Source: an uncultured Chloroflexia bacterium
GTDB taxonomy: Bacteria; Chloroflexota; Limnocylindria; Limnocylindrales; CSP1-4
Assembly: GCA_963833225.1 (NCBI GenBank)
Contig: CAWHXD010000006.1
Coordinates: 64,001-128,000, forward strand
Direction: 5' to 3'
DNA: 64,000 nucleotides
Part shown: one piece after another, positions 1-64,000 of the stretch
Numbering within the stretch: the first letter of the stretch is position 1
Layout: each line of letters opens with the position of its first letter
Notes under the pieces: model-generated
Databases searched by the model: none
What the model was told of the DNA's origin: nothing
The model's input: only the letters and a program-made list of their open reading frames with translations
Translations under genes and position numbers: made by a program

Positions 1-1
1 G

Positions 2-1411
2 ACCAATCCCGATGCGGCCTTCCAGTTCAAGGAGTCGTTGGCCTGGATCCCGGCGTTCGGGATCAACTACGCGATGGGCGTCGATGGGCTGTCGATGGCC
101 CTGGTGGTCCTGACCACGACCCTGACCTGGATCAGCATCCTCGCCTCGTTCAGCCCCATCGGACACCGCGTGAAGGAGTACATGGTCTCCTTCCTGGTGC
201 TCGAGGTGGGCATGATCGGCGTGTTCGTCGCCCGGGACCTGTTCCTGTTCTACATCTTCTGGGAGCTGGTCCTGGTCCCGATGTACCTGATCATCGGCAT
301 CTGGGGTGGCAAGAACCGCATCTACGCCACGATCAAGTTCGTCCTGTACACCCTGGTCGGCTCGCTGCTGATGCTGGTCGCGATCCTGGCGACCGCGTTC
401 ACCTACCAGGCCGCACAGGCGGCCGCCGGCTCGGCCACGCCCTGGGCGAACGCGTTCGACGTCGCGACGCTCACCGACGCTGCCGCGGGTGGCCTGTTCG
501 GAGGCACGTTCGGCTTCCTCGCCTTCGGCGCCTTCTTCCTCGCGTTCGCGATCAAGGTCCCGATGTTCCCGTTCCACACCTGGCTCCCCGACGCCCACGT
601 CGAGGCGCCCACCGCCGGCTCGGTGATCCTGGCCGGCGTCCTGCTCAAGCTGGGCGGCTACGGGTTCATCCGGTTCGCGCTGCCGCTGTTCCCCGAGGCC
701 GCGCACACGTGGGCCCCGCTGATCATCGTCCTGAGCCTGATCGGGATCATCTACGGCGCGATCGTGGCGCTCGTCCAGCCGGATCTCAAGAAGCTGGTCG
801 CGTACTCGTCGGTCAGCCACATGGGCTTCGTGACCCTGGGCATCTTCGTGTTCCAGCAGCAGGGCATGCAGGGCGCGATCCTGCAGATGATCAGCCACGG
901 CCTCATCACGGGCGCGCTGTTCCTGCTCGTGGGCATCATCTACGAGCGGACCCACGACCGGACGATCGCCAAGATGGGCGGCCTGGGCAGCGCGACGCCC
1001 GTGTACGCCGCCGCGTTCGGGTTCTTCGTGTTCGCGTCGGTTGGCCTGCCCGGCCTGTCAGGGTTCGTGGGCGAGTTCCTGACCCTGGTCGGCACCTTCG
1101 TCGCGATCCCGGCCGCCGCCGTCGTGGCCACGTTCGTGATGATCCTTGCCGCCGGCTACCTGCTGTGGATGTTCCAGCGGGTGGCGTTTGGCGAGCTCAG
1201 CGAGTTCCTCAAGGGCCTGGGCAGCCACCTGACCGACATGAAGCCGGTCGAGGCGCTCACGCTCGTCCCGCTGGGCGCGCTGGTGGTGGTGTTCGGCCTG
1301 TGGCCGGGCCTCATCCTCGACCTGATCGCCGGCTCCGTGAGCGCGGCCCTGGCCCCCGTCCAGGCGTTCGTCCAGAATGCCGGGCCCATCGCCCTCGGCC
1401 TGTGGCGGTAG
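2..1411 (+). CDS. nuoM: NADH-quinone oxidoreductase subunit M (5'-truncated by the window edge)
   Basis: Hydrophobic ORF with FYIFWELVLVPMY, AIKVPMFPFHTWLPDAHVEAPTAGSV and LKKLVAYSSVSHMG; frame is open to the window start; followed by nuoN. Confidence 0.95.
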   Translation, partial: TNPDAAFQFKESLAWIPAFGINYAMGVDGLSMALVVLTTTLTWISILASFSPIGHRVKEYMVSFLVLEVGMIGVFVARDLFLFYIFWELVLVPMYLIIGIWGGKNRIYATIKFVLYTLVGSLLMLVAILATAFTYQAAQAAAGSATPWANAFDVATLTDAAAGGLFGGTFGFLAFGAFFLAFAIKVPMFPFHTWLPDAHVEAPTAGSVILAGVLLKLGGYGFIRFALPLFPEAAHTWAPLIIVLSLIGIIYGAIVALVQPDLKKLVAYSSVSHMGFVTLGIFVFQQQGMQGAILQMISHGLITGALFLLVGIIYERTHDRTIAKMGGLGSATPVYAAAFGFFVFASVGLPGLSGFVGEFLTLVGTFVAIPAAAVVATFVMILAAGYLLWMFQRVAFGELSEFLKGLGSHLTDMKPVEALTLVPLGALVVVFGLWPGLILDLIAGSVSAALAPVQAFVQNAGPIALGLWR

Positions 1412-1421
1412 GAGTGCACCG

Positions 1422-2927
1422 GTGACCTTCCCCGACATCGTCACGATCGCGCCGTTCATCGCCGCGATCCTGCTCGCGATCGCGATCCTGGTCGTCGACT
1501 TCGTGTTCCCCGGCAGCAAGTGGCCGGCCCTGGTCACGACGTTCGCGGGCCTCGCCGTGGTCGCGGTGCTGGTGGTCATCACGGGCCAGACGGTCTCCGG
1601 GGCCTTCCCCGCGGGTGCCCAGGGCGCGTATGTCGTGGACCCGCTGACCACGTTCCTCCAGCTGCTGTTCATCTCGATCGTGGCGCTCACCATGGCGTTC
1701 GCGCCGGACTATCTCGAGGAGCGCGGCCTCCCGGTGCCCGAGTTCGCGGCGACGATCGTGTTCGCGATGTCGGGCGCGATGCTGCTCGCCGCCTCGGGCG
1801 ACCTGCTGGTCCTGTTCCTGGGCCTGGAGCTCATGGTCCTGCCCGGCTACGTGCTGGCCGGGTACCACAAGAGCGACGGGTACAGCACCGAGGGCGCGAT
1901 CAAGTACTTCCTGCTCGGCTCCTTCTCGAGCGCCATCTTCCTGTTCGGGCTCGCGTTCGTGTGGGGGATCACCGGCGAGACCAACATCGGGGCGGTGGGC
2001 GCGATCCTGACCCAGATCACCGCCGGCACGGCGCCGCTGTCCCCGGCGCTGGGCCTGGGGCTCGCGTTCATGACCACCGGGGTGGCGTTCAAGATCGCGG
2101 CGGTCCCGTTCCACTACTGGACACCCGACGCCTACCAGGGCTCGCCGACCCCGGTCACGGGCTACCTGTCGGTCGGCCCCAAGGTCGGGGCGTTCGCGCT
2201 GATCATCCGCCTGTTCGCCGACGGGCTCGGCAGCCTGGCCGTGGACTGGACCATCGTGATCATCGTCCTGGCCGCGCTCACGATGACCCTGGGCAACCTC
2301 GTGGCGCTGACGCAGGACAACGTGAAGCGGATGCTCGCGTACTCGTCGATCGCCCACACCGGGTACATGCTGGTCGGCTTCGCGGCATTCGGCGCCGGGC
2401 AGCTGAGCGGCATGGAGGGGCTGCTGTACTACGGCGCGGCGTACGCGTTCATGAACCTCGGCGCGTTCGGCGTCATCGCCGCGCTCCAGCGGCGGACGGG
2501 CATCACCTCCAACCTCTCGACGTTCGCCGGCCTGGTCCGGCGCGAGCCGGCGCTCACCTGGCTGATGTTCCTGTTCCTGCTGTCGCTGACCGGCATCCCG
2601 CCCACCGCCGGCTTCTTCGGCAAGCTGACCATCATCGTGGCCGCGGTCGACGCCGGCGCCCCGGTTGCCGGGGTCGCGGGCAACCCGTGGATGTACGGCC
2701 TCGCGGTGCTGATGATGCTCAACGCGGCCGTCGCGGCGTTCTACTACCTGCGGGTGGCGGTCTACATGTTCATGCGCGAGCCGGACGGCGAGCTGGAGCG
2801 GCTCCCGCACAGTCGCCTGGTGTGGACCGGTCTTGCGGTGAGCACCGTGCTCACGCTCGCGCTGGGCGCCTTCCCGGGTCTGCTGCTCGGGTTCGTGGGG
2901 ACCGCCGCGGCGGCAGTCATCCACTAG
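1422..2927 (+). CDS. nuoN: NADH-quinone oxidoreductase subunit N
   Basis: EGAIKYFLLGSFSS, FKIAAVPFHYWTPDAYQGSP and KRMLAYSSIAHTGY motifs; GTG at 1422 with AGGAG Shine-Dalgarno at 1410-1414. Confidence 0.95.
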   Translation: MTFPDIVTIAPFIAAILLAIAILVVDFVFPGSKWPALVTTFAGLAVVAVLVVITGQTVSGAFPAGAQGAYVVDPLTTFLQLLFISIVALTMAFAPDYLEERGLPVPEFAATIVFAMSGAMLLAASGDLLVLFLGLELMVLPGYVLAGYHKSDGYSTEGAIKYFLLGSFSSAIFLFGLAFVWGITGETNIGAVGAILTQITAGTAPLSPALGLGLAFMTTGVAFKIAAVPFHYWTPDAYQGSPTPVTGYLSVGPKVGAFALIIRLFADGLGSLAVDWTIVIIVLAALTMTLGNLVALTQDNVKRMLAYSSIAHTGYMLVGFAAFGAGQLSGMEGLLYYGAAYAFMNLGAFGVIAALQRRTGITSNLSTFAGLVRREPALTWLMFLFLLSLTGIPPTAGFFGKLTIIVAAVDAGAPVAGVAGNPWMYGLAVLMMLNAAVAAFYYLRVAVYMFMREPDGELERLPHSRLVWTGLAVSTVLTLALGAFPGLLLGFVGTAAAAVIH

Positions 2928-3041
2928 ACCAGCCGCGCGGCGCTGCGCGGCTGCGCGGCTGCGAGCGGCGCGCGGGGTGGGTGCCTGCGGCACGCCGGGA
3001 GCGACTCGAGCGGCTCACCCGGTTCGCCTGGCCCCGCGTTT

Positions 3042-3177
3042 GCACCAGATATCGGTCCCCACCGTTCCACCAACGGCTCCGGGGCGCTGGAGCGTCCGAA
3101 TATCGATCAGGAGTGATGCAGCTGGCGCCACGGACGGTTTGGCCGCCGCAATGCCGGTCACCATCAATATCTGGTGC
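3042..3177. repeat. Intergenic element bounded by perfect 11-bp inverted repeats (REP/MITE-like)
   Basis: GCACCAGATAT (3042-3052) and ATATCTGGTGC (3167-3177); arms extend imperfectly to ~15 bp; lies between convergent genes. Confidence 0.5.
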
Positions 3178-3229
3178 CGGAGGCCGTGACGCCGACGTCG
3201 TCGCGCGGGCCCGGGCACGTCGCGGCATC

Positions 3230-3904
3230 CTACGGCGTGACCGTCACCCCCGGCAGGATCGTCTGCAGGCCCGCCGCCATCACGTCGGGGCCGATCCCGC
3301 CCAGCGCCCCGTCACGCACGATCCCGGTCTCGTCGATCCAGAAGTGGACCGGAAGCGCGACCGCGCCCCACTCGGCCTGGGCGGTGCCACCAGCATCGAG
3401 CCCGACCGGGAAGTCGATGCCCAGGTCGGCGAAGAACGCCTGGACGGTGGGCTCATCCTCCCGGACGTCCACCGCGATGACCACCAGCCCGGTGTCGACG
3501 TAGCGCGCCTGGAACCCGGCCATCAGCGGAAGCTCGTCCTGGCACGGCGGGCACCACGTCGCCATGAAGTTGACCCACACGGGCCGGCCGCGATAGTCGG
3601 CGAGGCTGACGGGCTCGCCGCCGACACCAGGCAGCTCCAGGGCGGGCGCGGGCTCTCCGACGCCGAACGCGTCCGCCAGCGAGGATGAGGATGGGGCGGG
3701 CGATCCGTCCGACGCCGCGGGGCGTTCGGAAGCCGTGCCGGAGGGCGCGACGGAAGCCGTGGACGCCGGCACGCTCGGGGATGGGGACGCCACGAGAACC
3801 GGGGCTGGTGGTCCCGGCGTGAGCGCGAGGAGGGCACCAACGGCCAGCCCGCCGGCAAGCACGCCCGATGCGAGCCCCAGTCCGATCGCCATCTTCCCAC
3901 CCAT
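3230..3904 (-). CDS. Membrane-anchored TlpA/ResA-family thiol-disulfide oxidoreductase
   Basis: N-terminal TM, Pro/Ser linker, VNFMATWCPPCQDELP and ALPVHFWID; ATG at 3904 preceded by TACGCT. Confidence 0.9.
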   Translation of the reverse strand: MGGKMAIGLGLASGVLAGGLAVGALLALTPGPPAPVLVASPSPSVPASTASVAPSGTASERPAASDGSPAPSSSSLADAFGVGEPAPALELPGVGGEPVSLADYRGRPVWVNFMATWCPPCQDELPLMAGFQARYVDTGLVVIAVDVREDEPTVQAFFADLGIDFPVGLDAGGTAQAEWGAVALPVHFWIDETGIVRDGALGGIGPDVMAAGLQTILPGVTVTP

Positions 3905-3972
3905 ACGGCCGAGCGTACCAGCACGAACGGGGGACAGCAGCCTTGGTTGGGCTCCACTAGGATGCACCGGCC

Positions 3973-4776
3973 ATGATCTCGACCCTCGATGCCATTCGCA
4001 GGCGCGTCTTCCCGGCGCTGCTCACCGCCGCCGGGGTGGTGCTGATCACGGCTGGCCTGCTGTCGTACGCGAACCCCACCGAGGCCGGCCTGCAGCCGAT
4101 CGAGAGCGAGGTCATCGGGACGCTCGATCCGTCGACGCCGTCCGCGACCCTCGCGCCGGCCACCACCCCAGGCGCCGGATCCGCGTCGCCGTCGTCGTCC
4201 CCGACCGAGACTCCCGGCGTGTCGCCGGACGGAACCGCGCCGGCGTCGATCATCCCGGATCCGACGGCGAAGCCGGGGCGCGCGGTCGCCACACGGGTCG
4301 TCGTCCCGGCGCTCAACATCGACCTCCCGGTCGTCAAGGGCAACAACGGCTACCCGTACTGCAACGTGGCGATGTACCTCCATTCGGGCACCGGCAACAA
4401 TGCCGCAAAGGACGGATTCGGGCAGCCCGGCGAGGGCCGGGCCACGTACCTCTACGCCCACGCGCGAGATGGGATGTTCGGTCCGATCTACGAGCTGGCG
4501 ATCGTCCGGAAGAACGCCAGGAAGATGCTGGGGATGGTCGTCCAGGTCTACACGAGCGACTTCAAGCTCTACCTCTACGAGATCCGCGAGTACCGGCTGC
4601 ACGTGACCAACCTCGATGGCCCGCTTGGCGCCACCGAAGAGGAGCTGTGGCTCCAGACGTCGGAAGGCCCCAAGGGAACGCCTGGCAAGACCCAGCTGAT
4701 CGCGTACCCCATCTCCGTGTCCGACGCGGACCCCAAGGACGCCGTCCCGAAGGCAAAGCCCGTCAACTGCGGGTAG
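3973..4776 (+). CDS. Sortase-like membrane protein with catalytic Cys apparently replaced by Ser
   Basis: N-terminal TM, Pro/Thr linker, RVVVPALNIDLPVV, PGEGRATYLYAHAR (His motif), LWLQTS in place of TLxTC. Confidence 0.65.
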   Translation: MISTLDAIRRRVFPALLTAAGVVLITAGLLSYANPTEAGLQPIESEVIGTLDPSTPSATLAPATTPGAGSASPSSSPTETPGVSPDGTAPASIIPDPTAKPGRAVATRVVVPALNIDLPVVKGNNGYPYCNVAMYLHSGTGNNAAKDGFGQPGEGRATYLYAHARDGMFGPIYELAIVRKNARKMLGMVVQVYTSDFKLYLYEIREYRLHVTNLDGPLGATEEELWLQTSEGPKGTPGKTQLIAYPISVSDADPKDAVPKAKPVNCG

Positions 4777-4809
4777 GCGTGCGCGCGTCCCGTCCGCGCG
4801 GCCGGCCCG

Positions 4810-5838
4810 TCAGATCCAGTCGATGCGGCGGAGGACCAGCGCCGTGATCGCCGCCCCCATCAGGACGAACCCGGTGACGACCCAGAACCCGCTGGCCTCG
4901 CCGCCGGCCAACGCGACCCCCGCCTCGCTCATCCCGAAGATGCCGGCCACCGCTGCGATCCCGGCCAGGATCACGGTGACGCCGGTCAGCCGCTTCATGA
5001 TCGTCGACAGGTTGTTGTTGATCGTCGAGAGGTACACCTCGAGCGTGCCGGCCACGAGCTCGCGGTCGTTGTCGAGCTCGTCCGTGACCCGGATCAGGTG
5101 GTCGTACACGTCGCGGAAGTACACGACGTGCTCCGGAGCCACGAGGGCGAGATCACGGTTTGTGAGCTGGTTGAAGATCTCCCGGGCCGGCGACATCGCC
5201 CGCCGCAGGGCGATGAGCTGGCGCTTGAGCGCGAACAATCGTTCCAGGGTCTCGCTGTCCGGCTTCGCGATGACATCGTCCTGGAGCGCGTCGATCTCGT
5301 CCTCGATGGCGTCGAGGACCGGGAAGTAGCCATCCACGATGCCGTCGGTGAGCGCGTAGAGCAGGAAGTCGGGGCCGCGCCGGAGCACCGCACCGACGTC
5401 CCCGCGGAGCTGGGGCAGCGCGAACGGGTCCCAGCCCGGCTCGTGGACCGTGAGCAGCGAGCGGTGGTCAAGCACGAGGTCGATCTCGACCTCGCGGATC
5501 TCACGCTCGTAGGTGATCGCGAACAGCACGATGTGGACGGATCCCTCGATCTCCTCCACCTTCGCCCGCTGGTTCTTCTCGGCGATGTCCTCCGCGATCA
5601 GCGGGTGGAGCGTGAGCAGGTCGGCGACGTCGCCGACCTGGATGTGGGACGGCGCGGTCACGTCCACCCACAGGCGGGCGTCGGGATCATCGAGCGCCGT
5701 CGCCAGGTCGTCGCGGGAGGCGATGGACCGCGAGCCGTCACCGGTCCACGCGACACCGCGGATCCGCGGCCAGCCGTCGTCAGGCACCGATGACGTCGTT
5801 GGTCGGGGTGTCGCCTGGGTCGGGTTCGCCGCGTCCAT
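4810..5838 (-). CDS. corA: CorA-family Mg2+/Co2+ transporter
   Basis: LHPLIAED, QRAKVE, YFRDVYDHL, MKRLT and GIFGMS (GMN-like motif) with two C-terminal TMs. Confidence 0.9.
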   Translation of the reverse strand: MDAANPTQATPRPTTSSVPDDGWPRIRGVAWTGDGSRSIASRDDLATALDDPDARLWVDVTAPSHIQVGDVADLLTLHPLIAEDIAEKNQRAKVEEIEGSVHIVLFAITYEREIREVEIDLVLDHRSLLTVHEPGWDPFALPQLRGDVGAVLRRGPDFLLYALTDGIVDGYFPVLDAIEDEIDALQDDVIAKPDSETLERLFALKRQLIALRRAMSPAREIFNQLTNRDLALVAPEHVVYFRDVYDHLIRVTDELDNDRELVAGTLEVYLSTINNNLSTIMKRLTGVTVILAGIAAVAGIFGMSEAGVALAGGEASGFWVVTGFVLMGAAITALVLRRIDWI

Positions 5839-7423
5839 CGGCGGCGAGTCTACGCCGACGGCGGTCGAGGAGGAGCGACGGCGGGACGGCGACCGCGGTC
5901 ACCACGCCCGCGACAAGGAAGATGCCGACCATGATCCGCGCCGCCTCCCCGGCGGCCCACTGCTCCAGGGCCTCCACCACGAGGCCGTCGCGCAGCGGCC
6001 GGTCCCGCAATGACTCGGGGATGTACTCGAGATAGGCGTCGGGCGTGGCGTACACCTGGTCGTACAGGCGGTCGATGGTCGTTGAGCCGTACGCGGTCAG
6101 GATGGCGAGCCCAACCGACATCCCGACCATGCGGGCGACGACCACCGTCGACGACGCCGTGCCGTATGCCTCGATCGCGACGGCCTCGACCGCCGCCGTG
6201 GACCTGGGCGTCACCGTGAGCCCAAACCCGGCACCGAACAGGGCCAGCGACGCGGCCGCGCTCTCGATGGTCGTGGTCGGCGTCCAGCCCGCCATCAGGA
6301 CCAGGCCGGCGATGCCCGCCGCCAGGCCCGCGAGGGTCACGATCCGGAGCGAGAGCACGCGCACGGCGAACCCCGACACCAGGGCCCCCAGCGCCGTGGC
6401 ACCGGCGAGCGCTCCCAACGCCAGCCGCTGATCGTCCGGACCGCCGTAGAGCACGCGGTCCACGAACACCGCGCCGCCCACGATCGCGGTGGCGAAGCCG
6501 TACCCCGTGAGCATCGAGACCACGGCGGCCGATGAGAACGGCGGCGAACGGAACAGCCGCGGGTCGAGGAACGGGTCCGGGACGCGCAGCCCGCGCAGGA
6601 TCGTCAGCGGCCCGGCCACCAGCGCCAGGCCCGCGAGGACGAGCATCACGGTCACGGGATCCACGCCCTCCGTCCCGGCCCGCGACCCGAGGAGCGTCAG
6701 CGCACCGAGCGAGCCCACGAGGAACGCGGAGAACAGGATTGCCCCGGCGAGATCCACCCGGCCCTGCCGCCGCGGCGTCTCCCAGCCGGTGCTGGCGGCC
6801 CAGGCGATGACCAGGGCCACCAGCCCCACCGGCACATTGACGTAGAAGATCCAGCGCCAGGCCGGTGCCAGCAGCGTCGCCGGCATGGCACCCGGTTCCA
6901 GGCCCAGCCGGGAGATCCCGGCCTCAGGGTGGAACGCACCGAGGATGGCGGCCCCCAGGACCGGCCCGGCGGCCATGCCCAGGAACGTCAGCGCTCCCAC
7001 CACGCCCAGGGCCCGCGGTCGCGAGGCGCCGGAGAACAGGTGGGAGGCTGCCGACGTCGCCACGGGCACCAGCGCCCCGCCGCCAACCGCCTGCACCAGG
7101 CGCGCGGCGATCAGCAGCTCGAGCGTGGGAGCCGCGCCGGCCAGCAGTGACCCCAGCGTGAACGCCACCAGCGCCCACAGGAACAGGCTCCGGGCGCCGT
7201 ACAGGTCCGCCAGCCGCCCCGCGACCGGCATGGTGACCACGTAGACCAGCAGGTACCCGTTGATGATCCAGGAGGCCTCGCGCAGGCGCGTCCAGGTCGC
7301 GAGGTCGGCGACGATGGCCGGCAGGGCCACCGCCGTGATCATCAGCTCGAGACCGGCGAGGAAGACCCCGATCCCGAGAACGGCGAGGAGAGCGAGGGCA
7401 TCACGCCGCGAGAGCCGGTCCAC
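5780..7423 (-). CDS. MFS transporter (DHA2/EmrB-like)
   Basis: Many TMs; GRLADLYGAR (motif A), ARLVQAVGGG, WRWIFYVNVPVG; 3' end overlaps the corA start. Confidence 0.9.
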   Translation of the reverse strand: MDRLSRRDALALLAVLGIGVFLAGLELMITAVALPAIVADLATWTRLREASWIINGYLLVYVVTMPVAGRLADLYGARSLFLWALVAFTLGSLLAGAAPTLELLIAARLVQAVGGGALVPVATSAASHLFSGASRPRALGVVGALTFLGMAAGPVLGAAILGAFHPEAGISRLGLEPGAMPATLLAPAWRWIFYVNVPVGLVALVIAWAASTGWETPRRQGRVDLAGAILFSAFLVGSLGALTLLGSRAGTEGVDPVTVMLVLAGLALVAGPLTILRGLRVPDPFLDPRLFRSPPFSSAAVVSMLTGYGFATAIVGGAVFVDRVLYGGPDDQRLALGALAGATALGALVSGFAVRVLSLRIVTLAGLAAGIAGLVLMAGWTPTTTIESAAASLALFGAGFGLTVTPRSTAAVEAVAIEAYGTASSTVVVARMVGMSVGLAILTAYGSTTIDRLYDQVYATPDAYLEYIPESLRDRPLRDGLVVEALEQWAAGEAARIMVGIFLVAGVVTAVAVPPSLLLDRRRRRLAADGRGEPDPGDTPTNDVIGA

Positions 7424-7583
7424 CCCGGGAGTGTAGGGGGTGGCGCCATGACGGCCTCACGGCACCGCGACGCCTACGCGCGACGCCCGCGGATCAGGTG
7501 CGAACGGTGGGCTCCGTTCGGCGGTCGTACCAGGCCGCGTAGAGCATGGGGCCGGTGAGGATGACCTGGGTTCAGCCAGGGGC

Positions 7584-7642
7584 TTGACAGGTGCCTCCCG
7601 GGTCAATAGCATCAACGCCCGTTGATATAAACCGATGTTGAT
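7584..7642 (+). promoter_or_regulatory. Sigma70-type promoter with tandem palindromic operators for the arsR-pgsA-ino1 operon
   Basis: TTGACA (7584-7589), 17 bp, TAGCAT (7607-7612); ATCAAC-N4-GTTGAT (7611-7626) and ATAAAC-N4-GTTGAT (7627-7642). Confidence 0.8.
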
Positions 7643-7685
7643 GCATCGGGACGTCAACCCCACAACCCGCAGGTCGCCCCGCCTC

Positions 7686-8048
7686 ATGTCCCCATCCCCC
7701 GCGCGGATCCGGAGCACCCTCGCAGCGGCCGTCGACCAGCCCGACGACCTCCGTGAGCTGCGCCGCTTCCACAAGGTGCTGGCGGATGTGAACCGGTTGC
7801 GGATCTGCCGCGTGCTTGTGCAGGGTCCCGCCACGGTCACCGAGCTCATCGACCGGGTCGGCCTGTCGCAACCGCTGGTCTCCTGGCACCTGTCGAAGCT
7901 GCGCGAGGTCGGGCTGGTCTCGGCGCGTCGGAATGGCCGGGAAACCGTCCACACGATCGAGCCCGGGGCGTTCGCGATGTTCGCCACCCGCCAGGCCCAG
8001 GCGCTCGGGTTCGAGTCCACCCGGGCCCCCAGGGCAGCCGACGAGTGA
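7686..8048 (+). CDS. ArsR/SmtB-family transcriptional regulator
   Basis: KVLADVNRLRI...TVTELIDRVGLSQPLVSWHLSKLREVGLVSARRNG wHTH; start could be 7635-7686. Confidence 0.88.
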   Translation: MSPSPARIRSTLAAAVDQPDDLRELRRFHKVLADVNRLRICRVLVQGPATVTELIDRVGLSQPLVSWHLSKLREVGLVSARRNGRETVHTIEPGAFAMFATRQAQALGFESTRAPRAADE

Positions 8049-8749
8049 GCGGGTCCATCGTCTCCCCGGGGCTGCGGGCCAAGGTCCGCGGCCTCGCGGA
8101 ACCCGTCGGGCTCGCGATCGCGCGGACCGGGCTATCGCCCAACGCACTCACCGTGATCGGCTTCCTGATCGCCTGCGTCGCGGCCGTCGCCGCGGCGACC
8201 GGCGCGTGGCTCCCCGCCGGGCTGCTCGTGATCTTCGGCGGGATCTTCGACATGTTCGACGGCATGGTCGCGCGGGCCACGGGCAGGGTCAGCAAGGCCG
8301 GTGCCTTCCTCGACTCGGTCTTCGACCGCTGGGGGGAAGGTGTCGTCTACGCCGGGATCATCCTGGGCTGCATGGTCGAGCACTTTGACCTCGGGATCCT
8401 GCTTGCGGCTGTCGCCATGTCGAGCGCGTTCATGGTCAGCTACACGCGGGCCCGGGCCGAGAGCCTGGGCTTCGCGCCGCCGTCGGGCATGGCGGCCGTC
8501 GGTCTCGCGCCGCGCGAGGTCCGCCTGGTGATCCTCACCCTCGGCCTCGTGCTGGCCGGCCTCGTCGGCACGACGAACCCGCTCCTCCGCCTCGAGACCT
8601 TCGACCTTCCCTTTGGCATCGCCATCGCCAAGCCCTGGGCCGGCCAGATCTGGCTGTTCTGGAGCCTGGCCGCGATCGCCATCCTCGCGACCATCACCAC
8701 CATCCAGCGCATCGTCGTCACCCTGCGGCAAGCGTCCCGACAGGGCTAG
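8045..8749 (+). CDS. pgsA: CDP-alcohol phosphatidyltransferase, probable phosphatidylinositol-phosphate synthase
   Basis: [18 protein letters not shown]...[10 protein letters not shown] signature, [12 protein letters not shown] (PIP-synthase-like); adjacent to ino1. Confidence 0.85.
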
Positions 8750-8768
8750 GCGACCCACGGAGATCCTC

Positions 8769-9958
<1,190 letters not shown>

Positions 9959-9962
<4 letters not shown>

Positions 9963-10990
9963 CCCAGCGCAAGGGCCTCGAGGCGCCGCACAAGCGCCTC
10001 GAGTCCACCCCACCGCGGATCGTGGAGAAGGCGGCGGTCATCGGCTACAAGTCGATGTCCGCCGTCCTCGCATTCACGCCGCCGGCGATCTCCCGCGTCG
10101 CCATCGGCGGCGGCTCGCAGCTCTCGTACCTGATCTGGCCGGCCAAGCGCCGGTTCTCCAACGTCAACTTCGGCCACGTGCTGGGCCTGCCTCCGTCCGA
10201 TCCACGGGTGACCCGCCTGGCGCTCCGTGCGTACCGGGAATACGCCCGCTACATGGTCGAGCTGATGCGGCTGCCGTCGCGCCCGCTCGAGGAGCTTGCC
10301 AACGGGCTCGAAGGCGACGGAGCCGACCGCATCGGCGCGCTCTGGCAGGATGGCGGGCACCCGGTGATCGTGGTCGCCGGCCACATCGGCAACAACGAGG
10401 CGGTGGCGGCGGCCCTCGCCCGGCGCGGCTACGCGGCCAATGTCGTCGCCGACGACTCCGCCTTCCCCGAGATCTTCGAGATCCTCCGCCAGCAGCGCGA
10501 GTCATGGGGCGTCCACGTCATCCCGTGGCGGAACCTGCGCGAGCTGTTCACGGTCCTGCGGCGCAAGGAGATCGTGGCCCTGCTCGTGGACTGGGGCTAC
10601 CGCAGCGACGGCATCCCGGTGAAGCTGTTCGACGCCTGGACGACGCTGCCGGCCGGCCCCGCCGTGCTCGCGGCCAAGACCGGCGCCCTGATCGCCCCGA
10701 TGGCGGTGCGCCGGACACCGGGCGGCAAGTTCCGCGTGGAGTCCGAGGAGGCGTTCGAGGTGCCGTCCTCCAATCCCGCCGACATCCAGCGGGCAACCCA
10801 GCGGATCGCGACCGCGCTGGAGGCAGCCATCCGCGCAGCGCCATCCCAGTGGTACAGCTTCAAGCCGGTGTGGCCGACCGATCCGGACGAGGCGGCCGAC
10901 CTGGAGGTGCGGGCCGCGGCGATGCTCGACGGCCGGCCGGACCCGGGCCCGTCGCTGGCCGCCCCCGTGGACGAGGCCGCACCGACGTGA
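9959..10990 (+). CDS. Lysophospholipid/PIM acyltransferase (PatA/LpxL family), copy 1
   Basis: GHIGNNE (HxxxxE), [27 protein letters not shown]; GTGA overlap with the ino1 stop. Confidence 0.8.
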
Positions 10991-11946
10991 GCGTCCGGGG
11001 GTCGGCCATCCTCGTGGCGGCGCGGATCCTGTCCGGCCTCCCCGAGGCCCCGCTGGTCGCCGCTGCCGAGAGCCTGGGTGAGGTGTGGTACCGGGCGGCC
11101 CCGGATCGCGCCGCGCAGGCCAGGGCGAACCTGCAGCGCGTCTGCGAGGGGCTGGCCGCGCAGGGGAGGGGGACGAGCCTCGCCCAGCGGGCCGCCACGG
11201 ACCCCGATGCCCTCGAGCTGATGGTCCGGCGCTGCTTCCGGCACGCCGTCCGCTACTACCTCGAGGTCGCCCGGACGGGCAGCGTGGAGCCGTCCCGGGA
11301 GCTCGCCCGGATCGACGTGGAGACGCCGGACGCGGTGCGCGACGCGTTGCTGTCGGGCGCGCCGATCGTGCTCGTCGGCATGCACTTCGGCGCGATCGAG
11401 ATGCCGGCGGCCGTGGTGTCCAGCCTGGTCGGCCACCGGATCACGGCCCCCATGGAGGCCGTCGACGACCCGGCGCTCCGCCACTGGTTCGAGACCTCCC
11501 GGGGCCGCATGGGCGTGACCATCGTGCCGGTCAAGGACGCCAGGCGGGCGCTGGTGGCGGCGCTGCGCCGGCACGAGTCGATCGGGATCGTCAACGACCG
11601 TGACGTCTCCGGGACGGGCATCCCCGTCCCGTTCTTCGGGGCGCCGGCGCCGGTCTCCCCCGCACCCGCGCTGCTGGCGCTCGAGGGCGGCACGCCCGTG
11701 TACGTCGGCTCCGCCCGCCGGCTCAAGGGCGGACGCTACGCGGGCAAGCTGGTGCCGGTCCCGCTGCCTGCCGACGGCACCCGGCGCGAGAAGGTCACGG
11801 CCCTGACCGCGGGCATCGCCGGCGCCTTCGAGACGATCCTCGCCGACGCGCCGGAGCAGTGGTGGGGGGCGATGCACCCGATCTGGCCGGACCTCGCGAT
11901 CGGCGGAGCCCACCCCGCACCCGCCGGCGACGAGGCCTCGACGTGA
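10987..11946 (+). CDS. Lysophospholipid/PIM acyltransferase (PatA/LpxL family), copy 2
   Basis: MHFGAIE, IVNDRDVSGTGIPVPFFG, PALLAL, ADAPEQW; GTGA overlap with the previous stop. Confidence 0.8.
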   Translation: MSVRGSAILVAARILSGLPEAPLVAAAESLGEVWYRAAPDRAAQARANLQRVCEGLAAQGRGTSLAQRAATDPDALELMVRRCFRHAVRYYLEVARTGSVEPSRELARIDVETPDAVRDALLSGAPIVLVGMHFGAIEMPAAVVSSLVGHRITAPMEAVDDPALRHWFETSRGRMGVTIVPVKDARRALVAALRRHESIGIVNDRDVSGTGIPVPFFGAPAPVSPAPALLALEGGTPVYVGSARRLKGGRYAGKLVPVPLPADGTRREKVTALTAGIAGAFETILADAPEQWWGAMHPIWPDLAIGGAHPAPAGDEAST

Positions 11947-12773
11947 TCGACGAGCCGATCGTCCGCCTGGGGCGCGCGGACATGCACATCCACACCCTCG
12001 CCTCGGACGGCGTCTCGTCCGTGACCGAGGTCCTCGAGCGCGTCGAGGGTGAGGGCGTCCTCGATGTCATCGCCATCGCCGACCACGAGCGGATCGATGC
12101 CGCCGTTGCCGGGCGGCAGCTCGCCCGTGACCGGGGCCTGCGCGTGGAGGTGGTGGTGGGCGAGGAGATCTCCACCCGTGGCGGCCACCTCGTCGGGCTG
12201 TTCCTGGAGCGCCCCGTGCCACCGATGCGAAGCCTCCAGTGGTCGATCGAGGCGGTCCACGACCAGGGCGGCATCGCCATCCCGGCCCATCCGATGGTGC
12301 CCTACCCGATGTGCGCCCAGGCGTCGGCGCTGCGGCGGCTGCTGGCGTCGGACAACCCGGCCGTCCGACCCGACACGATCGAGACGTTCAATCCCACCGC
12401 GCTCGGCCGCTACCGCCACGATGCGGTCGTCCGGTTCGCGCGCGAGCACCACCTCCCGCTCGTGGGCAACAGCGATGCCCATATCGTGTCGGCCGTGGGC
12501 ACCTGCTGGACGACGTTCCCGGGTCGCACGGGCGAGGACTACCGCCGTGCCGTCGCCTCGGGGCTGACACGCCACCACGGCGCCTTCCACGGCTCGCTGG
12601 ACCAGCTCGGCGTGTACCGCTCCCAGCTCCGCAAGTACGCGGTGGGCTGGAAGGCGACCATCGGCGGCAAGGTCCGCCGCGACGGGACCGGGCGTGATCT
12701 CGGGTATCCGGGTGGCACGTTACGGCCGCCGCGCTACGATCCGCACGCAGACCAGGAGGACCGCGGCGCGTGA
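11943..12773 (+). CDS. PHP-domain phosphoesterase
   Basis: DMHIHTLASDG, IADHE, GEEISTRGGH, AHP and GNSDAH motifs. Confidence 0.88.
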   Translation: MIDEPIVRLGRADMHIHTLASDGVSSVTEVLERVEGEGVLDVIAIADHERIDAAVAGRQLARDRGLRVEVVVGEEISTRGGHLVGLFLERPVPPMRSLQWSIEAVHDQGGIAIPAHPMVPYPMCAQASALRRLLASDNPAVRPDTIETFNPTALGRYRHDAVVRFAREHHLPLVGNSDAHIVSAVGTCWTTFPGRTGEDYRRAVASGLTRHHGAFHGSLDQLGVYRSQLRKYAVGWKATIGGKVRRDGTGRDLGYPGGTLRPPRYDPHADQEDRGA

Positions 12774-13990
12774 AGATCGGGCTCGTCTCCCCGTACGTGT
12801 ACCCGCTCCCCGGCGGGGTGACCCAGCACGTCGGGTTCCTGTACGAGAACCTGCGCCTTCGCGGGCACGATGTCCGGATCCTGTCCGCGTCCCACGGTCT
12901 CCAGCGAGCCTCCGAGGGTGACGTGATCCGCCTCGGCAAGGGCTTCTCGATGCCCTCCAACGGGTCGGTCGGGACGATCACCCTCTCCCCTCGCTACGTG
13001 TCGCAGGCCAAGGAGCTCCTGGACCAGGAGCGCTTCGACGTCCTCCACTTCCACGAGCCGTTCGTGCCGTTCCTGTCCCTGGTGCTCCTGCGCGAGAGCC
13101 GGAGCGTGAACGTCGGCACCTTCCACGCCTACGGCGGCTGGTCACCCGCGTACGAGTTCGGCTCGCGGGCGCTCGAGGGATATGCGAAGCGCCTCCACGG
13201 CCGGATCGCGGTCTCGGCGGCCGCCCGCCACTTCATCGACCGCTACTTTCCCGGTGACTACAAGGTCATCCCCAACGGGGTCGACGTCACCCGCTTCCAG
13301 CGCGCGGTTCCCCTCACGCGCTGGCAGGACGGCACCCGGAACATCCTGTTCGTCGGGCGCTTCGAACCGCGCAAGGGCCTGCTGGAGCTCCTCAAGGCGT
13401 ACCGGGTCCTGCGCAAGCAGGGCTTCGACAACACCCGGCTGCTGCTCGTCGGCACCGGGCCCCAGGAGCGCGAGGCACGCCGGTACGTGGCCACGCGGCG
13501 GCTGGGTGGCGTGGAGTTCCTGGGCCGGGTGAGCGACGACGAGCGCAACCAGCTGTTCCGGACCGCGGACGTCTACGTCTCGCCCGCCACCGGGCGCGAG
13601 TCGTTCGGGATCGTCCTGCTCGAGGCCATGGCCGCGGGCGCCCCGATCGTCGCCTCGGACATCCACGGCTACAAGGGCGTCGTGCGCCGCGGCCAGGAGG
13701 CCCTGCTCGTCCCGCCCAAGGAGCCGGAGGCCCTGGCCGAGGCCATCGGGAGGCTGCTGACGGACCGCGACCTGGCCGCATCGATGACCGAGGCCGGCCC
13801 GCTTCGTGCCGAGGAGTTCAGCTGGCCCCGGGTGACCGCGAAGGTGGACGACTACTACGGGTTCGTGATCCGCCGGCTGGAGGCCGCGGGGGCGCTGCCC
13901 GCGCACTTCTCCGCCGAGGTGCCGCCCTCGCCGCGCGCCGCCGGCGCCGGCGAAGCTCCGGACCCATCGGCGGCCCAGCCGTCAGGGTGA
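12770..13990 (+). CDS. pimA: GT4 glycosyltransferase, phosphatidylinositol alpha-mannosyltransferase PimA-like
   Basis: MKIGLVSPY..PGGVTQHV, SNGSV, HFHEP, EPRKG, GRESFGIVLLEAMAAG; operon context with pgsA and patA-like genes. Confidence 0.75.
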   Translation: MKIGLVSPYVYPLPGGVTQHVGFLYENLRLRGHDVRILSASHGLQRASEGDVIRLGKGFSMPSNGSVGTITLSPRYVSQAKELLDQERFDVLHFHEPFVPFLSLVLLRESRSVNVGTFHAYGGWSPAYEFGSRALEGYAKRLHGRIAVSAAARHFIDRYFPGDYKVIPNGVDVTRFQRAVPLTRWQDGTRNILFVGRFEPRKGLLELLKAYRVLRKQGFDNTRLLLVGTGPQEREARRYVATRRLGGVEFLGRVSDDERNQLFRTADVYVSPATGRESFGIVLLEAMAAGAPIVASDIHGYKGVVRRGQEALLVPPKEPEALAEAIGRLLTDRDLAASMTEAGPLRAEEFSWPRVTAKVDDYYGFVIRRLEAAGALPAHFSAEVPPSPRAAGAGEAPDPSAAQPSG

Positions 13991-16900
13991 GCCCGCCTCA
14001 CCGGCCTCACCGGCCGGGCCGGCGTCGTCCTCGTCACCCTCGATGAGCGCCTGGCGCCACGCCCACGCGGAGTAGGCGATGACGGCGCAGGCCACCGCCA
14101 GGAACGCGACCAGGACCAGGAACTTCGGGTCAGAGAAGGTCGTCTCCGGGCGCGGCGTGGTGTTCACGCTGAACTGGAAGGCGTACAGGTAGGTCGGCAG
14201 CAGCCCCTGGTACGCGTTCACGATCGTCGACGGCATCGCGAGCGCGGAGATGTTCGGGTAGAGGATCACGAACCAGGCGGCTGCGGCGGCAACGAGCCCG
14301 GCCACGAACCGCCGGGCATCCCGGGCCGTGAGCACCTGGAGCGCGATGAGCCCCAGGGGCACCGCCGCGACGAGCGCGATGATCTCGGGCACCACGCCGT
14401 TCACGGTGAACAGCGGATCGGCGTCGGGGAGGAGGCGGGCGATGGCGAGCGCCGTGCCCCCGACCGCCGCCGTGGCAACGATCGGCAGCAGGTCGCGGCC
14501 GGTGAAGGGCCGCTCGTCGGTCCTCGGCCGCCCGAGACCAACCAGCTGCCAGACAAGCACGATCACCGTGATGATGGCGATGACCGCCATCGCCCCGGTG
14601 GCCGGCGTCACCACGAGATTGCCGGGGTTCCCGTTGCAGGCCTGGGAGCCCGGGTTGACCGACTCCACGCCGGCGATCGCGCACAGCGGGTAGCGCAGGA
14701 GCCACAGGATCACTGGCCCCATGAGCGCGACGGCCGCCGCGACGCGGGCCAGCAGCCACGTCCGCCGCGAGGGCCCGTTCCAGATCTCGGCCACGAAGTA
14801 GCCCAGCGCCAGGACCACGAACGGCAGGCTCGTGTAGTAGTGGTACTCGAAGGCGGCGCGGTCGATGCGGGCCCAGCTGACCCATTGGGCCAGGAACGCG
14901 ACCAGGATCAGCGCGAGACCGAGGCTGCGGCGCCGGAACGCCTGGTAGGCAACGAACAGCATGGCCGGGATCCCCAGCCACCAGATCACCAGGTTGCCCG
15001 CGTCGTAGATCGAGGCCGCCGTGCCGCCGGCATAGCCGCCCTGGTAGAACCAGACGGGCTTGAGGTTGAGCGGCCAGGCCCACCACGGGGAGCTTGCCGC
15101 GTGCGCGGCGGTCAGGCCATTGTGATAGTCGTACATGCGCCCCGTCAGGCCCAGCAGCGTCTCGCCCGTGTGGCCCGGCGGCCAGCCCTCGACGATCTGC
15201 TGGTTGACGCCGTTGAACGCCCAGGGCAGGTACGAGACCACGTACACCGCGAGCGGGATGACCAGCAGCGACACGGCGAGCCAGATCGTCGGCAGGCCGA
15301 GACCCCAGCCGATGCGCACCCAGCCGCCCGGCGCCGGCGATGCGGGCGGCGGGACCCCGGCCCGGTCGCTCGCCTCGGCCGGGACGGGGTCGGCAGCCAT
15401 CGGCCCCACGCCAAGGCGGCCCCCGAGGGCGAACGCCGCGTAGGCAGCGATGCCCACGACGACCAGCGCGAAGCCGGCCTCCAGCGCGGTGAACTGCGCC
15501 GGGCCGATCGCCAGCGTGTCCCCGGCCTTGCCCATCGCGATCGCGGTCAGCGCGACCAGGAGGCCGACGACCGCGGGCGCGCCGATGGCGAACCTGACCT
15601 CGTCGCCCGACCAGGCGACCGGCCGGTAGACGGTGATCACGACGGCGGCGAGGGTCAGGCCGATCATGATCAGCACGAACGGCAGGTTCCCGGCCCCGCC
15701 CGTCGCGGCCGGGACGGCCAGGGCGATCCAGCCCAGCAGCGCGGTGATGCTCAGCATGCCCAGGATCAGCAGCATCCGTCCCAGCGCGGTGCGCATCAGG
15801 ACCAGGATCCCCAGAGCCCCGATCGCGTACGCGGCCACCCACTTGGACGCCAGGGCCAGCCCGAGCAGGACCCCCATCGCCGGCGCGACCACCCAGAACG
15901 CGCGCTTGACGCGTTCGGGTTCCAGCCACAGCCACGCGAACAACAGGTAGGCGGCGAGGATGAAGAAGCCGGTGTAGACGTCGTTCATCGCGATCCGGCT
16001 CTGGACGAAGAACATGCCGTCGAGCAGGACGAACAGCCCCACGAGCACGGCCACGGCCCGCCGCGCGAACAGCACCCGGCCCAGCAGGTAGAGCACCGCC
16101 AGCGTGAGCGCCCCGAGGATCACCCCCGGCAGCCGCCAGGCGAACTGGTAGGAGCCGACGTCCATCGACGCGGTCTCGCCGCCTCCGCCCAGCGCGAGCA
16201 GGTCCCCGTGGCTGGTGGACGGCCACTCCTTGTTGTGGTCAAGGACGAGCGCCGCCGGCAGGAAGGGCAGCGGGTGGTCCGCGAACACGCTCTTGCCGTG
16301 CGGCTCGATCACGTACACGGTTGTGCCCGAGTCGTCCGGCATTCGGCCCAGGATCTCGACCATCTCCGCGGCATCGTCGTAGATCACCGCTGTCCCGGCC
16401 CCCGGCAGCGGGTTGGAGCCACACCAGCCGCAGCCCGCCGTGGGCCCCGTCGCGGCGGCATCGCCGGTGATCTGGATGACCGTGTAGCCGGGATCGCCGG
16501 TCTGCGCATCGACCGTGGTGGCGTAGACCTGTGAGCCCTCGTCGACCCCGGTGACCTGGGCGAGCCCCCTGGCTCCACCGGGGAGGTCCTGCTCCGCGAA
16601 GACCCGCCCCTCGGCGTCGATGAAGGTCACGCCCCCGGAGCCGGCGACGGCCATCGTGGGGACGGGCTGGAACTCGATGCCGGGCAGGTCGCCGGCGTCC
16701 ATGGCGCTCTTGAGGTCGCTCCGCTCCTGCGACGTGGGGTTCGCGTCGATCCGGACGGTGTCCGCGTCCGTGGCGGTGAGCGCAGCGAGATAGACCGCCT
16801 CGTCGCCCCCGATCAGCTCAGCGAGCCGCGCGGCAGCGGCTGGCGGGTCCTCCACCAGCGCCGGCACGGCCATCAGCGCCCGGACATCGTCCACTCCGGC

Positions 16901-19351
16901 GAGGTCGGACGCGCCCGGGATGGACACGGTGCCCACGACCTCGCCCGACTCGATCCCCAACACGTCGACCGCGCCGTCGGCGGTGATCGCGACCGCGAGC
17001 GCCCCGCCCTGGAACGGCTCGAGACGGACGACCGGTGAGCCGAGCGTGCCCACCGGGAGCGGGTCGACCACGGGCGAGGACGGGTCCGCGGACCGGTCGA
17101 GGTCCAGCGCGGTCGTGTCCAAGGCCAGCACCTCGCCACCGTCGGTGCCGACCAGGAGCCGAAGGCTGTTGTCGTCGAAGGCGACGACACTGGCGCCAGG
17201 CACCGACCAGCGGGCGGCCACGTCACGCGTGGCGAGGTCGTAGGCGATCAGCTCGGTCCCGGTGGCGACCCACACCCGCCCCCCGGCCATCGCGCCGGTC
17301 CCGGCGGGGTCCTCGCGGCGCGGTTCGATCAACGCGTCGCGGACCGGGACGCCGAGATCACCCGTGGCCTTCAGGTCCTGGCCGGCGAACGCCACGATGC
17401 CGGCGGCCATCGCGTACTTGGCGAGATGCGGGTGGGTCCACTCGTAGATGTCGTGCGGGATCCCATAGCGCCAGTCCTGGAGGAACTCCGCCGCCGTGCG
17501 CGCGTGGTACACCTCGTCGAAGTGCATTCGCGACGGGTCCTCGAGCCGGTACGTCCGGAGCACGAGCGCGGCGACCACGAGCACCAGCACCAGGAACAGG
17601 TCCCGCCGGTCCACCCGGCCGCGTCCCTCGCCGGCCAGCAACCACGAGCGGTCCGGGCGGATGGGCGTCTCGGCGATGCGGGCGCGAAGCCACGCGATCG
17701 GACCCATCTCGGTCCAGGACGGACGGTCGTACCAGGCCGGGACCAGGCCGGAGGCGTCAGCCGGTCCCGCGCTGGCGCCGGCGGCGCCCAACGCCCGGGC
17801 GGCGGCGGCCCGCCCACCCGCCCGGGACACACCCGGATCAGCGCCGGCCGGCGCCGTTGGTTCGTCCTCGGCATGCGCGACCGCCAGCTCGCCCGCCAGC
17901 CGGCGCCGAGCAGCCGGCCGGAGCTGGAGCAATGCCCACAGGAACACCAGCGAATGGGCGACGGCGATCGCCACGATCCCCGGCGTGGTCGTGATCAGCC
18001 CGGCGATCCCCAGCCAGTCGGTGACCTGTGGCGTGCCGTACTGGTAGGCGACCAGGATCGCGTACATGTTGAGGAAGGTCGCGGTCGCGGCGACGACGTA
18101 GGCCAGCTTCCAGCGCATCGAGACCGCGAACAGCACCCCAGCCAGGCCGAAGAACGGGAACAGGTACCGCTCGTGGACCCGTGTCGGGGCGGCGAAGAAG
18201 GCGATCGCAAGCACCGTGACGCCGACCAGGATCGTCAGCCGGTCCGGCCGCCGGGCGACCAGCCAGGCAACGAGCGCGGCGGTGCCCAGCAGCAGGGCCG
18301 CGCCGACCAGCGCCGCCGGGACGGGCCCGATGGCCCCCCACGCGGACGCGTCCGGAACCGGTGAATCCGGGATCCACAGAATGAACGCCTTGGACGCCAC
18401 ACTTTCACCCCCGACCGGGAACAACGCCCACCAGTTGAACGCGTTGACGGTCAGGTACGGATAGGTCGCGGCGGTGCTGAAGATCAGCCGGATCAGCGAC
18501 GAATCGATGAATGGGGCCGTCGCCGACGGCCACAGCACGCTCAGGCCGAACGGCGTCGCCAGGGCCAGGGCCGTGAGGTATCCCGCCAGCCCGGTGGTCA
18601 GGATGCGCCGCCAGCCGATCTGACGGAACTCCCAGGCAAATCCACGCCGAGGCGGGTCGGCCTCGCCTCCGTAGCCCCCCGCCGGCCACAGCGCGCGCCG
18701 GATCGCAACCACCGCGACGATCGGCACCAGGATCGCGAGCTGCGGCTTGATCAGGCCCGCGATGACGGCGAGGATCGCCGCCCGCTCGTGACGCCCCCGC
18801 CACAGCTCGCGCACGCCGAGGAGCAGGAACACGGTTCCGAAGCTGTCCACCTGGCCCCAGATGACCGAGTCGAACCAGGTCAGCGGGTTGAAGGCGACGA
18901 CGGCTGCCGCGATCAGCGCCCGGCGGCGCGAGACGCCGAGCTCCAGCGCCATGGACGCCACCAGCCAGGCCAGCAGGACGTCGGTGATGATCGCCGGCAG
19001 CTTGATGAAGCTGTCCACGATGTCGGCCGGCAGGCCGGTCGCGAAGCCGATGTCCCGCAGGGCGCCGACGATCCACAGCACGTAGAGGTAGCCCGGGGTG
19101 TAGTCCGCGTACGAGGCATTGGCGTAGAAGCCCCAGGGCGCGTGTTCCGCGAGGACGTCCGCCCAGTACCGGAACAGGCCGAGGTCGGCACCGAACCCGG
19201 ACCCGCGAAGTCCGTCGATGCCGTATGCCAGAATCAACCGGAAGATCAGGGCGGTCGCGAGAATGACCGCGATCTGCCGGCCGATGCCTCGCCGGGGGGC
19301 CTCGTCCGTCGTCGACTCCCGGTCGGGCGCACCCGAACCCGAAGCGGTCAC
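13982..19351 (-). CDS. ~1789-aa double GT-C glycosyltransferase: N-terminal GT-C module fused to a PMT/GT39-like module with a large soluble insertion
   Basis: N-part: DYTPGY, WGQVDS, KPQ, HERY. C-part: HFDEVYHAR, WTHPHLAK, WRLPG, QSRIAMND, ASKW, HAASSPWWAWP. GTG at 19351; TATACT upstream at 19386-19391. Confidence 0.8.
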   Translation of the reverse strand: MTASGSGAPDRESTTDEAPRRGIGRQIAVILATALIFRLILAYGIDGLRGSGFGADLGLFRYWADVLAEHAPWGFYANASYADYTPGYLYVLWIVGALRDIGFATGLPADIVDSFIKLPAIITDVLLAWLVASMALELGVSRRRALIAAAVVAFNPLTWFDSVIWGQVDSFGTVFLLLGVRELWRGRHERAAILAVIAGLIKPQLAILVPIVAVVAIRRALWPAGGYGGEADPPRRGFAWEFRQIGWRRILTTGLAGYLTALALATPFGLSVLWPSATAPFIDSSLIRLIFSTAATYPYLTVNAFNWWALFPVGGESVASKAFILWIPDSPVPDASAWGAIGPVPAALVGAALLLGTAALVAWLVARRPDRLTILVGVTVLAIAFFAAPTRVHERYLFPFFGLAGVLFAVSMRWKLAYVVAATATFLNMYAILVAYQYGTPQVTDWLGIAGLITTTPGIVAIAVAHSLVFLWALLQLRPAARRRLAGELAVAHAEDEPTAPAGADPGVSRAGGRAAAARALGAAGASAGPADASGLVPAWYDRPSWTEMGPIAWLRARIAETPIRPDRSWLLAGEGRGRVDRRDLFLVLVLVVAALVLRTYRLEDPSRMHFDEVYHARTAAEFLQDWRYGIPHDIYEWTHPHLAKYAMAAGIVAFAGQDLKATGDLGVPVRDALIEPRREDPAGTGAMAGGRVWVATGTELIAYDLATRDVAARWSVPGASVVAFDDNSLRLLVGTDGGEVLALDTTALDLDRSADPSSPVVDPLPVGTLGSPVVRLEPFQGGALAVAITADGAVDVLGIESGEVVGTVSIPGASDLAGVDDVRALMAVPALVEDPPAAAARLAELIGGDEAVYLAALTATDADTVRIDANPTSQERSDLKSAMDAGDLPGIEFQPVPTMAVAGSGGVTFIDAEGRVFAEQDLPGGARGLAQVTGVDEGSQVYATTVDAQTGDPGYTVIQITGDAAATGPTAGCGWCGSNPLPGAGTAVIYDDAAEMVEILGRMPDDSGTTVYVIEPHGKSVFADHPLPFLPAALVLDHNKEWPSTSHGDLLALGGGGETASMDVGSYQFAWRLPGVILGALTLAVLYLLGRVLFARRAVAVLVGLFVLLDGMFFVQSRIAMNDVYTGFFILAAYLLFAWLWLEPERVKRAFWVVAPAMGVLLGLALASKWVAAYAIGALGILVLMRTALGRMLLILGMLSITALLGWIALAVPAATGGAGNLPFVLIMIGLTLAAVVITVYRPVAWSGDEVRFAIGAPAVVGLLVALTAIAMGKAGDTLAIGPAQFTALEAGFALVVVGIAAYAAFALGGRLGVGPMAADPVPAEASDRAGVPPPASPAPGGWVRIGWGLGLPTIWLAVSLLVIPLAVYVVSYLPWAFNGVNQQIVEGWPPGHTGETLLGLTGRMYDYHNGLTAAHAASSPWWAWPLNLKPVWFYQGGYAGGTAASIYDAGNLVIWWLGIPAMLFVAYQAFRRRSLGLALILVAFLAQWVSWARIDRAAFEYHYYTSLPFVVLALGYFVAEIWNGPSRRTWLLARVAAAVALMGPVILWLLRYPLCAIAGVESVNPGSQACNGNPGNLVVTPATGAMAVIAIITVIVLVWQLVGLGRPRTDERPFTGRDLLPIVATAAVGGTALAIARLLPDADPLFTVNGVVPEIIALVAAVPLGLIALQVLTARDARRFVAGLVAAAAAWFVILYPNISALAMPSTIVNAYQGLLPTYLYAFQFSVNTTPRPETTFSDPKFLVLVAFLAVACAVIAYSAWAWRQALIEGDEDDAGPAGEAGEAGSP

Positions 19352-19376
19352 GGGAAAGCCTCGTACGAGCGTTGAA

Positions 19377-20882
19377 GTGCCGCCGAGTATAGCCGAGGGG
19401 CCTGTCTGGGCCCCGATTGCCGAGCCTGTTCGCCACCGGCCGCCGACGTGGCTGGTCGGGCTGCTGCTCGTGCTCGGCGCGCTCGTCGTGTACGCGGTGT
19501 CCAACCCGGTCCACTCCAACGTCTACAACCACTTCGTGTGGCAGGCCGACGCCTTCCTCCACGGGCGGGCCTGGTTCCCCTACCCGGTCTACCCGGGCGG
19601 CCCGCTGCCGGAGAACTGGTATTTCCAGGACGTCTACCCGCTCATCGGGGCGGACGGCTCGTTCGACGGCCGGGCGCTGCTCCCGTTCCCGCCGCTGCCG
19701 GCGCTGGTCCTGATGCCGTTCGTCGCCCTGTGGGGTCTCGCCACCGACCAGGAGACCGTGGCGATCGTGCTGGGCGTGGCCGGTGTGGGGCTCGCGTGGT
19801 GGATGCTGGGCGGCCTGCGACTGCGGACCACCGTGCGCGCCCTGACCGTCGGCGTGCTGGCAACGGGGACGGTCTGGTGGTGGGCCGTGGCGGTCGGCAG
19901 CACCTGGTATCTCGCCCACCTCGTCGCGACCGATCTCGCGCTGCTGGCGGTCGGCGTGGCCCTGCGCCACGATCCCGGGGCCGCCGGCCGGCGATCCGAA
20001 GAGGATCGGCCCGGGGTCCGCGATCCGTCGGACGGGGCGACCCCGATGGCGACCGACCGGTCATGGCCTGCCCGGCTGCGAGCCGCCACCTGGCCGCTCA
20101 ACCGTTCGCAGGTCCTCGCCGGCTTCCTCCTCGGGCTCGCCGTGACCGCCCGCCTGCCGCTCATCCTCGCGGCCCCGTTCCTGATCCTGGTGGGCGGTGG
20201 AGGCACCCCGCTCCGACGACTGGCCTCCGCCGGCGTGGGCGGGGTGGTGCCGGTGGTTGCGCTCCTCGCGTACACGTTCCTGACCACGGGATCGCTGATC
20301 CACCCGGGATATGACTACCAGTACCGGCTCGAGGTGCAGGGCTATCCGGCGCTGGGCTACAGCGCGGACTGGTCGGTCGAGGACCCGCGCTATATCCCGC
20401 GCAACCTGGGGATCATGTTCGGGACCTACCCGGCGGTGGCTCCAGACGTGCTTCCCAACACGCTCGGGATCTACGAGGACGTGCCGGTGTGCACCCAGCC
20501 GGACGCCCGCCGTTCGCTGTTCAACGTGGACTGCCCGCTCGCCGTGCCGATCGACCTCGGGACGAGCCTGCCACTGTCCGCGCCAGGGCTGTTCCTCGCG
20601 CTGCTGGCGTTCCGGTCGCGCGGCCGGTCCCGGCTTGCCCTCGGGGGGGCGCTCGCCGTCGTCATGATCGCCACCTTCAACCTCGCCCACTTCTCCCAGG
20701 GCTGGGTCCAGTGGGGATACCGGTTCTCGCTGGACTTCCTGCCGTTCCTGCTGCCGCTGGTCGCGCTGGGGGCCGCTCGCCCCCTCGACGGGCGGCCGAG
20801 GCTGCTGGCGTTCCTGCTGCTGGTCGTGGGGGCGCTGGTCAACTTGTGGGGCGTGACCTGGGGCCAGATCCTTGCCTGGTAG
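19377..20882 (+). CDS. Multi-pass membrane protein, probable GT-C glycosyltransferase
   Basis: YNHFVWQADAFLHG, PFPPLPALV, WYLAH, GWVQWGYRFSLDFLPF; start is uncertain (in-frame GTG at 19377). Confidence 0.65.
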   Translation: MPPSIAEGPVWAPIAEPVRHRPPTWLVGLLLVLGALVVYAVSNPVHSNVYNHFVWQADAFLHGRAWFPYPVYPGGPLPENWYFQDVYPLIGADGSFDGRALLPFPPLPALVLMPFVALWGLATDQETVAIVLGVAGVGLAWWMLGGLRLRTTVRALTVGVLATGTVWWWAVAVGSTWYLAHLVATDLALLAVGVALRHDPGAAGRRSEEDRPGVRDPSDGATPMATDRSWPARLRAATWPLNRSQVLAGFLLGLAVTARLPLILAAPFLILVGGGGTPLRRLASAGVGGVVPVVALLAYTFLTTGSLIHPGYDYQYRLEVQGYPALGYSADWSVEDPRYIPRNLGIMFGTYPAVAPDVLPNTLGIYEDVPVCTQPDARRSLFNVDCPLAVPIDLGTSLPLSAPGLFLALLAFRSRGRSRLALGGALAVVMIATFNLAHFSQGWVQWGYRFSLDFLPFLLPLVALGAARPLDGRPRLLAFLLLVVGALVNLWGVTWGQILAW

Positions 20883-22461
20883 GCGAGCGACGGCGTTGAC
20901 CGCCACCGCGGTCGCGGTCGCCGCGCTGGCGGTCTACCGGACCACCCTGCTACCCGGCGTCAGCTCCTGGGACACGGCGGAGGCCCAGACCGCGCTGCCA
21001 CTGCTGGGGACGATGCACCCGACCGGCTTCCCCGCGTACACGATCCTCGGCTGGCTCGCTTCCGTCGCGCTCCAGCCGCTCGGGGAGCCCGCGTTCCGGG
21101 TGAACCTCCTCTCGGCCATCCTCGTGGCGGGGGCGGTGGGCGCCATGGTGCCCCTCCTGCGCCGGTTCGACGTCCCGCTCCCGGTGGCGGCCGCGGGGGC
21201 AGTGGGCCTTGCCCTGACGCCCATCACGTGGGCGATCGCCTCGGCAGCGGACGCCCACGCGCTCCACCTGGCGCTGGTCGCCCTGCTCACGGTCGCGCTG
21301 GTCCGCTGGGGCCGGCTGGTCGACGAACGGCGGGCTCACCCGGGCGACGCGGCTGCGGCCTCGCGAGCGGATCGGGGGATCGTGCTGGCCGGCGTCGTGT
21401 TCGGGGTGGCGCTCGCGAACCACGGCCTGACGCTCCTGCTGGTTCCGGCCGTTGGCCTGTACGTGCTCGCGACGGACCCGGGCGTGCTGCGCCGGCCGCG
21501 GCTCGTTGCGGCAGCCGGCGGGGCGTGCGTCCTGGTCGCCGCCCTGCTGTACCTCGAGCTCCCACTGCGTGCCGGGCCGTTCCCGGCGCGCCTCGTCTAC
21601 GGCCATCCCGAGACCTGGAACGGGTTCTGGGACATCGTGCTCGCCCGCCAGTTCCAGGGGGACGTCGGTGCGGCGCTGGGCGATGTCGCCGGCCGGCTGG
21701 CGGACCTGGCCGATCTCGTGACCCTGCAGCTGGGCGCCCTGGCGGCGCTCGTGGTGCCCGCGTTCATCGTGACGGCGGTGCGCTTCCCCAGGTACGCGCT
21801 GCTCAGCGGGGTCGCCACCGGCGTGACCTGCGTGTTCGCGGCGTCGTACCTCAACGCGGACATCGGCCGCTACTACCTCGGTCCGGCGCTGTTCGCCTGG
21901 ACCTGGCTCGCGATCGCTGCCGGCACCGTCGTGCGGCTGGTGCTCCGCCGGGCGAGTGCCGGCGGCCGCGACCCGGCCGCGGCCGAAGAGGCCCTGGCGC
22001 GACCCGTGGCACCCGGCCGCCTGGCCGCGAGGACGTCCGTGGCGCTGGCGCTGAGCGTGGCGCTGCTCGTGCCCACCGGCCTTGGGCTGTCCGTGCGCTG
22101 GCATGCCGCCGACCGCTCCGGCGACACCGCGCTGTCCGCCTGGCTGGACGACGCCATGACCGACATGGATCCCGACGCCGTCGTCGTCTCCTGGTGGTCC
22201 TACTCCACGACGCTCTGGTACGGCACGCTCGTCGAGGCACGGCGCCCGGACCTGCTGATCGTGGACGACAGCGATCTCGTCTACGAGAAGCTCGGATCCG
22301 CGGAGGACGTCATCGCCCGCTATCTCGGCCGCCGGCCGGTGCTCGTCATCCGATCGTCATCCGCGGACATCGATGCTCTGGCCGTACGCTATGTGCTCGA
22401 GCCACTCGTCCGACCCGCCGGCGTGTACCGGGTCACGGGACCAAGGGAGACCGCCCCATGA
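20872..22461 (+). CDS. DUF2723/TMEM260-like protein O-mannosyltransferase family membrane protein
   Basis: PGVSSWDTAEAQ, HPTGFPAY, RVNLLSA, GVALANH, LYLELPLR; start 20872 or 20896. Confidence 0.75.
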   Translation: MPGRRATALTATAVAVAALAVYRTTLLPGVSSWDTAEAQTALPLLGTMHPTGFPAYTILGWLASVALQPLGEPAFRVNLLSAILVAGAVGAMVPLLRRFDVPLPVAAAGAVGLALTPITWAIASAADAHALHLALVALLTVALVRWGRLVDERRAHPGDAAAASRADRGIVLAGVVFGVALANHGLTLLLVPAVGLYVLATDPGVLRRPRLVAAAGGACVLVAALLYLELPLRAGPFPARLVYGHPETWNGFWDIVLARQFQGDVGAALGDVAGRLADLADLVTLQLGALAALVVPAFIVTAVRFPRYALLSGVATGVTCVFAASYLNADIGRYYLGPALFAWTWLAIAAGTVVRLVLRRASAGGRDPAAAEEALARPVAPGRLAARTSVALALSVALLVPTGLGLSVRWHAADRSGDTALSAWLDDAMTDMDPDAVVVSWWSYSTTLWYGTLVEARRPDLLIVDDSDLVYEKLGSAEDVIARYLGRRPVLVIRSSSADIDALAVRYVLEPLVRPAGVYRVTGPRETAP

Positions 22462-23249
22462 CCGCACCCGCAAGCGCCGAGGGCGCCCGGAATCCCCAGC
22501 GGGTCGCGCGCCTGTCCTACTTCTTCCCGGCCCACAACGAGGAGGCCAACCTCGAGGGGCTCGTCGCCGAGGCCCTGGAGACGCTGCCGTCGATCGCCGA
22601 GACCTTCGAGATCATCGCCGTGGACGACGGCTCGAGGGATCGCACCGGCGAGATCGCGGACCGCCTCGCCGCCGAGCACCCGGGCGTCGTCCGGGTCGTC
22701 CACCACCCGGTCAACCGCGGGTACGGGGGAGCCCTGCGCTCCGGGTTCGAGGCGGCGCGCTACGAGCTGCTCGCGTTCACCGACGGCGACCGCCAGTTCC
22801 GGATCGCCGACCTCGCGCGGCTTACGGCCCGCCTCGCTGAGCCCGACCAGCCCGATGTCGTGGCGGGCTTCCGGATCAAGCGCGCCGACCCCATGATCCG
22901 GATCGTCTACGCGCGGACCTACAAGCTTGCCAACCGGATCTTCTTCGGGCTGCGGGTGCGCGACGTTGACTGCGCGTGCAAGCTCTTCCGCCGGGAGGCG
23001 CTCGAGGGCGTCCGCGTCGAGTCGGGCGGTGCGTTCTTCTCCGCCGAGCTGCTGATCAAGATCGACGAGCAGGGCCGGTCGATCGTCGAGGTCGGGGTGC
23101 CGCACTACGCGCGGACGGCCGGGTCACCCACAGGCGCCCGGCCCTCGGTCATCTGGCGGGCCGTCAAGGACTTCTGGAGCCTTCGCCTTCGCCTGTGGGC
23201 GAACGCCGCCGCCGCCCGCCGGCGCGGCCGTCCGATCCTGGGCGACTGA
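22458..23249 (+). CDS. GT2 glycosyltransferase (polyprenol-phosphate mannose synthase-like)
   Basis: FPAHNEEAN, VDDGSRD, NRGYGGAL, TDGDRQF, DVDCACKL; ATG at 22458 with GGAG upstream. Confidence 0.88.
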   Translation: MTAPASAEGARNPQRVARLSYFFPAHNEEANLEGLVAEALETLPSIAETFEIIAVDDGSRDRTGEIADRLAAEHPGVVRVVHHPVNRGYGGALRSGFEAARYELLAFTDGDRQFRIADLARLTARLAEPDQPDVVAGFRIKRADPMIRIVYARTYKLANRIFFGLRVRDVDCACKLFRREALEGVRVESGGAFFSAELLIKIDEQGRSIVEVGVPHYARTAGSPTGARPSVIWRAVKDFWSLRLRLWANAAAARRRGRPILGD

Positions 23250-23294
23250 GCCTCCAGGACAACCCCCGGTGCCGCGCGCGTGTGGCGGCGCGGA

Positions 23295-23915
23295 TCAGCC
23301 CGCGGTGCCGGTGCCGCCCCCGCGGGGGTCCCCGCCCTCCGGGTCAAGGCTGTTGACGAACTCGCGGAAGATGTCGAGCTTGGTCGGGTCGAGGCTCTCG
23401 CCCGTCGCCTCGAGCGAGCCCGCGGCCAGCCTGGTCCGCCGCTCCTCGCGGGCCTCGTCGCGGGTCACCTCGTCCTGGTCCTCGTCCTCGGCGTCGTCCG
23501 GCATCGCCGCCGCGCGATCGAGCACGTCGGCCGAGGCGAAGATCGGGCACTCGAGACGCACGGCCAGGGCGATCGCGTCGGAAGGACGAGCGTCGACGTC
23601 GTGACGGCTGTCGGCCGTGACGAGCTCCAGTCGCGCGTGGAACGTCTCCTCCGCCAGCGACGAGATGACCACCCGGTGCACGCTGACGCCCAGCTCACCG
23701 AGCGTCGCGGCGAACAGGTCGTGGGTCAGTGGCCGCTCCGCCGTGATGCCCTGGAGGCGCATCGCGATCGCCTGCGCCTCCCACGGCCCGATCCACACCG
23801 GCAGGATCCGCCCGAGACCCACCTCCTTGAGCAGCAGGACGTGGCGCCCGGTCCGCATGTGGACCCGGACGCTCTCCACGATCATCTCGACCTGGGGGAC
23901 GCCTTCGTCAGCCAT
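23295..23915 (-). CDS. Bifunctional nuclease family protein (DUF151)
   Basis: LPVWIGPWEAQAI, RPLTHDL, DARPSDAIALA. Confidence 0.9.
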   Translation of the reverse strand: MADEGVPQVEMIVESVRVHMRTGRHVLLLKEVGLGRILPVWIGPWEAQAIAMRLQGITAERPLTHDLFAATLGELGVSVHRVVISSLAEETFHARLELVTADSRHDVDARPSDAIALAVRLECPIFASADVLDRAAAMPDDAEDEDQDEVTRDEAREERRTRLAAGSLEATGESLDPTKLDIFREFVNSLDPEGGDPRGGGTGTAG

Positions 23916-23939
23916 GGGACGATTATCCCACGCGTGGCT

Positions 23940-24734
23940 TCACCGGCGGGTCGGCGGTGGCGGTGGCGGGAGTGGTGGCCGGGGTACGGGGGGCCCTGTC
24001 ATGGGAGCGGCAGCGGGCGCCGCCGTGGCGTCCGCGACCAGCGGGTGGGGCCGGCGGAGCCGCAGCAGGAGCGCCATCGCCACGCCGGCGATGAAGCCAC
24101 CCACATGTGCCCAGAACGCGACCCCGCCGGACGCCTCGGCGGTCAGCCCAAGGGACGCGAACCCGTCGATCAGCTGGAGCACGAACCAGAAGCCGAGCAC
24201 CACGACCGATGGCACGGCGATCAACTCGTAGAAGAAGACCAGGAACACCAGCGACTGGATCCGCGCCCGGGGGAACAGGACGACATAGCCGCCGAGCACG
24301 GCCGAGATGGCCCCGGACGCGCCAATCATGGGCGCGTCGCTGGCGGGATCGGAGAGGATGTGGCCCGTGGCCGCCACGAGACCACCCAGCAGGTAGAACG
24401 CGAGGAACAGGGGCCGCCCCAGCCGGTTCTCGACCCGGGGCGCAAAGATCCACAGGAACAGGGCATTGCCCATCAGGTGGAGCCAGCTGGCGTGCAGGAA
24501 CATGTGGGTCAGGAGGCCGGGCACCGCACGGGTCACGAGGTCGCCGGTCCCGATCGCGGCGACGATGTCGGCGGGCACCAGCCCGCGCCGCAGGATGAAC
24601 CGGTTCAGGGCCGGGTCGCCGCCCTGGACCAGGAGCAGCAGCTCGTAGCCGAAGGCGAGGGCGCAGGCCGCGAGGATGCCCAGCGTGACGACCGGCGTCC
24701 GCGTCGTCGGGGTGGCGTCGCGCAGCGGCAGCAT
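23940..24734 (-). CDS. Rhomboid intramembrane serine protease
   Basis: MLPLRD, HMFLHASWLHLMGNALFL, GASGA, AHVGGF. Confidence 0.92.
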   Translation of the reverse strand: MLPLRDATPTTRTPVVTLGILAACALAFGYELLLLVQGGDPALNRFILRRGLVPADIVAAIGTGDLVTRAVPGLLTHMFLHASWLHLMGNALFLWIFAPRVENRLGRPLFLAFYLLGGLVAATGHILSDPASDAPMIGASGAISAVLGGYVVLFPRARIQSLVFLVFFYELIAVPSVVVLGFWFVLQLIDGFASLGLTAEASGGVAFWAHVGGFIAGVAMALLLRLRRPHPLVADATAAPAAAPMTGPPVPRPPLPPPPPPTRR

Positions 24735-24747
24735 GCCCTTGGTGGCG

Positions 24748-27054
24748 TCAGGCGCCTGCGGGCGTCTTCTTGGGCTTGGGCTTCTTGGTCGGCTTGGGCG
24801 TCTTGGTCGGCTTGGGCGTCGGCGCCGCGGTCGCGGACGGGGCCGGCGACGGGGTCGCGGACGGGGACTCGGTCGCGACGAGGATCGCGGTGTGGAGCGC
24901 GTTCCCGGAGATCCACCACAGCGTGGCGGGGCTGTCCGCGTCGGCGCCCGGCAGGACCACCATGTCCTTGAGGCCTGCCCACGCGCCGTCACCGTCCGCG
25001 AGAACGTACTGCTCGACGAAGTCGCCGTTGCGCTTGCTGAACGCCACGATCCGCCGGTTGGTCTGGTCGAACGCGTACAGGAGCCCCACGCCCCTGCTGG
25101 TCTTGCCACTGGGCAGGTCCGGCGACGAGAGGATCGTGTAGCGCGGGTTGGGTCGCAGCTGGGCGTCACGCGGCTCTTGCGGGCTCCAGCCGCTCGCGGG
25201 GATCACCCGCGCAACGGCGCCGTTCTCGGCCACGAAGATGTCGCCATCGAGCATCAGGTCGGTGATGCCGTCCACCGGCCGGTCGGTGGGCAGGCGGTCG
25301 ATGGGCTTGACCGGGTAGCCGGTGCCATCGTTGGCGGGCGACATGACCAGGATGTTCTGGGCCGAGGGATCCACGATGTACAGCTTGTAGAACGCGGCGT
25401 CGAAGTTGGCGACGAAGGTCGCCATCGCGGTGACGTCGTCGCCCCACGATGTCGAGTCTGGGATCCGGATCTTGACCAAGGAGCCGTCGCCCTTCGTACC
25501 GACGGGCCGCCACCGCCACAGGCTGTTCTTGGTGTCCAGGACCAGCACGTCGGGGCCGCCCGTCGCCAGCAGCTTGGGATCCGCGACCCTGGCGCCCGAC
25601 GCACGCTCACCGGTGGCGGCGATGGGCTTGGCGATCTCCCGCGCAAGGTCGATCCGCCACACCGTCTTGCCGGCCGTGTCCAGGACGTACGGCGCGCCGT
25701 CCGAGCCCCGGACCAGGGACGTGAGAGCGACCGGGGTGTCGGCAGGGAACGTGAACACCGTGTTGGAGTGGACGGCGACGACGTGGTACAGGCGATCGAG
25801 CCCCGCGGACACCTGATCACGCAGCGTCGCGACTTCGGTTGACGGGTAGCCTGCCCGCTGCGCCTCGTCGAGCTTGGCGTAGGCGGCGGTGAGCAGCTCG
25901 AGGGCCTTGCGGGGGTCCTCGTTGATGAGGTCGATGCCCGGCCCGGAGACAAGGGCGAGGTCGTCCTGCGCCTCCTGGAAGGCCTTCTGGGCGATCGACA
26001 GCGACCGGAGGGGCTCGGTGGGCGACTGCTGGCCCGCGACCGCGTACACGCCGAGCGCCAGCCCGCCGGCCACGACGATGAACGCGAGCAGCGCCACCGC
26101 CGCCCGTCGCTGGGTCTCCATGCGGCTGGTGGCCGCGGTCACCCGACGCGAACCGGGCGTCCGGCGGGGCAGCGCATCCTGGATGCGCCACACGGCCCGC
26201 TGGAACCCGTTGCCGGCCGCGTCACGGGCCTTCGCGGCTCCCGCACCCACGGCGGCAGCCGCGCCGAGCGCGGAATCGGCCAGCGGGAGGGGTCCCTTGT
26301 CCGGCGCCCCGGCCAGCGGCTCGGCGGGTCGCACCGGGACCAGCGCCTTTGACTTGAAGGTGGCCCCCACCTCGCCTGCCTCGAACGCGAAGGCACCGTC
26401 CGATCCCTTGCCGTCGGCCGCGACGAAGCGCGCGTGCAGGTGCTCGATCGCGGACTGCGGGTGCAGGGTGACCAGCGCGTCCTTGAGGGCGTCCGTGCCG
26501 ACGCTCGAGACGACGTTCGCGGATACGAGGCTCAGCGAGTCGCCGACCTGGAGCTCGCCCCGCCAGACCTCGGGCTCAAGGTCGGCCGCCGGCAGGCCAC
26601 GCTCCCGGTTCGGGTCCGGGAGGGTCGACAGGCGCGCCTGGCGGATCAGGAAGGCGTCGGCCGGGCCGACGGTCGCCACGTACAGCTCCCGGCCTCGCAC
26701 CACCGCGACCGCGACACCCACCGGCCCTGCCGCATCCGAGCCGTGCCCGAGGCCGTACCGGTCCCGCTGGTGGGCGAGGCGCTTGTTCGCGACGCCGAGG
26801 ACCTTGGCCAGGCACTGCTTGATGCCTGCCGACTCGTCGTAGTAGTACTCGTTGCGGATCGTGTCCGCGATCATCCGCGTGGCTTCACGGGCCTTGCCGC
26901 TGGAGACCTTGCTGGTCACGAGCAGGTAGAGGTTTCCCTTGGTCCGCCCGACGGAACCCACGGACGGCTCGACCACAACGATGGTGTCGGGCGAGTCGGG
27001 GAGTCGGTCCTGCTCGGTGACGGCACCGAGCTTCAGCTGGAGACGGACGGCCAA
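24748..27054 (-). CDS. Membrane protein: degenerate PP2C-like N-domain, one TM, beta-propeller-like region, Pro/Thr/Lys tail
   Basis: GNLYLLVTS, ELYVATVGPADAFLIR, GDSLSLVSAN; TM ALLAFIVVAGGLALGVYAV; repeated YVLD/LVLD/YIVD/YAFD strands. TTG start at 27054 inferred from GAGG upstream; TATAAT near 27133-27138. Confidence 0.6.
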   Translation of the reverse strand: MAVRLQLKLGAVTEQDRLPDSPDTIVVVEPSVGSVGRTKGNLYLLVTSKVSSGKAREATRMIADTIRNEYYYDESAGIKQCLAKVLGVANKRLAHQRDRYGLGHGSDAAGPVGVAVAVVRGRELYVATVGPADAFLIRQARLSTLPDPNRERGLPAADLEPEVWRGELQVGDSLSLVSANVVSSVGTDALKDALVTLHPQSAIEHLHARFVAADGKGSDGAFAFEAGEVGATFKSKALVPVRPAEPLAGAPDKGPLPLADSALGAAAAVGAGAAKARDAAGNGFQRAVWRIQDALPRRTPGSRRVTAATSRMETQRRAAVALLAFIVVAGGLALGVYAVAGQQSPTEPLRSLSIAQKAFQEAQDDLALVSGPGIDLINEDPRKALELLTAAYAKLDEAQRAGYPSTEVATLRDQVSAGLDRLYHVVAVHSNTVFTFPADTPVALTSLVRGSDGAPYVLDTAGKTVWRIDLAREIAKPIAATGERASGARVADPKLLATGGPDVLVLDTKNSLWRWRPVGTKGDGSLVKIRIPDSTSWGDDVTAMATFVANFDAAFYKLYIVDPSAQNILVMSPANDGTGYPVKPIDRLPTDRPVDGITDLMLDGDIFVAENGAVARVIPASGWSPQEPRDAQLRPNPRYTILSSPDLPSGKTSRGVGLLYAFDQTNRRIVAFSKRNGDFVEQYVLADGDGAWAGLKDMVVLPGADADSPATLWWISGNALHTAILVATESPSATPSPAPSATAAPTPKPTKTPKPTKKPKPKKTPAGA

Positions 27055-27133
27055 GAAGCAAGCCTCATGGGGATGAGCGACGCGCTGGAGGGAGGGGGCG
27101 TGACACAGCGCCCCGGGCGGAAGTGGGAGGGAA

Positions 27134-27532
27134 TTATACGCGTGGCTCGGGGGACCCCCGGTTGTCGGAGCCGGGCTCCCGGCCCGTGCCACCGACCAGG
27201 CGCAGGAACCGCACCCGCGCCCCGCCCGGCGCCACGGCGAAGGCCGCGAGCAGCTCCATGGCCCGCATGCGCAGCTCGGCAGCCACGATGGGCTCGTCCA
27301 CGGCGACCACCAGGGCGTCCGGCTCCAGCCGCACCAGCCGGCAGGCCCCGACCGCAGGTGGTACCCGTTCGGCGACCAGGGCGTCCCAGGTGGCGCCCGC
27401 CCTCGCCATCCGAAGCGCATCCTCGAGACCCAGCGCGCGCGCGGCGTCGGGAAGCAGGTCGCCGATCCGATCAGGACGGCGGCGTCGGCCCGGGGCCTCC
27501 GCGTCGCTGCGAGGATCCCGGTCGCGGGTCAC
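27134..27532 (-). CDS. dciA: DUF721/DciA-family helicase loader
   Basis: RIGDLL...WDALV...LVVAV...AAELRM; directly downstream of recF with GTGA overlap. Confidence 0.7.
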   Translation of the reverse strand: MTRDRDPRSDAEAPGRRRRPDRIGDLLPDAARALGLEDALRMARAGATWDALVAERVPPAVGACRLVRLEPDALVVAVDEPIVAAELRMRAMELLAAFAVAPGGARVRFLRLVGGTGREPGSDNRGSPEPRV

Positions 27533-28683
27533 GTGCCGCCCCGGCTGAGGTGCGCCGTCCCGTCGGGGGTCGTTGTCACCGCCCAGGCCGAGCCCACGGA
27601 GCGCAGGCCCCGATCCAGGTCATCGAGCGTCGTCGTGGTCACGAACGCCTGCGGCAGCGCCGCGATCCGTCGAACCAGGTGCGACCGACGGGCCGGGTCC
27701 AGCTCCGAGAACACGTCGTCGAGCAGCAGCAGCGGCGGGTGTCCGTCCAGTGCCGTCAGGAGGTCGACCTCGGCCAGCTTGAAGGCGAGGATCGCCGTGC
27801 GCTGCTGGCCGCGCGACGCGAACGACGCAAGCGACCGGCCGGCCATCTCGAACACGAGATCGTCGCGGTGGGGGCCGACCAGGGTCGTCCCGTTCCAGAC
27901 CTCCTTCTCGGCCGTCTCTGACAGGCGCCGGGCAAGCGCGTCGCGGATGGATTCGCCGGGCTGCTGCGGGGCATTGGTGGCGTACACGAGGCCCAGCGGC
28001 CCAATGGTCGCCTCGTCCGGCGCGATCTCCGCGTGGGCGGCCGCGATGGGGGCCTCGAGCACCTCCAGCAGTCGCTGTCGCTCCACCCGGACCGCGGTCC
28101 CGCTCTCGAGCAGGGTCGCGTCCCAGAAGTGCAGCTCCGCCCGGGTCGCCTGCTCCTCGCGGATCATGCGCAGCAGGCCGTTGCGCTGCTGGAGCGCCCG
28201 GCCGTAGGTCGCCAGGTCACGGACGTAGGCCGGCGAGCGCTGGCCGGCAAGGCGGTCCAGGGCCTCGCGCCGAAGGGACGGCGACCCCGCGACGAGCAGC
28301 ATCTCCTCGGGCGCGAACATGACGGTCCGCAGGACGCCTGCGAGCGACGCCGCCCGCCGCGGGACCCCGTTGACGCGGATGCGCTTGCGGGCGCCGCCGG
28401 ACGGCGTCCGAACCATCGCGACCTCGAGCGAGTCGAGGCTCTCCGGTCCCGCACCCGGACGGCCGACGCGGGCCTCGACTCGCGCCAGCTCCTGGCCCCA
28501 GCGCACGAGCTCGCCGTCGGCGGAGGTCCGGTGGCTGCGACCCCACGCGAGCAGGACGACCGCCTCGAGGAGGCTCGTCTTGCCGGCCGCGTTGGGGCCC
28601 CAGACGAGCTGTGGTCCGGGATCAAAGATCGCATCGAGCTCGGCGTAGGCGCGGAGATCCCGAGCGCTGAGGCCCCGCAGGAT
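27529..28683 (-). CDS. recF: DNA replication/repair protein RecF (no canonical start codon in frame)
   Basis: Frame extends upstream of the track ORF to ILRGLSARDLRAY...WGPNAAGKTSLLEA (Walker A); GPHRDD, SRGQQR, LLLDDVFSELD. Confidence 0.9.
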   Translation of the reverse strand: MLRGLSARDLRAYAELDAIFDPGPQLVWGPNAAGKTSLLEAVVLLAWGRSHRTSADGELVRWGQELARVEARVGRPGAGPESLDSLEVAMVRTPSGGARKRIRVNGVPRRAASLAGVLRTVMFAPEEMLLVAGSPSLRREALDRLAGQRSPAYVRDLATYGRALQQRNGLLRMIREEQATRAELHFWDATLLESGTAVRVERQRLLEVLEAPIAAAHAEIAPDEATIGPLGLVYATNAPQQPGESIRDALARRLSETAEKEVWNGTTLVGPHRDDLVFEMAGRSLASFASRGQQRTAILAFKLAEVDLLTALDGHPPLLLLDDVFSELDPARRSHLVRRIAALPQAFVTTTTLDDLDRGLRSVGSAWAVTTTPDGTAHLSRGGT

Positions 28684-28723
28684 CGGGGCGCCCTGGTCGG
28701 GGGAGGCGGGGTGGCAGGGTCCG

Positions 28724-29839
28724 TCAGGAGGTCGTCCGGACGGGCATCACGACGTGGACGTAGTCCGCGTCACCAACTGGCCGGAACACGCCCGGCGAGA
28801 GGGGCCCGTTGAGCTCGAGGCTGAACCGGTCCGCGCCCACGTTGCCCAGCACGTCGGCCAGGTAGCGGGCGTTGAACGCGATCGTCGTCGCGTCGCCCTC
28901 GACCGTCCCCTCGACATCGCCCGTGTAGTCGCCGACCTCGGCGGTCGCGCTGACCGTCAGCCCGGCCTCGTCGCCGCCCACCTGGAGCTTGACGATGTTG
29001 GCCGACGAGCTCGCGATCAGGGCCGCGGGGCGGACCGCCCGCAGCAGCTCCTCCCGGTCAAACTCCGCCCGGCTCGCGTGGCTCGCCGGCAGCACCTGCT
29101 GGTAGTTCGGGAACTGGCCGTCGATCAGGCGCGAGACGAGGTCGACCCCATCAAGGTGGAACAGGACCTGGTTGCGCGCCTGGGCCAGGACGAGCTCCAC
29201 CGGGTCATCGGTGTCGGACAGGACGCGGCTCAGCTCCGCCAGGGCGCGCGCCGGGATCACGACCGAGACGGCCTCGACCGGGTCGAGGACATCGATCGTG
29301 CGGACGGCGATCCGGTAGTTGTCCGCCGCGGCGAGCGTGAGACGGCTGCCCTCGAAGCGGGCGAGGATCCCGGTCAGGATCGGTCGTGCCTCGTCGCTGG
29401 CGGCCGCGAAGGTCGTCTCGTCGAGCGCTCGCTTGAGCACCTTCTGGCTGATCCTCGTGGTGGGACGCTCGCCCGCCGTCTGGATCGTCGGGAACTCATC
29501 GGCGTCGATGCCCTTGACATGGGTCGCGAATCGCCCGCAGCGCAGGTGCAGCGTGTCAGTGCCCTGGAGCTCGAGATCCACCTTCTCGGAGCCGGGGAGG
29601 CTCGAGACGAGATCGGACAGGAGGCGGGCGGGCACGGTGGTGGCCCCGTCCGTCTCGATCTTGCCCGGCACCCAGTACGTGATGCCGATCTCGAGGTTGG
29701 TCGCGGTCAGCTTGAGTCCTGCATCCTCGGTGCGGAGGAGGACGTTGGCAAGCACCGGCAGGGTGCTGCGGCTGGAGACGGCTCGCGAGACGACCGAGAG
29801 GCCGCGCGCCAGGTTCTCCTGCATGACCGAGAGTTTCAC
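28724..29839 (-). CDS. dnaN: DNA polymerase III beta clamp
   Basis: LPVLANVLL, ATNLEIGI, RPILTG, DNYRIA, RLIDGQFPNY, FNARYL, VVMPVR; GTG at 29839 with GGAG. Confidence 0.97.
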   Translation of the reverse strand: MKLSVMQENLARGLSVVSRAVSSRSTLPVLANVLLRTEDAGLKLTATNLEIGITYWVPGKIETDGATTVPARLLSDLVSSLPGSEKVDLELQGTDTLHLRCGRFATHVKGIDADEFPTIQTAGERPTTRISQKVLKRALDETTFAAASDEARPILTGILARFEGSRLTLAAADNYRIAVRTIDVLDPVEAVSVVIPARALAELSRVLSDTDDPVELVLAQARNQVLFHLDGVDLVSRLIDGQFPNYQQVLPASHASRAEFDREELLRAVRPAALIASSSANIVKLQVGGDEAGLTVSATAEVGDYTGDVEGTVEGDATTIAFNARYLADVLGNVGADRFSLELNGPLSPGVFRPVGDADYVHVVMPVRTTS

Positions 29840-29879
29840 GTCGAGTCGTCTCCGTTTCGAGGCGCGCATCCTGCGGGCG

Positions 29880-30363
29880 AATGGCCGTCGGTCGGCGCCA
29901 GGTGACCGGCGATCCGGGCCGCCTGCGCGTCGTGGATCCTTGGTGGAGTGATGGACCTATCTTCTCATCCCGTCATCACCGTCATATTGCCGTGGATACG
30001 GGGGATTGGCACGCTCCAGTGTGCGGGTGGGGGCTGTTGACAGAGGGGCCAAGGCCGTGGGTGGCCGTGTCCCGCACCGGGGACGCACCGGGGATGACTT
30101 GTTGATGAACCAGGGCCGCCCGGCCGACGGCTCAGGACCGCCTCCCTGAAGCGCCCTTCTGTCCACCACCACACCCCCACGCCCCGGGAGCGCCATCCAC
30201 GTGGACCCGGCGTTGTCCACCGGATTCGGGCATGGGTCCACAGCCAGGCGCAACGGGGGGACTGGGCAACGGGCGCCAGCAACGGGCGCCAGCAACGGGC
30301 GCCAAGGCGCCGATTGGCCGCCAGGGCGGGGGCTCGGTGCTGGCCACAGGGGGGCCACGGGCA
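29880..30363. other. Probable replication origin (oriC) between dnaA and dnaN
   Basis: ~520-bp noncoding gap with degenerate DnaA boxes: TTGTCCACC (30213), CTGTCCACC (30159), GGGTCCACA (30234), CGTGGATAC (29991), TGTTGACAG (30035), TGTTGATGA (30100). Confidence 0.7.
30266..30304. repeat. Perfect 13-bp tandem repeat, three copies (GCAACGGGCGCCA)
   Basis: Copies at 30266, 30279 and 30292; partial copy at 30250. Confidence 0.9.
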
Positions 30364-31728
30364 CTAGTCGGAGTAGATCAGCTCCCGGACCGCCGAGACC
30401 TCGCGGCGCATCTCGTCGTTGACCTGCATCTCGCGGTTGATCTTGTCGCAGGCGTGCAGCACGGTCGAATGGTCCCGGCCACCGAGCTCAGCACCGATCC
30501 GCAGCAGCGAGACGTCTGTCTCCTCGCGCATCAGGAACATCGCGATCTGGCGGGGCACCACGATGCTCCGCTCACGCTTCTGTCCCCGCAGCGCGTCCAT
30601 GCCCACCCCGTAGTACTCGGAGACCGCGATCGCGATCCGCTCCGGCGTGACCTGGCGCTTCTTGGGGTTGTAGAGGACGTTCGAGAGGACGGCCTGGGCC
30701 AGCTCGATGGAGATGGGCATCGCGCCCATCGAGGAGTAGGCGACGATCCGGTTGAGCGCACCCTCGAGCTCGCGGATGTTGCTCACGACCTTGCGGGCGA
30801 TGAACTCCATCACGTCGCTCGTGATCGGCGTGCCCTGCTCCTCGGCCTTGGCGCGCAGGATGGCGATCCGGGTCTCGAGGTCGGGCGCGGTGAGGTCCGC
30901 GATGAGGCCCCACTCGAACCGCGACCGGAGCCGCTCTTCGAGGGTCAGGATCGCCTTGGGCGGCCGGTCTGAGCTCAGCACGATCTGCTTGCCGTCCTCG
31001 TGGATGGCGTTGAACGTGTGGAAGAACTCCTCCTGCGTCCGCTCCTTGTCCGCGATGAACTGGATGTCATCGATCAGCAGCAGGTCGATCCGGCGGTAGC
31101 GGGCCCGGAAGTCGTCGATCTTGCCCTGCTGGATGCTGGTGATGAACTCGTTGGTGAACTTCTCGCTGGTGGCGTAGGCCACGCGCTTGCGCGGGAACTT
31201 GGCGACGACCGCGTTGCCGATGGCGTGCATCAGGTGGGTCTTGCCCAGCCCCACGCCCCCGTACAGGAACAGCGGGTTGTACGCATGGCCGGGCCGCTCG
31301 GCAACGGATAGCGATGCCGCGTGGGCGAGCCGGTTGGCCGACCCCACGATGAAGTTGGAGAACGTGTACCGCGCGTTGAGGTTGGTCGCGCCAGCCGCGG
31401 ATCCCTCCGGGGCGCCGACCCGAGTGGGCTCCACCCGGACCGGCTGGGCGGCGACGGTGGCCGCCGGCGCCTGCACCTCGCCTGCGGCAGCCACCACGAA
31501 CTCGACCTGCACGCTGTAGCCGACGACCCTGGCCAGCGTCTGGGAGATGAGCGACCGGTAGCGCGTCTCGAGCCAGTCCTTGGCGAACCCGTTCGGCACG
31601 GCGATCCGGAACCGCTGGTCGTCGACGTCCACCAGGTGGGTATCCCGAAGCCACGTTTCGAAGTTGGCTGGCGACAGGGACACCTGCAACTCACCAAGGG
31701 CGGCGCGCCAGACCTGCTTCGCGTCCAT
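30364..31728 (-). CDS. dnaA: Chromosomal replication initiator DnaA
   Basis: YNPLFLYGGVGLGKTHL, LLIDDIQF, RLRSRFEWGL, NIRELEGAL, GGRDHSTV; ATG at 31728. Confidence 0.98.
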   Translation of the reverse strand: MDAKQVWRAALGELQVSLSPANFETWLRDTHLVDVDDQRFRIAVPNGFAKDWLETRYRSLISQTLARVVGYSVQVEFVVAAAGEVQAPAATVAAQPVRVEPTRVGAPEGSAAGATNLNARYTFSNFIVGSANRLAHAASLSVAERPGHAYNPLFLYGGVGLGKTHLMHAIGNAVVAKFPRKRVAYATSEKFTNEFITSIQQGKIDDFRARYRRIDLLLIDDIQFIADKERTQEEFFHTFNAIHEDGKQIVLSSDRPPKAILTLEERLRSRFEWGLIADLTAPDLETRIAILRAKAEEQGTPITSDVMEFIARKVVSNIRELEGALNRIVAYSSMGAMPISIELAQAVLSNVLYNPKKRQVTPERIAIAVSEYYGVGMDALRGQKRERSIVVPRQIAMFLMREETDVSLLRIGAELGGRDHSTVLHACDKINREMQVNDEMRREVSAVRELIYSD

Positions 31729-31935
31729 TCGGTCGATCGTGTTCCTGATGGCGGGGGCTGCTGATGGGTAACGCTGACCAGCGACGAGACCAGACTGGGT
31801 GCGCCGTGACGGGTCCCGGGGCACCGACCCGCAACCGTTGCGGGACCCCCGAAGGGGGCCTCCCACGGCGTCCCGGCACCTCAAGGCTCGGGAACAATAC
31901 ACCGCTGCAAGGAGGGGTCGCAAGGCGATTCGCGC

Positions 31936-31952
31936 ATACCCCCATGGGGTAT
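31936..31952. promoter_or_regulatory. Palindrome ATACCCC-N3-GGGGTAT (CsoR/RcnR-like operator shape) in the dnaA-rpmH divergent region
   Basis: Perfect 7-bp arms; next to a putative dnaA promoter (TTGCGA 31918-31923, TATTGT 31894-31899, minus strand). Confidence 0.45.
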
Positions 31953-32098
31953 CGTGCAAGAGCCCGGACGTGATGGCCGAGGGCGGGCCGGATGGCCTTT
32001 CGATCGGCACCGGCCCCCCCTTTGCGGACTGGACGGTCGCGACCGCCAGCGCCCAATCGTTGCGGCGGCCGGAACGCGAACCTGGGCGGGCGCGGCGT

Positions 32099-32127
32099 TT
32101 GACGAGACCTCCTCCCGGCCATATCAT
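32099..32127 (+). promoter_or_regulatory. Sigma70-type promoter of the rpmH operon
   Basis: TTGACG, 17 bp, TATCAT. Confidence 0.75.
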
Positions 32128-32241
32128 CCCGCCCGACGAACACGCGCCGCCGCGCTTTCTGGCGCTCGGCGCGTTTGCGTGCCTCCAGGGGTCGGAGCTT
32201 CCGGGTCCCAAGGCTGATGGAGAGGATCACGGACAGTCCCG

Positions 32242-32379
32242 ATGGGCAAGCCGACATTCCAGCCCAAGAAGCGCCACCGCGCGAAGGAGCACGGGTTTCG
32301 CGCCCGCATGAAGACGGCGGGCGGACGGCGTGTGCTCGCAAGCCGGCGCGCCAAGGGCCGGAAGGTGCTCTCGGCCTGA
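32242..32379 (+). CDS. rpmH: 50S ribosomal protein L34 (45 aa; absent from the ORF track)
   Basis: Manual translation [45 protein letters not shown]; divergent from dnaA. Confidence 0.97.
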
Positions 32380-32414
32380 CCGACGGGCGCAGTCACAACC
32401 CGCTGCGACTCGTC

Positions 32415-32750
32415 ATGCTCTCCCGCCCGGGTGATTTCGCCCGGCTGGCGGAGGGAGGCGTCGCCAGGACGCACCCCCTGCTCGTCGGACGCTTCGTCCG
32501 GACGAACCTTGACCAGACCCGGTTCGGGCTCGCAACCGGCAAACGGCTCGGAGGAGCCGTGATCCGGAACCGGGTCCGGCGCCGAATCAGGGAGGTGCTC
32601 AGGGTGATGGCGCCCTCGTTCCAGCCCGGCTGGGACGTCCTCATCATCGCCCGGCCCGCGATCGTCGAGGCCGACCAGGACGCACTGGTCGGAGCATTAC
32701 GCCGGGTCCTCCGCTCGGGAGGCGTGCTCGGAGGTCTGACAGGTTCGTGA
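32415..32750 (+). CDS. rnpA: Ribonuclease P protein component
   Basis: [25 protein letters not shown] (RNR motif); start ATG 32415, or CTG 32376 overlapping the rpmH stop. Confidence 0.92.
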
Positions 32751-32965
32751 GACGGCTGGGAGTCACGGTCGGGGTGGCATTGATCCACCTGTATCGGGCC
32801 GTGTTCGCGTGGCTGCCGTCGAGCTGCCGGTTTGAACCTTCGTGTTCGCGCTACGCCGAGCAGGCGATCCAGAAATACGGGCTGCTGCGAGGTTCCTGGA
32901 TGGGCGCCAAGCGCATCGGCCGCTGCCATCCCTGGAATCCGGGCGGCTATGATCCCGTCCCCTAA
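32747..32965 (+). CDS. yidD: Membrane protein insertion efficiency factor YidD
   Basis: [10 protein letters not shown]...[17 protein letters not shown]. Confidence 0.95.
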
Positions 32966-32981
32966 CGGATAGAAGAACCGC

Positions 32982-34184
32982 GTGACCCGCCTCGCACAGC
33001 TCCTCACCCGGCTGGCGCCGCTCCTGCTCCTGCTGGCCGTCGCGGTCATCGTGAGCGCCTGCGCCGCCGGGACGAACCCCGGGGCGTCCGGCGGTGCGTC
33101 ACCCAGCTTCTCGCAGGCGCCGCTCGCCCCGGCGCAGCTGAAGGCCAGCCCCTTTGATCTGCTCGCCTGGCTGTTCACGCCGATCTTCCAGACGCTGTTC
33201 ATCGCCCTGGTCCTGCTCGACAAGCTCACCTATCTGGTGTGGCCCGAGACCGGCAACATCGTGCTGGCGATCATCCTGCTCACCGTGGTTCTCAAGGTCC
33301 TGACCACCCCGATCACGAGGAAGCAGCTCATCTCCTCCCGGCAGACCCAGCTGCTGCAGCCGGAGATCAAGGAGATCCAGCGCAAATTCAAGGGTGACCG
33401 GGTCAAGGCGAACGAGGCGACCCAGCAGTTCTACAAGCAGCGCGGCATCAATCCGGCGGGAGGCTGCCTGCCCACCGTGCTCACCATGGGTCTCCTGATC
33501 CCGATGTACTCGGTGTTCAGCTCGGGCCTCACCAACCATGACATCCGCCCCATGCTCCACATCTTTGGCTTCGACCTCGCGTCGGTGCTCAACATCACCT
33601 GTGATGCGACACCCGTGTTCGATGCGGCGGGCCACGTCACCAACCCGTGCCTCAACCCATTCTTCCTCGGCATCGACTGGGGTCTGCCGGAGCCCGTCAC
33701 CACGGGCCTCGCGATCGCGGGATTCGGGATCAGCATCCTCGCGATCATGTCCTCGCTGGTGCAGCTCGTGGCCAGCCGCCAGATGCTGGCCCCGGTGGAC
33801 CCGCGGCTGGCCGATGACTCCAACGTCAAGGTGCAGCGCCAGATGGCCTACTTCCTGCCGCTGATCTCCATCCTCTATGGCGGCTTCCTGCCGGCCGGCC
33901 TGTTCCTCTACTGGATCGTGTCCTCGATCTTCCAGGTCGGCCAGCAGTTCCTGGTGTTGGGCTTCGGCGGTGCCTTCCCATTGTTCGGCTGGCACCCGGA
34001 GTTCGCGCGGAACCACACGCCGCGCTACCACGTGACGCTGCCGCAACCCAAGCCCATCGAACCCGGCAGCAAGAACAGCGCGGCGGACCGCGCACGAGCC
34101 CTCGACCGAGACCTTTCGGCCAAATCGACGATCAGGCCCAGGCCCAACCGACAGCGGAGCGGCCGACGCGGGAGGCGACGCTAG
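32982..34184 (+). CDS. yidC: Membrane protein insertase YidC/SpoIIIJ
   Basis: Lipobox-like IVSAC, LQPEIKEIQRKFKGD, INPAGGCLP, PAGLFLYWIVS; conserved synteny. Confidence 0.93.
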   Translation: MTRLAQLLTRLAPLLLLLAVAVIVSACAAGTNPGASGGASPSFSQAPLAPAQLKASPFDLLAWLFTPIFQTLFIALVLLDKLTYLVWPETGNIVLAIILLTVVLKVLTTPITRKQLISSRQTQLLQPEIKEIQRKFKGDRVKANEATQQFYKQRGINPAGGCLPTVLTMGLLIPMYSVFSSGLTNHDIRPMLHIFGFDLASVLNITCDATPVFDAAGHVTNPCLNPFFLGIDWGLPEPVTTGLAIAGFGISILAIMSSLVQLVASRQMLAPVDPRLADDSNVKVQRQMAYFLPLISILYGGFLPAGLFLYWIVSSIFQVGQQFLVLGFGGAFPLFGWHPEFARNHTPRYHVTLPQPKPIEPGSKNSAADRARALDRDLSAKSTIRPRPNRQRSGRRGRRR

Positions 34185-34186
34185 TC

Positions 34187-35278
34187 ATGAGCGAGTACCA
34201 GGAATTCACCGGCAAGTCCGTCGAGGAGGCCATCAAGGCGGCCTGCGACCAGTTCGGGGTCGGCCTCGCAGACCTCGACTTCGAGATCCTGACGCCGGGC
34301 AGCCGCGGGGTGCTGGGTATGGGCGCCGAGCCCGCCCGCATCGTCGCCGCGCCTCGAAGCGCCCTTGGGGGTGCGGCACCGAAGCGCGAGGCGGCCGAGT
34401 CCAAGCCCCTGCCCACGCCGCCGCCCCGCGAAGATCGCGGTCCGCGCCGCGACTTCGGTGACCGCGATCGTGACCGCGGTCCGCGCCGCGACTTCGGCGA
34501 CCGACCCGCAGGCGACCGACCCGCAGGCGACCGACCCCCCCGCCGCGACGACCGTGGTCCGCGGAGTGATGACCGGCCTCCCCGCCGCGACGTCAGCGAC
34601 CGACCCGCAGGCGACCGGCCCCCCCGACGCGACGACCGGCCCCCCCGCCGCGATGACCGTGGCCCGCGGAGCGATGACCGTGGCCCGCGGAGCGATGACC
34701 GGCCGGGCCGTGGAGGCTCCGAGCTCACCGCGGCGGAAGTCGCCGCCGTGACCACGGCCCGTGGCTCGCTGGCCATGGAACGCGCCGAGCTCGAGGCCGC
34801 CGAGGCGACGCCTGAGGCACTCGCCGCCGGCAAGGAGATCCTCGAGACGGTCATGGGCCACCTTGGGTTCGATGGCGTGACCGTCGAGATCCGGGAGGGT
34901 GAGACGAGCCGGCTCAACGTCGTGGGCGACGGACCGGACCGCGAGGCCCTAGGCGCGCTGATCGGCCGCAAGGGCGAGCGCCTGTCGGCCCTGCAGCACC
35001 TCGTCAACCTGATGCTGTCGCGGCGGACCGGCCAATGGACCCGCGTCCTGGTGGACGTCGAGGACTACCGGGGCCGGCGCGAGCGCCAGCTCATCGACCT
35101 GGCCGCGCGTGCGGCGGAGCGGGTCGTCGAGACCGGCAAGATGCTCCAGTTGGAGCCGATGCCGGCCCTCGAGCGGCGCTGGATCCACCTCGCGCTGCGG
35201 GATAACGCGGGGGTCTCCACGCAGTCGATCGGCGAGGAGCCGAACCGGCGGGTCGTCGTCCTGCCCCGCAACCCGTAA
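34187..35278 (+). CDS. jag: RNA-binding protein Jag/EloR/KhpB
   Basis: Jag_N GKSVEEAI, KH domain LIGRKGERLSALQ, R3H domain ERRWIH; long R/D/G/P-rich linker. Confidence 0.93.
   Translation: MSEYQEFTGKSVEEAIKAACDQFGVGLADLDFEILTPGSRGVLGMGAEPARIVAAPRSALGGAAPKREAAESKPLPTPPPREDRGPRRDFGDRDRDRGPRRDFGDRPAGDRPAGDRPPRRDDRGPRSDDRPPRRDVSDRPAGDRPPRRDDRPPRRDDRGPRSDDRGPRSDDRPGRGGSELTAAEVAAVTTARGSLAMERAELEAAEATPEALAAGKEILETVMGHLGFDGVTVEIREGETSRLNVVGDGPDREALGALIGRKGERLSALQHLVNLMLSRRTGQWTRVLVDVEDYRGRRERQLIDLAARAAERVVETGKMLQLEPMPALERRWIHLALRDNAGVSTQSIGEEPNRRVVVLPRNP
34430..34705 (+). repeat. Coding low-complexity tandem repeats (RDDRGPR / GDRPA)
   Basis: Repeated units such as GCGACCGACCCGCAG and GATGACCGTGGCCCGCGGAGC in the jag linker. 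Confidence 0.8.
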
Positions 35279-35382
35279 GCGGGCCTGAACGCCGCGGAGC
35301 CGCCGCGCCGAAGCGTGCCAAGGGGCTCGTTCAGGGCGCTCCCGCGACGATCCGCGTCCGCGCTGAACCTGAGATTGGCCCC

Positions 35383-37272
35383 ATGACCCTCGAACCCACC
35401 CCGGCGTCCCCCGCGCGCAGCGGCCGTTCGCTCCGCGTGAAGTTCGCTATGGCGTTCCTGCTGGGCGTCGCGATCGTCGTCGGCTCCGGCGGCGCCGGCC
35501 TTTACGTGTACGGGCAGCAGTACACCGGCAAGGTGCTGCCGGGCGTGCATGTCGGCAGCGCGGACCTCTCGGGCCTGACGCCGGAGGCGGCGCGGGCATC
35601 CATCGCCGATGCCTATGGGTCGCTTGGCGCGGGCGTCATCACGCTCGTCGGCCCCACAGGCGACCTGACCATTGGCTATGGCGAGATCGGGCGGCGTCCC
35701 GATACCGCGACCATGCTGGACGCTGCCCTCGGGGCGGGCCGACGCGGCGAGCCTGTGGCGGACTTGCTCAGTGCTCCCCAGATGGCGCTCCGCGGCGTGA
35801 GCATCGAAGCCGCGGTCATCTACGACCCCGGCAAGCTCGAGGCGGCCGTGGCCGCCGCCGCCGCAACGGTCGACCGTGGTGCCGTGGACGCGACGATCTC
35901 GATCGCCGATGACGGACGCTACGTCACCACCGAATCGATCCGGGGCCGCGTCGTCGATCGCCAGGCGCTGCTGGCTGCCCTGGACACGCAGCTGTCGAGG
36001 CTCGACGCGCCGGCCGAGATCCGGATGGACATCCCGTTCACGGCCAGCGCTCCAACCATCGAGACGGCTGATGTGGTCAATGCGGCCGCCGCCGCCGAGC
36101 GGATGGGGGCGGACCTCATCCTGGCTCGCGGCAGGGACAGCTGGACGATCCCGGGCAGGAAGCTGCGTCCCCTGATCACCTTCGCCACGACCGCCGACGG
36201 GAGCGTCGTTCCGGTGGTTGACGAAGCGGGCCTCGAACCGCTCCTCAAGCCCATCGCGAAGGCCGTCAACCAGCCCGCCGCAAACGCCGGGTTCCGCCTC
36301 AAGAGCAGCCACATCGTGGTTGGCAGCGCGGCCAGGGAGGGCCGCGAGCTCGACACCGATGCCACCCATGCGGTCGTGCTCCAGGCGCTCATGGCGCGCC
36401 AGGCCGGCGCCCCCGGCAGCTCGATCGAGCCGGTCGTCATCGCCAGCGACCCGGCCGTGACGGACGAGATCGCGGCCAGGATCGCGCCCCAGATGAAAGC
36501 GCTCAAGAAGGGGACCTGGACCACGTGGTTCCACATCTACGAGGGCAACGGCTTCGGCGCCAACATCTGGATCCCAGCCAGGCTCATCAACGGTTACGTC
36601 GTGGGCCCGGGCGAGACCTTCGACTTCTGGGACGCCGTGGGTTCGGTCACGCGGGAGAAGGGCTACAGGGACGGCGGGGCCATCATCGATGGCAAGACCG
36701 AGCCCCAGGGGGCGCTCGCGGGCGGCATCTGCTCCTGCTCCACGACGCTGTTCAACGCGGCGCTCCGGGCCGGCTACGAGATGGGCGCCAGGCGCAACCA
36801 CTACTACTCCATCGATCGCTATCCGGTCGGGCTTGATGCCACCGTGTTCATCTCCGGCGGGGGGTCCAAGCAGACCATGAGCTGGACCAATGACACCCAG
36901 TACCCGGTTCTCATCCGCGGCATCAACACCCGAAAGGGCAGCATCGGCTACGTGACCTTCCAGCTCTACAGCGTGCCGACCAAGCGAGTGGTGAAGATCA
37001 GCAGCCCGATCATCAAGAACCGGCACGCGGCACGCGATGTCGTCCAGTACACCTCGAGCCTCAAGCCGGGCCAGACGCAGCGCGTCGAGTACCCGGTCGG
37101 TGGCTTCGACGTGTGGCGCACCGTGAGCGTGTACGAGAACGGGAAGCTGATCCGTCGCAAGACCTACTTCTCGCACTACGCGACCGTCAACGGGCTCCTG
37201 CTCAAGGGCAAGGCCACCACGCCTCCCGCTCCCGATCCAACGCCAACGCCAACGCCAACGCCCGCTCCCTGA
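35383..37272 (+). CDS. VanW-family protein (N-terminal TM, PG-binding repeats, VanW, G5-like domain)
   Basis: VVGPGETFDFW, LAGGICSCSTTLFNAAL, RRNHYY, YPVGLDATV; C-terminal PT repeat (CCAACG x4). Confidence 0.85.
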   Translation: MTLEPTPASPARSGRSLRVKFAMAFLLGVAIVVGSGGAGLYVYGQQYTGKVLPGVHVGSADLSGLTPEAARASIADAYGSLGAGVITLVGPTGDLTIGYGEIGRRPDTATMLDAALGAGRRGEPVADLLSAPQMALRGVSIEAAVIYDPGKLEAAVAAAAATVDRGAVDATISIADDGRYVTTESIRGRVVDRQALLAALDTQLSRLDAPAEIRMDIPFTASAPTIETADVVNAAAAAERMGADLILARGRDSWTIPGRKLRPLITFATTADGSVVPVVDEAGLEPLLKPIAKAVNQPAANAGFRLKSSHIVVGSAAREGRELDTDATHAVVLQALMARQAGAPGSSIEPVVIASDPAVTDEIAARIAPQMKALKKGTWTTWFHIYEGNGFGANIWIPARLINGYVVGPGETFDFWDAVGSVTREKGYRDGGAIIDGKTEPQGALAGGICSCSTTLFNAALRAGYEMGARRNHYYSIDRYPVGLDATVFISGGGSKQTMSWTNDTQYPVLIRGINTRKGSIGYVTFQLYSVPTKRVVKISSPIIKNRHAARDVVQYTSSLKPGQTQRVEYPVGGFDVWRTVSVYENGKLIRRKTYFSHYATVNGLLLKGKATTPPAPDPTPTPTPTPAP

Positions 37273-37280
37273 GCCTTCGG

Positions 37281-38849
37281 GTGGTGGCAGCCGGGGCCGG
37301 ATCGCCGGGGTGGCAGCTGGGTACGATCTACCAGGTCTATCCCCGCTCGTTCGCTGATGGCGATGGCGACGGGATCGGCGACCTTCCCGGCCTGATGAGC
37401 CGCCTGGACCACCTCGCGCGGCTCGGCGTCGACGCGATCTGGCTGTCCCCGATCTTCCGCTCGCCGATGCGCGACTTCGGCTACGACGTCGCCGACTACC
37501 GTGACGTCGACCCCGTGTTCGGGACCCTCGCGGACGCCGACCGGCTGATCGACGAGGCGCACGCTCGCGGCATCAGGGTCGTGCTCGACTTTGTCGCCAA
37601 CCACACGTCGGCCCTCCACCCGTGGTTCCTCGACGCCCGGCTGTCGCGAGACGCACTCCACCGTGACTGGTACGTCTGGCGTGACCCGGCGCCCGATGGT
37701 GGCCCGCCCAACGATCTCGTCGCCCACTTCGGCGGATCCGCGTGGACCTTCGATCAGGTGACCGGCCAGTACTGGTACCACTCGTTCCTGCCCGAGCAGC
37801 CCGACCTCGACTGGCGCAACCCCGCGGTTCGAGCCGCGATGCTCGACACGCTCCACTTCTGGTTCCGGCGCGGCGTGGACGGGTTCCGGATCGACGTCGT
37901 GTGGATGATTGCCAAGGACGGCGCCCCATGGCAGGACGGGCGGATCGCCGCAACGCCCAGCGGCCTCGGAGGCGACCCGCGTGACGCGCTCGAGCACGGC
38001 GATGGCCCGGACATCGAGGAGTGCCTGCGGGAGCTTCGGGCCGTCGCGGAGGAATACCCGGGCCGCGTCCTGATCGGCGAGCTCTACATGGAGCCGGCAC
38101 GCGCGACCCGCTACTACGGCCGCGATGGGGACGGCCTGCAGCTCCCGCTCAACACGACCCTGATCACGACACCCTGGACTGCCCAGGCCGTGCGCCGGGC
38201 AATCGCGGCGTGCGAAGCCGCCATGCCCCCCTGTGCCTGGCCCACCTGGGTGATCGGCAACCACGACCAGAGCCGCGTTGCGACGCGTCTTGGCCCGGCC
38301 CAGGCGCGGGTTGCGGCGATGCTGCTGCTCACCCTGCGCGGCACGCCCTTCCTGTACAACGGGGATGAGCTGGGACTCCCGGATGTGCCCGTCGCGCCGT
38401 CGCAAGTGGTGGACCCGGACGGGCGCGACCCGCAGCGCTCACCGATGCCGTGGACGGCCGGGCGCCATGCCGGGTTCACCACCGGCGAGCCGTGGCTCCC
38501 GATGGTGGGAAACCCCGAAACCTGGAGCGCCGCCGCACAGGAGGCGGATCCGCACTCCATGCTGGCCCTCCACCGGCGCCTCCTCGATCTGCGGCGAGCC
38601 GAGCCCGCGCTGAGCCTCGGCTCATGGGCTGACGTCGAGGCGCCCGCCGGGGTGCTCGCCTACGACCGGGCGGCAGACGGGTCCACGTTCCGGATCCTGC
38701 TGAACCTCGGGCCAGGCGCCGTTGACGTGCCGCTCGCGGGAGCCTGGCGCGTCGTGGTCTCGACCGGTCGCGACCGGGAGGACGGGGACCCGGCCGACGG
38801 TCCCGTGCGGCTCATGGGCGACGAGGGCGTAGTGCTTCGCCGCGGTTGA
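37281..38849 (+). CDS. GH13 alpha-glucosidase
   Basis: YQVYPRSFADGDGDGIGD, DFVANHTS, GVDGFRID, IGE, GNHD; start approximate. Confidence 0.92.
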   Translation: MVAAGAGSPGWQLGTIYQVYPRSFADGDGDGIGDLPGLMSRLDHLARLGVDAIWLSPIFRSPMRDFGYDVADYRDVDPVFGTLADADRLIDEAHARGIRVVLDFVANHTSALHPWFLDARLSRDALHRDWYVWRDPAPDGGPPNDLVAHFGGSAWTFDQVTGQYWYHSFLPEQPDLDWRNPAVRAAMLDTLHFWFRRGVDGFRIDVVWMIAKDGAPWQDGRIAATPSGLGGDPRDALEHGDGPDIEECLRELRAVAEEYPGRVLIGELYMEPARATRYYGRDGDGLQLPLNTTLITTPWTAQAVRRAIAACEAAMPPCAWPTWVIGNHDQSRVATRLGPAQARVAAMLLLTLRGTPFLYNGDELGLPDVPVAPSQVVDPDGRDPQRSPMPWTAGRHAGFTTGEPWLPMVGNPETWSAAAQEADPHSMLALHRRLLDLRRAEPALSLGSWADVEAPAGVLAYDRAADGSTFRILLNLGPGAVDVPLAGAWRVVVSTGRDREDGDPADGPVRLMGDEGVVLRRG

Positions 38850-38883
38850 CACCCGGCTGGGGCGCGGGCGACACTCCGTCGCC

Positions 38884-39516
38884 GTGACCCTCGACCTGTA
38901 CCTCCGCGGCCTGGTGATCGGCGTGGCCGTGGCGTTTGCCCTCGGGCCCATCGGCCTGCTCGTGATCCGCCGCACGGTGGACCGGGGCTGGACGTACGGG
39001 CTTCTCTCAGGCCTCGGCGTGGCGACCACTGACGCGCTGTATGCGGCGATCGCCGCGTTCGGCCTGACGGCGGTCGGCAGCGTGCTGGTCGGCATCGATC
39101 GCCCGCTGGGCATCGGCGGCGGCGCGGTCCTCGTGGTTCTCGCCGTCCGATCACTGCGCACCGCCCGCCGCGACCTGCCTGCCGCGACCCTCCGCTCGGA
39201 TCGCAGCCGGCTCGACCACCCGCTCGCTGCCTGGGGGTCGATGGTCGCCCTGACGGCCACCAATCCCGCGACCATCCTGTCGTTCACCGCGCTGTTCGCG
39301 AGCATCGGGGCGGGGACCGGGGGTCCGGCGGGCGCCGCGTCCGTGGTCCTGGGCGTGTTTACGGGATCGGCGGCCTGGTGGGCGGTCCTGACCGGTTCGA
39401 TCGGCCTCCTCCGCGCTCGCCTGACTCCCCGGCTGGTCCGCTGGCTGAACATCCTCTCGGCGGCGGTGATCGGCGGGTTCGGCGCAGTCGCGATCGCCCT
39501 CGGTGTCGCCGGCTGA
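38884..39516 (+). CDS. LysE-family translocator
   Basis: GPIGLLVIRRT, GLGVATTDA, TATNPATI. Confidence 0.88.
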   Translation: MTLDLYLRGLVIGVAVAFALGPIGLLVIRRTVDRGWTYGLLSGLGVATTDALYAAIAAFGLTAVGSVLVGIDRPLGIGGGAVLVVLAVRSLRTARRDLPAATLRSDRSRLDHPLAAWGSMVALTATNPATILSFTALFASIGAGTGGPAGAASVVLGVFTGSAAWWAVLTGSIGLLRARLTPRLVRWLNILSAAVIGGFGAVAIALGVAG

Positions 39517-39557
39517 GACCGCCGCACGGATCGAGCGACTCGCCTTACGATCGCCCA

Positions 39558-40271
39558 ATGCCCCCGAGAGGACGCCTTCCCGCTGCTGCCGTGTTCGACT
39601 GGGACGGCACGCTCGTCGATACGCTGGCCATGATCTATCGCGCAAACGTGGCGGCGATGGGCCATTTCGGGATCACGATGTCGCGCGAGTGGTTCCGGGT
39701 GCGGTACACGCCGGACTGGCGCCAGGGCTACCGGGAGCTCGGCGTCCCCGAGTCGCTGTGGACCGAGATGTCTGACCGCTGGGCGATGGAGATGGCACGG
39801 ATGCGACCACGAGCCATGCCCTGGGCGCGGGGCGCGCTGCGTGACCTGAAGGCGAGCGGGATCCGGCTGGGCCTGGTGACGGCCTCGACCCGCGCGGTCG
39901 TCGAGCCCAATCTCGAGCGGCTCAACCTGGCGGGCACGTTCGAGAGCGCGTGGTATGCGGACGATGTCGAGCACTCCAAGCCGCACCCCGAGGCCCTGCT
40001 CCGGGCGCTCGAGGAGCTGGCGGTCGAGGCGGCGGACACGGTCTACGTGGGCGACACGACGGTGGATCTCGAGATGGCCGTTCGCGCGGGTACCTCGTTC
40101 GCGGCCGTGGGCGTCACGACACTCGAGGCCGCGTTCCGCGAAGCCGGGGTCAAACGCGTGTGGCCCGGGGTTGGCGCGTGGGCCGACGATCTGCTGGGGC
40201 GACCGGCCCGGCGAAGAGGTCCGAGCGGCACGGCCGCGCCAGGGTCCCGATCGGTACGATCGGGGGCATGA
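39558..40271 (+). CDS. HAD-superfamily hydrolase
   Basis: FDWDGTLVD, LVTAS, KPHPE, YVGD; ATG preceded by TACGAT. Confidence 0.9.
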   Translation: MPPRGRLPAAAVFDWDGTLVDTLAMIYRANVAAMGHFGITMSREWFRVRYTPDWRQGYRELGVPESLWTEMSDRWAMEMARMRPRAMPWARGALRDLKASGIRLGLVTASTRAVVEPNLERLNLAGTFESAWYADDVEHSKPHPEALLRALEELAVEAADTVYVGDTTVDLEMAVRAGTSFAAVGVTTLEAAFREAGVKRVWPGVGAWADDLLGRPARRRGPSGTAAPGSRSVRSGA

Positions 40272-42620
40272 CCCCGATCCTCGACTCGTTCGACGCGGCC
40301 GCGCGCCGGGTGATGCTGCCCGCCACCGTCATCGGGCTCATCGCGGGCATTGCCGCGACCCTTGCCGGCAGCGATGGCGTGGCCTGGTGGTGCTGGACCG
40401 TCCCGGCGGCGATCGTCGGGTTGTGGCTGCTGGTCTCGATCATCCGTGACCTGTTCCGGGGGGAGGCGGGCGTCGACGTCATCGCCGTCCTCGCGATCGC
40501 TGGCGCGCTGCTGTTCGGCGAGTCGCTCGCCGCGGCGGTGATCGCCGTCATGCTCGCGACCGGTGACGCGCTGGAACGCTACGCCGACGGCCGAGCACAC
40601 CGCGAGCTCTCAGCGCTGGTCTCCCGGGCGCCCCGCACGGTGCACCGCCACGAGGACGGCACGATCCGGGACCACCCGATCGCGGACGTCGTGGTTGGCG
40701 ACCGTCTCCTCATCAAGCCCGGCGAGGTCGTGCCGGTGGATGGCACGGTCGCCGGGGTCTCGGCGACGATGGACGAGTCCGCCCTCACCGGGGAGTCCCG
40801 GCTGGCCATCCGCGAGGCCCACGATGCTGTCAACTCCGGCACGGTGAACGCCGGGGCACCGTTCGACCTGGTCGCCACGGCGACCGCCGAACGGAGCACC
40901 TACGCGGGCATCGTCCGGCTGGTCCAGGAGGCCCAGTCGTCCAAGGCGCCGTTCGTCCGGCTGGCCGACCGGTACGCGCTCCTGTTCGTGCCGCTCACCC
41001 TCGCTGATCGCCGGCTTCGCCTGGGCCGGTGTCTGGCGATCCGGTTCGCGCCCTGGCCGTGCATCGTGGTGGCGACGCCGTGCCCGCTGCTGCTGGCGGC
41101 ACCGATCGCGATCGTCGCCGGGATCAGCCGGTCGGCGCGGCGCGGCATCATCGTCAAGGGCGGTGGCGCGCTGGAGGCGATCGCCCGGGCGCGCGTCCTG
41201 CTGTTCGACAAGACCGGGACGCTGACCGCGGGCAGGCCCCACCTGGCCGACGTGGCGGTGGCGCCGGGTCGGACGCCCGAGGAGGTTCTCCGGTTTGCCG
41301 CCTCGCTCGAGCAGGTCTCGCCACATGTGCTCGCCGCCTCGATCGTCGCCGGCGCCCGGGCGCGCGAGGTGACCCTCGTCCTGCCCGAGACGGCCGAGGA
41401 GATCCCAGGCGCGGGGATCACCGGGCGCGTTGGCGGCTCGGCGGTGCTCGTCGGGACGGTGGGAGTTCGCGACCGGCGGGTCCGCGCTTCCCGCCTGGGC
41501 ACGCGACGTGCGCCGCCGGGTGACGCTCGAGGGTGCGACGGGCGTCTATGTGAGCGTTGACGGCGCCCTCGTCGGCGCCCTCGTTCTCGATGACCCGATC
41601 CGGCCGGAGACCCCGCGCGTGATCCGCTCGCTGCGTCGAGCGGGCGTGGCGCGGATCGTGATGGTCACCGGCGACCACTACGGTGTCGCGGACATGGTGG
41701 CGGCCGCGATCGGCGTCGACGCGGTGCTCGCGGAGCGCACGCCAGTGGACAAGGTCGACGCGGTGGCCGAGGAGAAGGCGCAGGCGGACGGCATCCTGGT
41801 GATGATCGGCGACGGGATCAACGATGCCCCGGCGCTCGCGGCAGCCGACGTCGGGGTGGCGATGGGTGCCCGGGGCGCCACGGCGAGCTCGGAGGCCGCG
41901 GATCTCGTGATCACCGTGGACCGCCTCGACCGACTTCCAGAGGCGATCCGGATCGCTCGCCGGGCGCGCACCATCGCGCTCCAGAGCGTGATCGCCGGAA
42001 TGGCGATGTCGATCGTGGCCATGCTGGTCGCGACCACCGGGGTCCTGCCGCCCGTCTGGGGAGCCCTGCTCCAGGAGGCCATCGACGTCATCGTCATCGT
42101 CAACGCCCTCCGCGCGTTGACGGGGGGCATGGAGAAGACGCCGCGGGTGGCGGGCTGGGCCAACCTCTCCGAGCGACTGCGGGCCGAGCACCGCGACCTG
42201 GCGCCCCCGCTGGCGCGGATCCGGCCGCTCGCGGACGGGCTGGGCACGATGCGCCCGGCCGATGCCCTGCGCGACCTGCGCCGGACCCGGGACTTCCTGG
42301 TGGAAACCCTGATGCCCCACGAGGAAGCCGAGGACCGCGAGGTGTTCCCGCTGCTGGCCCGGGCGGTCGGGAACGACGACGTGACGGCGGCCCTCCACCG
42401 GACGCACACCGAGATCTTCCACCTGGTCCGCTTCACGGAACGACTGGTGGCGGAGATGCCCGAGGAAGGCCCCGGACCGGAGGACCTGACCGACCTGCGG
42501 CGCGTGCTCTACGGGCTCGACGCGATCCTGCGCCTCCACATGGCCCAGGAGGAGGAGCTGTACCTGGCGCTCGGCGACGAGCATCCTGAAGCCGCCGAGC
42601 CGGTCCTCCAGCGGGCCTGA
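40268..42620 (+). CDS. P1B-5-type heavy-metal ATPase with C-terminal hemerythrin domain (frameshifted in this sequence)
   Basis: LTGES, TPCPL, DKTGT, VTGD, GDGINDAP, QEAID; hemerythrin HxxxE motifs (HEEAE, HMAQEE); split between track ORFs 39950-41560 and 41430-42620. Confidence 0.85.
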
Positions 42621-42704
42621 GCGGCCACCCTGGACGCGCGGGGCGAAGCCGCCGCCTGCGACGCGGTGGCGTCCTGCGACGCGGTGGCGTCCCCGCGGGA
42701 GGGC

Positions 42705-43211
42705 TCAGGCGGGGCAGCTGCCGCCGTTCGCCCGCAACCGGAGTCGCCACGCGACGGTCACGGCCAGCAGCGCCAGCGATGCCGCGCCGATGTACGGCTG
42801 GATGGGCGCGTAGACGGTCATCGCGCCGCTCGCTCCGAGCAGCAGCAGAGCGATCTTGTTGCACACCGGGCAGCCGATGGCCAAAAAGGCGCCGAAGCCG
42901 GCGATGGATCCTAGGGCCGTCGTCCGCCGTTCAGCGCTGGCCGCCGCCGGTGCCATCGCGATGATCTCGATCGGTGACGTCGACGGCGGCGCTGGTGCCG
43001 TGTAGGTGGCCATCACGAGGCCCATCAGCGGAGCCGACAGCAGCCATGTCCAGATCGCAACGGTCGTGGGAGCCACGGACCGACCGAAGACCGGGTTGGG
43101 GATGATCGCGGTCGCGATCCCGAACACGAACCCCGACGCGATCGCCCACAGGACGGTATGGGCCAGCAGGCGTCGGTCCCGAAGGGCGAGGAGCGGGCAG
43201 GAGGCAGGCAT
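42705..43211 (-). CDS. Hypothetical membrane protein with CxxC motif
   Basis: IIPNPVFGR, FLAIGCPVCNK; about 4 TMs; downstream of an ArsR gene. Confidence 0.7.
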   Translation of the reverse strand: MPASCPLLALRDRRLLAHTVLWAIASGFVFGIATAIIPNPVFGRSVAPTTVAIWTWLLSAPLMGLVMATYTAPAPPSTSPIEIIAMAPAAASAERRTTALGSIAGFGAFLAIGCPVCNKIALLLLGASGAMTVYAPIQPYIGAASLALLAVTVAWRLRLRANGGSCPA

Positions 43212-43226
43212 AATTCGATCGGCGGC

Positions 43227-43589
43227 TCAGCTCGGGGACGGCCCTGAGACGGCCACCCTCGGGGAATCGGGCGGCCCGGCCCGCCTGCCACCGCGGCGCT
43301 CCACGATCCCGCTGACGATGTCGCAGGCGGCGATGATCGCCGGCTCAGCAAGCCGGTATCGAACGGTCGTGCCGTCCCGCATCCCCTCGACGAGACCCGC
43401 GGAACGCATCACGGCGAGGTGCTGGCTGGTGTTCGCGAGGGTGCTCCGGATGGTCCCGGCAAGCTCCCCCACCGACCGCTCCCCCGACCGCAGGGCGTTG
43501 AGCAGGGCCAGGCGCTTGGGGTCCGTGAGGACCTTGCACAGCTCCGCATGGAGCCGGTAGCGGTCCAGGTCATCGTCGAGCGTGGGCAT
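43227..43589 (-). CDS. ArsR-family regulator with a BigR/SqrR-like Cys pair
   Basis: AELCKVLTDPKRL, SQHLAVMR, IIAACD; promoter TTGCGC-17-TACCGT 6 nt before the ATG. Confidence 0.85.
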   Translation of the reverse strand: MPTLDDDLDRYRLHAELCKVLTDPKRLALLNALRSGERSVGELAGTIRSTLANTSQHLAVMRSAGLVEGMRDGTTVRYRLAEPAIIAACDIVSGIVERRGGRRAGPPDSPRVAVSGPSPS

Positions 43590-43652
43590 GGCGTCACGGT
43601 ACAACTGGTTGCGTGGTTGCGCAAGTATGCGGACCGGGTGTGCAATCACGCG

Positions 43653-44645
43653 ATGAGCGACGATCCGCGTACCGAACTGCCGGTACCCAACCGGCGACCC
43701 CCGCGCCGGACCAACGCGGATGGCGCGCGGCCCCGCCCGGTCGTGGAGCCGTCGCTGGTCTTTGAGCCTCCGCCACCCCCACGTCGGTACGGCGACCCCG
43801 CGATGCGCCAGGACCTTGGGCTCGTGCTGTTCGTGATCGTCGCGATCGCGTTCGGCATCGTGGCCTGGAATCTCACCGGCGACCTGACCAGGGATGCGCT
43901 TACCCCGGGGCCGTCGGCGTCACCGGCTGCCCCGGGATCCGCTTCATCGAGCCCAGATGCATCCGGGTCACCGTCGCCGTCGTCAGCGCCTCCGGCATCG
44001 GCCTCACCCACGCCGACGCCCCGTCCGCAGCGCGCACCGGTCAACGTCCGGATCGAGCCACGACCGGCCGCCGCCTTCGCCTCGGAGGTCAAGAACACGT
44101 GGTGTGCCGCCGCGGCGGTCCAGATCGCCCTCAATGTCAACGGCGCTGACAGCCGGATCGACACCACGCGAGCGCGCCAGGCCCGGATCCGGAAGCTCGA
44201 GGTGAAGCTGACGACCCGTGACGACAGCCGGAATGGCGGAACGGGACCCCTCGGCATGGTCGCGACGCTGGAGCGCCTGGGGAAGGTGAGCTACGACCTG
44301 CGCATCTACCCGAGCCGAGCCGCCGCCCTGCGGGCCGCGGCGAAGTCGATCTCGAAGACAGGCCACGCGGCGATCCTGCTCGCGTGGCGCGGCGCGCATG
44401 CCTGGGTGATGACCGGCTATCGCGCGGACGCGGATCCAACCGTGTTCAGCAATGCGAAGGTGACCGGCGCCTACATCATCGACCCGTGGTACCCGCGGGT
44501 GTCCGCGATCTGGGGGCCGTCGGACAAGCCCGGCGTGTTCCAGAACGCCGCCGAGATGCGCCGCAACTACCTGCCCTGGAAGCGGCCCGAGGGCAAGTAC
44601 CCCGGGCGGGACGGCAAGTTCCTGGTCCTCATCCCCACCAGCTAG
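43653..44645 (+). CDS. Membrane-anchored protein with a papain/C39-like domain
   Basis: TM, Pro/Ser linker, then WCAAAAVQ, GAHAWVMTG and YIIDPW (Cys-His-Asp order). Confidence 0.55.
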   Translation: MSDDPRTELPVPNRRPPRRTNADGARPRPVVEPSLVFEPPPPPRRYGDPAMRQDLGLVLFVIVAIAFGIVAWNLTGDLTRDALTPGPSASPAAPGSASSSPDASGSPSPSSAPPASASPTPTPRPQRAPVNVRIEPRPAAAFASEVKNTWCAAAAVQIALNVNGADSRIDTTRARQARIRKLEVKLTTRDDSRNGGTGPLGMVATLERLGKVSYDLRIYPSRAAALRAAAKSISKTGHAAILLAWRGAHAWVMTGYRADADPTVFSNAKVTGAYIIDPWYPRVSAIWGPSDKPGVFQNAAEMRRNYLPWKRPEGKYPGRDGKFLVLIPTS

Positions 44646-44647
44646 AG

Positions 44648-45238
44648 TCAGGGCGCCGCCAGCTCCACGTCGCCCGAGGCGAGGAGGGCGTTGTCCGACG
44701 CGTCCCGGATCGCCAGCGTCCAGGTCCCGGGCGCCAGCGCGCACTCGGGCGCGGTGGGCTCGGACGAGGTCACCCGGAACGAGCCGTCGGCGGTCGCGAA
44801 CCGCTCCAGGACCAGGCGTGCGACCTCCGTTGACACCCGCAGCTCGCCGACCGGTCCCCCTGTCCGCCACTCGATCCGGAGGTCGGTGGCACGGGCGGGG
44901 ATCGTCGCCGTCCACGTGCGCTCGGTGCCGTCGCACCGCCAGATCGCGGGTTCAAACCGGATGACCCCGGGTCCGCCGTTTCCGCCCAGGACCACCGCGA
45001 TGACCACGGCGGCCACGATGACGCCGTTGAGGATGAGCGCTCGCGCCACCGGGAAGCCGTCGCGTGCCGGCTCACGGGCAACCTCGTCGGCCGTCGGCGC
45101 CGCCCTTCGCGCGCCGCAACGACCGCAGAAGTCGTCACCGGCAGCCCGCTCAGAATCGCAGCGCGGACAGATCCATGGACCCGCGACGGGAGGGTCGCGA
45201 TCCGCTTCGGGCTCGGCTGCAGGATCAGGGGCGGTCAC
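44648..45238 (-). CDS. Zinc-ribbon membrane protein
   Basis: CPRC...FCGRCG followed by a TM; start 45238 or 45256. Confidence 0.65.
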   Translation of the reverse strand: MTAPDPAAEPEADRDPPVAGPWICPRCDSERAAGDDFCGRCGARRAAPTADEVAREPARDGFPVARALILNGVIVAAVVIAVVLGGNGGPGVIRFEPAIWRCDGTERTWTATIPARATDLRIEWRTGGPVGELRVSTEVARLVLERFATADGSFRVTSSEPTAPECALAPGTWTLAIRDASDNALLASGDVELAAP

Positions 45239-45275
45239 GCGTGCATCATCGCGCATGACCGGCGCCGCGCGGCTC

Positions 45276-45605
45276 TCAGGCGTCGTCGTGCAGGACCGGA
45301 AGCGCCCGGGAGGCGGCGGGCAGGCGCAGCAAGCTCAGCTCGCCGGCGATCGTTCTGAAGCGGTCCGCGGCCTCGGGGCGGATCCAGTAGTACACGTTGG
45401 ATGCGCGTCGCTCGGAGCCAACCCAGCCCGTCTCCCGCAGGACCCTGAGGTGGTGGCTCACGGTCGGCTGCTCAACCGCGCAGCAGGCGGTGAAGTCACA
45501 CGCGCACACGCGGCCTCCGCCGGCGAGCTGGCGCAGGATCGCGAGCCGGGTGGGGTCGGCGGCGCCCTGCAGGAGCCGGGCATCCGGATCGAGGATGCGC
45601 TTCAT
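45276..45605 (-). CDS. arsR: ArsR-family As(III)-responsive repressor
   Basis: ADPTRLAIL, VCACDFTACC, QPTVSHHLRVLRE; divergent from arsM. Confidence 0.85.
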   Translation of the reverse strand: MKRILDPDARLLQGAADPTRLAILRQLAGGGRVCACDFTACCAVEQPTVSHHLRVLRETGWVGSERRASNVYYWIRPEAADRFRTIAGELSLLRLPAASRALPVLHDDA

Positions 45606-45612
45606 GCCAGAC

Positions 45613-45650
45613 AGCATATTGACAAACATCGATATCGGCAAGTATCAATA
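45613..45650. promoter_or_regulatory. Divergent arsR/arsM promoters with palindromic operator
   Basis: Minus strand TTGCCG-17-TATGCT; plus strand TTGACA at 45619; TATTGA...TCAATA arms and an ATCGAT core. Confidence 0.7.
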
Positions 45651-45686
45651 CAGCGCTACGCCACCAGCACCCGGGAGATGCCGACC

Positions 45687-46514
45687 ATGATCGCCGAGAC
45701 CGTCCACGAGCAGGTTCGCGCGCGCTACGCCGCCGCCGCCGCCCAGGCTGCCGAGGGTGCGTGTTGTGCCGGCGACAACCAGGAGATCGGGCCGGAGCTG
45801 TACTCCGCCCCCGAGCGGGACGAGCTGCCCCAGGCCGCCGTGCTTGCCTCGCTCGGTTGCGGCAACCCGATCGCGGTCGCCGAGCTCCGCGAGGGCGAGC
45901 GAGTCCTGGACCTCGGTTCCGGCGGCGGCATCGACGTCCTGCTGACCGCCAGGCGCGTCGGTTCCACCGGACGGGCGTTCGGCCTGGACATGACCGACGA
46001 GATGCTCGCGCTCGCGCAGCGCAACGCGTCGGAGGCCGGCGCCACGAACGTGGAGTTCCTGCGCGGCCACATCGAGTCCATCCCGCTGCCTGCCGCATCC
46101 GTGGACGTGGTGATCAGCAACTGCGTCATCAACCTCGCGGCGGACAAGCCGGCCGTGTTCAGGGAGATTGCCCGAGTGCTGCGACCCGGCGGTCGCCTGG
46201 GCGTGACCGACATCGTGGCCGATGACCGCCTCAGCGAAGCCGAGCGTGCCGAGCGTGGCTCCTACACGGGCTGCATCGCCGGTGCCCTTTCCTTCTCGGA
46301 GTTCCGGGCCGGCCTGGAGGCCGTGGGGCTCGAGGATGTCACCATCACCCCCACCCATGACGTGGCGGACGGCATGACCAGCGCGATCGTCAAGGCGACC
46401 AAGCCCGCGAGCCCGGACGGGCAGCCCACGGGCCCTGCCCCCGCTCCCGCGACTGGCCGGGATGATCTCGCGCTCGCCGGCCCCGGGTGCTGCAGCGACC
46501 CGGGGTGCTGCTGA
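45687..46514 (+). CDS. arsM: Arsenite S-adenosylmethionine methyltransferase
   Basis: [34 protein letters not shown], terminal CC pairs; GGAG Shine-Dalgarno. Confidence 0.92.
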
Positions 46515-46550
46515 CGCGAAACGAGCACGTCGTTCGCCTGACTCGCGACC

Positions 46551-48239
46551 TCAGGAACCGGCGATGCGGGCCTGGGCTTGCGCGTTGTCGATCGAGATCT
46601 GGTCCTTCGTTGCCTGGGTCACGCATACATAGTCATCAGCGATGACCTGGCGCCACCAGTAGCCGTCGATGCAGGTCTGTGGTCCATAGGCGCCGTCGTA
46701 CCACCGCTGGGCTGCGGTGATCGTGTCCTGGATCGTGGCGTTGCGGACTGGCTTGCCCACGCAGACATGGTCCTCGGGCGTCGCCTCGCGCCAGACGAAG
46801 CCCTCGATGCAGGTGTCGGTGCGGGGCGCAATCCGGAACGGGCCGCGCTCGTTGTCAAGGACCGTCATGGCTCGCACATCGGCGGTCACGCACACGAGGT
46901 CGCTGGAGAACGCCTCGCGCCACACGTATCCGGCGATGCAGGTCTGTGGTCCGTAGTCGCCGTTGACCCAGCGAGACGTCGCGGCCGCCTCATCGGCGCG
47001 GGCCTGCTTGACGGTCTTTGACGTCACGCAGGTCCTGTCGTCCGCGGTGATCAGCCGCCAGGAGAAACCGTTGACGCAGGCACCCGGGGGTAGCGGCGTC
47101 GGGCTCGGCGTGGGCGTCAGGTCCGGCGTCGGCGACGGAGGCTCGGCCGAGGCTGGTCCATCCGACGGCGGCTCGTCAGACGGAGGCGCGTCGCTCACCG
47201 GCGGCACGGACGGCGAGACCAGCCCGCTGGGCGCGTCCGTCGCGTTGGCGATCAGGCTTGGCGATTCGGACGGCCCGGGCGGCAGCACGCCGAGCGCGAA
47301 ACCCGCGAGCGCAAGGACGGCGATCCCGGCCGCCGCGATTCCGACCGTGGGGAGCCATCCGGGAAAGCGCGCGGTCTGCACAAGCGTCCCGCCCGCCGTG
47401 GCGCCGGGCCGGCCGTCGGCGAGGACATCGACCTTGAATGCCCGCCGCTCCGCCGCGCCCAGCGCGATCGATGTGCGGGGCGTCACGCGGAGGGTGGTCC
47501 GGAGCTGGCCGCCGGCGGGAAGGAGCTGGGGCTCCGGGTCCAGCTCCAGGCGAAGGGCCTCGTCCGGGTCGGTGGCTGCGAGCATGACCTCGGCCGGACG
47601 ATTGCCGCGGTTGTCGACTCGGACCTCGTAGGTGGTGGTTCCGCTTGCCTTCGCCGTTGCCGGCACGATCGTGGCGGCCAGCGCACGGAGCTCGCCGACC
47701 GTGAGAACGCCGCTCTCGGTGGCCTCCTCCTCAGGGTGCTCGTGCGAGCTCGCGCGGACCAGGAACGACACTGGACCGGCCAGCGCCAGGGGCTGAAGCG
47801 GTGGCCGGAGCCGGATCGTGCAGGTGGCGTCGGTACCGGGCATGAGCCGCAGGACCGGTGTCTCGACCTCGGCCCACGAGGCGATCGGCCCCTCGACCGC
47901 GATCCGCAGCTCGTCAACAACCGTTCCCGTGTTGCGCGCCCGGAGCTTGACCGCGGCCATCCCTCCCGGGTCGGCGGCGACCGAGGTCGGTTCGAGCGTG
48001 GTCGCGACGCTGTCGGTTGGCCGCGACACGGGACGTGGAACCGGGGAAGACTCCCCGGGCCGCCGCGCCTGCACCCCGGGCGTGAGGACTGTCGGGGGCG
48101 GTTGGGAGACGGGCAGCTCGCCCTGGGCGGCCATGGGCGCGCCGCAGGTGCCGCAGAACCGGGCATCCGGCTCCAGGACCTGCCCGCCGCAGACGGCGCA
48201 CGTGCGCATGGGACGCCTCCGAGTCGTCGCGGCGCTCAC
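46551..48239 (-). CDS. Zinc-ribbon / Ig-like / TM protein with four C-terminal Cys-repeat modules
   Basis: CAVCG...FCGTCG; beta-rich segments; TM; four copies of CxxG(F/Y)xWR..D.xCV; start 48239 or 48209. Confidence 0.7.
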   Translation of the reverse strand: MSAATTRRRPMRTCAVCGGQVLEPDARFCGTCGAPMAAQGELPVSQPPPTVLTPGVQARRPGESSPVPRPVSRPTDSVATTLEPTSVAADPGGMAAVKLRARNTGTVVDELRIAVEGPIASWAEVETPVLRLMPGTDATCTIRLRPPLQPLALAGPVSFLVRASSHEHPEEEATESGVLTVGELRALAATIVPATAKASGTTTYEVRVDNRGNRPAEVMLAATDPDEALRLELDPEPQLLPAGGQLRTTLRVTPRTSIALGAAERRAFKVDVLADGRPGATAGGTLVQTARFPGWLPTVGIAAAGIAVLALAGFALGVLPPGPSESPSLIANATDAPSGLVSPSVPPVSDAPPSDEPPSDGPASAEPPSPTPDLTPTPSPTPLPPGACVNGFSWRLITADDRTCVTSKTVKQARADEAAATSRWVNGDYGPQTCIAGYVWREAFSSDLVCVTADVRAMTVLDNERGPFRIAPRTDTCIEGFVWREATPEDHVCVGKPVRNATIQDTITAAQRWYDGAYGPQTCIDGYWWRQVIADDYVCVTQATKDQISIDNAQAQARIAGS

Positions 48240-48435
48240 CGGTGGCCGCAGGGTCCCACAGCCTAGCCGATGGTCGGGCGGGAGGCCACCCCAGTCGCCG
48301 CGTCGGCTCGGCGGCGGACGGACGGCCTATCGGTCCGACGGGTGTTCCTGAAGCGCCGGACGCACCGCGGCTCCCTGTCCCGGACGCGGTCCGGGACAGG
48401 GGAGCCGATTTCGATGCGGCCGTGCCGGGGGCGGT

Positions 48436-49131
48436 TCAGGCCGGGCGCGTGCCCTCCACGGAGGGGTCTATCGGCATCGTGCCGGCTGGCGCCGGGAACG
48501 CCGCCGGATCGACGGTCTGGGTGTCGGTGGTGTCCCAGGACGCGGAAGCTGCCGTCGGGTCGGCCTGGCCGGACAGCGGTGCAGCCGGAGCAACGGGCGC
48601 TTGCTCGTCGCGCCGGCGGACCGACGACACCAGGAGCGCCGCCCCCAGGGCGAGGATCACCGCGGGCCCGAGGATGGCGCCGAAGACCCAGCCGGGCAGG
48701 GCGGCATCCGCCAGTGCGATTGCGCCGAACACGATCAGCACGACGCCGATGATCGCGCCGGCCCCGAGCCCCCGGGTGTCGGTGCGCCGGATGGCGGCCG
48801 GCTGGGGGGTCGCGGACCACTCCCGGCTCCATCCCGGGGCCGCCGGCGGAGCGGACCAGCCGGAGGCCGCGCCGGACGGGGCGCCGGGCCATCCGGCCGG
48901 AGCTCCCGGCGCGGCCCAGCCGGCGGGCCCGGACACCGTCGTCCAGGGCGCCGACGGGATCACCAGTGCGAGGATCACGTAGGCCAGCAGGGCCAGCCCG
49001 CCGGACGCGATGCCGACGATGATCCACAGGATCCGGACGACCGTCGGGTCGATGTCGAGGTACTCCGCCATGCCGCCGGCAACGCCGGCGAGCTGGCGAT
49101 CACGACTGCGGTACAGACGACGCGGGTTCAC
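48436..49131 (-). CDS. pspC: PspC-domain protein
   Basis: RRLYRSRDRQLAGVAGGMAEYLDIDPTVVRILW...AYVILALVIP. Confidence 0.9.
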   Translation of the reverse strand: MNPRRLYRSRDRQLAGVAGGMAEYLDIDPTVVRILWIIVGIASGGLALLAYVILALVIPSAPWTTVSGPAGWAAPGAPAGWPGAPSGAASGWSAPPAAPGWSREWSATPQPAAIRRTDTRGLGAGAIIGVVLIVFGAIALADAALPGWVFGAILGPAVILALGAALLVSSVRRRDEQAPVAPAAPLSGQADPTAASASWDTTDTQTVDPAAFPAPAGTMPIDPSVEGTRPA

Positions 49132-50102
49132 TTGCACCCTCCCATGGGATTGATGGTCACGGAGCCAACGCTTGCCTCGATGGCGAGGTTGGCCTTGAAC
49201 GGAGCGGAGTCGTAGCCGGGCGTCACCCAGGCGCCGTCCTGCCGGACGAGCCCGTTGAGGTGGATGGAGCCCAGCGCAGCGGTGGAGCGCACGCGCAGCC
49301 CGAGGTCGCTCGGCGCGCACACCTCGAGCGAGCCGGCGTTCGCCGCGAGATCGCCGTCGAACGAAGCGGCCGGGAGCACGATCCCGGCTGACCCGGCATT
49401 CACCTCCAGGGCGAGGTGATCGAGGGTGGCGCCGGTGAGATCGACATGCGTCTCTCCGGAATTGACACTCAGGTCGAGGACGCCCAGGCGGGCGCCGCCG
49501 AGATCGAGTCGCCCGCGGCCGGCGTTGAGCTCGGTCACGAGGTCGATGGTCGTCGCCGTCGGGAGCGTGACGTTCCAGTCCACCCGGCCGGTGTGCTGGC
49601 GCAGGCGGCCGGAACCGCGGTCCGCCCCGACCGTCAGGCGGCCGTCCTCGGCGTTGACGTTCGTCAGGCGATTGTCGCCGTCACTGGCGGCGAGCCGCCA
49701 CGAGTTCCCGGGCTGCGTGTCCACCGAGAGCTCGCCGCAGGAGAGGCTCAGGTTGACAGCCGCGGCGCTTCCGAACGAGCCATCGTGCGTTTCGGCGGCG
49801 CGGAGTGGCGCGGCGCCGTCCGTGCACGGGACCGACAGGTGCGGCACCGTGACGACAGAGGCGCCGAGTGCCAGGCCCGGCAGCAGGGCCGCGACAATGC
49901 CGCCCGTGAGTGCCGCCGGCGAGCGGCGCAGCACGAGGCCCGCCCCGATCGCGATCACGGCGAGCGGCCACAGCACGCCCACGGTGTCCGCAACCGCGGC
50001 ACGGTCCAGGACGCCGGCAGCGACACCGAGCGTCACCCCTCCGGCGGCGAGCAGGAAGACGCCCGCGTAGAGGCTTCCACGTCTGATGGTCATGACATCC
50101 AT
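49128..50102 (-). CDS. LiaF/LiaG-like (Toastrack) envelope-stress membrane protein
   Basis: N-terminal GVFLL...LWPLAVIAIG TMs followed by beta-solenoid repeats (NAG..LDL); coupled to pspC. Confidence 0.65.
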   Translation of the reverse strand: MDVMTIRRGSLYAGVFLLAAGGVTLGVAAGVLDRAAVADTVGVLWPLAVIAIGAGLVLRRSPAALTGGIVAALLPGLALGASVVTVPHLSVPCTDGAAPLRAAETHDGSFGSAAAVNLSLSCGELSVDTQPGNSWRLAASDGDNRLTNVNAEDGRLTVGADRGSGRLRQHTGRVDWNVTLPTATTIDLVTELNAGRGRLDLGGARLGVLDLSVNSGETHVDLTGATLDHLALEVNAGSAGIVLPAASFDGDLAANAGSLEVCAPSDLGLRVRSTAALGSIHLNGLVRQDGAWVTPGYDSAPFKANLAIEASVGSVTINPMGGCK

Positions 50103-50433
50103 CCCTCCTGGGACAGTCGTGGCGCGGCCCTCGGTCGGGGTCGGCGCTGGGCATCGGGGTTGATGCCATGAATGTGCGCCGGGATCGCCGCCGCTCCCAG
50201 CCGGGCAGCGGGCATCTTGGGGGTGGGGGAATCCCTACCGAGGGCAGGCGAGTCGGGGATTCCGAAGGGTCGCGAGGATCAGCTCGAAGCGCGTGGAAGA
50301 CGCACAGCTCCAAACGCTTCCCGGAAACCAGAACAGGTCTGGCAGGCGCACGAGACCATGGCTCCTCAGCCGGTCATGAGTGCGGGATGCCGGAAATCGC
50401 GCGCAGGACCACCCGGCTGCGCGGCCGGAGTGG

Positions 50434-50805
50434 TGGTGGAGATGGGGGAGAGTCGAACTCCCCGTCCAGAACCCTTCGCCTGGATCCACTACGAGCGTGT
50501 CCGATGATTTTCGTCAACCGGTCGGCCGCCCATCGGCAGGCTTCCGTCCGGTCCATTCACGTGTCCCTAGATCGGGCTTGGCTCCCGGGTACGCGACCTC
50601 TCCGGGGTTGCACCTTCGCTAAGTGACACTTCCACGGCCCGCGAAGGGGAGGCCGCTTCCATGCTCACCTTACCGCCTAAGCGGCGAGGGCGAGAGCAGG
50701 CTGCTTGTTGGCAGTTACTTCTGTTTGCCGCCTGTTTTACGAGGCCTGACGGCACCTCGGCTCGCGTCTCCAGACAGCTGAGCCCTGTCGAAACCACGCA
50801 TCCCC
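50434..50805 (-). ncRNA. ssrA: tmRNA (372 nt); tag peptide (A)ANKQPALALAA
   Basis: 5' GGGGATG pairs with 3' CATCTCC-ACCA including a G3.U pair; T-arm GGGGAGTTCGACTCTCCCC; tag ORF GCC (50712) to TAG (50677) after AACT; TGCTAGGAT extended -10 upstream. Confidence 0.96.
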
Positions 50806-50932
50806 ACAGGATCGAACCGCTGTTCGGGGCGCGAATCCTAGCACTGGTCCTGCGGCAGGGCGAGCGGACCGTGATGAGGTTGCCCTGCGGGCGCGGTTGA
50901 CATCGGCCGTGGGGCACGCGCACCCTCGGCGC

Positions 50933-51523
50933 ATGACGACGCGACGCGTCTCCTGGCGACGGTCGGACGAGGTCCGGTCGGACGAGGTGTGCACGATCAC
51001 GGTGCGGGATGCCGGCCTGTCCCTTGTCGGGACCGTGCTGGGTGCGGAGGGCGGCGTCCCGGTCCGCACGGAGTACCGGATCCTCACCGATGCCAGCGGT
51101 GCCACGTCGGCGGTCCACGTCCGGGACCTGCGCGGGTTCGGGCAGCGCACCCTGATGCTCGCACGCGATGCGAGAGGTGCCTGGACGCTCGACGGCGTGG
51201 TCATCCGCGAGCTCAAGGGCTGCCTCGACGTCGATCTCGGGTGCAGCCCGTCGACGAACACGCTGCCGATCCGCCGCCTCCACCTGGGCATCGGCAGCTC
51301 GAAGACGGTCAAGGCGGCCATGATCCGGTTCCCTGACCTTGTCGTGGGGCCCGTCGGACAGGTGTACACGCGCGTCGACGAGTTCACGTACCGCTACGCC
51401 GCGGGTTCGTTCGAGGCGGAGCTGATCGTGGACGAGGACGGCGTGGTGGCCCAGTACGCCGGCTGGGAGCGCACGGGCGTGGCGACGGGGCCGGACGACA
51501 CCGCCCCGCTGGACGCGCGGTAG
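50933..51523 (+). CDS. Putative glycolipid-binding domain protein
   Basis: GCLDVDLGCSPSTNTLPIRRL, QVYTR, VDEDGVV..Y. Confidence 0.8.
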   Translation: MTTRRVSWRRSDEVRSDEVCTITVRDAGLSLVGTVLGAEGGVPVRTEYRILTDASGATSAVHVRDLRGFGQRTLMLARDARGAWTLDGVVIRELKGCLDVDLGCSPSTNTLPIRRLHLGIGSSKTVKAAMIRFPDLVVGPVGQVYTRVDEFTYRYAAGSFEAELIVDEDGVVAQYAGWERTGVATGPDDTAPLDAR

Positions 51524-51557
51524 CCGGCACCGTCGAGCGTCGCCCGAGTATCAGCCG

Positions 51558-51965
51558 ATGGAGATCCGCGTTGCCGGGGCAGCCGACCTCGACGCCGTTG
51601 TCGCCCTGTGGCACGTGACCGGGCTCACGCGCCCGTGGAACGACCCGGTCGCCGACTTCGAGCGCGCCCTCGGAGGCGAGGCATCCACGATCCTGGTGGG
51701 CACCGACGGTGGCGAGCTGGCAGCCGTGGCGATGGTCGGCGACGACGGGCACCGTGGCTGGATCTACTACGTTGCCGTCCCCGAAGCGCGACGCGGGACG
51801 GGGCTGGGCGCCGCCATCGTCGATGCGGCCGAGGACTGGCTTCGCGCCCGAGGGTGTCCCAAGGTCCAGCTGATGGTCCGCGAGGAGAACGAGGCGGTCG
51901 TCGGGTTCTACCACGCCCTGGGCTACGAGCGCACCGAGGTCCTGGTGCTTGGCAAGTTCCTCTGA
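51558..51965 (+). CDS. GNAT acetyltransferase (YpeA-like)
   Basis: LTRPWNDP, DGHRGWIYYVAV, RGTGLG, GFYHALGY. Confidence 0.88.
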   Translation: MEIRVAGAADLDAVVALWHVTGLTRPWNDPVADFERALGGEASTILVGTDGGELAAVAMVGDDGHRGWIYYVAVPEARRGTGLGAAIVDAAEDWLRARGCPKVQLMVREENEAVVGFYHALGYERTEVLVLGKFL

Positions 51966-52028
51966 GATGGCCCCGCGCCCATCGCCGGAACCTCGGTCGC
52001 GGGTCACAGGAGCCGCTACCATCGGCCG

Positions 52029-52652
52029 ATGCGCCTGATCCCATGGGAGGAGGAGCGCCTCCAGGTCTTCGCCGCCGCCGAGCTCGCCCGGCGCCATCGC
52101 GCGGCGGGCATGCCGCTCAACCACCCGGAGACGATCGCCCTCATCTGTGACGCGATGCTCGAGGCGGCGCGGGCTGGAGCGACCGATGCCGAGGTGGAGG
52201 CGGCCGGCCGCGGGGCGGTGGCGCCCGACCAGGTCATGGACGGCGTTCGGGAGCTGATCCGCGAGGTGCGCCTGGAGGTGCTGCTGGGCGATGGCTCCCG
52301 GCTCATCGTGCTGCAGGACCCGCTCGGCCGCGGGACGCCGCCGGACCCGTTCGGACCGGGGGCGCTGGTGATCGGCGATCCCCGTGAGGTCGAGGTCAAC
52401 GAGGGCCGCGAGGCGATCTCGCTCGAGGTGACGAGCCGGTCGGCACGCCGGATCCGGATCTCGTCCCACTATCCGTTCCACCGCGTCAACCCGCGCCTCG
52501 AGTTGGATCGCGAGGCGGCCCGCGGGTTCCGTCTCGACCTGCCGGCCGGCGCGTACGAGGGCTGGGAGCCGGGCGAGACGAAGACGGTGCGGCTCGTGCG
52601 CTATGCGGGAGCTGGCGGGATCGACGACGACGCGCCCGAGCCGGAACGGTGA
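52029..52652 (+). CDS. ureAB: Fused urease gamma/beta subunit (divergent)
   Basis: Gamma part: MRLIPWEEERL..AAELARR..LNHPE. Beta part: NEGR..SHY.F..VN...GFRLDLPAG...EPGE. Confidence 0.85.
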   Translation: MRLIPWEEERLQVFAAAELARRHRAAGMPLNHPETIALICDAMLEAARAGATDAEVEAAGRGAVAPDQVMDGVRELIREVRLEVLLGDGSRLIVLQDPLGRGTPPDPFGPGALVIGDPREVEVNEGREAISLEVTSRSARRIRISSHYPFHRVNPRLELDREAARGFRLDLPAGAYEGWEPGETKTVRLVRYAGAGGIDDDAPEPER

Positions 52653-54367
52653 GCCGTCTCTCCCCCGAGGAGCTCCGGGCGCGGTACGGCGCGACGACCG
52701 GGGACCGCGTGCGCCTCGGCGACACGGACCTGTGGGTGAAGGTCGCCGAGGACCGGACGGCGCGCGGCGACGAGCCGCTCTGGGGCTACGCGAAGAACCT
52801 CCGCTCGCGAATGACGCAATGGGACCAGGCGGCCGGGCCATCGGAGCTCGATGTGGTCCTGGTCGGTGCCCTGGTGATCGACCCCGTGGTCGGCGTGGTC
52901 AAGGCGGACATCGGGATCAAGGACGGCCGGATCGCGGGCATCGGGCGGGCGGGGAGTCCGGCGATCAGCGACGGGATCGACCTCGTGGTCGGCCCGAACA
53001 CGAAGGCGTACATGGCCTACGGGCTGATCGCAACGCCGGGCGCGGTGGACTCACACGTTCACACCATCGGCCCCGAGCTGCTCCCGCCGGCGCTCGCAGC
53101 CGGGGTGACGACGCTCATCACGGCCGGGTTCGAGGAGCCGCCGTTCGCGATGGAGCGCGTCCTCGCGAGTCTCGAGTCGTGGCCGGTGAACGTCGGGATG
53201 CAGGCGGGGGCCAGGGCGATGAACGAGGGCCACCTCGACAGCCTCGTGGATGCCGGCGCGATCGGGTTCAAGATCCACGAGGACAACGGCGCCTATCCCG
53301 AGCTGATCGACTGGGTGCTGCGCTACGCGGATGCGCGCGACCTCTCGGTCTCCCTCCACACGGACGGGCTCCACGAGTCGGCCGAGCTCGAGGACACGGT
53401 CGCGGCGATTGCCGGGCGAACCGTGCACGCCTACCACGTCGAAGGGTCCGGCGGCGGCCACGTGCCGGACCTCCTGGGACTCGTGCGCGAGCCATCGATC
53501 CTGTGCTCGTCCACCACGCCGACCTTGCCGTTCGGGGTCCACGCTGCGGCCGAGCACCTGCCGATGACCGTCCTCAACCACGGGCTGTCATGGGACATCC
53601 CGGGCGATGTCGAGCTGGTGCGCGAGCGGATCATCGAAGCGCGGATGGCTGCCGAGGGGCCGCTCCACGAGCTGGGCGCGATCGGGATCGTCAACTCCGA
53701 CTCCCAGGGCATGGGCCGCATCGGCGAGACGGTCCGCCGGACGTTCCAGCTGGCGCACGTGATGAAGGCCTGGCGACGCTCCGCGGCGGCCGAGGGCGTC
53801 CCGGGGCTCCCACCGGACCCTGGTCTCGTCGATCCGGACGACCGCGACGACAGCGAGCGGGTCCTGCGCTACCTGGCCAAGGTGACCGTCGAACCGGCGA
53901 TCACGCACGGGGTCTCAGCGCACGTCGGGTCGCTGCAGCCCGGGCGCATCGCCGACGTCGTGCTGTGGTCGCCCGGGTTCTTCGGCGTCAAGCCGGAGTG
54001 GGTGTTCAAGGGCGGCTTCCCGGCCTGGGGACCGCTCGGCGACGGCAACGCCTCGCTGGAGCGCGCGGAGCCCACGCGGTACCGCGCCGACTGGGCGGGC
54101 GTCGCGACGGCCGCGTGGCGCTCGTCCGTGACATTCGTGGCGTCGTCGGTGGACCGCGACGCGCTCGCCCGGCGGCTGGGGACGCGGCGGACCCTACTGG
54201 CGGCCACGGGACAGCGAGGGCTCACGCGCGCGTCGCTTGCCCGGAACCGCGCCACGGCGCCCGTGGACATCGATGTCCGGACTGGCGAGGTGTCCCTGGA
54301 CGGGCGCCGACTCGCGGTGGAACCCGTGAGCGAGGTCCCGCTCAGCCGCCGCTACCTGATGCGGTAG
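52649..54367 (+). CDS. ureC: Urease alpha-subunit homolog with an altered substrate pocket
   Basis: YGATTGDRVRLGDT, DSHVH, GFKIHED, HTD, HVEGSGGGH, SDSQGMGR, PAITHG; flap Cys absent. Confidence 0.85.
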   Translation: MSRLSPEELRARYGATTGDRVRLGDTDLWVKVAEDRTARGDEPLWGYAKNLRSRMTQWDQAAGPSELDVVLVGALVIDPVVGVVKADIGIKDGRIAGIGRAGSPAISDGIDLVVGPNTKAYMAYGLIATPGAVDSHVHTIGPELLPPALAAGVTTLITAGFEEPPFAMERVLASLESWPVNVGMQAGARAMNEGHLDSLVDAGAIGFKIHEDNGAYPELIDWVLRYADARDLSVSLHTDGLHESAELEDTVAAIAGRTVHAYHVEGSGGGHVPDLLGLVREPSILCSSTTPTLPFGVHAAAEHLPMTVLNHGLSWDIPGDVELVRERIIEARMAAEGPLHELGAIGIVNSDSQGMGRIGETVRRTFQLAHVMKAWRRSAAAEGVPGLPPDPGLVDPDDRDDSERVLRYLAKVTVEPAITHGVSAHVGSLQPGRIADVVLWSPGFFGVKPEWVFKGGFPAWGPLGDGNASLERAEPTRYRADWAGVATAAWRSSVTFVASSVDRDALARRLGTRRTLLAATGQRGLTRASLARNRATAPVDIDVRTGEVSLDGRRLAVEPVSEVPLSRRYLMR

Positions 54368-54644
54368 CGGGAGCCTCCACCCGTAGCGGGTCAATGGGCT
54401 CCCTCGGTCGCTGCCGGGGACCACGCGTCGCGGGTACACCCGCAATCAGGTCTGCGCGGGGCGTGACGGTCCCCGACATGACCGGTCCCGGCGCCTGGCC
54501 AGGCCATGTCAGGGCCCCCGAGTCCCCGCCTACGGGGGCCGAGACCCCGACCTAGCGACCCGGGGTCCCCGCGGCGTCTCCGCGGAAGATCGCGGCATGA
54601 TCCCGCGCCGAGAGGCGCGCGCGTGCGGTGCGAAACGTGGTGAC

Positions 54645-55697
54645 CTACCAGATGTCCCCGACCGTATACCCCTCCGGAAACGGGTCGCTCGGGTCCACCA
54701 CGTACGACGCAAAGCCCGTGATCCAGGCGGTGCCCGTGATGGTTGGCACGACAGCCGTGCGCTCTCCGATCCGGGTCTCCTCCACCAGGCGTCCCGTGAA
54801 CACCGTCCCGAGGATGCCCTCGTGCCGGAAGTCCTCGTCCAGCCCCAGCCGGCCCTTCGCATGGAGCACAGCCATCTTGGCGCACGTCCCCGTCCCGCAC
54901 GGCGAACGGTCGATGACGCCCGTCCACGTGGACGGCTTCGACCAGTCCAGCGCCCCCGTGGACACCGTGACCACGTTCCGCCACGAGTTCATCGCGTCGT
55001 GCGCGGGACCCGACAGCTGCCCGATCGTGATCCCCGCGAACCCCGGCTGCTCCGGGTGGACCACCGGCAGCTGCTCCGCCGCGGCCGCCTTGATCATCTC
55101 GGTGACACGCGTGATGTCCCGACCCTCGTCGGGCACGAGCCGGAACCCCAGCGCCTCCGCGTCGGCGATGACGTAGAACATGCCCCCGTAGGCCACGTCG
55201 ACGACGACCGTGCCCAGCTGCGGGACCTCGATCGGGACGTCGAGGTGGGTCGCGAAGGCCGGCACGTTGCGGAACGTCACGCCGGTGACCTTGCCGTTGG
55301 CGCAGGTCGCCCGGATCCGGATCAGGCCGGCGGGGGCCTCGAGCACCACCTCGGTGACGGGCTCGGTCATCGGCAGCATGCCCGTCTCGAGCAGCACCGT
55401 CGCCACGCAGATCGTGTTGGTGCCCGACATCCCCGGGTACTCGACGTGCTCCATGATCACGTAGCCGGCATCGGCCTCGGGGCGCGTCGGGGGCAGGATC
55501 ACGTTGGCGCACAGGGCCGGGTAGCCGCGCGGCTCGCGGAGCATCAGGCGGCGGAGCTCGTCCCCTTGCTGCTCGAGGTGGCGGGCCTTCTCGAGCATCG
55601 TCGCGCCCGGCACGTCCAGCACGCCGCCGACGATGACCCGGCCCGGCTCGCCCGCCGCGTGGGCGTCGACCGCCTGGAGCATCCGCGCGAGCCGCAT
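54645..55697 (-). CDS. Proline racemase family protein (Ser/Cys type)
   Basis: DAHAAGEPGR, REPRG, MSGTN, DVAYGG, DRSPCGTGT; GAGGAGG Shine-Dalgarno. Confidence 0.9.
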   Translation of the reverse strand: MRLARMLQAVDAHAAGEPGRVIVGGVLDVPGATMLEKARHLEQQGDELRRLMLREPRGYPALCANVILPPTRPEADAGYVIMEHVEYPGMSGTNTICVATVLLETGMLPMTEPVTEVVLEAPAGLIRIRATCANGKVTGVTFRNVPAFATHLDVPIEVPQLGTVVVDVAYGGMFYVIADAEALGFRLVPDEGRDITRVTEMIKAAAAEQLPVVHPEQPGFAGITIGQLSGPAHDAMNSWRNVVTVSTGALDWSKPSTWTGVIDRSPCGTGTCAKMAVLHAKGRLGLDEDFRHEGILGTVFTGRLVEETRIGERTAVVPTITGTAWITGFASYVVDPSDPFPEGYTVGDIW

Positions 55698-55809
55698 CCC
55701 GTCCTCCTCGTGCCGCCGGCAGGTACCGGCTGAGGAGAGCCTAGGGAATGCGGGCGGTGTTCGTGTACCGTGGACAACCGGGCCCGAGGCGACGACAGGG
55801 GATGGTCGG

Positions 55810-56922
55810 ATGTTCGAAGACGAGGTGGCGAGCCTGTTTCCCGCGCTCGCCGGGACCACCTATCTCAACACGGCAACGATGGGCGTCCCACCGTCGGCGG
55901 CAGTCGAGGCGCTCCGGGCGGCGGCCGACGACTGGGGCCGGGGCCGACTCGACTGGGCCGAGGCGGAACGAGCCGGGGACGAGGCCCGGGCGATGTTCGG
56001 GCAGCTCGTGCATGCGCCGGCTGGGGCCGTCGCGATCGTCCCGTATGCGAGCGCCGTCGCCGGTCTCCTCGCCGAACACCTGTTCCGACGCCATCCGGCG
56101 GGCGGCAACATCGTCGTCGGCGCCGAGGAGTTCACCTCGAACCTGTTCCCGTGGAAGGGCCTCGAGCCGCACGGGTTCGAGGTTCGCATGATCCCGTATG
56201 TCGATGGGGCAGTCCCGGAGGCCGCGATCGCCGCGGCCGTGGACCGCGAGACGCGCCTCGTTGCCGTCAGCGCCGTGCAGTCCGCGTCGGGCTACCGCGC
56301 CGACATCGCCCGGCTCCGCGAAGCCGCGGGGAGCGCGCTGCTCTATGTCGATGCCGCCCAGGCCGCGGGCATGATTCCGATCGATGTGACCGCACTCGGG
56401 ATCGACGCGCTCGCCACTCCAAGCCACAAGTTTCTGGTTGGCGTGCGTGGGATGGGCTACGGCGTGTTCTCAGCCCGCCTGCTCGACCGGATGACGCCGG
56501 TGTGGCCGGGGTGGAAGGCGGCCGCCTCCCCGATGACCAGCTTCTACGGTCCGGAGATGGTGCTCTCACCGACGGCCTCGCGACTGGACATGCCGCTGCC
56601 GTGGCTCAACGCGCTCGCCGAGCGCGAATCGATGCGCGTCCTCGCCGAGCTCGGTACGGACCGGATCCACGCGCACGACGAGGCGATGGCATCCAGGCTC
56701 ACCGAGGGACTGACGGACGCGGGTGTCCCCTTCCTCGACCATGGCGCCACGCACCGCTCGTCCATCATCTCGTGCGCGCCGGTATCGCCGGACGTCAGCG
56801 CGAGGCTGGCGGAGGCGGGCGTCATCGCGGGCGTCCGGGCCGGCCGCGTGCGGCTCGCCCTGCACCTGTACTCGACGAGCGCGCAGGTGGCGCGGGTCGT
56901 GGAGCTGCTGGCGCGACCCTAG
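55810..56922 (+). CDS. Class V PLP-dependent enzyme (aminotransferase/lyase fold)
   Basis: YLNTATMG, EFTSN, VDAAQAAG, SHKFLVG (PLP lysine); no desulfurase catalytic Cys near the C-terminus. Confidence 0.85.
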   Translation: MFEDEVASLFPALAGTTYLNTATMGVPPSAAVEALRAAADDWGRGRLDWAEAERAGDEARAMFGQLVHAPAGAVAIVPYASAVAGLLAEHLFRRHPAGGNIVVGAEEFTSNLFPWKGLEPHGFEVRMIPYVDGAVPEAAIAAAVDRETRLVAVSAVQSASGYRADIARLREAAGSALLYVDAAQAAGMIPIDVTALGIDALATPSHKFLVGVRGMGYGVFSARLLDRMTPVWPGWKAAASPMTSFYGPEMVLSPTASRLDMPLPWLNALAERESMRVLAELGTDRIHAHDEAMASRLTEGLTDAGVPFLDHGATHRSSIISCAPVSPDVSARLAEAGVIAGVRAGRVRLALHLYSTSAQVARVVELLARP

Positions 56923-57845
56923 CCCGTGCGGGCGTCCGTGAGCTGCCGATCGGCATCCCCGGCCGCCGATCGCACCGTGATGGCCGCCACGGCCACCACC
57001 ACGACGGCCGCCCCCACCCATTGCAGAGCCTCCAGCCGCTCCCCGGCGAGCGATGCGGCCGCCACCCCGAACACGGGAATCAGGTAGAAGGACACGGCGG
57101 CGATCGACGCGGGAACCGCTCGCAGGCCGGTGAGGTAGAGCCAGTAGGCCAGGCCGTAGTAGATGAGCCCCGACGCGACCATGCTGGCCAGCCCACCGGC
57201 ACTGACCGCGGCCGGCACGACTGCCATGCCGGCAGCAGCCGCGGCTGCGAGCACCACCAGCGAGAACCCCAGCGCCCACGCCTGTTGCGCCGCGACCACC
57301 CCCAGCGTCGAGTCCATGCCCGGGAGCCATCGTCGCGTGGCCACCGTGTACACCGCGCAGCAGGCGACCCCAGCGACCGTCAGCGTCGCGCCGACCCAGC
57401 CGCCTGATGCCGTCGGCTCGTACAGCACGAGGAGGAGCCCGCCGACGGCCACCGCCGACAGCGCGAGGAGGGAGGCCCCCACCCGCTCGCGGAGCACCAG
57501 CCACGCGAGCAGCAGGATCAGCACCGGCTCGAGCGCCCATAACAGGACCGAGAGGCTGGCCGTGATCTGCGCCAGCCCGAGGAGGCTCAAGGCGTACGCC
57601 AGACCGGGGTTGAGCGCACCGAGCATGGCCAGGCGGCGGCCCCGAGGTCCGTCGGGCAGGTGCTCGCCGCGGCGGAGGGTCACGACGAGCAGGAAGGCGA
57701 CGCTGACTGCCAGCTGGATCGGCAGCAGCGCGAGCGGAGGGATTTCCGCGACGGCCTGTTTGCTGAGGACGACGCCGGTGCCCCAGCAGGCAGCGGCCAG
57801 AAGGAGCGCGACGGCAGGACGCCGGACGAGCAGTGAACCGGACAC
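56919..57845 (-). CDS. EamA/DMT-family transporter
   Basis: AACWG..VLSK, LEPV...LRER, LIPVFG...GE; about 10 TMs. Confidence 0.88.
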   Translation of the reverse strand: MSGSLLVRRPAVALLLAAACWGTGVVLSKQAVAEIPPLALLPIQLAVSVAFLLVVTLRRGEHLPDGPRGRRLAMLGALNPGLAYALSLLGLAQITASLSVLLWALEPVLILLLAWLVLRERVGASLLALSAVAVGGLLLVLYEPTASGGWVGATLTVAGVACCAVYTVATRRWLPGMDSTLGVVAAQQAWALGFSLVVLAAAAAAGMAVVPAAVSAGGLASMVASGLIYYGLAYWLYLTGLRAVPASIAAVSFYLIPVFGVAAASLAGERLEALQWVGAAVVVVAVAAITVRSAAGDADRQLTDARTG

Positions 57846-57984
57846 GAGAGACTCCGAAGCGGGAAGAGGCGACGAGACGGCTGGGCCTCAGCCTGGAGCG
57901 GGTTCGTCGTCGCAGCGAGCGTAGGACGGCGTCCGTTTTCGTCGCCCGGTCCGAGGTCGCCGGCAGGTCACGTTCCGGTCCTCG

Positions 57985-58446
57985 CTACCGGCGCCGTGCT
58001 TCGGCTACGGCGCGGTCCATGTCCCGCTTGCTGTCCCGCTCCTGGATCTCGCGCCGGCGGTCCCAGGTCTGCTTTCCGCGCGCCAGGCCCAGGAGCAGCT
58101 TGGCCTTGCCCCGATCGTTGATGTAGATCGAGAGCGGCACCAGGGTGAGGCCCTTGGCCTTGGTCTTGCCCAGCAGCTCATCGATCTCATCGCGGTGGAG
58201 GAGCAGCTTGCGGGCGCGCTTGGGCTCGTGGTTGAACCGGACGTCGGCGGATTCCCACGGCGCGATGTGCAACCCGATGATCCACGCCTCGTCACGCTCG
58301 ATGCGCGCGTACGCATCGGCCAGGCTGACCTTGTGCGCCCGGACGCTCTTGATCTCGGTGCCGCGCAGCACGATGCCCGCCTCGAAGGTGTCCTCGACGC
58401 TGTACTCGTGGCGCGCTCGTCGGTTCTGGGCGATGGTCTCGCCCAT
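57985..58446 (-). CDS. smpB: SsrA-binding protein
   Basis: IAQNRRARHEY, EAGIVLRGTEIKS, RKLLLH, GLARGK..WDRR; AGGAG Shine-Dalgarno. Confidence 0.97.
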   Translation of the reverse strand: MGETIAQNRRARHEYSVEDTFEAGIVLRGTEIKSVRAHKVSLADAYARIERDEAWIIGLHIAPWESADVRFNHEPKRARKLLLHRDEIDELLGKTKAKGLTLVPLSIYINDRGKAKLLLGLARGKQTWDRRREIQERDSKRDMDRAVAEARRR

Positions 58447-58568
58447 CGGTGGCTCCTCTCGTGGTGGCAGGCCAGTGTCGCACGGGGCGGGCTGGGGCTC
58501 CGGACGCCGGGCCCCGATGGGCCCCGGGCGACGGGGCCTGGATGGGCCCGGCGACGGCGCCGGACGCA

Positions 58569-58600
58569 CGAACGCCGGCCCGTTGCCGGACCGGCGTTCG
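58569..58600 (-). terminator. Strong hairpin with GCAA tetraloop, probable terminator of the small transcript
   Basis: Minus strand CGAACGCCGGTCCG-GCAA-CGGGCCGGCGTTCG; weak U-tail. Confidence 0.6.
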
Positions 58601-58631
58601 AATTGCTACCGACCACCCGTCGGGATCGTCT

Positions 58632-58682
58632 CTAGACGACGATCTCCGCCGAGGTGGTGCAGCAACTACTACTGTCGATCAC
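58632..58682 (-). CDS. Putative 16-aa small peptide MIDSSSCCTTSAEIVV within a structured small transcript
   Basis: GAAAGGAGGTGAT Shine-Dalgarno (58688-58700), GTG start, TAG stop; dedicated promoter upstream and hairpin downstream. Confidence 0.6.
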   Translation of the reverse strand: MIDSSSCCTTSAEIVV

Positions 58683-58711
58683 TGCACATCACCTCCTTTC
58701 GTTCGCAAGCG

Positions 58712-58740
58712 ACCCTACCCGATCCTGCTTGAGCGCGCAA
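58712..58740 (-). promoter_or_regulatory. Sigma70-type promoter of the small-ORF transcript
   Basis: TTGCGC (58735-58740), 17 bp, TAGGGT (58712-58717). Confidence 0.65.
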
Positions 58741-58780
58741 GCGCCGATTTCGCGGGGCCGGGTGGGGACCCGCCGACGCC

Positions 58781-60124
58781 TCAGGCAGCCAGATCCGCCC
58801 GCAGGATACGGGCCGCGCCGGCACCCAGCTCCTGGAGCGCCCGGTCCAGCACCGGGTCGTCGCCGGGCGTGGCCGGCGGCTGATCGACCACGATGTCGGG
58901 CTCGATGCCGACGCGGTGCACCCACGTCCGGTCCGGTGTCAGCCACTTGGCGATCGTGAGCCGGAAACCACCGCTGTCGTCCTCGAGCTGGGTCCATTGC
59001 TGGACCGTACCCTTGCCGAACGTCCGGGTGCCGATCAGCGTCGCCCGCCCGCGATCGTGCAGCGCCCCCGCCACGATCTCCGATGCCGAGGCCGATCCAC
59101 CGTCTACGAGGAGCATCACCCGGATGCTCGGGTCCACGGCCACGCCGCCCGGCCTGGCAACGGTCTCGAGGAGCGACCCGTCGGCAGCCTCCTGCCAGAA
59201 GATGGTGCCGTCGGGAATGAACTGGCTCGCGATGTCACGGGCCGCGGTCACGTACCCGCCGGGGTTGCCGCGCAGGTCCACGATCAGCTTCGTCCGTCCC
59301 GCGTTGACGTCCTCGGTGAGCGCCGCAAGGAACTGCTGGGAGGCGTGATCGGAGAAGCCCGAGAGGCGGATGTAGCCCACGGTCCCGCCGGCCAGGTCCC
59401 TGGCCTCGACCTCCGGCCTGACGATCACGTCGCGGACGATCTCCACGTCCCGTGGCGCCTCGTCGGCCCGCTCGATGGTGAGCACCACCGCCGTGCCCTT
59501 TGGCCCCCGGACGTCGACGAGGACGTCGTCGAGCGTTCGACCGTCGTTGGGAACGTCATCGACCTGCGTCACCACGTCACCCGGCTGGAGGCCTGCACGG
59601 TCGGCCGGCAAATCCTTGATGGGGGCGATGATGACCATCCGGCAGTCCGGCCCGAGATCGCGGCAGGACGAGCTGGCTCCGGCGCCGTCGACCGTGCCGA
59701 TGGTGGCCCCGATTCCCTCGAACTCGCCCGAGATCCCCTCCAGGCTCTGCTTGAACTCGTCGGACGTGAGGTAGGAGGAGTACGGGTCGTCGAGCGCACC
59801 GATCATCCCCTTGATGGCGCCTTCCACGAGGGCCTTCCGATCGACCTCGCCGCCGGCATAGCGCTCGGTGACCGCGCGGTAGGCGTCCCAGAAGGGCTGG
59901 AACAGCTCGGTCTCGTTGGCCGGGGTGCCGGGCGTGAGCGCCACCTGCCGGCCGAGGCTCCAGCCCGAGAGGAAGAGCACGCTGCCGGCGAGGACGGCGA
60001 TCAGGCTGGCCGCCACGATGGTGGTTGCGGTCCGGCGGGCCGGTCGGCCGGAGCCCGGCGCCACGGCGGGTGACGGGGCAGCCGGGGCCTCGGGGTCCGG
60101 GGCGGCTTGAGGTTCGAGGGACAT
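58781..60124 (-). CDS. S41 carboxy-terminal processing protease (CtpA family)
   Basis: LDDPYS, PDZ GIGA, VDLRGNPGG, SASASEI, TFGKG. Confidence 0.93.
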   Translation of the reverse strand: MSLEPQAAPDPEAPAAPSPAVAPGSGRPARRTATTIVAASLIAVLAGSVLFLSGWSLGRQVALTPGTPANETELFQPFWDAYRAVTERYAGGEVDRKALVEGAIKGMIGALDDPYSSYLTSDEFKQSLEGISGEFEGIGATIGTVDGAGASSSCRDLGPDCRMVIIAPIKDLPADRAGLQPGDVVTQVDDVPNDGRTLDDVLVDVRGPKGTAVVLTIERADEAPRDVEIVRDVIVRPEVEARDLAGGTVGYIRLSGFSDHASQQFLAALTEDVNAGRTKLIVDLRGNPGGYVTAARDIASQFIPDGTIFWQEAADGSLLETVARPGGVAVDPSIRVMLLVDGGSASASEIVAGALHDRGRATLIGTRTFGKGTVQQWTQLEDDSGGFRLTIAKWLTPDRTWVHRVGIEPDIVVDQPPATPGDDPVLDRALQELGAGAARILRADLAA

Positions 60125-60208
60125 GGCGGGGATCTCGAGCGGGTTCGACCGGCGGGCGGCCAGCGTACCGCCAGAGCGCCGAGCCTGCGTGCGGAGGCGG
60201 TGGACCGG

Positions 60209-61093
60209 CTACCGGATCAGATAGGTGCGCACCGACAGCCAGGAGCCGAGGACCCCGAGCCCGAGGCCCGTCGCGAGCACCAGCGCCGCGGTGTCGCGCC
60301 CGACCGTCCCGAGCTGCAGTGGCAGCACGTTGAAGAAGCCGACCATCGCCTGCGACAGCGGGTCCGCGGCGAGCGCGAGCAGGCCCAGGGTCAGCAGCGC
60401 CCCCAGCAGGCCGACGAGGGCACCCTCGAACACGAATGGCCAGCGGATGAACGAATCGGACGCACCCACCAGGCGCATGATCTCGATCTCCTCGGCCCGC
60501 GCCACGACCGCCAGCCGGATCGTGTTCACGATGATGAACAGCACGATCACCCCGACGATCGCGACCATCGCCACGCCCGCCGTCCGCACGAACCCGGTGA
60601 CCGTCACGACCCGGCCAACCAGGGCCTCGATGTTGAGCACGTTGCGCACGATCGGGTCGTCACGGAGGGCGCCCACGACGGCATCGAGGTCGCCGGGCGC
60701 GGTGAGCTTCACGTTGACGCTCGCATACAGCGGGTTGGAGTCGAGGTACTGGGTGAGGTCTTCGCGGCCCTGCGCCTCCTGGGTCTGGCGGAACCTCGCC
60801 AGGGCCTCGTCACGGGTGATGAACTCCACCGATGCGGTTTCGGGCATGGCATCGATCCGGGCCACCAGGTCGTCGACCTGGGCCTGCGTCGCGGTGTTCT
60901 CGACGTACGCCACGACCTCGACCTTCTGCTCCACGAAGGCCAGGCTCGCGAGGAGGACGTTCTGGAGCAGGAAGAAGCCCGCCAGGAGCAGGAGCATCAG
61001 GACCATCGTGAGCGTGGCCGCGAGACTCATCAGCGCGTTGCGCCAGAACCCCTGCCAGGCCCGCCCGAGCGAGAACAGCACGAAGGCGATCAC
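60209..61093 (-). CDS. ftsX: Cell division permease FtsX
   Basis: RNALMS, NPL, IVNTIRL, EIEIMRLVGASDSFIRWPFVFEG. Confidence 0.95.
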   Translation of the reverse strand: MIAFVLFSLGRAWQGFWRNALMSLAATLTMVLMLLLLAGFFLLQNVLLASLAFVEQKVEVVAYVENTATQAQVDDLVARIDAMPETASVEFITRDEALARFRQTQEAQGREDLTQYLDSNPLYASVNVKLTAPGDLDAVVGALRDDPIVRNVLNIEALVGRVVTVTGFVRTAGVAMVAIVGVIVLFIIVNTIRLAVVARAEEIEIMRLVGASDSFIRWPFVFEGALVGLLGALLTLGLLALAADPLSQAMVGFFNVLPLQLGTVGRDTAALVLATGLGLGVLGSWLSVRTYLIR

Positions 61094-61096
61094 TCG

Positions 61097-61882
61097 TCAG
61101 TCCTCGCGGTGGTAGGTCGCGCCGGTCTCGTCGCGGATGATCCGGCCGTCCTCGAGCGCCACGACACGCTTGCGAAGCGCGGTGACCACCTCCGCATCGT
61201 GGGTCGCCATGAGGATCGTCACGCCCAGCTCGTTGATGCGGAGCAGCAGCTGGATGATCTCCCAGCTGATGACGGGATCCAGGTTCCCGGTCGGCTCGTC
61301 GGCGATGATGATCCTCGGGTCGTGGACGAGGGCGCGGGCGATGGCGGTCCGCTGCTGCTCGCCGCCCGAGAGCTGCGTGGGCATCTGGTCCGCCTGGCCC
61401 GTGAGCCCCACGAGCGCAAGGACCCGATCCACGGCCGGGCGGATCTCGCGTCTGGGCGTGCCGGTGACCTCGAGCGCGAAGGCCACGTTCTCACGCACCG
61501 ACTTGCGGGGCAGGAGCTTGAAGTCCTGGAACACGATCCCGATCTTGCGCCGGATCCTCGGCACCTGCCGGCGCTTGATCCGGGCAAGGTCATGGCCGTC
61601 AACCAGGACGTCGCCGTGCGTCGCGAGCTCGTCGCGGATGATCAGCTTCATGATCGTGGACTTGCCGGCGCCCGATGGGCCAACGAGGAACACGAAGTCG
61701 CCCTCGGGGACGACCAGGTCCACGTCCTTGAGCGCCTCCTTGCCATTGGGGTAGCGCTTGGTCACGTCGTGGAACACGAGGAGCGCACCGTCGGCGTGCG
61801 GCCGTCGCCTGCGCCGGGTGAGCCGGTCGAACAGCGAGGGGGTCGCGGTGTGGCTGGGGGCGTCGCCCGGGATGACGGTCAT
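61097..61882 (-). CDS. ftsE: Cell division ATP-binding protein FtsE
   Basis: GPSGAGKST, VFQDFKLL, LSGGEQQR, ADEPTGNLD, ATHD; directly upstream of ftsX. Confidence 0.95.
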   Translation of the reverse strand: MTVIPGDAPSHTATPSLFDRLTRRRRRPHADGALLVFHDVTKRYPNGKEALKDVDLVVPEGDFVFLVGPSGAGKSTIMKLIIRDELATHGDVLVDGHDLARIKRRQVPRIRRKIGIVFQDFKLLPRKSVRENVAFALEVTGTPRREIRPAVDRVLALVGLTGQADQMPTQLSGGEQQRTAIARALVHDPRIIIADEPTGNLDPVISWEIIQLLLRINELGVTILMATHDAEVVTALRKRVVALEDGRIIRDETGATYHRED

Positions 61883-62017
61883 GTGCTCGCTCGGCGGGTG
61901 GTCGCGGCGAGGTCTCCGACCGAGGGCACAATCGAGGGAGCCACGTTCGCCTGAGGCTAGCACAGCGAGGCGGCGGACCGGCTGAGGCGGCGTGCCGGCC
62001 GCGCCGACACGGCGCGC

Positions 62018-63055
62018 TCAGACCAGGGCCAGCGAGATCGGGACGTAGCGTTCGAAGGGGTGATCCCGCCGCGACCAGCAGATGAGGGCGGGGAACCCGT
62101 CAAGCCGGAGGCCGGCGTCGAGCAGCGCCCGCGTGGCGACGTCGGCGGATCCCGGCACCCACATCGCGACCGCGCCCAGCATCGGCGTCTCGCGGACGGC
62201 CACGCCCAGGAGCGCGGGGTGGAGCGCGGGATCGAGCGCCGCGACGGGGCCAAGGCGCCCCCTGCCGGATCCGTACACGTAGCCCGCGACGTTCCCGGTG
62301 CGACGCTCGCGGACCAGGAACCCGGCCCGACCCTCGCGGCGAAGCCAGGCATGCTCCTGGGGATGTGCCGCCCCGATCAGCTCCCGGTCGAGCGCATCCA
62401 CGATGTCCGCGAGCCGCCGCTCCCCATCCTGCTCGCCCGATGCGATCGCCTCGAATGGCACGGCCTCGAGCGAGGCGGGCAGCAGTGGAACGGCCGACCA
62501 GCGCCGGATCTCGCCGATCAATCGCCATGCCGGGATGCGAGGCACCATGCCGCGCCGCGCGTACAGCGCGTTCGAGATCGGTTGCGCGGCGTCGGTGCAC
62601 ATGCCCCAGGTGTGGATGCCCGTGTCCAGGGGATCGTCCGGTCCTGGCACGGCCGGCCCCCCCGGGTCCACGTCGCGACCCGCTTGCGCCCGGTCCATGA
62701 GCGCCTGCCCCAGCCCGGCCGCCTGCCTTCCGGGTTGCACGAACAGCATCGCGAGAAACCAGATGCCCTCGCGGACCGTTGCCGACGAGAAGCCCACCAG
62801 CCGCTCACCGCCGCCGTCATCGCGGACCGTTGCCACCCAGTACCGCCCGGGGTCGGCCACGAGCAGGTGCGCGAGCAGCCGCCGCAGCGGCAGGACGTCG
62901 TCCGGCATCGGGGGCTGGGCGAGCCGAGCCTGGTAGTCGTCGACGGCCGCCTTGTGGAGCTGCGCGCAGGCATCGAGGTCCGACTCGCGTGCGGGTCGGT
63001 AGGCCGCCGGCCCAGGCGCGGGCGCGGCAGGGAGACCGGCCACCGGACCGGCCAC
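62018..63055 (-). CDS. GNAT-family acetyltransferase (tandem GNAT fold)
   Basis: YRPARESD, FLAMLFVQPGRQAAGLGQALM, ALYARRG; GAGGAG Shine-Dalgarno before GTG at 63055. Confidence 0.8.
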   Translation of the reverse strand: MAGPVAGLPAAPAPGPAAYRPARESDLDACAQLHKAAVDDYQARLAQPPMPDDVLPLRRLLAHLLVADPGRYWVATVRDDGGGERLVGFSSATVREGIWFLAMLFVQPGRQAAGLGQALMDRAQAGRDVDPGGPAVPGPDDPLDTGIHTWGMCTDAAQPISNALYARRGMVPRIPAWRLIGEIRRWSAVPLLPASLEAVPFEAIASGEQDGERRLADIVDALDRELIGAAHPQEHAWLRREGRAGFLVRERRTGNVAGYVYGSGRGRLGPVAALDPALHPALLGVAVRETPMLGAVAMWVPGSADVATRALLDAGLRLDGFPALICWSRRDHPFERYVPISLALV

Positions 63056-63059
63056 GGGT

Positions 63060-63998
63060 CTACTCCTCCCCGTCGACGTCGTCGGCGGACGGCGGCCGGC
63101 CCGTGGCGAGGCGGTCCAGCTCTGCCTGCATGAAGGCATCCAGGTCCCCGTCGAGCACGGCTCCCGTGTTCGACGTCTCGTGGGCTGACCGCAGGTCCTT
63201 GACCATCTGGTACGGGTGCAGGACATACGAGCGGATCTGGTTGCCCCAGCCGGCGGTGACGTGCTCACCGCGCAGCTTGCGCAGCTCCTCCTCGCGCTTC
63301 TCCAGCTCCACCTCGAGGAGGCGGGACTTGAGGACCCGGATCGCGAGCTCGCGGTTCTGGATCGCCGAGCGCTCGTTCTGGCAGGTGACGACGATCCCGG
63401 TCGGGATGTGGGTCAGCCGGATCGCCGACTCCGTTTTCTGGACGTGCTGCCCACCTGCGCCCGAGCTGCGGAACGTGTCGGTCCGGATCTCGTCCCAGTT
63501 GAGCTCGATCTCGACATCATCGTCCGCCTCGGGCATGACCTCGATCAGGGCAAAGGTCGTCTGGCGGCGCTTCTGCGCGTCGTACGGGCTGATTCGGACC
63601 AGGCGGTGGACGCCGCGCTCGACCCGCAGCCAGCCGTAGGCAAACCGCCCCGTGACGGTGATCGTCGCGCTCTTGATCCCCGCCTGCTCACCAGGCTGGG
63701 AGTCCAGGATCTCGGTCTTGAAGCGGTGGCGCTCGGTCCAGCGCAGGTACATGCGCAGCAGCATCTCGGCCCAGTCCGTGGCCTCGGTGCCGCCCGCGCC
63801 GGCGCTGATCGTGACCACGGCGTTCTTGGCGTCATAGTCGCCGGAGAACAGCAGGAGGGTCCGCTCGCGCTCGAACACCGTGCGAAGCCCATCGGCCTCC
63901 CGGGCGACCTCGGCCTCGGTGTCGTCGTCGGGGCTCTCGTCGAGGAGGTCCAGCAGCTCCTCGAGATCCGCGGCGCGCTTCTCCAGCGAGCGCCAGAG
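63060..63998 (-). CDS. prfB: Peptide chain release factor 2 (5'-truncated by the window edge)
   Basis: GAGGTEA, GVHRLVRISPY, SSGAGGQHV (GGQ), WGNQIRSYVLHPY; frame open to the window end; prfB-ftsEX-smpB neighbourhood. Confidence 0.95.
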   Translation of the reverse strand, partial: LWRSLEKRAADLEELLDLLDESPDDDTEAEVAREADGLRTVFERERTLLLFSGDYDAKNAVVTISAGAGGTEATDWAEMLLRMYLRWTERHRFKTEILDSQPGEQAGIKSATITVTGRFAYGWLRVERGVHRLVRISPYDAQKRRQTTFALIEVMPEADDDVEIELNWDEIRTDTFRSSGAGGQHVQKTESAIRLTHIPTGIVVTCQNERSAIQNRELAIRVLKSRLLEVELEKREEELRKLRGEHVTAGWGNQIRSYVLHPYQMVKDLRSAHETSNTGAVLDGDLDAFMQAELDRLATGRPPSADDVDGEE

Positions 63999-64000
63999 GC

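Follow-up and report, generated by a model that had tools for sequence, protein, structure and literature searches.

Two overlapping genes in a 64,000-nucleotide stretch of DNA, referred to here as the window, are best explained as encoding a heteromeric urease-fold enzyme, composed of a fused gamma/beta subunit and an alpha subunit. Judging from sequence comparisons, we are confident that this enzyme is functional and accessory-free, and we tentatively suggest that it hydrolyses N-substituted ureas such as N-carbamoylputrescine without needing chaperones, rather than having urea as its main substrate. All of the catalytic residues are kept while a pocket loop and the helper genes have been lost, so the enzyme may split urea-like compounds and not plain urea. 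The gene pair is laid out as follows.

52029..52652, + strand: ure(AB), fused urease gamma (residues 1-99) and beta (residues 110-196), 207 aa (Pfam, NCBIfam, open reading frame)
52649..54367, + strand: ureC-like alpha subunit of the short-loop clade, 572 aa (NCBIfam, Pfam, alignment, AlphaFold2)
52649..52652, + strand: GTGA overlap of 4 nt between the ureC start and the ureAB stop (read from the sequence)

The start codon of the ureC-like gene is GTG, and its overlap with the preceding stop suggests translational coupling. Both reading frames, their coordinates and the motifs quoted in a first-pass annotation of this DNA were all found in the translations. The fusion of gamma and beta that it described is confirmed, because the Pfam domains Urease_gamma (residues 1-98, 93.7 bits) and Urease_beta (residues 110-196, 87.6 bits) sit in one 207-aa protein, encoded with alpha and directly upstream of it. 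Against the NCBIfam bifunctional gamma/beta model NF009671 this protein scored 195 bits, below the cut-off of 243; a ureAB homolog lies immediately 5' of ureC in 55 of 57 related loci. The alpha protein exceeded the cut-offs for Urease_alpha (PF00449; 121.6, cut-off 23) and Amidohydro_1 (PF01979; 114.1, cut-off 25) in Pfam and for the NCBIfam subfamily NF009686 (618.1 bits, E 1.7e-185, cut-off 354), and at 537.1 bits fell below the curated cut-off of 680 for the urease equivalog TIGR01792. Its AlphaFold2 model (pLDDT 88, pTM 0.93) matched ureases at all of ranks 1-39 in Foldseek (TM 0.86-0.92); other amidohydrolases reached TM 0.44-0.49, and ureases were the only close structures.

We define the short-loop clade by a TLITAGF(E/D)EPP loop, HVEG, an xHG flap and a position on one side of a well-supported branch, and the gene has all of these. 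The clade comprises 138 sequences with a near-invariant AGFEEP loop and spans three subclades and, by record names, at least two phyla. In the trees, both of which are quick IQ-TREE runs with support by SH-aLRT only, canonical ureases fall on one side of a branch (SH-aLRT 100) and the short-loop clade on another (99 in two trees); the comparison with canonical UreC that the first-pass annotation had proposed thus places the gene outside the canonical branch. The TIGR01792 cut-off of 680 is passed by two accessory-bearing genes, the canonical one of genome G253 (916.9) and the M. radiotolerans one (805.7), and is failed by a Streptomyces accessory-free pair (610.6) and an aguA-linked member (559.5). 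Within the class sample, the gene type is present in 32 of 251 genomes, and its distribution in the family is patchy, at 32 of 73 genomes; matches in three of the 32 carriers (G067, G166 and G202) are split or contain stops.

Alignment of alpha to H. pylori UreB (1E9Z_B) provided the residue map, from which the following features were located.

53054..53062, + strand: codons of H136-V-H138, metal ligands 1 and 2 (1E9Z_B alignment; invariant in 138/138 clade sequences)
53120..53143, + strand: rebuilt beta2-alpha2 loop T158-A-G-F-E-E-P-P165, 11 residues shorter than the GGGTGPADGTNATTxTPG for which it stands (alignment, clade)
53270..53284, + strand: K208-I-H210-E-D212, the Lys to be carbamylated and the His/Asp aligned to H. 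pylori H221/D223 (alignment, clade)
53357..53359, + strand: ligand H237 of HTDGLHE (alignment, clade conservation)
53435..53446, + strand: H263-V-E-G, ligand His, with Val for the canonical Thr (motif comparison)
53567..53587, + strand: flap T307-V-L-N-H311-G-L, with Cys to Asn, the first His retained and the second His to Gly (alignment, clade)
53627..53629, + strand: R327, aligned to H. pylori R338 (alignment; 138/138 in the clade)
53699..53713, + strand: D351-S-Q-G354-M, ligand Asp, with Gly for the canonical Ala (A365 to G354; alignment, clade)

In the alpha translation the motifs start at residues 134 (DSHVH), 158 (TAGFEEPP), 206 (GFKIHEDNG), 237 (HTDGLHE), 263 (HVEG), 307 (TVLNHGL) and 350 (SDSQGMG). 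The metal-site ligands had been reported as intact, and all six of those in H. pylori (H136, H138, K219, H248, H274 and D362) indeed align to identical residues here (H136, H138, K208, H237, H263 and D351). The catalytic helpers of urease that we looked for, namely H311 in the flap, R327, H210 and D212, are all present; we take the roles of the flap His, the Arg and the KIHED His/Asp from the urease literature, and the flap His aligned to H. pylori H322 (here H311) to be the catalytic His. This catalytic set is invariant in 138/138 short-loop sequences (H263 in 137/138) at identities down to 58%, and is also unchanged across the canonical and divergent rows of a wider alignment (A1), where the Lys, His and Asp of KIHED are invariant. 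Since these ligands, the Lys to be carbamylated among them, and the catalytic helpers are kept and clade-invariant, the protein is probably a working hydrolase that acts on a terminal carbamoyl group (H2N-CO-N) by urease-type chemistry. The Val next to H263 follows a wider pattern, in that HVEG or HIEG occurs in all accessory-free types examined and HTEG in accessory-bearing ones.

The pocket around these residues has been rebuilt. Alpha lacks 11 residues of GGGTGPADGTNATTITPG in the alignment to 1E9Z_B and thus has no canonical GGGTGPxxGTxATT loop, and the gap spans the position aligned to H. pylori A169, the carbonyl of which presumably binds urea. In the AlphaFold2 model the replacement loop is flanked by a strand (153-159) and a helix (165-177), and within the clade A159, G160, F161, E163 and P164 are invariant, with E162 in 135/138. 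In the flap, C321-H322-H323 of H. pylori align to N310-H311-G312, so the Cys and one His are gone, as the first-pass annotation had it, and the His that remains is more precisely the counterpart of H322; all 138 clade sequences have H311 and G312, and 122 of them have N310. An Ala takes the place of the flap Cys in the representatives P0149 and P0163, as well as in the canonical gene of G253, which is accessory-linked, and on these sequences Cys-His-His is not a universal urease feature. The change of HEDWG to HEDNG (H. pylori W224 aligned to N213) is present here but does not hold as a general mark, as it is genus-specific and relatives read HEDY or HEDW. Several of the substitutions listed in that annotation share this weakness and are not diagnostic: SQGMG (M. 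radiotolerans) and Cys to Ala (G253) both occur in accessory-linked genes, and HEDN varies within the clade.

The source organism is a soil Chloroflexota bacterium whose genome is 86% complete. Profile scans of this genome gave no match to UreF, UreD, UreG or UreE_C, in line with the earlier observation that no ureD/E/F/G lies in the window. UreF exceeded its cut-off in none of the 32 carriers of this gene type among the 251 class-sample genomes; a canonical-type ureC (42-46% identity) is found in two class genomes, and UreF adjoins it in both. No helper genes were detected in five relatives, two chromosomes included, and a tblastn search with UreE/F/G/D over 126 sequences (1.5 Mb) matched only the canonical control (L084). 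The accessory independence that had been proposed is therefore strongly supported by comparative genomics, from the organism's own genome through the 32 carriers to the 126 sequences. The genome-wide search for a second ureC was likewise negative, and the term 'paralog' used in the first-pass annotation is wrong here because the genome has a single urease-type gene. No nickel uptake gene of the NicO or HupE/UreJ type was found in the genome, the urea ABC transporter protein UrtA was over its equivalog cut-off in 0 of 81 family genomes, and no urea carboxylase in the genome was over its cut-off. A urea-releasing agmatinase is encoded (TIGR01230 190.5, cut-off 174.3), and with urea carboxylase not over cut-off, the urease-type enzyme is the sole visible route for recovering urea nitrogen.

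Compared with the canonical nickel urease UreABC (K. aerogenes 2KAU, S. pasteurii 4UBP, H. pylori 1E9Z), the enzyme is alike in fold (TM 0.90-0.92), in its subunit set and, at 40-41% identity, in the six metal-site residues, the flap His, the Arg and the KIHED His/Asp; it differs in the 11 missing residues of the GGGTGPADGTNATT loop, in having HVEG for HTEG and NHG for the CHH flap, and in belonging to a genome without ureDEFG. The operon on M. radiotolerans pMRAD01 (ureE-ureF-ure(AB)-ureC-ureG-ureD-urtA) also has a fused gamma/beta subunit, SDSQGMG and an altered loop (3 residues shorter), but unlike the pair described here it retains HEDWG, HTDTLNE, HTEG, the MVCHHL flap, all accessory genes and urtA. 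Because the same loop is altered, if less so, in this accessory-bearing, urtA-linked operon, an altered loop by itself is compatible with urea as the substrate. The H. mustelae iron urease UreA2B2, which is reportedly independent of accessory proteins, and B. subtilis UreABC presumably have canonical pockets, and both are single cases, whereas the gene here belongs to a large clade with a rebuilt loop. The structure of UreA2B2 has been solved (PDB 3QGA, by title), and we saw no specific kinship to H. mustelae UreB2 (3QGA_C 436 bits, against 417-457 for nickel ureases). Passages of PMC8600894 describe B. subtilis ureABC as having no accessory genes and very low activity. Streptomyces ure(AB)C-only clusters of the SCO5525/SCO5526 type are portrayed, in passages of PMC2492869 and PMC5489568, as a fused gamma/beta gene and an alpha gene with no accessory genes in the cluster. 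A Streptomyces plasmid copy resembles our pair in its HVEG, non-W HEDxG, lack of a CHH flap and TIGR01792 score below cut-off (611); however, this type is ~45% identical, has a loop shortened by 4 residues rather than 11 and falls among 'mid-divergent' types outside the short-loop clade, and streptomycetes carry a canonical operon besides, which our genome does not.

The window pair stands alone, without a functional partner, and is convergent to a block of smpB, S41 protease, ftsX and ftsE. Across a neighbourhood sample of 57 close loci and 20 family loci, for which a GC3-based gene caller missed or over-extended some genes, the conserved neighbours are limited to a convergent proline-racemase-family gene (49/57) together with smpB, S41 protease, ftsX, ftsE, GNAT and prfB, the upstream GNAT being found in just 6/57. 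Neighbour genes were rejected as a substrate clue, as the conserved ones are housekeeping or proline-racemase-family genes that carry no substrate hint. An MFS transporter is present in seven family loci, adjoining the ure genes in some, and a membrane protein adjoins them in four; no family could be assigned to either protein.

A concrete substrate hypothesis comes from a sister subclade: of 48 metagenome loci, 21 have an agmatine-deiminase-family gene (PF04371, E 4e-104) adjoining the ure genes, with the order ureAB-aguA-ureC in 17 of those 21 and overlapping ends in L106. The aguA-linked members have the same TLITAGFEEPP loop; the wedge is limited to one subclade, ~59% identical to the window protein, with HEDWG and a different flap. 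The window organism's genome encodes one agmatine-deiminase-family gene, away from the ure pair, and no curated AguB (N-carbamoylputrescine amidohydrolase). PF04371 occurs in five of the 251 class genomes, all five of them ure(AB)C carriers (G000 among them), a co-occurrence that is not independent because four of the five belong to one genus. The suggestion in the first-pass annotation of a different, bulkier ureido substrate thus gains plausibility from the deletion at the A169 position and from the aguA-wedged sister operon, and is weakened by the lack of such a partner beside the window genes and by the absence of PF04371 from 27 of 32 class carriers. The AguB equivalog cut-off was reached by 0 of 251 class-sample genomes; 244 of them encode a CN-hydrolase that scores 265-292 bits against the AguB model and could perform the AguB step. 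AguB belongs to the nitrilase superfamily and has a Cys-Glu-Lys triad. Its fold and mechanism are unrelated to those of the enzyme described here, and any likeness would lie in the proposed reaction only. That reaction is the one that AguB carries out after AguA, in a pathway outlined in PMC13625781. Other relatives have other contexts: one locus combines aldehyde dehydrogenase, IclR, ure(AB)C, L-lysine 6-transaminase (TIGR03251 683, cut-off 521) and a ProV-type ABC system, the ure genes adjoin other amidohydrolases in L123 and G067, and one pair lies within a Streptomyces NRPS cluster. Full-length arginine deiminase family copies in ~10 genomes showed no link to carriers, and no operon of ornithine carbamoyltransferase and carbamate kinase was present in the loci retrieved. 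Among CC-licensed PMC papers and bioRxiv, we found no mention of an assay of an accessory-free ure(AB)C or of an aguA-ure operon.

We propose that the metal centre self-assembles, as in the carbamyl-lysine amidohydrolases dihydroorotase and hydantoinase, and the bound metal may be other than nickel. The 11-residue deletion would take away the loop that closes the pocket round the second NH2 of urea, and the invariant Phe-Glu-Glu-Pro turn in its place could both make space for a substituent and let the ammonium group of that substituent dock. The deletion and this turn would together favour an N-monosubstituted urea as substrate, with N-carbamoylputrescine, or an omega-ureido amine like it, as the likeliest candidate. 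Hydrolysis would yield the amine and carbamate, the latter decaying to CO2 and NH3, and together with the genome's agmatine-deiminase-family gene the enzyme could lead from agmatine to putrescine without AguB. Turnover of urea may have been retained.

A strong rival, to which we give roughly one chance in three, is that the pair encodes a true urease (EC 3.5.1.5) from a deep-branching lineage. Such an enzyme would mature without UreDEFG, take up nickel or a different metal and recover urea nitrogen, agmatinase being one possible source; its pocket changes would be lineage drift, with urea still held by backbone groups. All residues of the urease mechanism are kept in what is the sole urease-type gene of the genome, agmatinase is present with urea carboxylase not over cut-off, and the patchy stand-alone two-gene operon (32/73 family genomes) resembles a nitrogen-scavenging trait. 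B. subtilis ureABC (PMC8600894) and the H. mustelae iron urease UreA2B2 (PDB 3QGA) offer precedents, and an altered loop with SQGMG also occurs in an accessory-bearing, urtA-linked operon. However, the alpha protein is below the TIGR01792 cut-off while the tested accessory-bearing genes pass, the residue aligned to the urea-contacting Ala is deleted, and the invariance of the replacement loop points to selection for a new function. Moreover, UrtA is missing at equivalog level from 81 family genomes, and a urea substrate would give no reason for relatives to have aguA wedged into the operon or to lie beside a lysine transaminase or within an NRPS cluster.

That contexts vary by subclade (L-lysine 6-transaminase/ProV-type, the amidohydrolases in L123 and G067, Streptomyces NRPS) is also consistent with another small nitrogen compound unlinked to polyamines, such as guanidine, biuret, a citrulline/homocitrulline-type carbamoyl amino acid or a natural-product intermediate, and substrates may differ by subclade. 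A cationic group would fit well with the conserved acidic pair, but none of those partners is near the window genes and full-length arginine deiminase is unassociated with carriers, and we regard this reading as unlikely. It is far less probable still that the pair is a urease remnant, decaying or no longer catalytic, left behind once the helper genes were lost: the accessory genes are indeed absent and three of 32 carriers have split or stop-containing matches, yet the reading frames are intact here, the ligands and rebuilt loop are invariant in 138 sequences from three subclades and, by record names, at least two phyla, and the structure model is confident.

Returning to the hydrolysis of N-substituted ureas, we tentatively consider it possible that an entire urease branch that is common among soil Chloroflexota and Actinomycetota has dispensed with nickel chaperones and now acts on N-carbamoyl amines instead of urea, forming with the agmatine-deiminase-family enzyme a two-step path from agmatine through N-carbamoylputrescine to putrescine that replaces AguB. 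The urease family is regarded as nickel-dependent and as having a single function, and ureC commonly serves as the marker gene for ureolysis in soils and waters. If our proposal is true, this would be the first natural substrate change within the urease family, and the enzyme would serve as a natural model for how a urease scaffold can assemble a carbamyl-lysine binuclear site without chaperones. Many 'ureC' genes in soil and freshwater metagenomes would then not encode ureases, and part of the environmental 'ureC' signal would be mis-assigned.

The gene pair under study comprises a fused gamma/beta gene (ureAB) and a ureC-like alpha gene in a 3.89 Mb genome of 20 contigs (hereafter G000), rated 86% complete. 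The window lies on contig 6 and has a G+C content of ~71%. The features relevant here are:

52029-52652, + strand: ureAB, open reading frame of 207 aa
52649-54367, + strand: ureC-like alpha gene, open reading frame of 572 aa
54645-55859, - strand: proline-racemase-family gene (Pfam, 402 bits), convergent to ureC
57985-61963, - strand: smpB, S41/CtpB-like protease, ftsX and ftsE, a housekeeping block syntenic across the family

The GTG start of the alpha gene overlaps the TGA stop of ureAB. Profile matches assign residues 1-98 of the 207-aa protein to urease gamma and 110-196 to beta, confirming within a single protein the fusion proposed in the first-pass annotation, and identify a urease alpha N-terminal domain and an amidohydrolase barrel in the 572-aa protein, whose translation contains each of the motifs quoted in that annotation.

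The first-pass annotation also called the alpha gene a paralog and reported no ureD/E/F/G nearby. The former is not borne out, as the gene is the sole urease-alpha match in the 86%-complete genome; the latter extends to the rest of the assembly, since the search it had proposed for ureDEFG and a second ureC recovered neither. Profiles for UreF, UreD, UreG (TIGR00101) and UreE_C, and for the NicO and HupE/UreJ nickel permeases, found no match in this 86%-complete assembly, and because of that incompleteness the absence of helper (maturation) genes from G000 alone is weak evidence. A single urease-alpha gene and no UreG above the cut-off were found in each of five relatives, two of which are single chromosomes. 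In one relative UreF has a short match of 32 bits, which passes the Pfam cut-off, at a distance of 170 kb from ureC. Among 251 genomes sampled from the class, 34 match the alpha protein, 32 of them at 59-100% identity (three split or stop-containing) and the other two, G253 and G131, at 42-46%. UreF exceeded its cut-off in exactly two of the 251, again G253 and G131, both times adjoining the low-identity gene. When UreE/F/G/D of a Methylobacterium operon were used as tblastn queries against the window and 125 clade loci (1.5 Mb), only the canonical control locus of G253 (L084) matched. It should be noted that 11 of the class genomes, from two other families, are flagged as unpublished and were used only in the class-wide tallies of matches to the alpha protein, UreF, PF04371 and AguB; no urease-type, UreF or PF04371 match is listed for any of them.

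Searching 1.84 billion cluster representatives yielded 458 proteins at E values up to 1e-30. Forty-two of the listed representatives, with lengths of 530-900 residues, were aligned; a canonical group with GGGTGP..ATT, HEDWG, HTEG, CHH and SQAMG stands against a divergent one, many of whose sequences have HVEG or HIEG, HEDxG, a shorter loop and no CHH. In a quick maximum-likelihood run on 33 rows, after 27 fragmentary, ligand-less or duplicate rows had been removed, one branch (SH-aLRT 100) sets off the canonical rows and another (SH-aLRT 99) the rows with an 11-residue deletion, with types having a 4-residue shorter loop between them. The 11-residue-deletion proteins, which share a near-invariant AGFEEP turn and which we call the short-loop clade, form three subclades: a Limnocylindria group containing the window's gene, one with a single named member from Euzebyaceae, and one of metagenome contigs only. 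The urease equivalog model TIGR01792 (cut-off 680) likewise separates the genes scored, with 537 bits for the window's gene, 560 for a member linked to an agmatine-deiminase-family gene and 611 for a Streptomyces pair, all without accessory genes, and 806 for the Methylobacterium radiotolerans gene and 917 for the canonical gene of G253, both with them.

Alignment to H. pylori UreB (1E9Z_B, 457 bits) relates the metal-site residues H136, H138, K219, H248, H274 and D362 to H136, H138, K208, H237, H263 and D351 here, and H221 and D223 of KIHED to H210 and D212. R338 is kept as R327, W224 is changed to N213 and A365 to G354, and the flap C321-H322-H323 reads N310-H311-G312. Eleven residues of GGGTGPADGTNATTITPG are absent from the window's protein, and the gap takes in A169 (Ala170 in S. 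pasteurii), a residue that binds one NH2 of urea through its backbone carbonyl. The AlphaFold2 model (pLDDT 88, pTM 0.93) predicts a strand (153-159), a five-residue turn and a helix (165-177) around the loop; its only close solved structures are ureases (TM 0.86-0.92), followed by other amidohydrolases (TM 0.44-0.49). The ligands, H210, D212, H311, R327 and the turn A159-G-F-x-E163-P164 do not vary in the 138 short-loop sequences compared, and E162 is kept in 135; the loop change is thus fixed and under selection rather than a sign of decay.

The substitutions listed in the first-pass annotation are all present as quoted, but SQGMG, the lost flap Cys and HEDN are not diagnostic. SQGMG occurs, as SDSQGMG, in the accessory-bearing M. 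radiotolerans operon (ureE-ureF-ure(AB)-ureC-ureG-ureD-urtA), whose ureC has a loop 3 residues shorter but, unlike the window's protein, retains HEDWG, HTEG and MVCHHL. The accessory-linked G253 gene has Ala in place of the flap Cys, and HEDN is confined to the window's genus, other clade members having HEDY or HEDW. Among the sequences examined, absence of helpers goes with HVEG/HIEG, with loss of the CHH flap and with the loop deletion.

The genes around the window's pair contain nothing that points to a substrate. Of 57 close loci, 55 contain ureAB; the convergent proline-racemase-family gene is found in 49, the S41 protease in 46 and an upstream GNAT gene in 6. Other genera of the family contributed 20 loci; in every one the pair abuts the housekeeping block, which there continues from smpB, S41 protease, ftsX and ftsE into GNAT and prfB, and in some of them an MFS transporter or membrane protein lies upstream. 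The proline-racemase-family gene scores 373 bits to trans-3-hydroxy-L-proline dehydratase (cut-off 550) and is 72-94% identical in the 49 loci, exceeding ureC. Elsewhere in the window, a 607-aa open reading frame (44691-46514, + strand) has a class I methyltransferase domain at residues 397-524 only, its first ~390 residues lacking a Pfam match.

A substrate lead came from 48 metagenomic loci found with the Euzebyaceae-type protein as query. In 21, an agmatine-deiminase-family gene (aguA-like; PF04371, E 4e-104; 314-322 bits to TIGR03380, below the cut-off of 382) adjoins the ure genes: 17 have the order ureAB-aguA-ureC on a single strand, two have it abutting ureC at a contig end and two upstream of ureAB. 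In one (L106) it overlaps both neighbors at its ends. The linked alpha proteins share the TLITAGFEEPP loop, HVEG and SQGMG with the window's protein, retain HEDWG and have AVHGGS as flap. Agmatine deiminase produces N-carbamoylputrescine, a monosubstituted urea processed by N-carbamoylputrescine amidohydrolase (AguB) or putrescine carbamoyltransferase (PMC13625781). As this route yields no urea, the arrangement fits a ureido hydrolase rather than a urease. None of 77 Limnocylindria loci has a PF04371 gene within the stretch covered; in G067, of the window's genus, one lies 2.5 kb away. PF04371 occurs in five of the 251 class genomes, all short-loop carriers and G000 among them, a weak co-occurrence because four of the five belong to one genus. 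No class genome reaches the AguB equivalog cut-off (410; best 292), and 244 of the 251 encode a related CN-hydrolase.

Several other contexts were observed. In G067 (C1:2147278-2152421, L148) the ure genes are closely preceded by the aguA-like gene and a 700-aa Amidohydro_3 gene, and ureC appears as two adjacent matches, possibly through a frameshift or assembly error. The aguA-like gene of G000 is on contig 19 (C19:865604-869572; L141, L147), preceded on the same strand by PNPOx-like, luciferase-like (F420-type) and CofD genes, an order identical in G103, another class genome. In L092 (5044-12972) and L095 a short-loop pair is flanked on one strand by genes for aldehyde dehydrogenase, an IclR regulator, L-lysine 6-transaminase (equivalog-level match) and a ProW/ProV-type ABC transporter, and a carbamoylated lysine, for example homocitrulline, may be the substrate there; in L123 (5884-11415) and L124 it is flanked on both sides by amidohydrolase-superfamily genes (Amidohydro_1, Amidohydro_3). 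A more distant accessory-free pair on a Streptomyces sp. NBC_00637 plasmid (L087, 1-9504) sits in an apparent NRPS natural-product cluster, ordered on one strand as adenylation/condensation domain proteins, phosphotransferase, hypothetical protein, ureAB, ureC and 2OG-Fe(II) oxygenase. Enzymes that free urea from guanidino compounds are described in PMC11399263. Clusters of ure(AB)C only have been in print for streptomycetes since 2008 (PMC2492869, PMC5489568, PMC3293853); our literature search, with most subscription journals outside its scope, found no assay of them and nothing on the short-loop clade or on an aguA-ure operon.

That the window's pair is a relic is very improbable given the invariant ligands and rebuilt turn. 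Plain urea is a serious alternative as main substrate, if a somewhat less likely one than a substituted urea. The iron urease of H. mustelae, whose structure is solved, is one precedent for accessory-free urease activity, and B. subtilis (PMC8600894) offers another. G000 encodes an agmatinase, a urea-releasing enzyme; the genome has neither a urea carboxylase over the cut-off nor a second urease, and 27 of the 32 short-loop carriers are without any PF04371 gene. Against urea stands the aguA wedge, and another small nitrogen compound is an unlikely main substrate.

We consider the window's pair very probably functional and chaperone-independent, and tentatively propose that its main substrate may be an N-substituted urea such as N-carbamoylputrescine.

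What the first reader, a model, noticed from the sequence alone, without database searches (positions are those of the whole stretch)
58569..58740. Unannotated small transcription unit: maximal Shine-Dalgarno, 16-aa Cys-Cys peptide and long RNA hairpins, upstream of smpB
Seen on the minus strand: TTGCGC-17-TAGGGT promoter, then GAAAGGAGGTGAT, complementary to essentially the whole canonical 16S 3' tail. This is by far the strongest SD in a window where many genes appear leaderless. It is followed by GTG...TAG encoding MIDSSSCCTTSAEIVV. The 3' two-thirds of the ORF folds into an interrupted rod (58603-58665): TTGCTGC/GTAGCAA, ACCACC/GGTGGT, TCGG/CCGA, GATCGTC/GACGATC, with the stop codon in the apical loop. 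A 14-bp GNRA hairpin follows. The ORF is less GC-rich than typical genes here and is missing from the ORF track. Inference: a dual-function sRNA/micropeptide, ribosome decoy, or translation-sensing leader. Its position among ribosome-rescue genes (smpB, ssrA, prfB) is suggestive, although smpB seems to have its own extended -10 (TGCGACACT).
Basis: partly seen in the sequence, partly recalled or inferred. Interest (0 to 1): 0.78.

Follow-up and report, generated by a model that had tools for sequence, protein, structure and literature searches.

The report
Mini-ORF leader RNA before smpB
A small, strongly conserved RNA with its own promoter, the strongest ribosome-binding site in the genome and a tiny translated reading frame sits in front of the ribosome-rescue gene smpB, and it is a distant relative of two known small RNAs whose function is still unknown.

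Summary
On the minus strand, 58740-58562 holds a conserved promoter, a 13-nt Shine-Dalgarno (SD) found only twice in the 3.89-Mb genome (here and antisense to the 16S 3' end), a 16-codon ORF, a covarying hairpin with the stop codon in its loop, and a 14-bp hairpin.

A covariance model finds one copy in 137 of 151 genomes of the class. smpB follows on the same strand in 75 of 75 distinct loci. In several relatives ssrA follows smpB.

- **ORF:** the frame is kept through indels of 3, 6 and 9 nt, so it is probably translated. Cys-Cys is not conserved.
- **Structure:** The SD and start codon pair with an anti-SD inside the ORF; that anti-SD can instead pair with a downstream SD-like copy.
- **Relatives:** Rfam Ms_IGR-5 and CC2171 match full length but below threshold. 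Their true members share the extended SD, a mini-ORF and an SD-like motif just before the last codon, but none lies beside smpB.

Best reading: a new, smpB-linked variant of this orphan sRNA/mini-ORF group, acting as a translation-gated leader. The mechanism is inferred, not shown.

The parts
58735..58740 (-). -35-like hexamer TTGCGC
   Evidence: GCTTGC is kept at the same distance in 30 of 30 genus loci, and as TTGCGC/TTGTGG in another family. It was not found by the consensus scan.
58712..58717 (-). -10-like hexamer TAGGGT (TAnnnT), 17 nt after the -35
   Evidence: GGGTAnGGT is conserved. Family f4 has TGCTAGCAT at the same place. RNA-library contigs of two studies stop at 58687-58695, which is a weak hint of a 5' end nearby.
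58688..58700 (-). 13-nt Shine-Dalgarno GAAAGGAGGTGAT, perfectly complementary to the 16S 3' tail
   Evidence: 2 copies in the genome, the other being antisense to the 16S end. It is invariant in the genus.
58632..58682 (-). Mini-ORF GTG...TAG, 16 codons, MIDSSSCCTTSAEIVV
   Evidence: The start-to-anti-SD distance is 18, 21, 24 or 27 nt in 74 of 74 loci, while the SD-to-start spacing varies between 9, 10 and 11 nt.
58678..58695 (-). 5' strand of helix A (GAGGTG + GTGCAGTGAT: SD core and start codon)
   Evidence: RNAalifold. 16 pairs are 100% paired in 30 sequences and 94% paired in 54 sequences of three families.
58651..58666 (-). 3' strand of helix A, the anti-SD inside the ORF (GTTGCTGCAC + CACCTC). 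ACCACC can also pair with the downstream GGTGGT (helix B).
58621..58648 (-). Apical hairpin with the stop codon in its loop. It contains the internal SD-like GGAG, which ends 6 nt before the last sense codon.
   Evidence: Compensatory changes in 8 of 10 pairs across 54 sequences. The SD-like motif ends 5-6 nt before the last sense codon in 55 of 61 distinct ORFs.
58612..58618 (-). SD-like copy GGGTGGT, partner of the anti-SD in helix B
   Evidence: CG[GC]GTGG is kept across f1, f2 and f4. It pairs with ACCACC when the SD is held open. It is invariant, so there is no covariation evidence.
58569..58600 (-). 14-bp GC-rich hairpin with a GCAA loop: terminator or attenuator-like. There is no U-tract in this genus.
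   Evidence: 12 of 14 pairs show compensatory changes. A U-rich tail follows it in f4 and f3.
58562..58568 (-). Invariant tail TGCGTCC after the hairpin
58474..58482 (-). TGCGACACT, a possible extended -10 of smpB's own promoter. It is limited to this genus.
   Evidence: GTGCGACACT or GTGGCACACT lies about 33-40 nt before the smpB ATG in most genus loci. It is missing in L021, L023, L027 and L030 and in other genera.
57985..58446 (-). smpB (ATG at 58446, preceded by GAGAGGAG at 58460-58453)
   Evidence: Pfam SmpB, E 1.7e-57. It lies downstream of the element in 75 of 75 distinct loci.

Best explanation
The stretch 58740-58562 (minus strand) is a real, separately promoted RNA of about 145 nt. 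It heads the trans-translation locus (smpB, and in relatives smpB-ssrA).

The RNA starts a few bases before a 13-nt SD that matches the whole free 3' tail of the 16S rRNA. It carries a translated 16-codon mini-ORF. It can fold in two ways:
- In helix A, the SD and start codon are sequestered by an anti-SD that lies inside the ORF.
- In helix B, that anti-SD pairs instead with a downstream SD-like copy, which leaves the SD open.

An SD-like GGAG sits 5-6 nt before the last sense codon, and the stop codon lies in the loop of a covarying hairpin. A stable hairpin closes the unit.

Inferred working: 30S binding and passage of a ribosome toggle the fold. Most transcripts end or pause at the hairpin as a small RNA. 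Read-through supplies smpB mRNA. In this way the leader would couple ribosome availability or translation stress to the supply of the rescue factor.

By descent it is a distant, smpB-linked variant of the orphan sRNA group that includes Rfam Ms_IGR-5 and CC2171.

Shown: the anatomy, conservation, synteny, covariation, frame conservation and resemblance. Inferred: translation itself, the terminator function, and the regulatory logic.
For: Conservation:
- 35 of 36 genus relatives hold it at 86-95% identity.
- Model R1 finds it in 137 of 151 genomes of the class: f1 44/44, f2 6/6, f4 49/50, f3 37/49, f5 0/1.
- There is one true copy per genome. The extra hits I read were mostly another conserved RNA-like motif with a similar hairpin, the rest coding 3' ends or lone hairpins.

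Link to smpB:
- smpB starts 136-429 nt after the SD on the same strand in 75 of 75 distinct loci.
- The spacer behind the hairpin is only 20-60 nt and mostly lacks an SD in f4 and in some f1 genera. L050 has 22 nt.
- The hairpin has a U-rich tail in f4 and f3.
- tmRNA follows smpB directly in 6 of the 10 loci of this class that were scanned.

Structure:
- Helix A has 16 pairs and is 100% paired in 30 sequences, and both variable pairs change toward better pairing.
- Across 54 sequences, 23 of 40 pairs carry double changes, and 0 of 500 shuffles reach the observed value.
- Several G-U pairs fit only the minus strand.

Translation:
- Indels inside the ORF are all multiples of 3 (74 of 74 loci), while the SD-to-start spacing varies by 1-2 nt.
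- L017 has an in-frame 3-nt deletion.
- Ms_IGR-5 carries ribosome footprints in two mycobacteria (a passage of PMC4974804).

SD uniqueness.

Kinship:
- The CC2171 model's best hit in the whole genome is this element, E 0.0018.
- There is a graded series of RF02471 scores: 185, 126, 38, 32, 27 and 19 bits.
- The SD, the mini-ORF and the SD-like motif before the stop are shared.

RNA-library contigs from three studies hold relatives' copies. One contig joins the element to the smpB start.
Against: - No alternative antiterminator pairing was found. In constrained folds the terminal hairpin forms in every state.
- In this genus the hairpin has no U-tract, and smpB has a conserved TGCGACACT motif plus its own SD. 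Here smpB may therefore be expressed independently.
- Relatives are stand-alone and not next to smpB: 0 of 44 loci in other phyla, 0 of 10 Caulobacterales CC2171 loci, and 0 of 7 loci in other classes of the same phylum. The core function cannot be smpB control, and the linkage could be inherited synteny.
- Helix A and helix B involve mostly invariant bases, so covariation cannot choose between them.
- The expression data are contigs of relatives from metatranscriptomes, in which DNA carry-over is possible. One run's contigs extend upstream of the promoter.
- Both Rfam scores are below the gathering thresholds.
Confidence: 0.5

Rival explanations
1. It is a stand-alone small RNA whose job has nothing to do with smpB. 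One possibility is an RNA that binds 30S subunits, or a factor that recognises the 16S 3' tail, through its extended SD and its internal copy of the anti-SD. On this view smpB merely uses read-through of its hairpin in this class.
For: - The same kind of unit is stand-alone in Actinomycetota, Binatia and Planctomycetota (44 loci, none near smpB), in Caulobacterales and in other classes of this phylum (7 loci).
- CC2171 and Ms_IGR-5 are detected as discrete small RNAs (passages of bioRxiv 10.1101/2022.01.24.477521, PMC8079986 and PMC8780764).
- The SD is longer than ordinary initiation needs.
- In another class the ORF holds AGGCATCACCTC, a near copy of the 16S tail.
- This genus may have its own smpB promoter.
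Against: - The link to smpB survives rearrangement: family f3 has lost the upstream S41 peptidase gene but keeps element-smpB.
- Many lineages leave no room for another smpB promoter.
- The reading frame is conserved, which a pure decoy would not need.
Confidence: 0.27
2. The functional product is the micropeptide itself (13-17 residues, often with Cys), and the RNA structure only tunes its synthesis.
For: - Frame conservation.
- The N-terminus is conserved as M-I/T/S-D/E/S, with synonymous changes in unpaired codons 2-4: ATC/ATA, GAC/GAT and AGT/AGC.
- Similar ends, E-V/M/A-A/V-x-stop, recur across phyla.
Against: - The most conserved residues coincide with RNA elements: TT is the anti-SD ACC ACC, and E-V is the SD-like GAGGTG.
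- Codon 5 is free to vary (S, R, G, C, A, N), and Cys is replaced by Tyr or is absent.
- Length ranges from 12 to 28 codons.
- The peptide is too short for the protein search tools, so there is no homology evidence.
Confidence: 0.12
3. It is a classical amino-acid-sensing leader-peptide attenuator (Cys, Ser or Thr codons) or a heat-sensing SD-masking thermometer.
For: There is a short ORF rich in Ser, Cys and Thr codons before a hairpin, and the SD is masked by pairing.
Against: - There is no antiterminator alternative.
- Cys is not conserved.
- The Thr codons are fixed as ACC ACC by pairing.
- smpB is not an amino-acid biosynthesis gene.
- Helix A has 16 mostly G-C pairs, which is far more stable than the thermometers I recall. 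That comparison is recalled, not tested.
Confidence: 0.04

Closest known systems
Rfam RF02471, Ms_IGR-5 (actinobacterial sRNA, function unknown)
   Same: - The model aligns full length (1-184) to the element.
- True members are Mycolicibacterium at 185 bits and Nocardioides at 126 bits.
- These members carry an extended SD (AAGGAGGTGGTCC), a start codon 11 nt later and a 12-codon ORF beginning M-I-D (MIDLWTCEVAAS, MIDSWMREVAAR).
- GAGGTGG ends 5 nt before the last sense codon, the stop lies in a small hairpin, and a long-range helix and a terminator follow.
- Ribosome footprints are reported (a passage of PMC4974804).
   Different: - The score is 18.7 bits against a gathering score of 45.
- The phylum differs: 0 of 151 genomes of this phylum score over the cut-off.
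- Here the ORF holds the anti-SD and the SD-like copy lies downstream. In Ms_IGR-5 the ORF holds the SD-like copy and the anti-SD-like CAGTCACC lies downstream (my reading).
- Ms_IGR-5 is not next to smpB.
Rfam RF01867, CC2171 (alphaproteobacterial sRNA, function unknown)
   Same: - Its best hit in this whole genome is the element, E 0.0018.
- The SD GAAAGGAGGTGATCCAGTG matches 17 nt of the 16S tail.
- Mini-ORFs of 20-23 codons such as MSHCHQPEPVTATWASACGVRA are found, with GAGGTC or GGGGTC 5 nt before the last codon, followed by a terminator.
- Expression has been shown by Northern blot and the function is not known (a passage of bioRxiv 10.1101/2022.01.24.477521).
   Different: - The score is 26.5 bits against a gathering score of 75.
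- The ORF is longer and the middle structure differs.
- It is not next to smpB in 10 of 10 Caulobacterales loci.
Ribosome-dependent leader-peptide attenuators (trpL, ermCL, whiB7 uORF type; recalled, not tested here)
   Same: A short translated ORF with its own SD lies in a 5' leader and is followed by a terminator-like hairpin before the regulated gene.
   Different: No antiterminator pairing and no regulatory codons were found. The stop codon lies 35 nt before the hairpin.
Feedback between trans-translation and rescue factors (arfA type; recalled)
   Same: A short ORF whose end lies in a hairpin is placed beside a ribosome-rescue gene.
   Different: Here the ORF has a conserved stop codon (TAG, TAA or TGA). 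No cleavage that would create a non-stop message has been shown. The regulated gene would be smpB itself.

Membership tests
Rfam RF02471 Ms_IGR-5 | Covariance-model score at or above the gathering score (45 bits) | tested here: not met
   18.7 bits, E 0.04 on 551 nt. There is no hit at whole-genome level. The order-level relative L062 scores 27.2 bits.
Rfam RF02471 Ms_IGR-5 | Occurrence in Actinomycetota as a stand-alone intergenic unit | tested here: not met
   The phylum holds no member over the cut-off in 151 genomes. Here the unit always lies before smpB.
Rfam RF01867 CC2171 | Covariance-model score at or above the gathering score (75 bits) | tested here: not met
   26.5 bits. It is the best hit in the genome, E 0.0018.
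Rfam RF01867 CC2171 | SD complementary to the 16S tail, mini-ORF and terminator | tested here: met
Leader-peptide transcription attenuator | Translated leader ORF followed by a terminator directly upstream of the regulated gene | tested here: inconclusive
   ORF frame conservation. The hairpin has a U-tail, and there is no room for a promoter, in f4, f3 and some f1 genera. In this genus there is no U-tract, and smpB may have its own promoter.
Leader-peptide transcription attenuator | Mutually exclusive antiterminator and terminator structures controlled by ribosome position | tested here: not met
   The terminal hairpin forms in all constrained folds of 9 representatives.
SD-sequestering RNA switch | SD and start codon paired with a conserved anti-SD, plus an alternative partner for the anti-SD | tested here: met
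   Helix A. Helix B forms when the SD is held open. Clearer versions occur in other classes: GAGGTGATGCCT paired with AGGCATCACCTC.

The most novel reading that the evidence does not exclude
Ms_IGR-5, CC2171 and this smpB leader are one ancient family, spread across several phyla, of ribosome-tethering mini-ORF RNAs.

Each RNA holds the ribosome by a full-length SD at initiation and again by an SD-like motif at the last codon. Each also carries an internal copy of the 16S anti-SD that closes the SD behind the ribosome. The family would work as a sensor or buffer of free, intact 30S subunits. In this class it has been wired to the trans-translation locus, so that the supply of ribosome rescue factors follows ribosome availability.
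Probability: 0.2. Interest if true: 0.85.

Novelty: new variant of a known kind. Interest (0 to 1): 0.64.

Why it matters
Little is known about how smpB is regulated. My three searches gave no title or abstract on an smpB leader or uORF; I read passages of two of the papers listed, and neither concerned one.

A leader that is conserved across a whole class, carries the strongest SD of the genome and holds a translated mini-ORF would be a testable way for a cell to match rescue capacity to the state of its ribosomes.

The comparison also ties together two orphan Rfam sRNA families from different phyla through a shared mini-ORF and a shared SD/anti-SD layout. That gives experimenters in Caulobacter and Mycolicibacterium smegmatis a concrete hypothesis for RNAs that have had no known function since they were first described.

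Tried and rejected
- **Promoter and terminator scan.** It found nothing on the minus strand. The hexamers are too far from the E. coli consensus, and the hairpin lacks a T-run.
- **Rfam at gathering level.** Only tmRNA was found.
- **Earlier findings.** A second call sent in the same turn returned an error. No earlier findings were seen.
Rejected: it is broken in 7 of 30 sequences.
- **Extra R1 hits as paralogues.** Rejected. Of the 16 loci fetched and read, one is a true copy (L101); most of the rest hold another conserved motif (ACGGGGCTGAAGTAGTGGCAC) with a similar hairpin, and a few are coding 3' ends or lone hairpins. None of the 5 that I scanned matches Rfam.
- **L084 and L254.** These are spurious model hits. 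L084 is coding sequence plus a hairpin, and L254 is a tRNA plus a terminator.
- **L031.** This is an Ms_IGR-5-like unit in genome G147 at 42 bits. It is not the orthologue, since G147 has a normal copy at C1. L031 has the neighbours and ORF type of Binatia loci such as L143, so it is probably a mis-binned contig.
- **tmRNA tag.** The tag ANKQPALALAA shows no likeness to the mini-ORF.
- **Antiterminator search.** Constrained folding found none.
- **5'-3' closing stem.** One is seen in some f4 and f2 folds but is not general.
- **Literature.**
  - No paper holds the mycobacterial mini-ORF peptide strings.
  - Searches for smpB with 'leader peptide' and 'attenuation', and with 'uORF', listed nothing whose title or abstract concerns an smpB leader; I read passages of only two of them.
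  - The original Ms_IGR-5 paper (PMC3527728) is not held.
  - Supplementary tables are closed. The Ribo-seq data set of PMC4974804 and the sRNA tables of the Streptomyces papers may hold coordinates or ORF calls that I could not see.
- **Metatranscriptome contigs.** Stretches of the window without cover, and the depth figures, say nothing. Contigs cannot show ends, strand or level.
- **Phylum.** It was not established. It is not Actinomycetota, judging. My guess of Chloroflexota is recalled and untested.
Full report
**1. What is there**

Read on the minus strand, the 335-nt gap between an S41 peptidase gene (58781-60124) and smpB (57985-58446; Pfam calls) holds the following parts:
- TTGCGC at 58740-58735, a 17-nt spacer, and TAGGGT at 58717-58712.
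- GAAAGGAGGTGAT at 58700-58688.
- GTG at 58682, opening a 16-codon ORF (MIDSSSCCTTSAEIVV) that ends at TAG 58634-58632.
- A long imperfect hairpin, then a 14-bp hairpin with a GCAA loop at 58600-58569.

The RNA folds far better than shuffles: z -6.1, with 0 of 200 shuffles as good. The opposite strand gives z -5.2. However, several conserved G-U pairs fit only the minus strand.

The genome's own 16S gene ends in GGATCACCTCCTTTCT. The 13-mer SD occurs twice in 3,890,542 bases, once here and once as the antisense of that 16S end.

**2. Conservation and neighbours**

BLAST in 60 relatives found the unit in 35 of 36 genomes of the genus at 86-95% identity. In an alignment of the 30 loci that were returned, the promoter hexamers, SD, start, TGCTGCACCACCTCG, stop and terminal hairpin are invariant, while the flanks are unalignable.

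I built a covariance model, R1, from these 30 loci plus one order-level relative. It found the unit in 137 of 151 genomes of the class: f1 44/44, f2 6/6, f4 49/50, f3 37/49, f5 0/1. Five unpublished genomes are counted in that tally; none of their sequence was used.

smpB lies downstream on the same strand in every distinct locus that holds both. That is 75 of 75 loci, from 77 rows, two of which are duplicates. The distance from SD to ATG is 136-429 nt. Three loci were dropped: L049 (contig end), L084 (a spurious hit) and L031 (see section 8).

The S41 peptidase gene is upstream in f1, f2 and f4 but not in f3, so the link to smpB has survived rearrangement. In 6 of the 10 loci of this class that were scanned, tmRNA follows smpB directly. 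In the window it lies 7 kb further on, at 50434-50805.

Behind the hairpin, f4 and some f1 genera have only 20-60 nt before the smpB start, mostly without an SD. In f4 and f3 the hairpin is followed by a U-rich tail.

This genus differs. It has no U-tract, a conserved GTGCGACACT or GTGGCACACT about 33-40 nt before the ATG, and the SD GAGAGGAG. That motif is missing in L021, L023, L027 and L030.

**3. Structure**

RNAalifold on the genus alignment pairs the SD core and start region (GAGGTG, GTGCAGTGAT) with GTTGCTGCAC and CACCTC inside the ORF. This helix A has 16 pairs. All cells are paired in 30 sequences, and the two variable pairs change from U-G to U-A (7 sequences) and from U-G to C-G (8 sequences).

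When the SD-to-start stretch is held single-stranded, as a bound ribosome would hold it, the anti-SD ACCACC pairs with the downstream GGGTGGT. Both partners are invariant, so covariation cannot decide between the two helices.

I then aligned 54 sequences of f1, f2 and f4 to R1. I left out, by eye, 15 near-duplicates, 6 duplicate loci and the 5 f3 loci, which the model aligns poorly. Results:
- 23 of 40 pairs carry double changes, and 0 of 500 shuffles reach that value.
- The apical hairpin has 8 of 10 compensatory pairs.
- The terminal hairpin has 12 of 14 compensatory pairs.
- Helix A has 3 pairs with double changes and is 94% paired.

The alignment is fitted to the model, which favours the structure.

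With a ribosome placed on the stop codon, helix A re-forms behind it. The terminal hairpin forms in every state tested.

**4. The reading frame**

An ORF starts 9-11 nt after GGAGG in every locus. It has 13-17 codons in f1, f2 and f4 and 24-28 codons in f3. There are 59 distinct peptides among the 78 loci read.

The distance from the start codon to the anti-SD is 18, 21, 24 or 27 nt in 74 of 74 loci with the motif. The four f3 loci lack it by my pattern. By contrast, the spacing between SD and start varies by 1-2 nt. Indels are thus free outside the ORF and come in threes inside it, which a hairpin loop alone would not demand. This is the main evidence for translation.

Against a peptide function:
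- The best-kept residues coincide with RNA elements. TT is ACC ACC, and E is the GAG of an SD-like GGAG.
- Codon 5 varies freely.
- Cys-Cys becomes Tyr-Cys in 7 of 30 genus sequences, and Cys is absent in some f4 ORFs.

A GGAG or GAGG motif ends 5-6 nt before the last sense codon in 55 of 61 distinct ORFs. The other six are: none found 1, and spacings of -3, 0 and 8 nt in 1, 1 and 3 ORFs. That is the spacing of a working SD, so a terminating ribosome could again pair with the message. This last point is inference.

**5. Relatives**

In permissive mode Rfam gives two full-length matches below threshold: CC2171 at 26.5 bits (gathering 75) and Ms_IGR-5 at 18.7 bits (gathering 45). The CC2171 model's best hit in the whole genome is this element, E 0.0018.

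I read the 80 that were listed, and by eye 44 of them are small units of this kind. They fall into these groups:
- Mycobacterium and Mycolicibacterium: MIDLWTCEVAAS.
- Nocardioides, Rhodococcus, Nocardiopsis and Actinomadura: MIDSRAREVAVR.
- Solirubrobacterales and Acidimicrobiales: MIDSSCGTLEVTGR.
- Binatia: MIDDNCFVCEVTET.
- Planctomycetota.

RF02471 scores fall off in steps: 185 bits for Mycolicibacterium and 126 bits for Nocardioides (both over threshold), then 38 and 32 bits for public Binatia and Solirubrobacterales loci, 27 bits for the order-level relative, and 19 bits here.

Of 17 Caulobacterales genomes, 12 hold CC2171 over threshold. All 10 Caulobacterales loci that I read carry a 20-23-codon ORF behind GAAAGGAGGTGATCCAGTG (or a close variant), most of them beginning MSH, and 8 of the 10 end in E/G-V-x-A-stop.

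In 30 of 34 distinct ORFs of the other-phylum set, GAGG ends 8 nt before the last sense codon, so GAGGTGG ends 5 nt before it.

Seven genomes of other classes of this phylum also have stand-alone units. One more hit was spurious, and 136 such genomes were searched. In these units the anti-SD is an even closer copy of the 16S tail: GAGGTGATGCCT pairs with AGGCATCACCTC, and the ORF is MSDQPIGITSGKVS. None matches an Rfam family at threshold.

None of these relatives lies near smpB.

What is in print, as far as I could see:
- Ms_IGR-5 is expressed in Streptomyces (passages).
- It carries ribosome footprints in two mycobacteria (passage).
- CC2171 is seen by Northern blot, and its function is not known (passages).

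Supplements are closed, and the original Ms_IGR-5 paper is not held.

**6. Expression**

No run holds the window's own sequence well. The best DNA share is 0.34.

Contigs of three RNA libraries from three studies cover 58560-58708 at about 90-95% likeness, so they come from relatives. Three observations:
- One contig joins the element to the smpB start across a shorter spacer.
- Another runs 75 nt past the hairpin.
- Contigs of two studies stop at 58687-58695, while a probable DNA run goes on.

One library's contigs also extend upstream of the promoter, and DNA carry-over cannot be excluded. This evidence is weak.

**7. How it most likely works**

Shown:
- A conserved, separately promoted, structured unit.
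- A genome-unique SD.
- A frame-conserved mini-ORF.
- SD masking by an internal anti-SD that has an alternative partner.
- A covarying terminal hairpin.
- Fixed placement before smpB in one class.

Inferred: ribosome binding and transit switch the fold, and helix A closes again behind the ribosome. The hairpin ends or pauses most transcripts, and read-through feeds smpB (and ssrA in relatives). Rescue capacity would then follow ribosome availability or translation stress.

I put 0.5 on this leader reading. The alternatives are 0.27 for a stand-alone ribosome-directed sRNA with incidental linkage, 0.12 for a functional micropeptide, and 0.04 for an amino-acid attenuator or a thermometer.

The chief weaknesses are three: no antiterminator was found, smpB may have its own promoter in this genus, and the relatives are stand-alone.

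**8. Verdict**

This is a real feature. It is not a member of either Rfam family by their thresholds, but it shares their anatomy. I class it as a new, smpB-linked variant of a known but unexplained kind. Its interest lies in the class-wide link to trans-translation and in the shared mini-ORF and SD/anti-SD layout, which joins two orphan sRNA families across phyla.

The phylum of the window was not established.

Noticed in passing
window 58678-58687 (minus strand): A two-codon frame, GTG CAG TGA, starts 4 nt after GGAGG, and its stop overlaps the main GTG start. It is present in most f1 and some f4 loci but is open-ended in others such as L049, L050 and L058.
   Followed up: partly
window 58474-58482 (minus strand): A conserved TGCGACACT or TGGCACACT motif lies about 33-40 nt before the smpB ATG in most genomes of the genus only. 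It may be an extended -10 of a second promoter.
   Followed up: partly
L089, L091, L093, L095, L096, L098, L100 (family f4 genomes), around locus positions 1440-1600: A conserved RNA-like motif contains ACGGGGCTGAAGTAGTGGCAC. An upstream CACAAGTGAAGAACCGTCG-like box precedes it and a terminator follows. None of the 5 loci scanned (L089, L091, L093, L095, L098) matches Rfam at E 0.01. It may be an undescribed leader or riboswitch.
   Followed up: partly
L031 (G147:C6:10199-10383): A low-GC contig in a genome of the same family carries a Binatia-type unit (MIDLSTGCEVAET; RF02471 42 bits). It has the same HEAT-like and M24 peptidase neighbours as the Binatia locus L143. It is probably a mis-binned contig.
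   Followed up: partly
window 50434-50805 (minus strand): tmRNA with tag peptide ANKQPALALAA. It lies 7 kb downstream of smpB here, but directly after smpB in several relatives.
   Followed up: yes
L248, L252 (family f32 genomes of the same phylum) and L145 (a Planctomycetaceae MAG): In these genomes the stand-alone mini-ORF unit lies next to ribosomal RNA genes. In L248 and L252 the 5S and 23S genes are on the opposite strand. In L145 the 23S gene is on the same strand.
   Followed up: no
window 63060-63998 (minus strand): A class-I release factor gene (PCRF and RF-1 domains) is cut by the window end. A GNAT acetyltransferase-like ORF at 62018-63268 lies between it and ftsE.
   Followed up: partly
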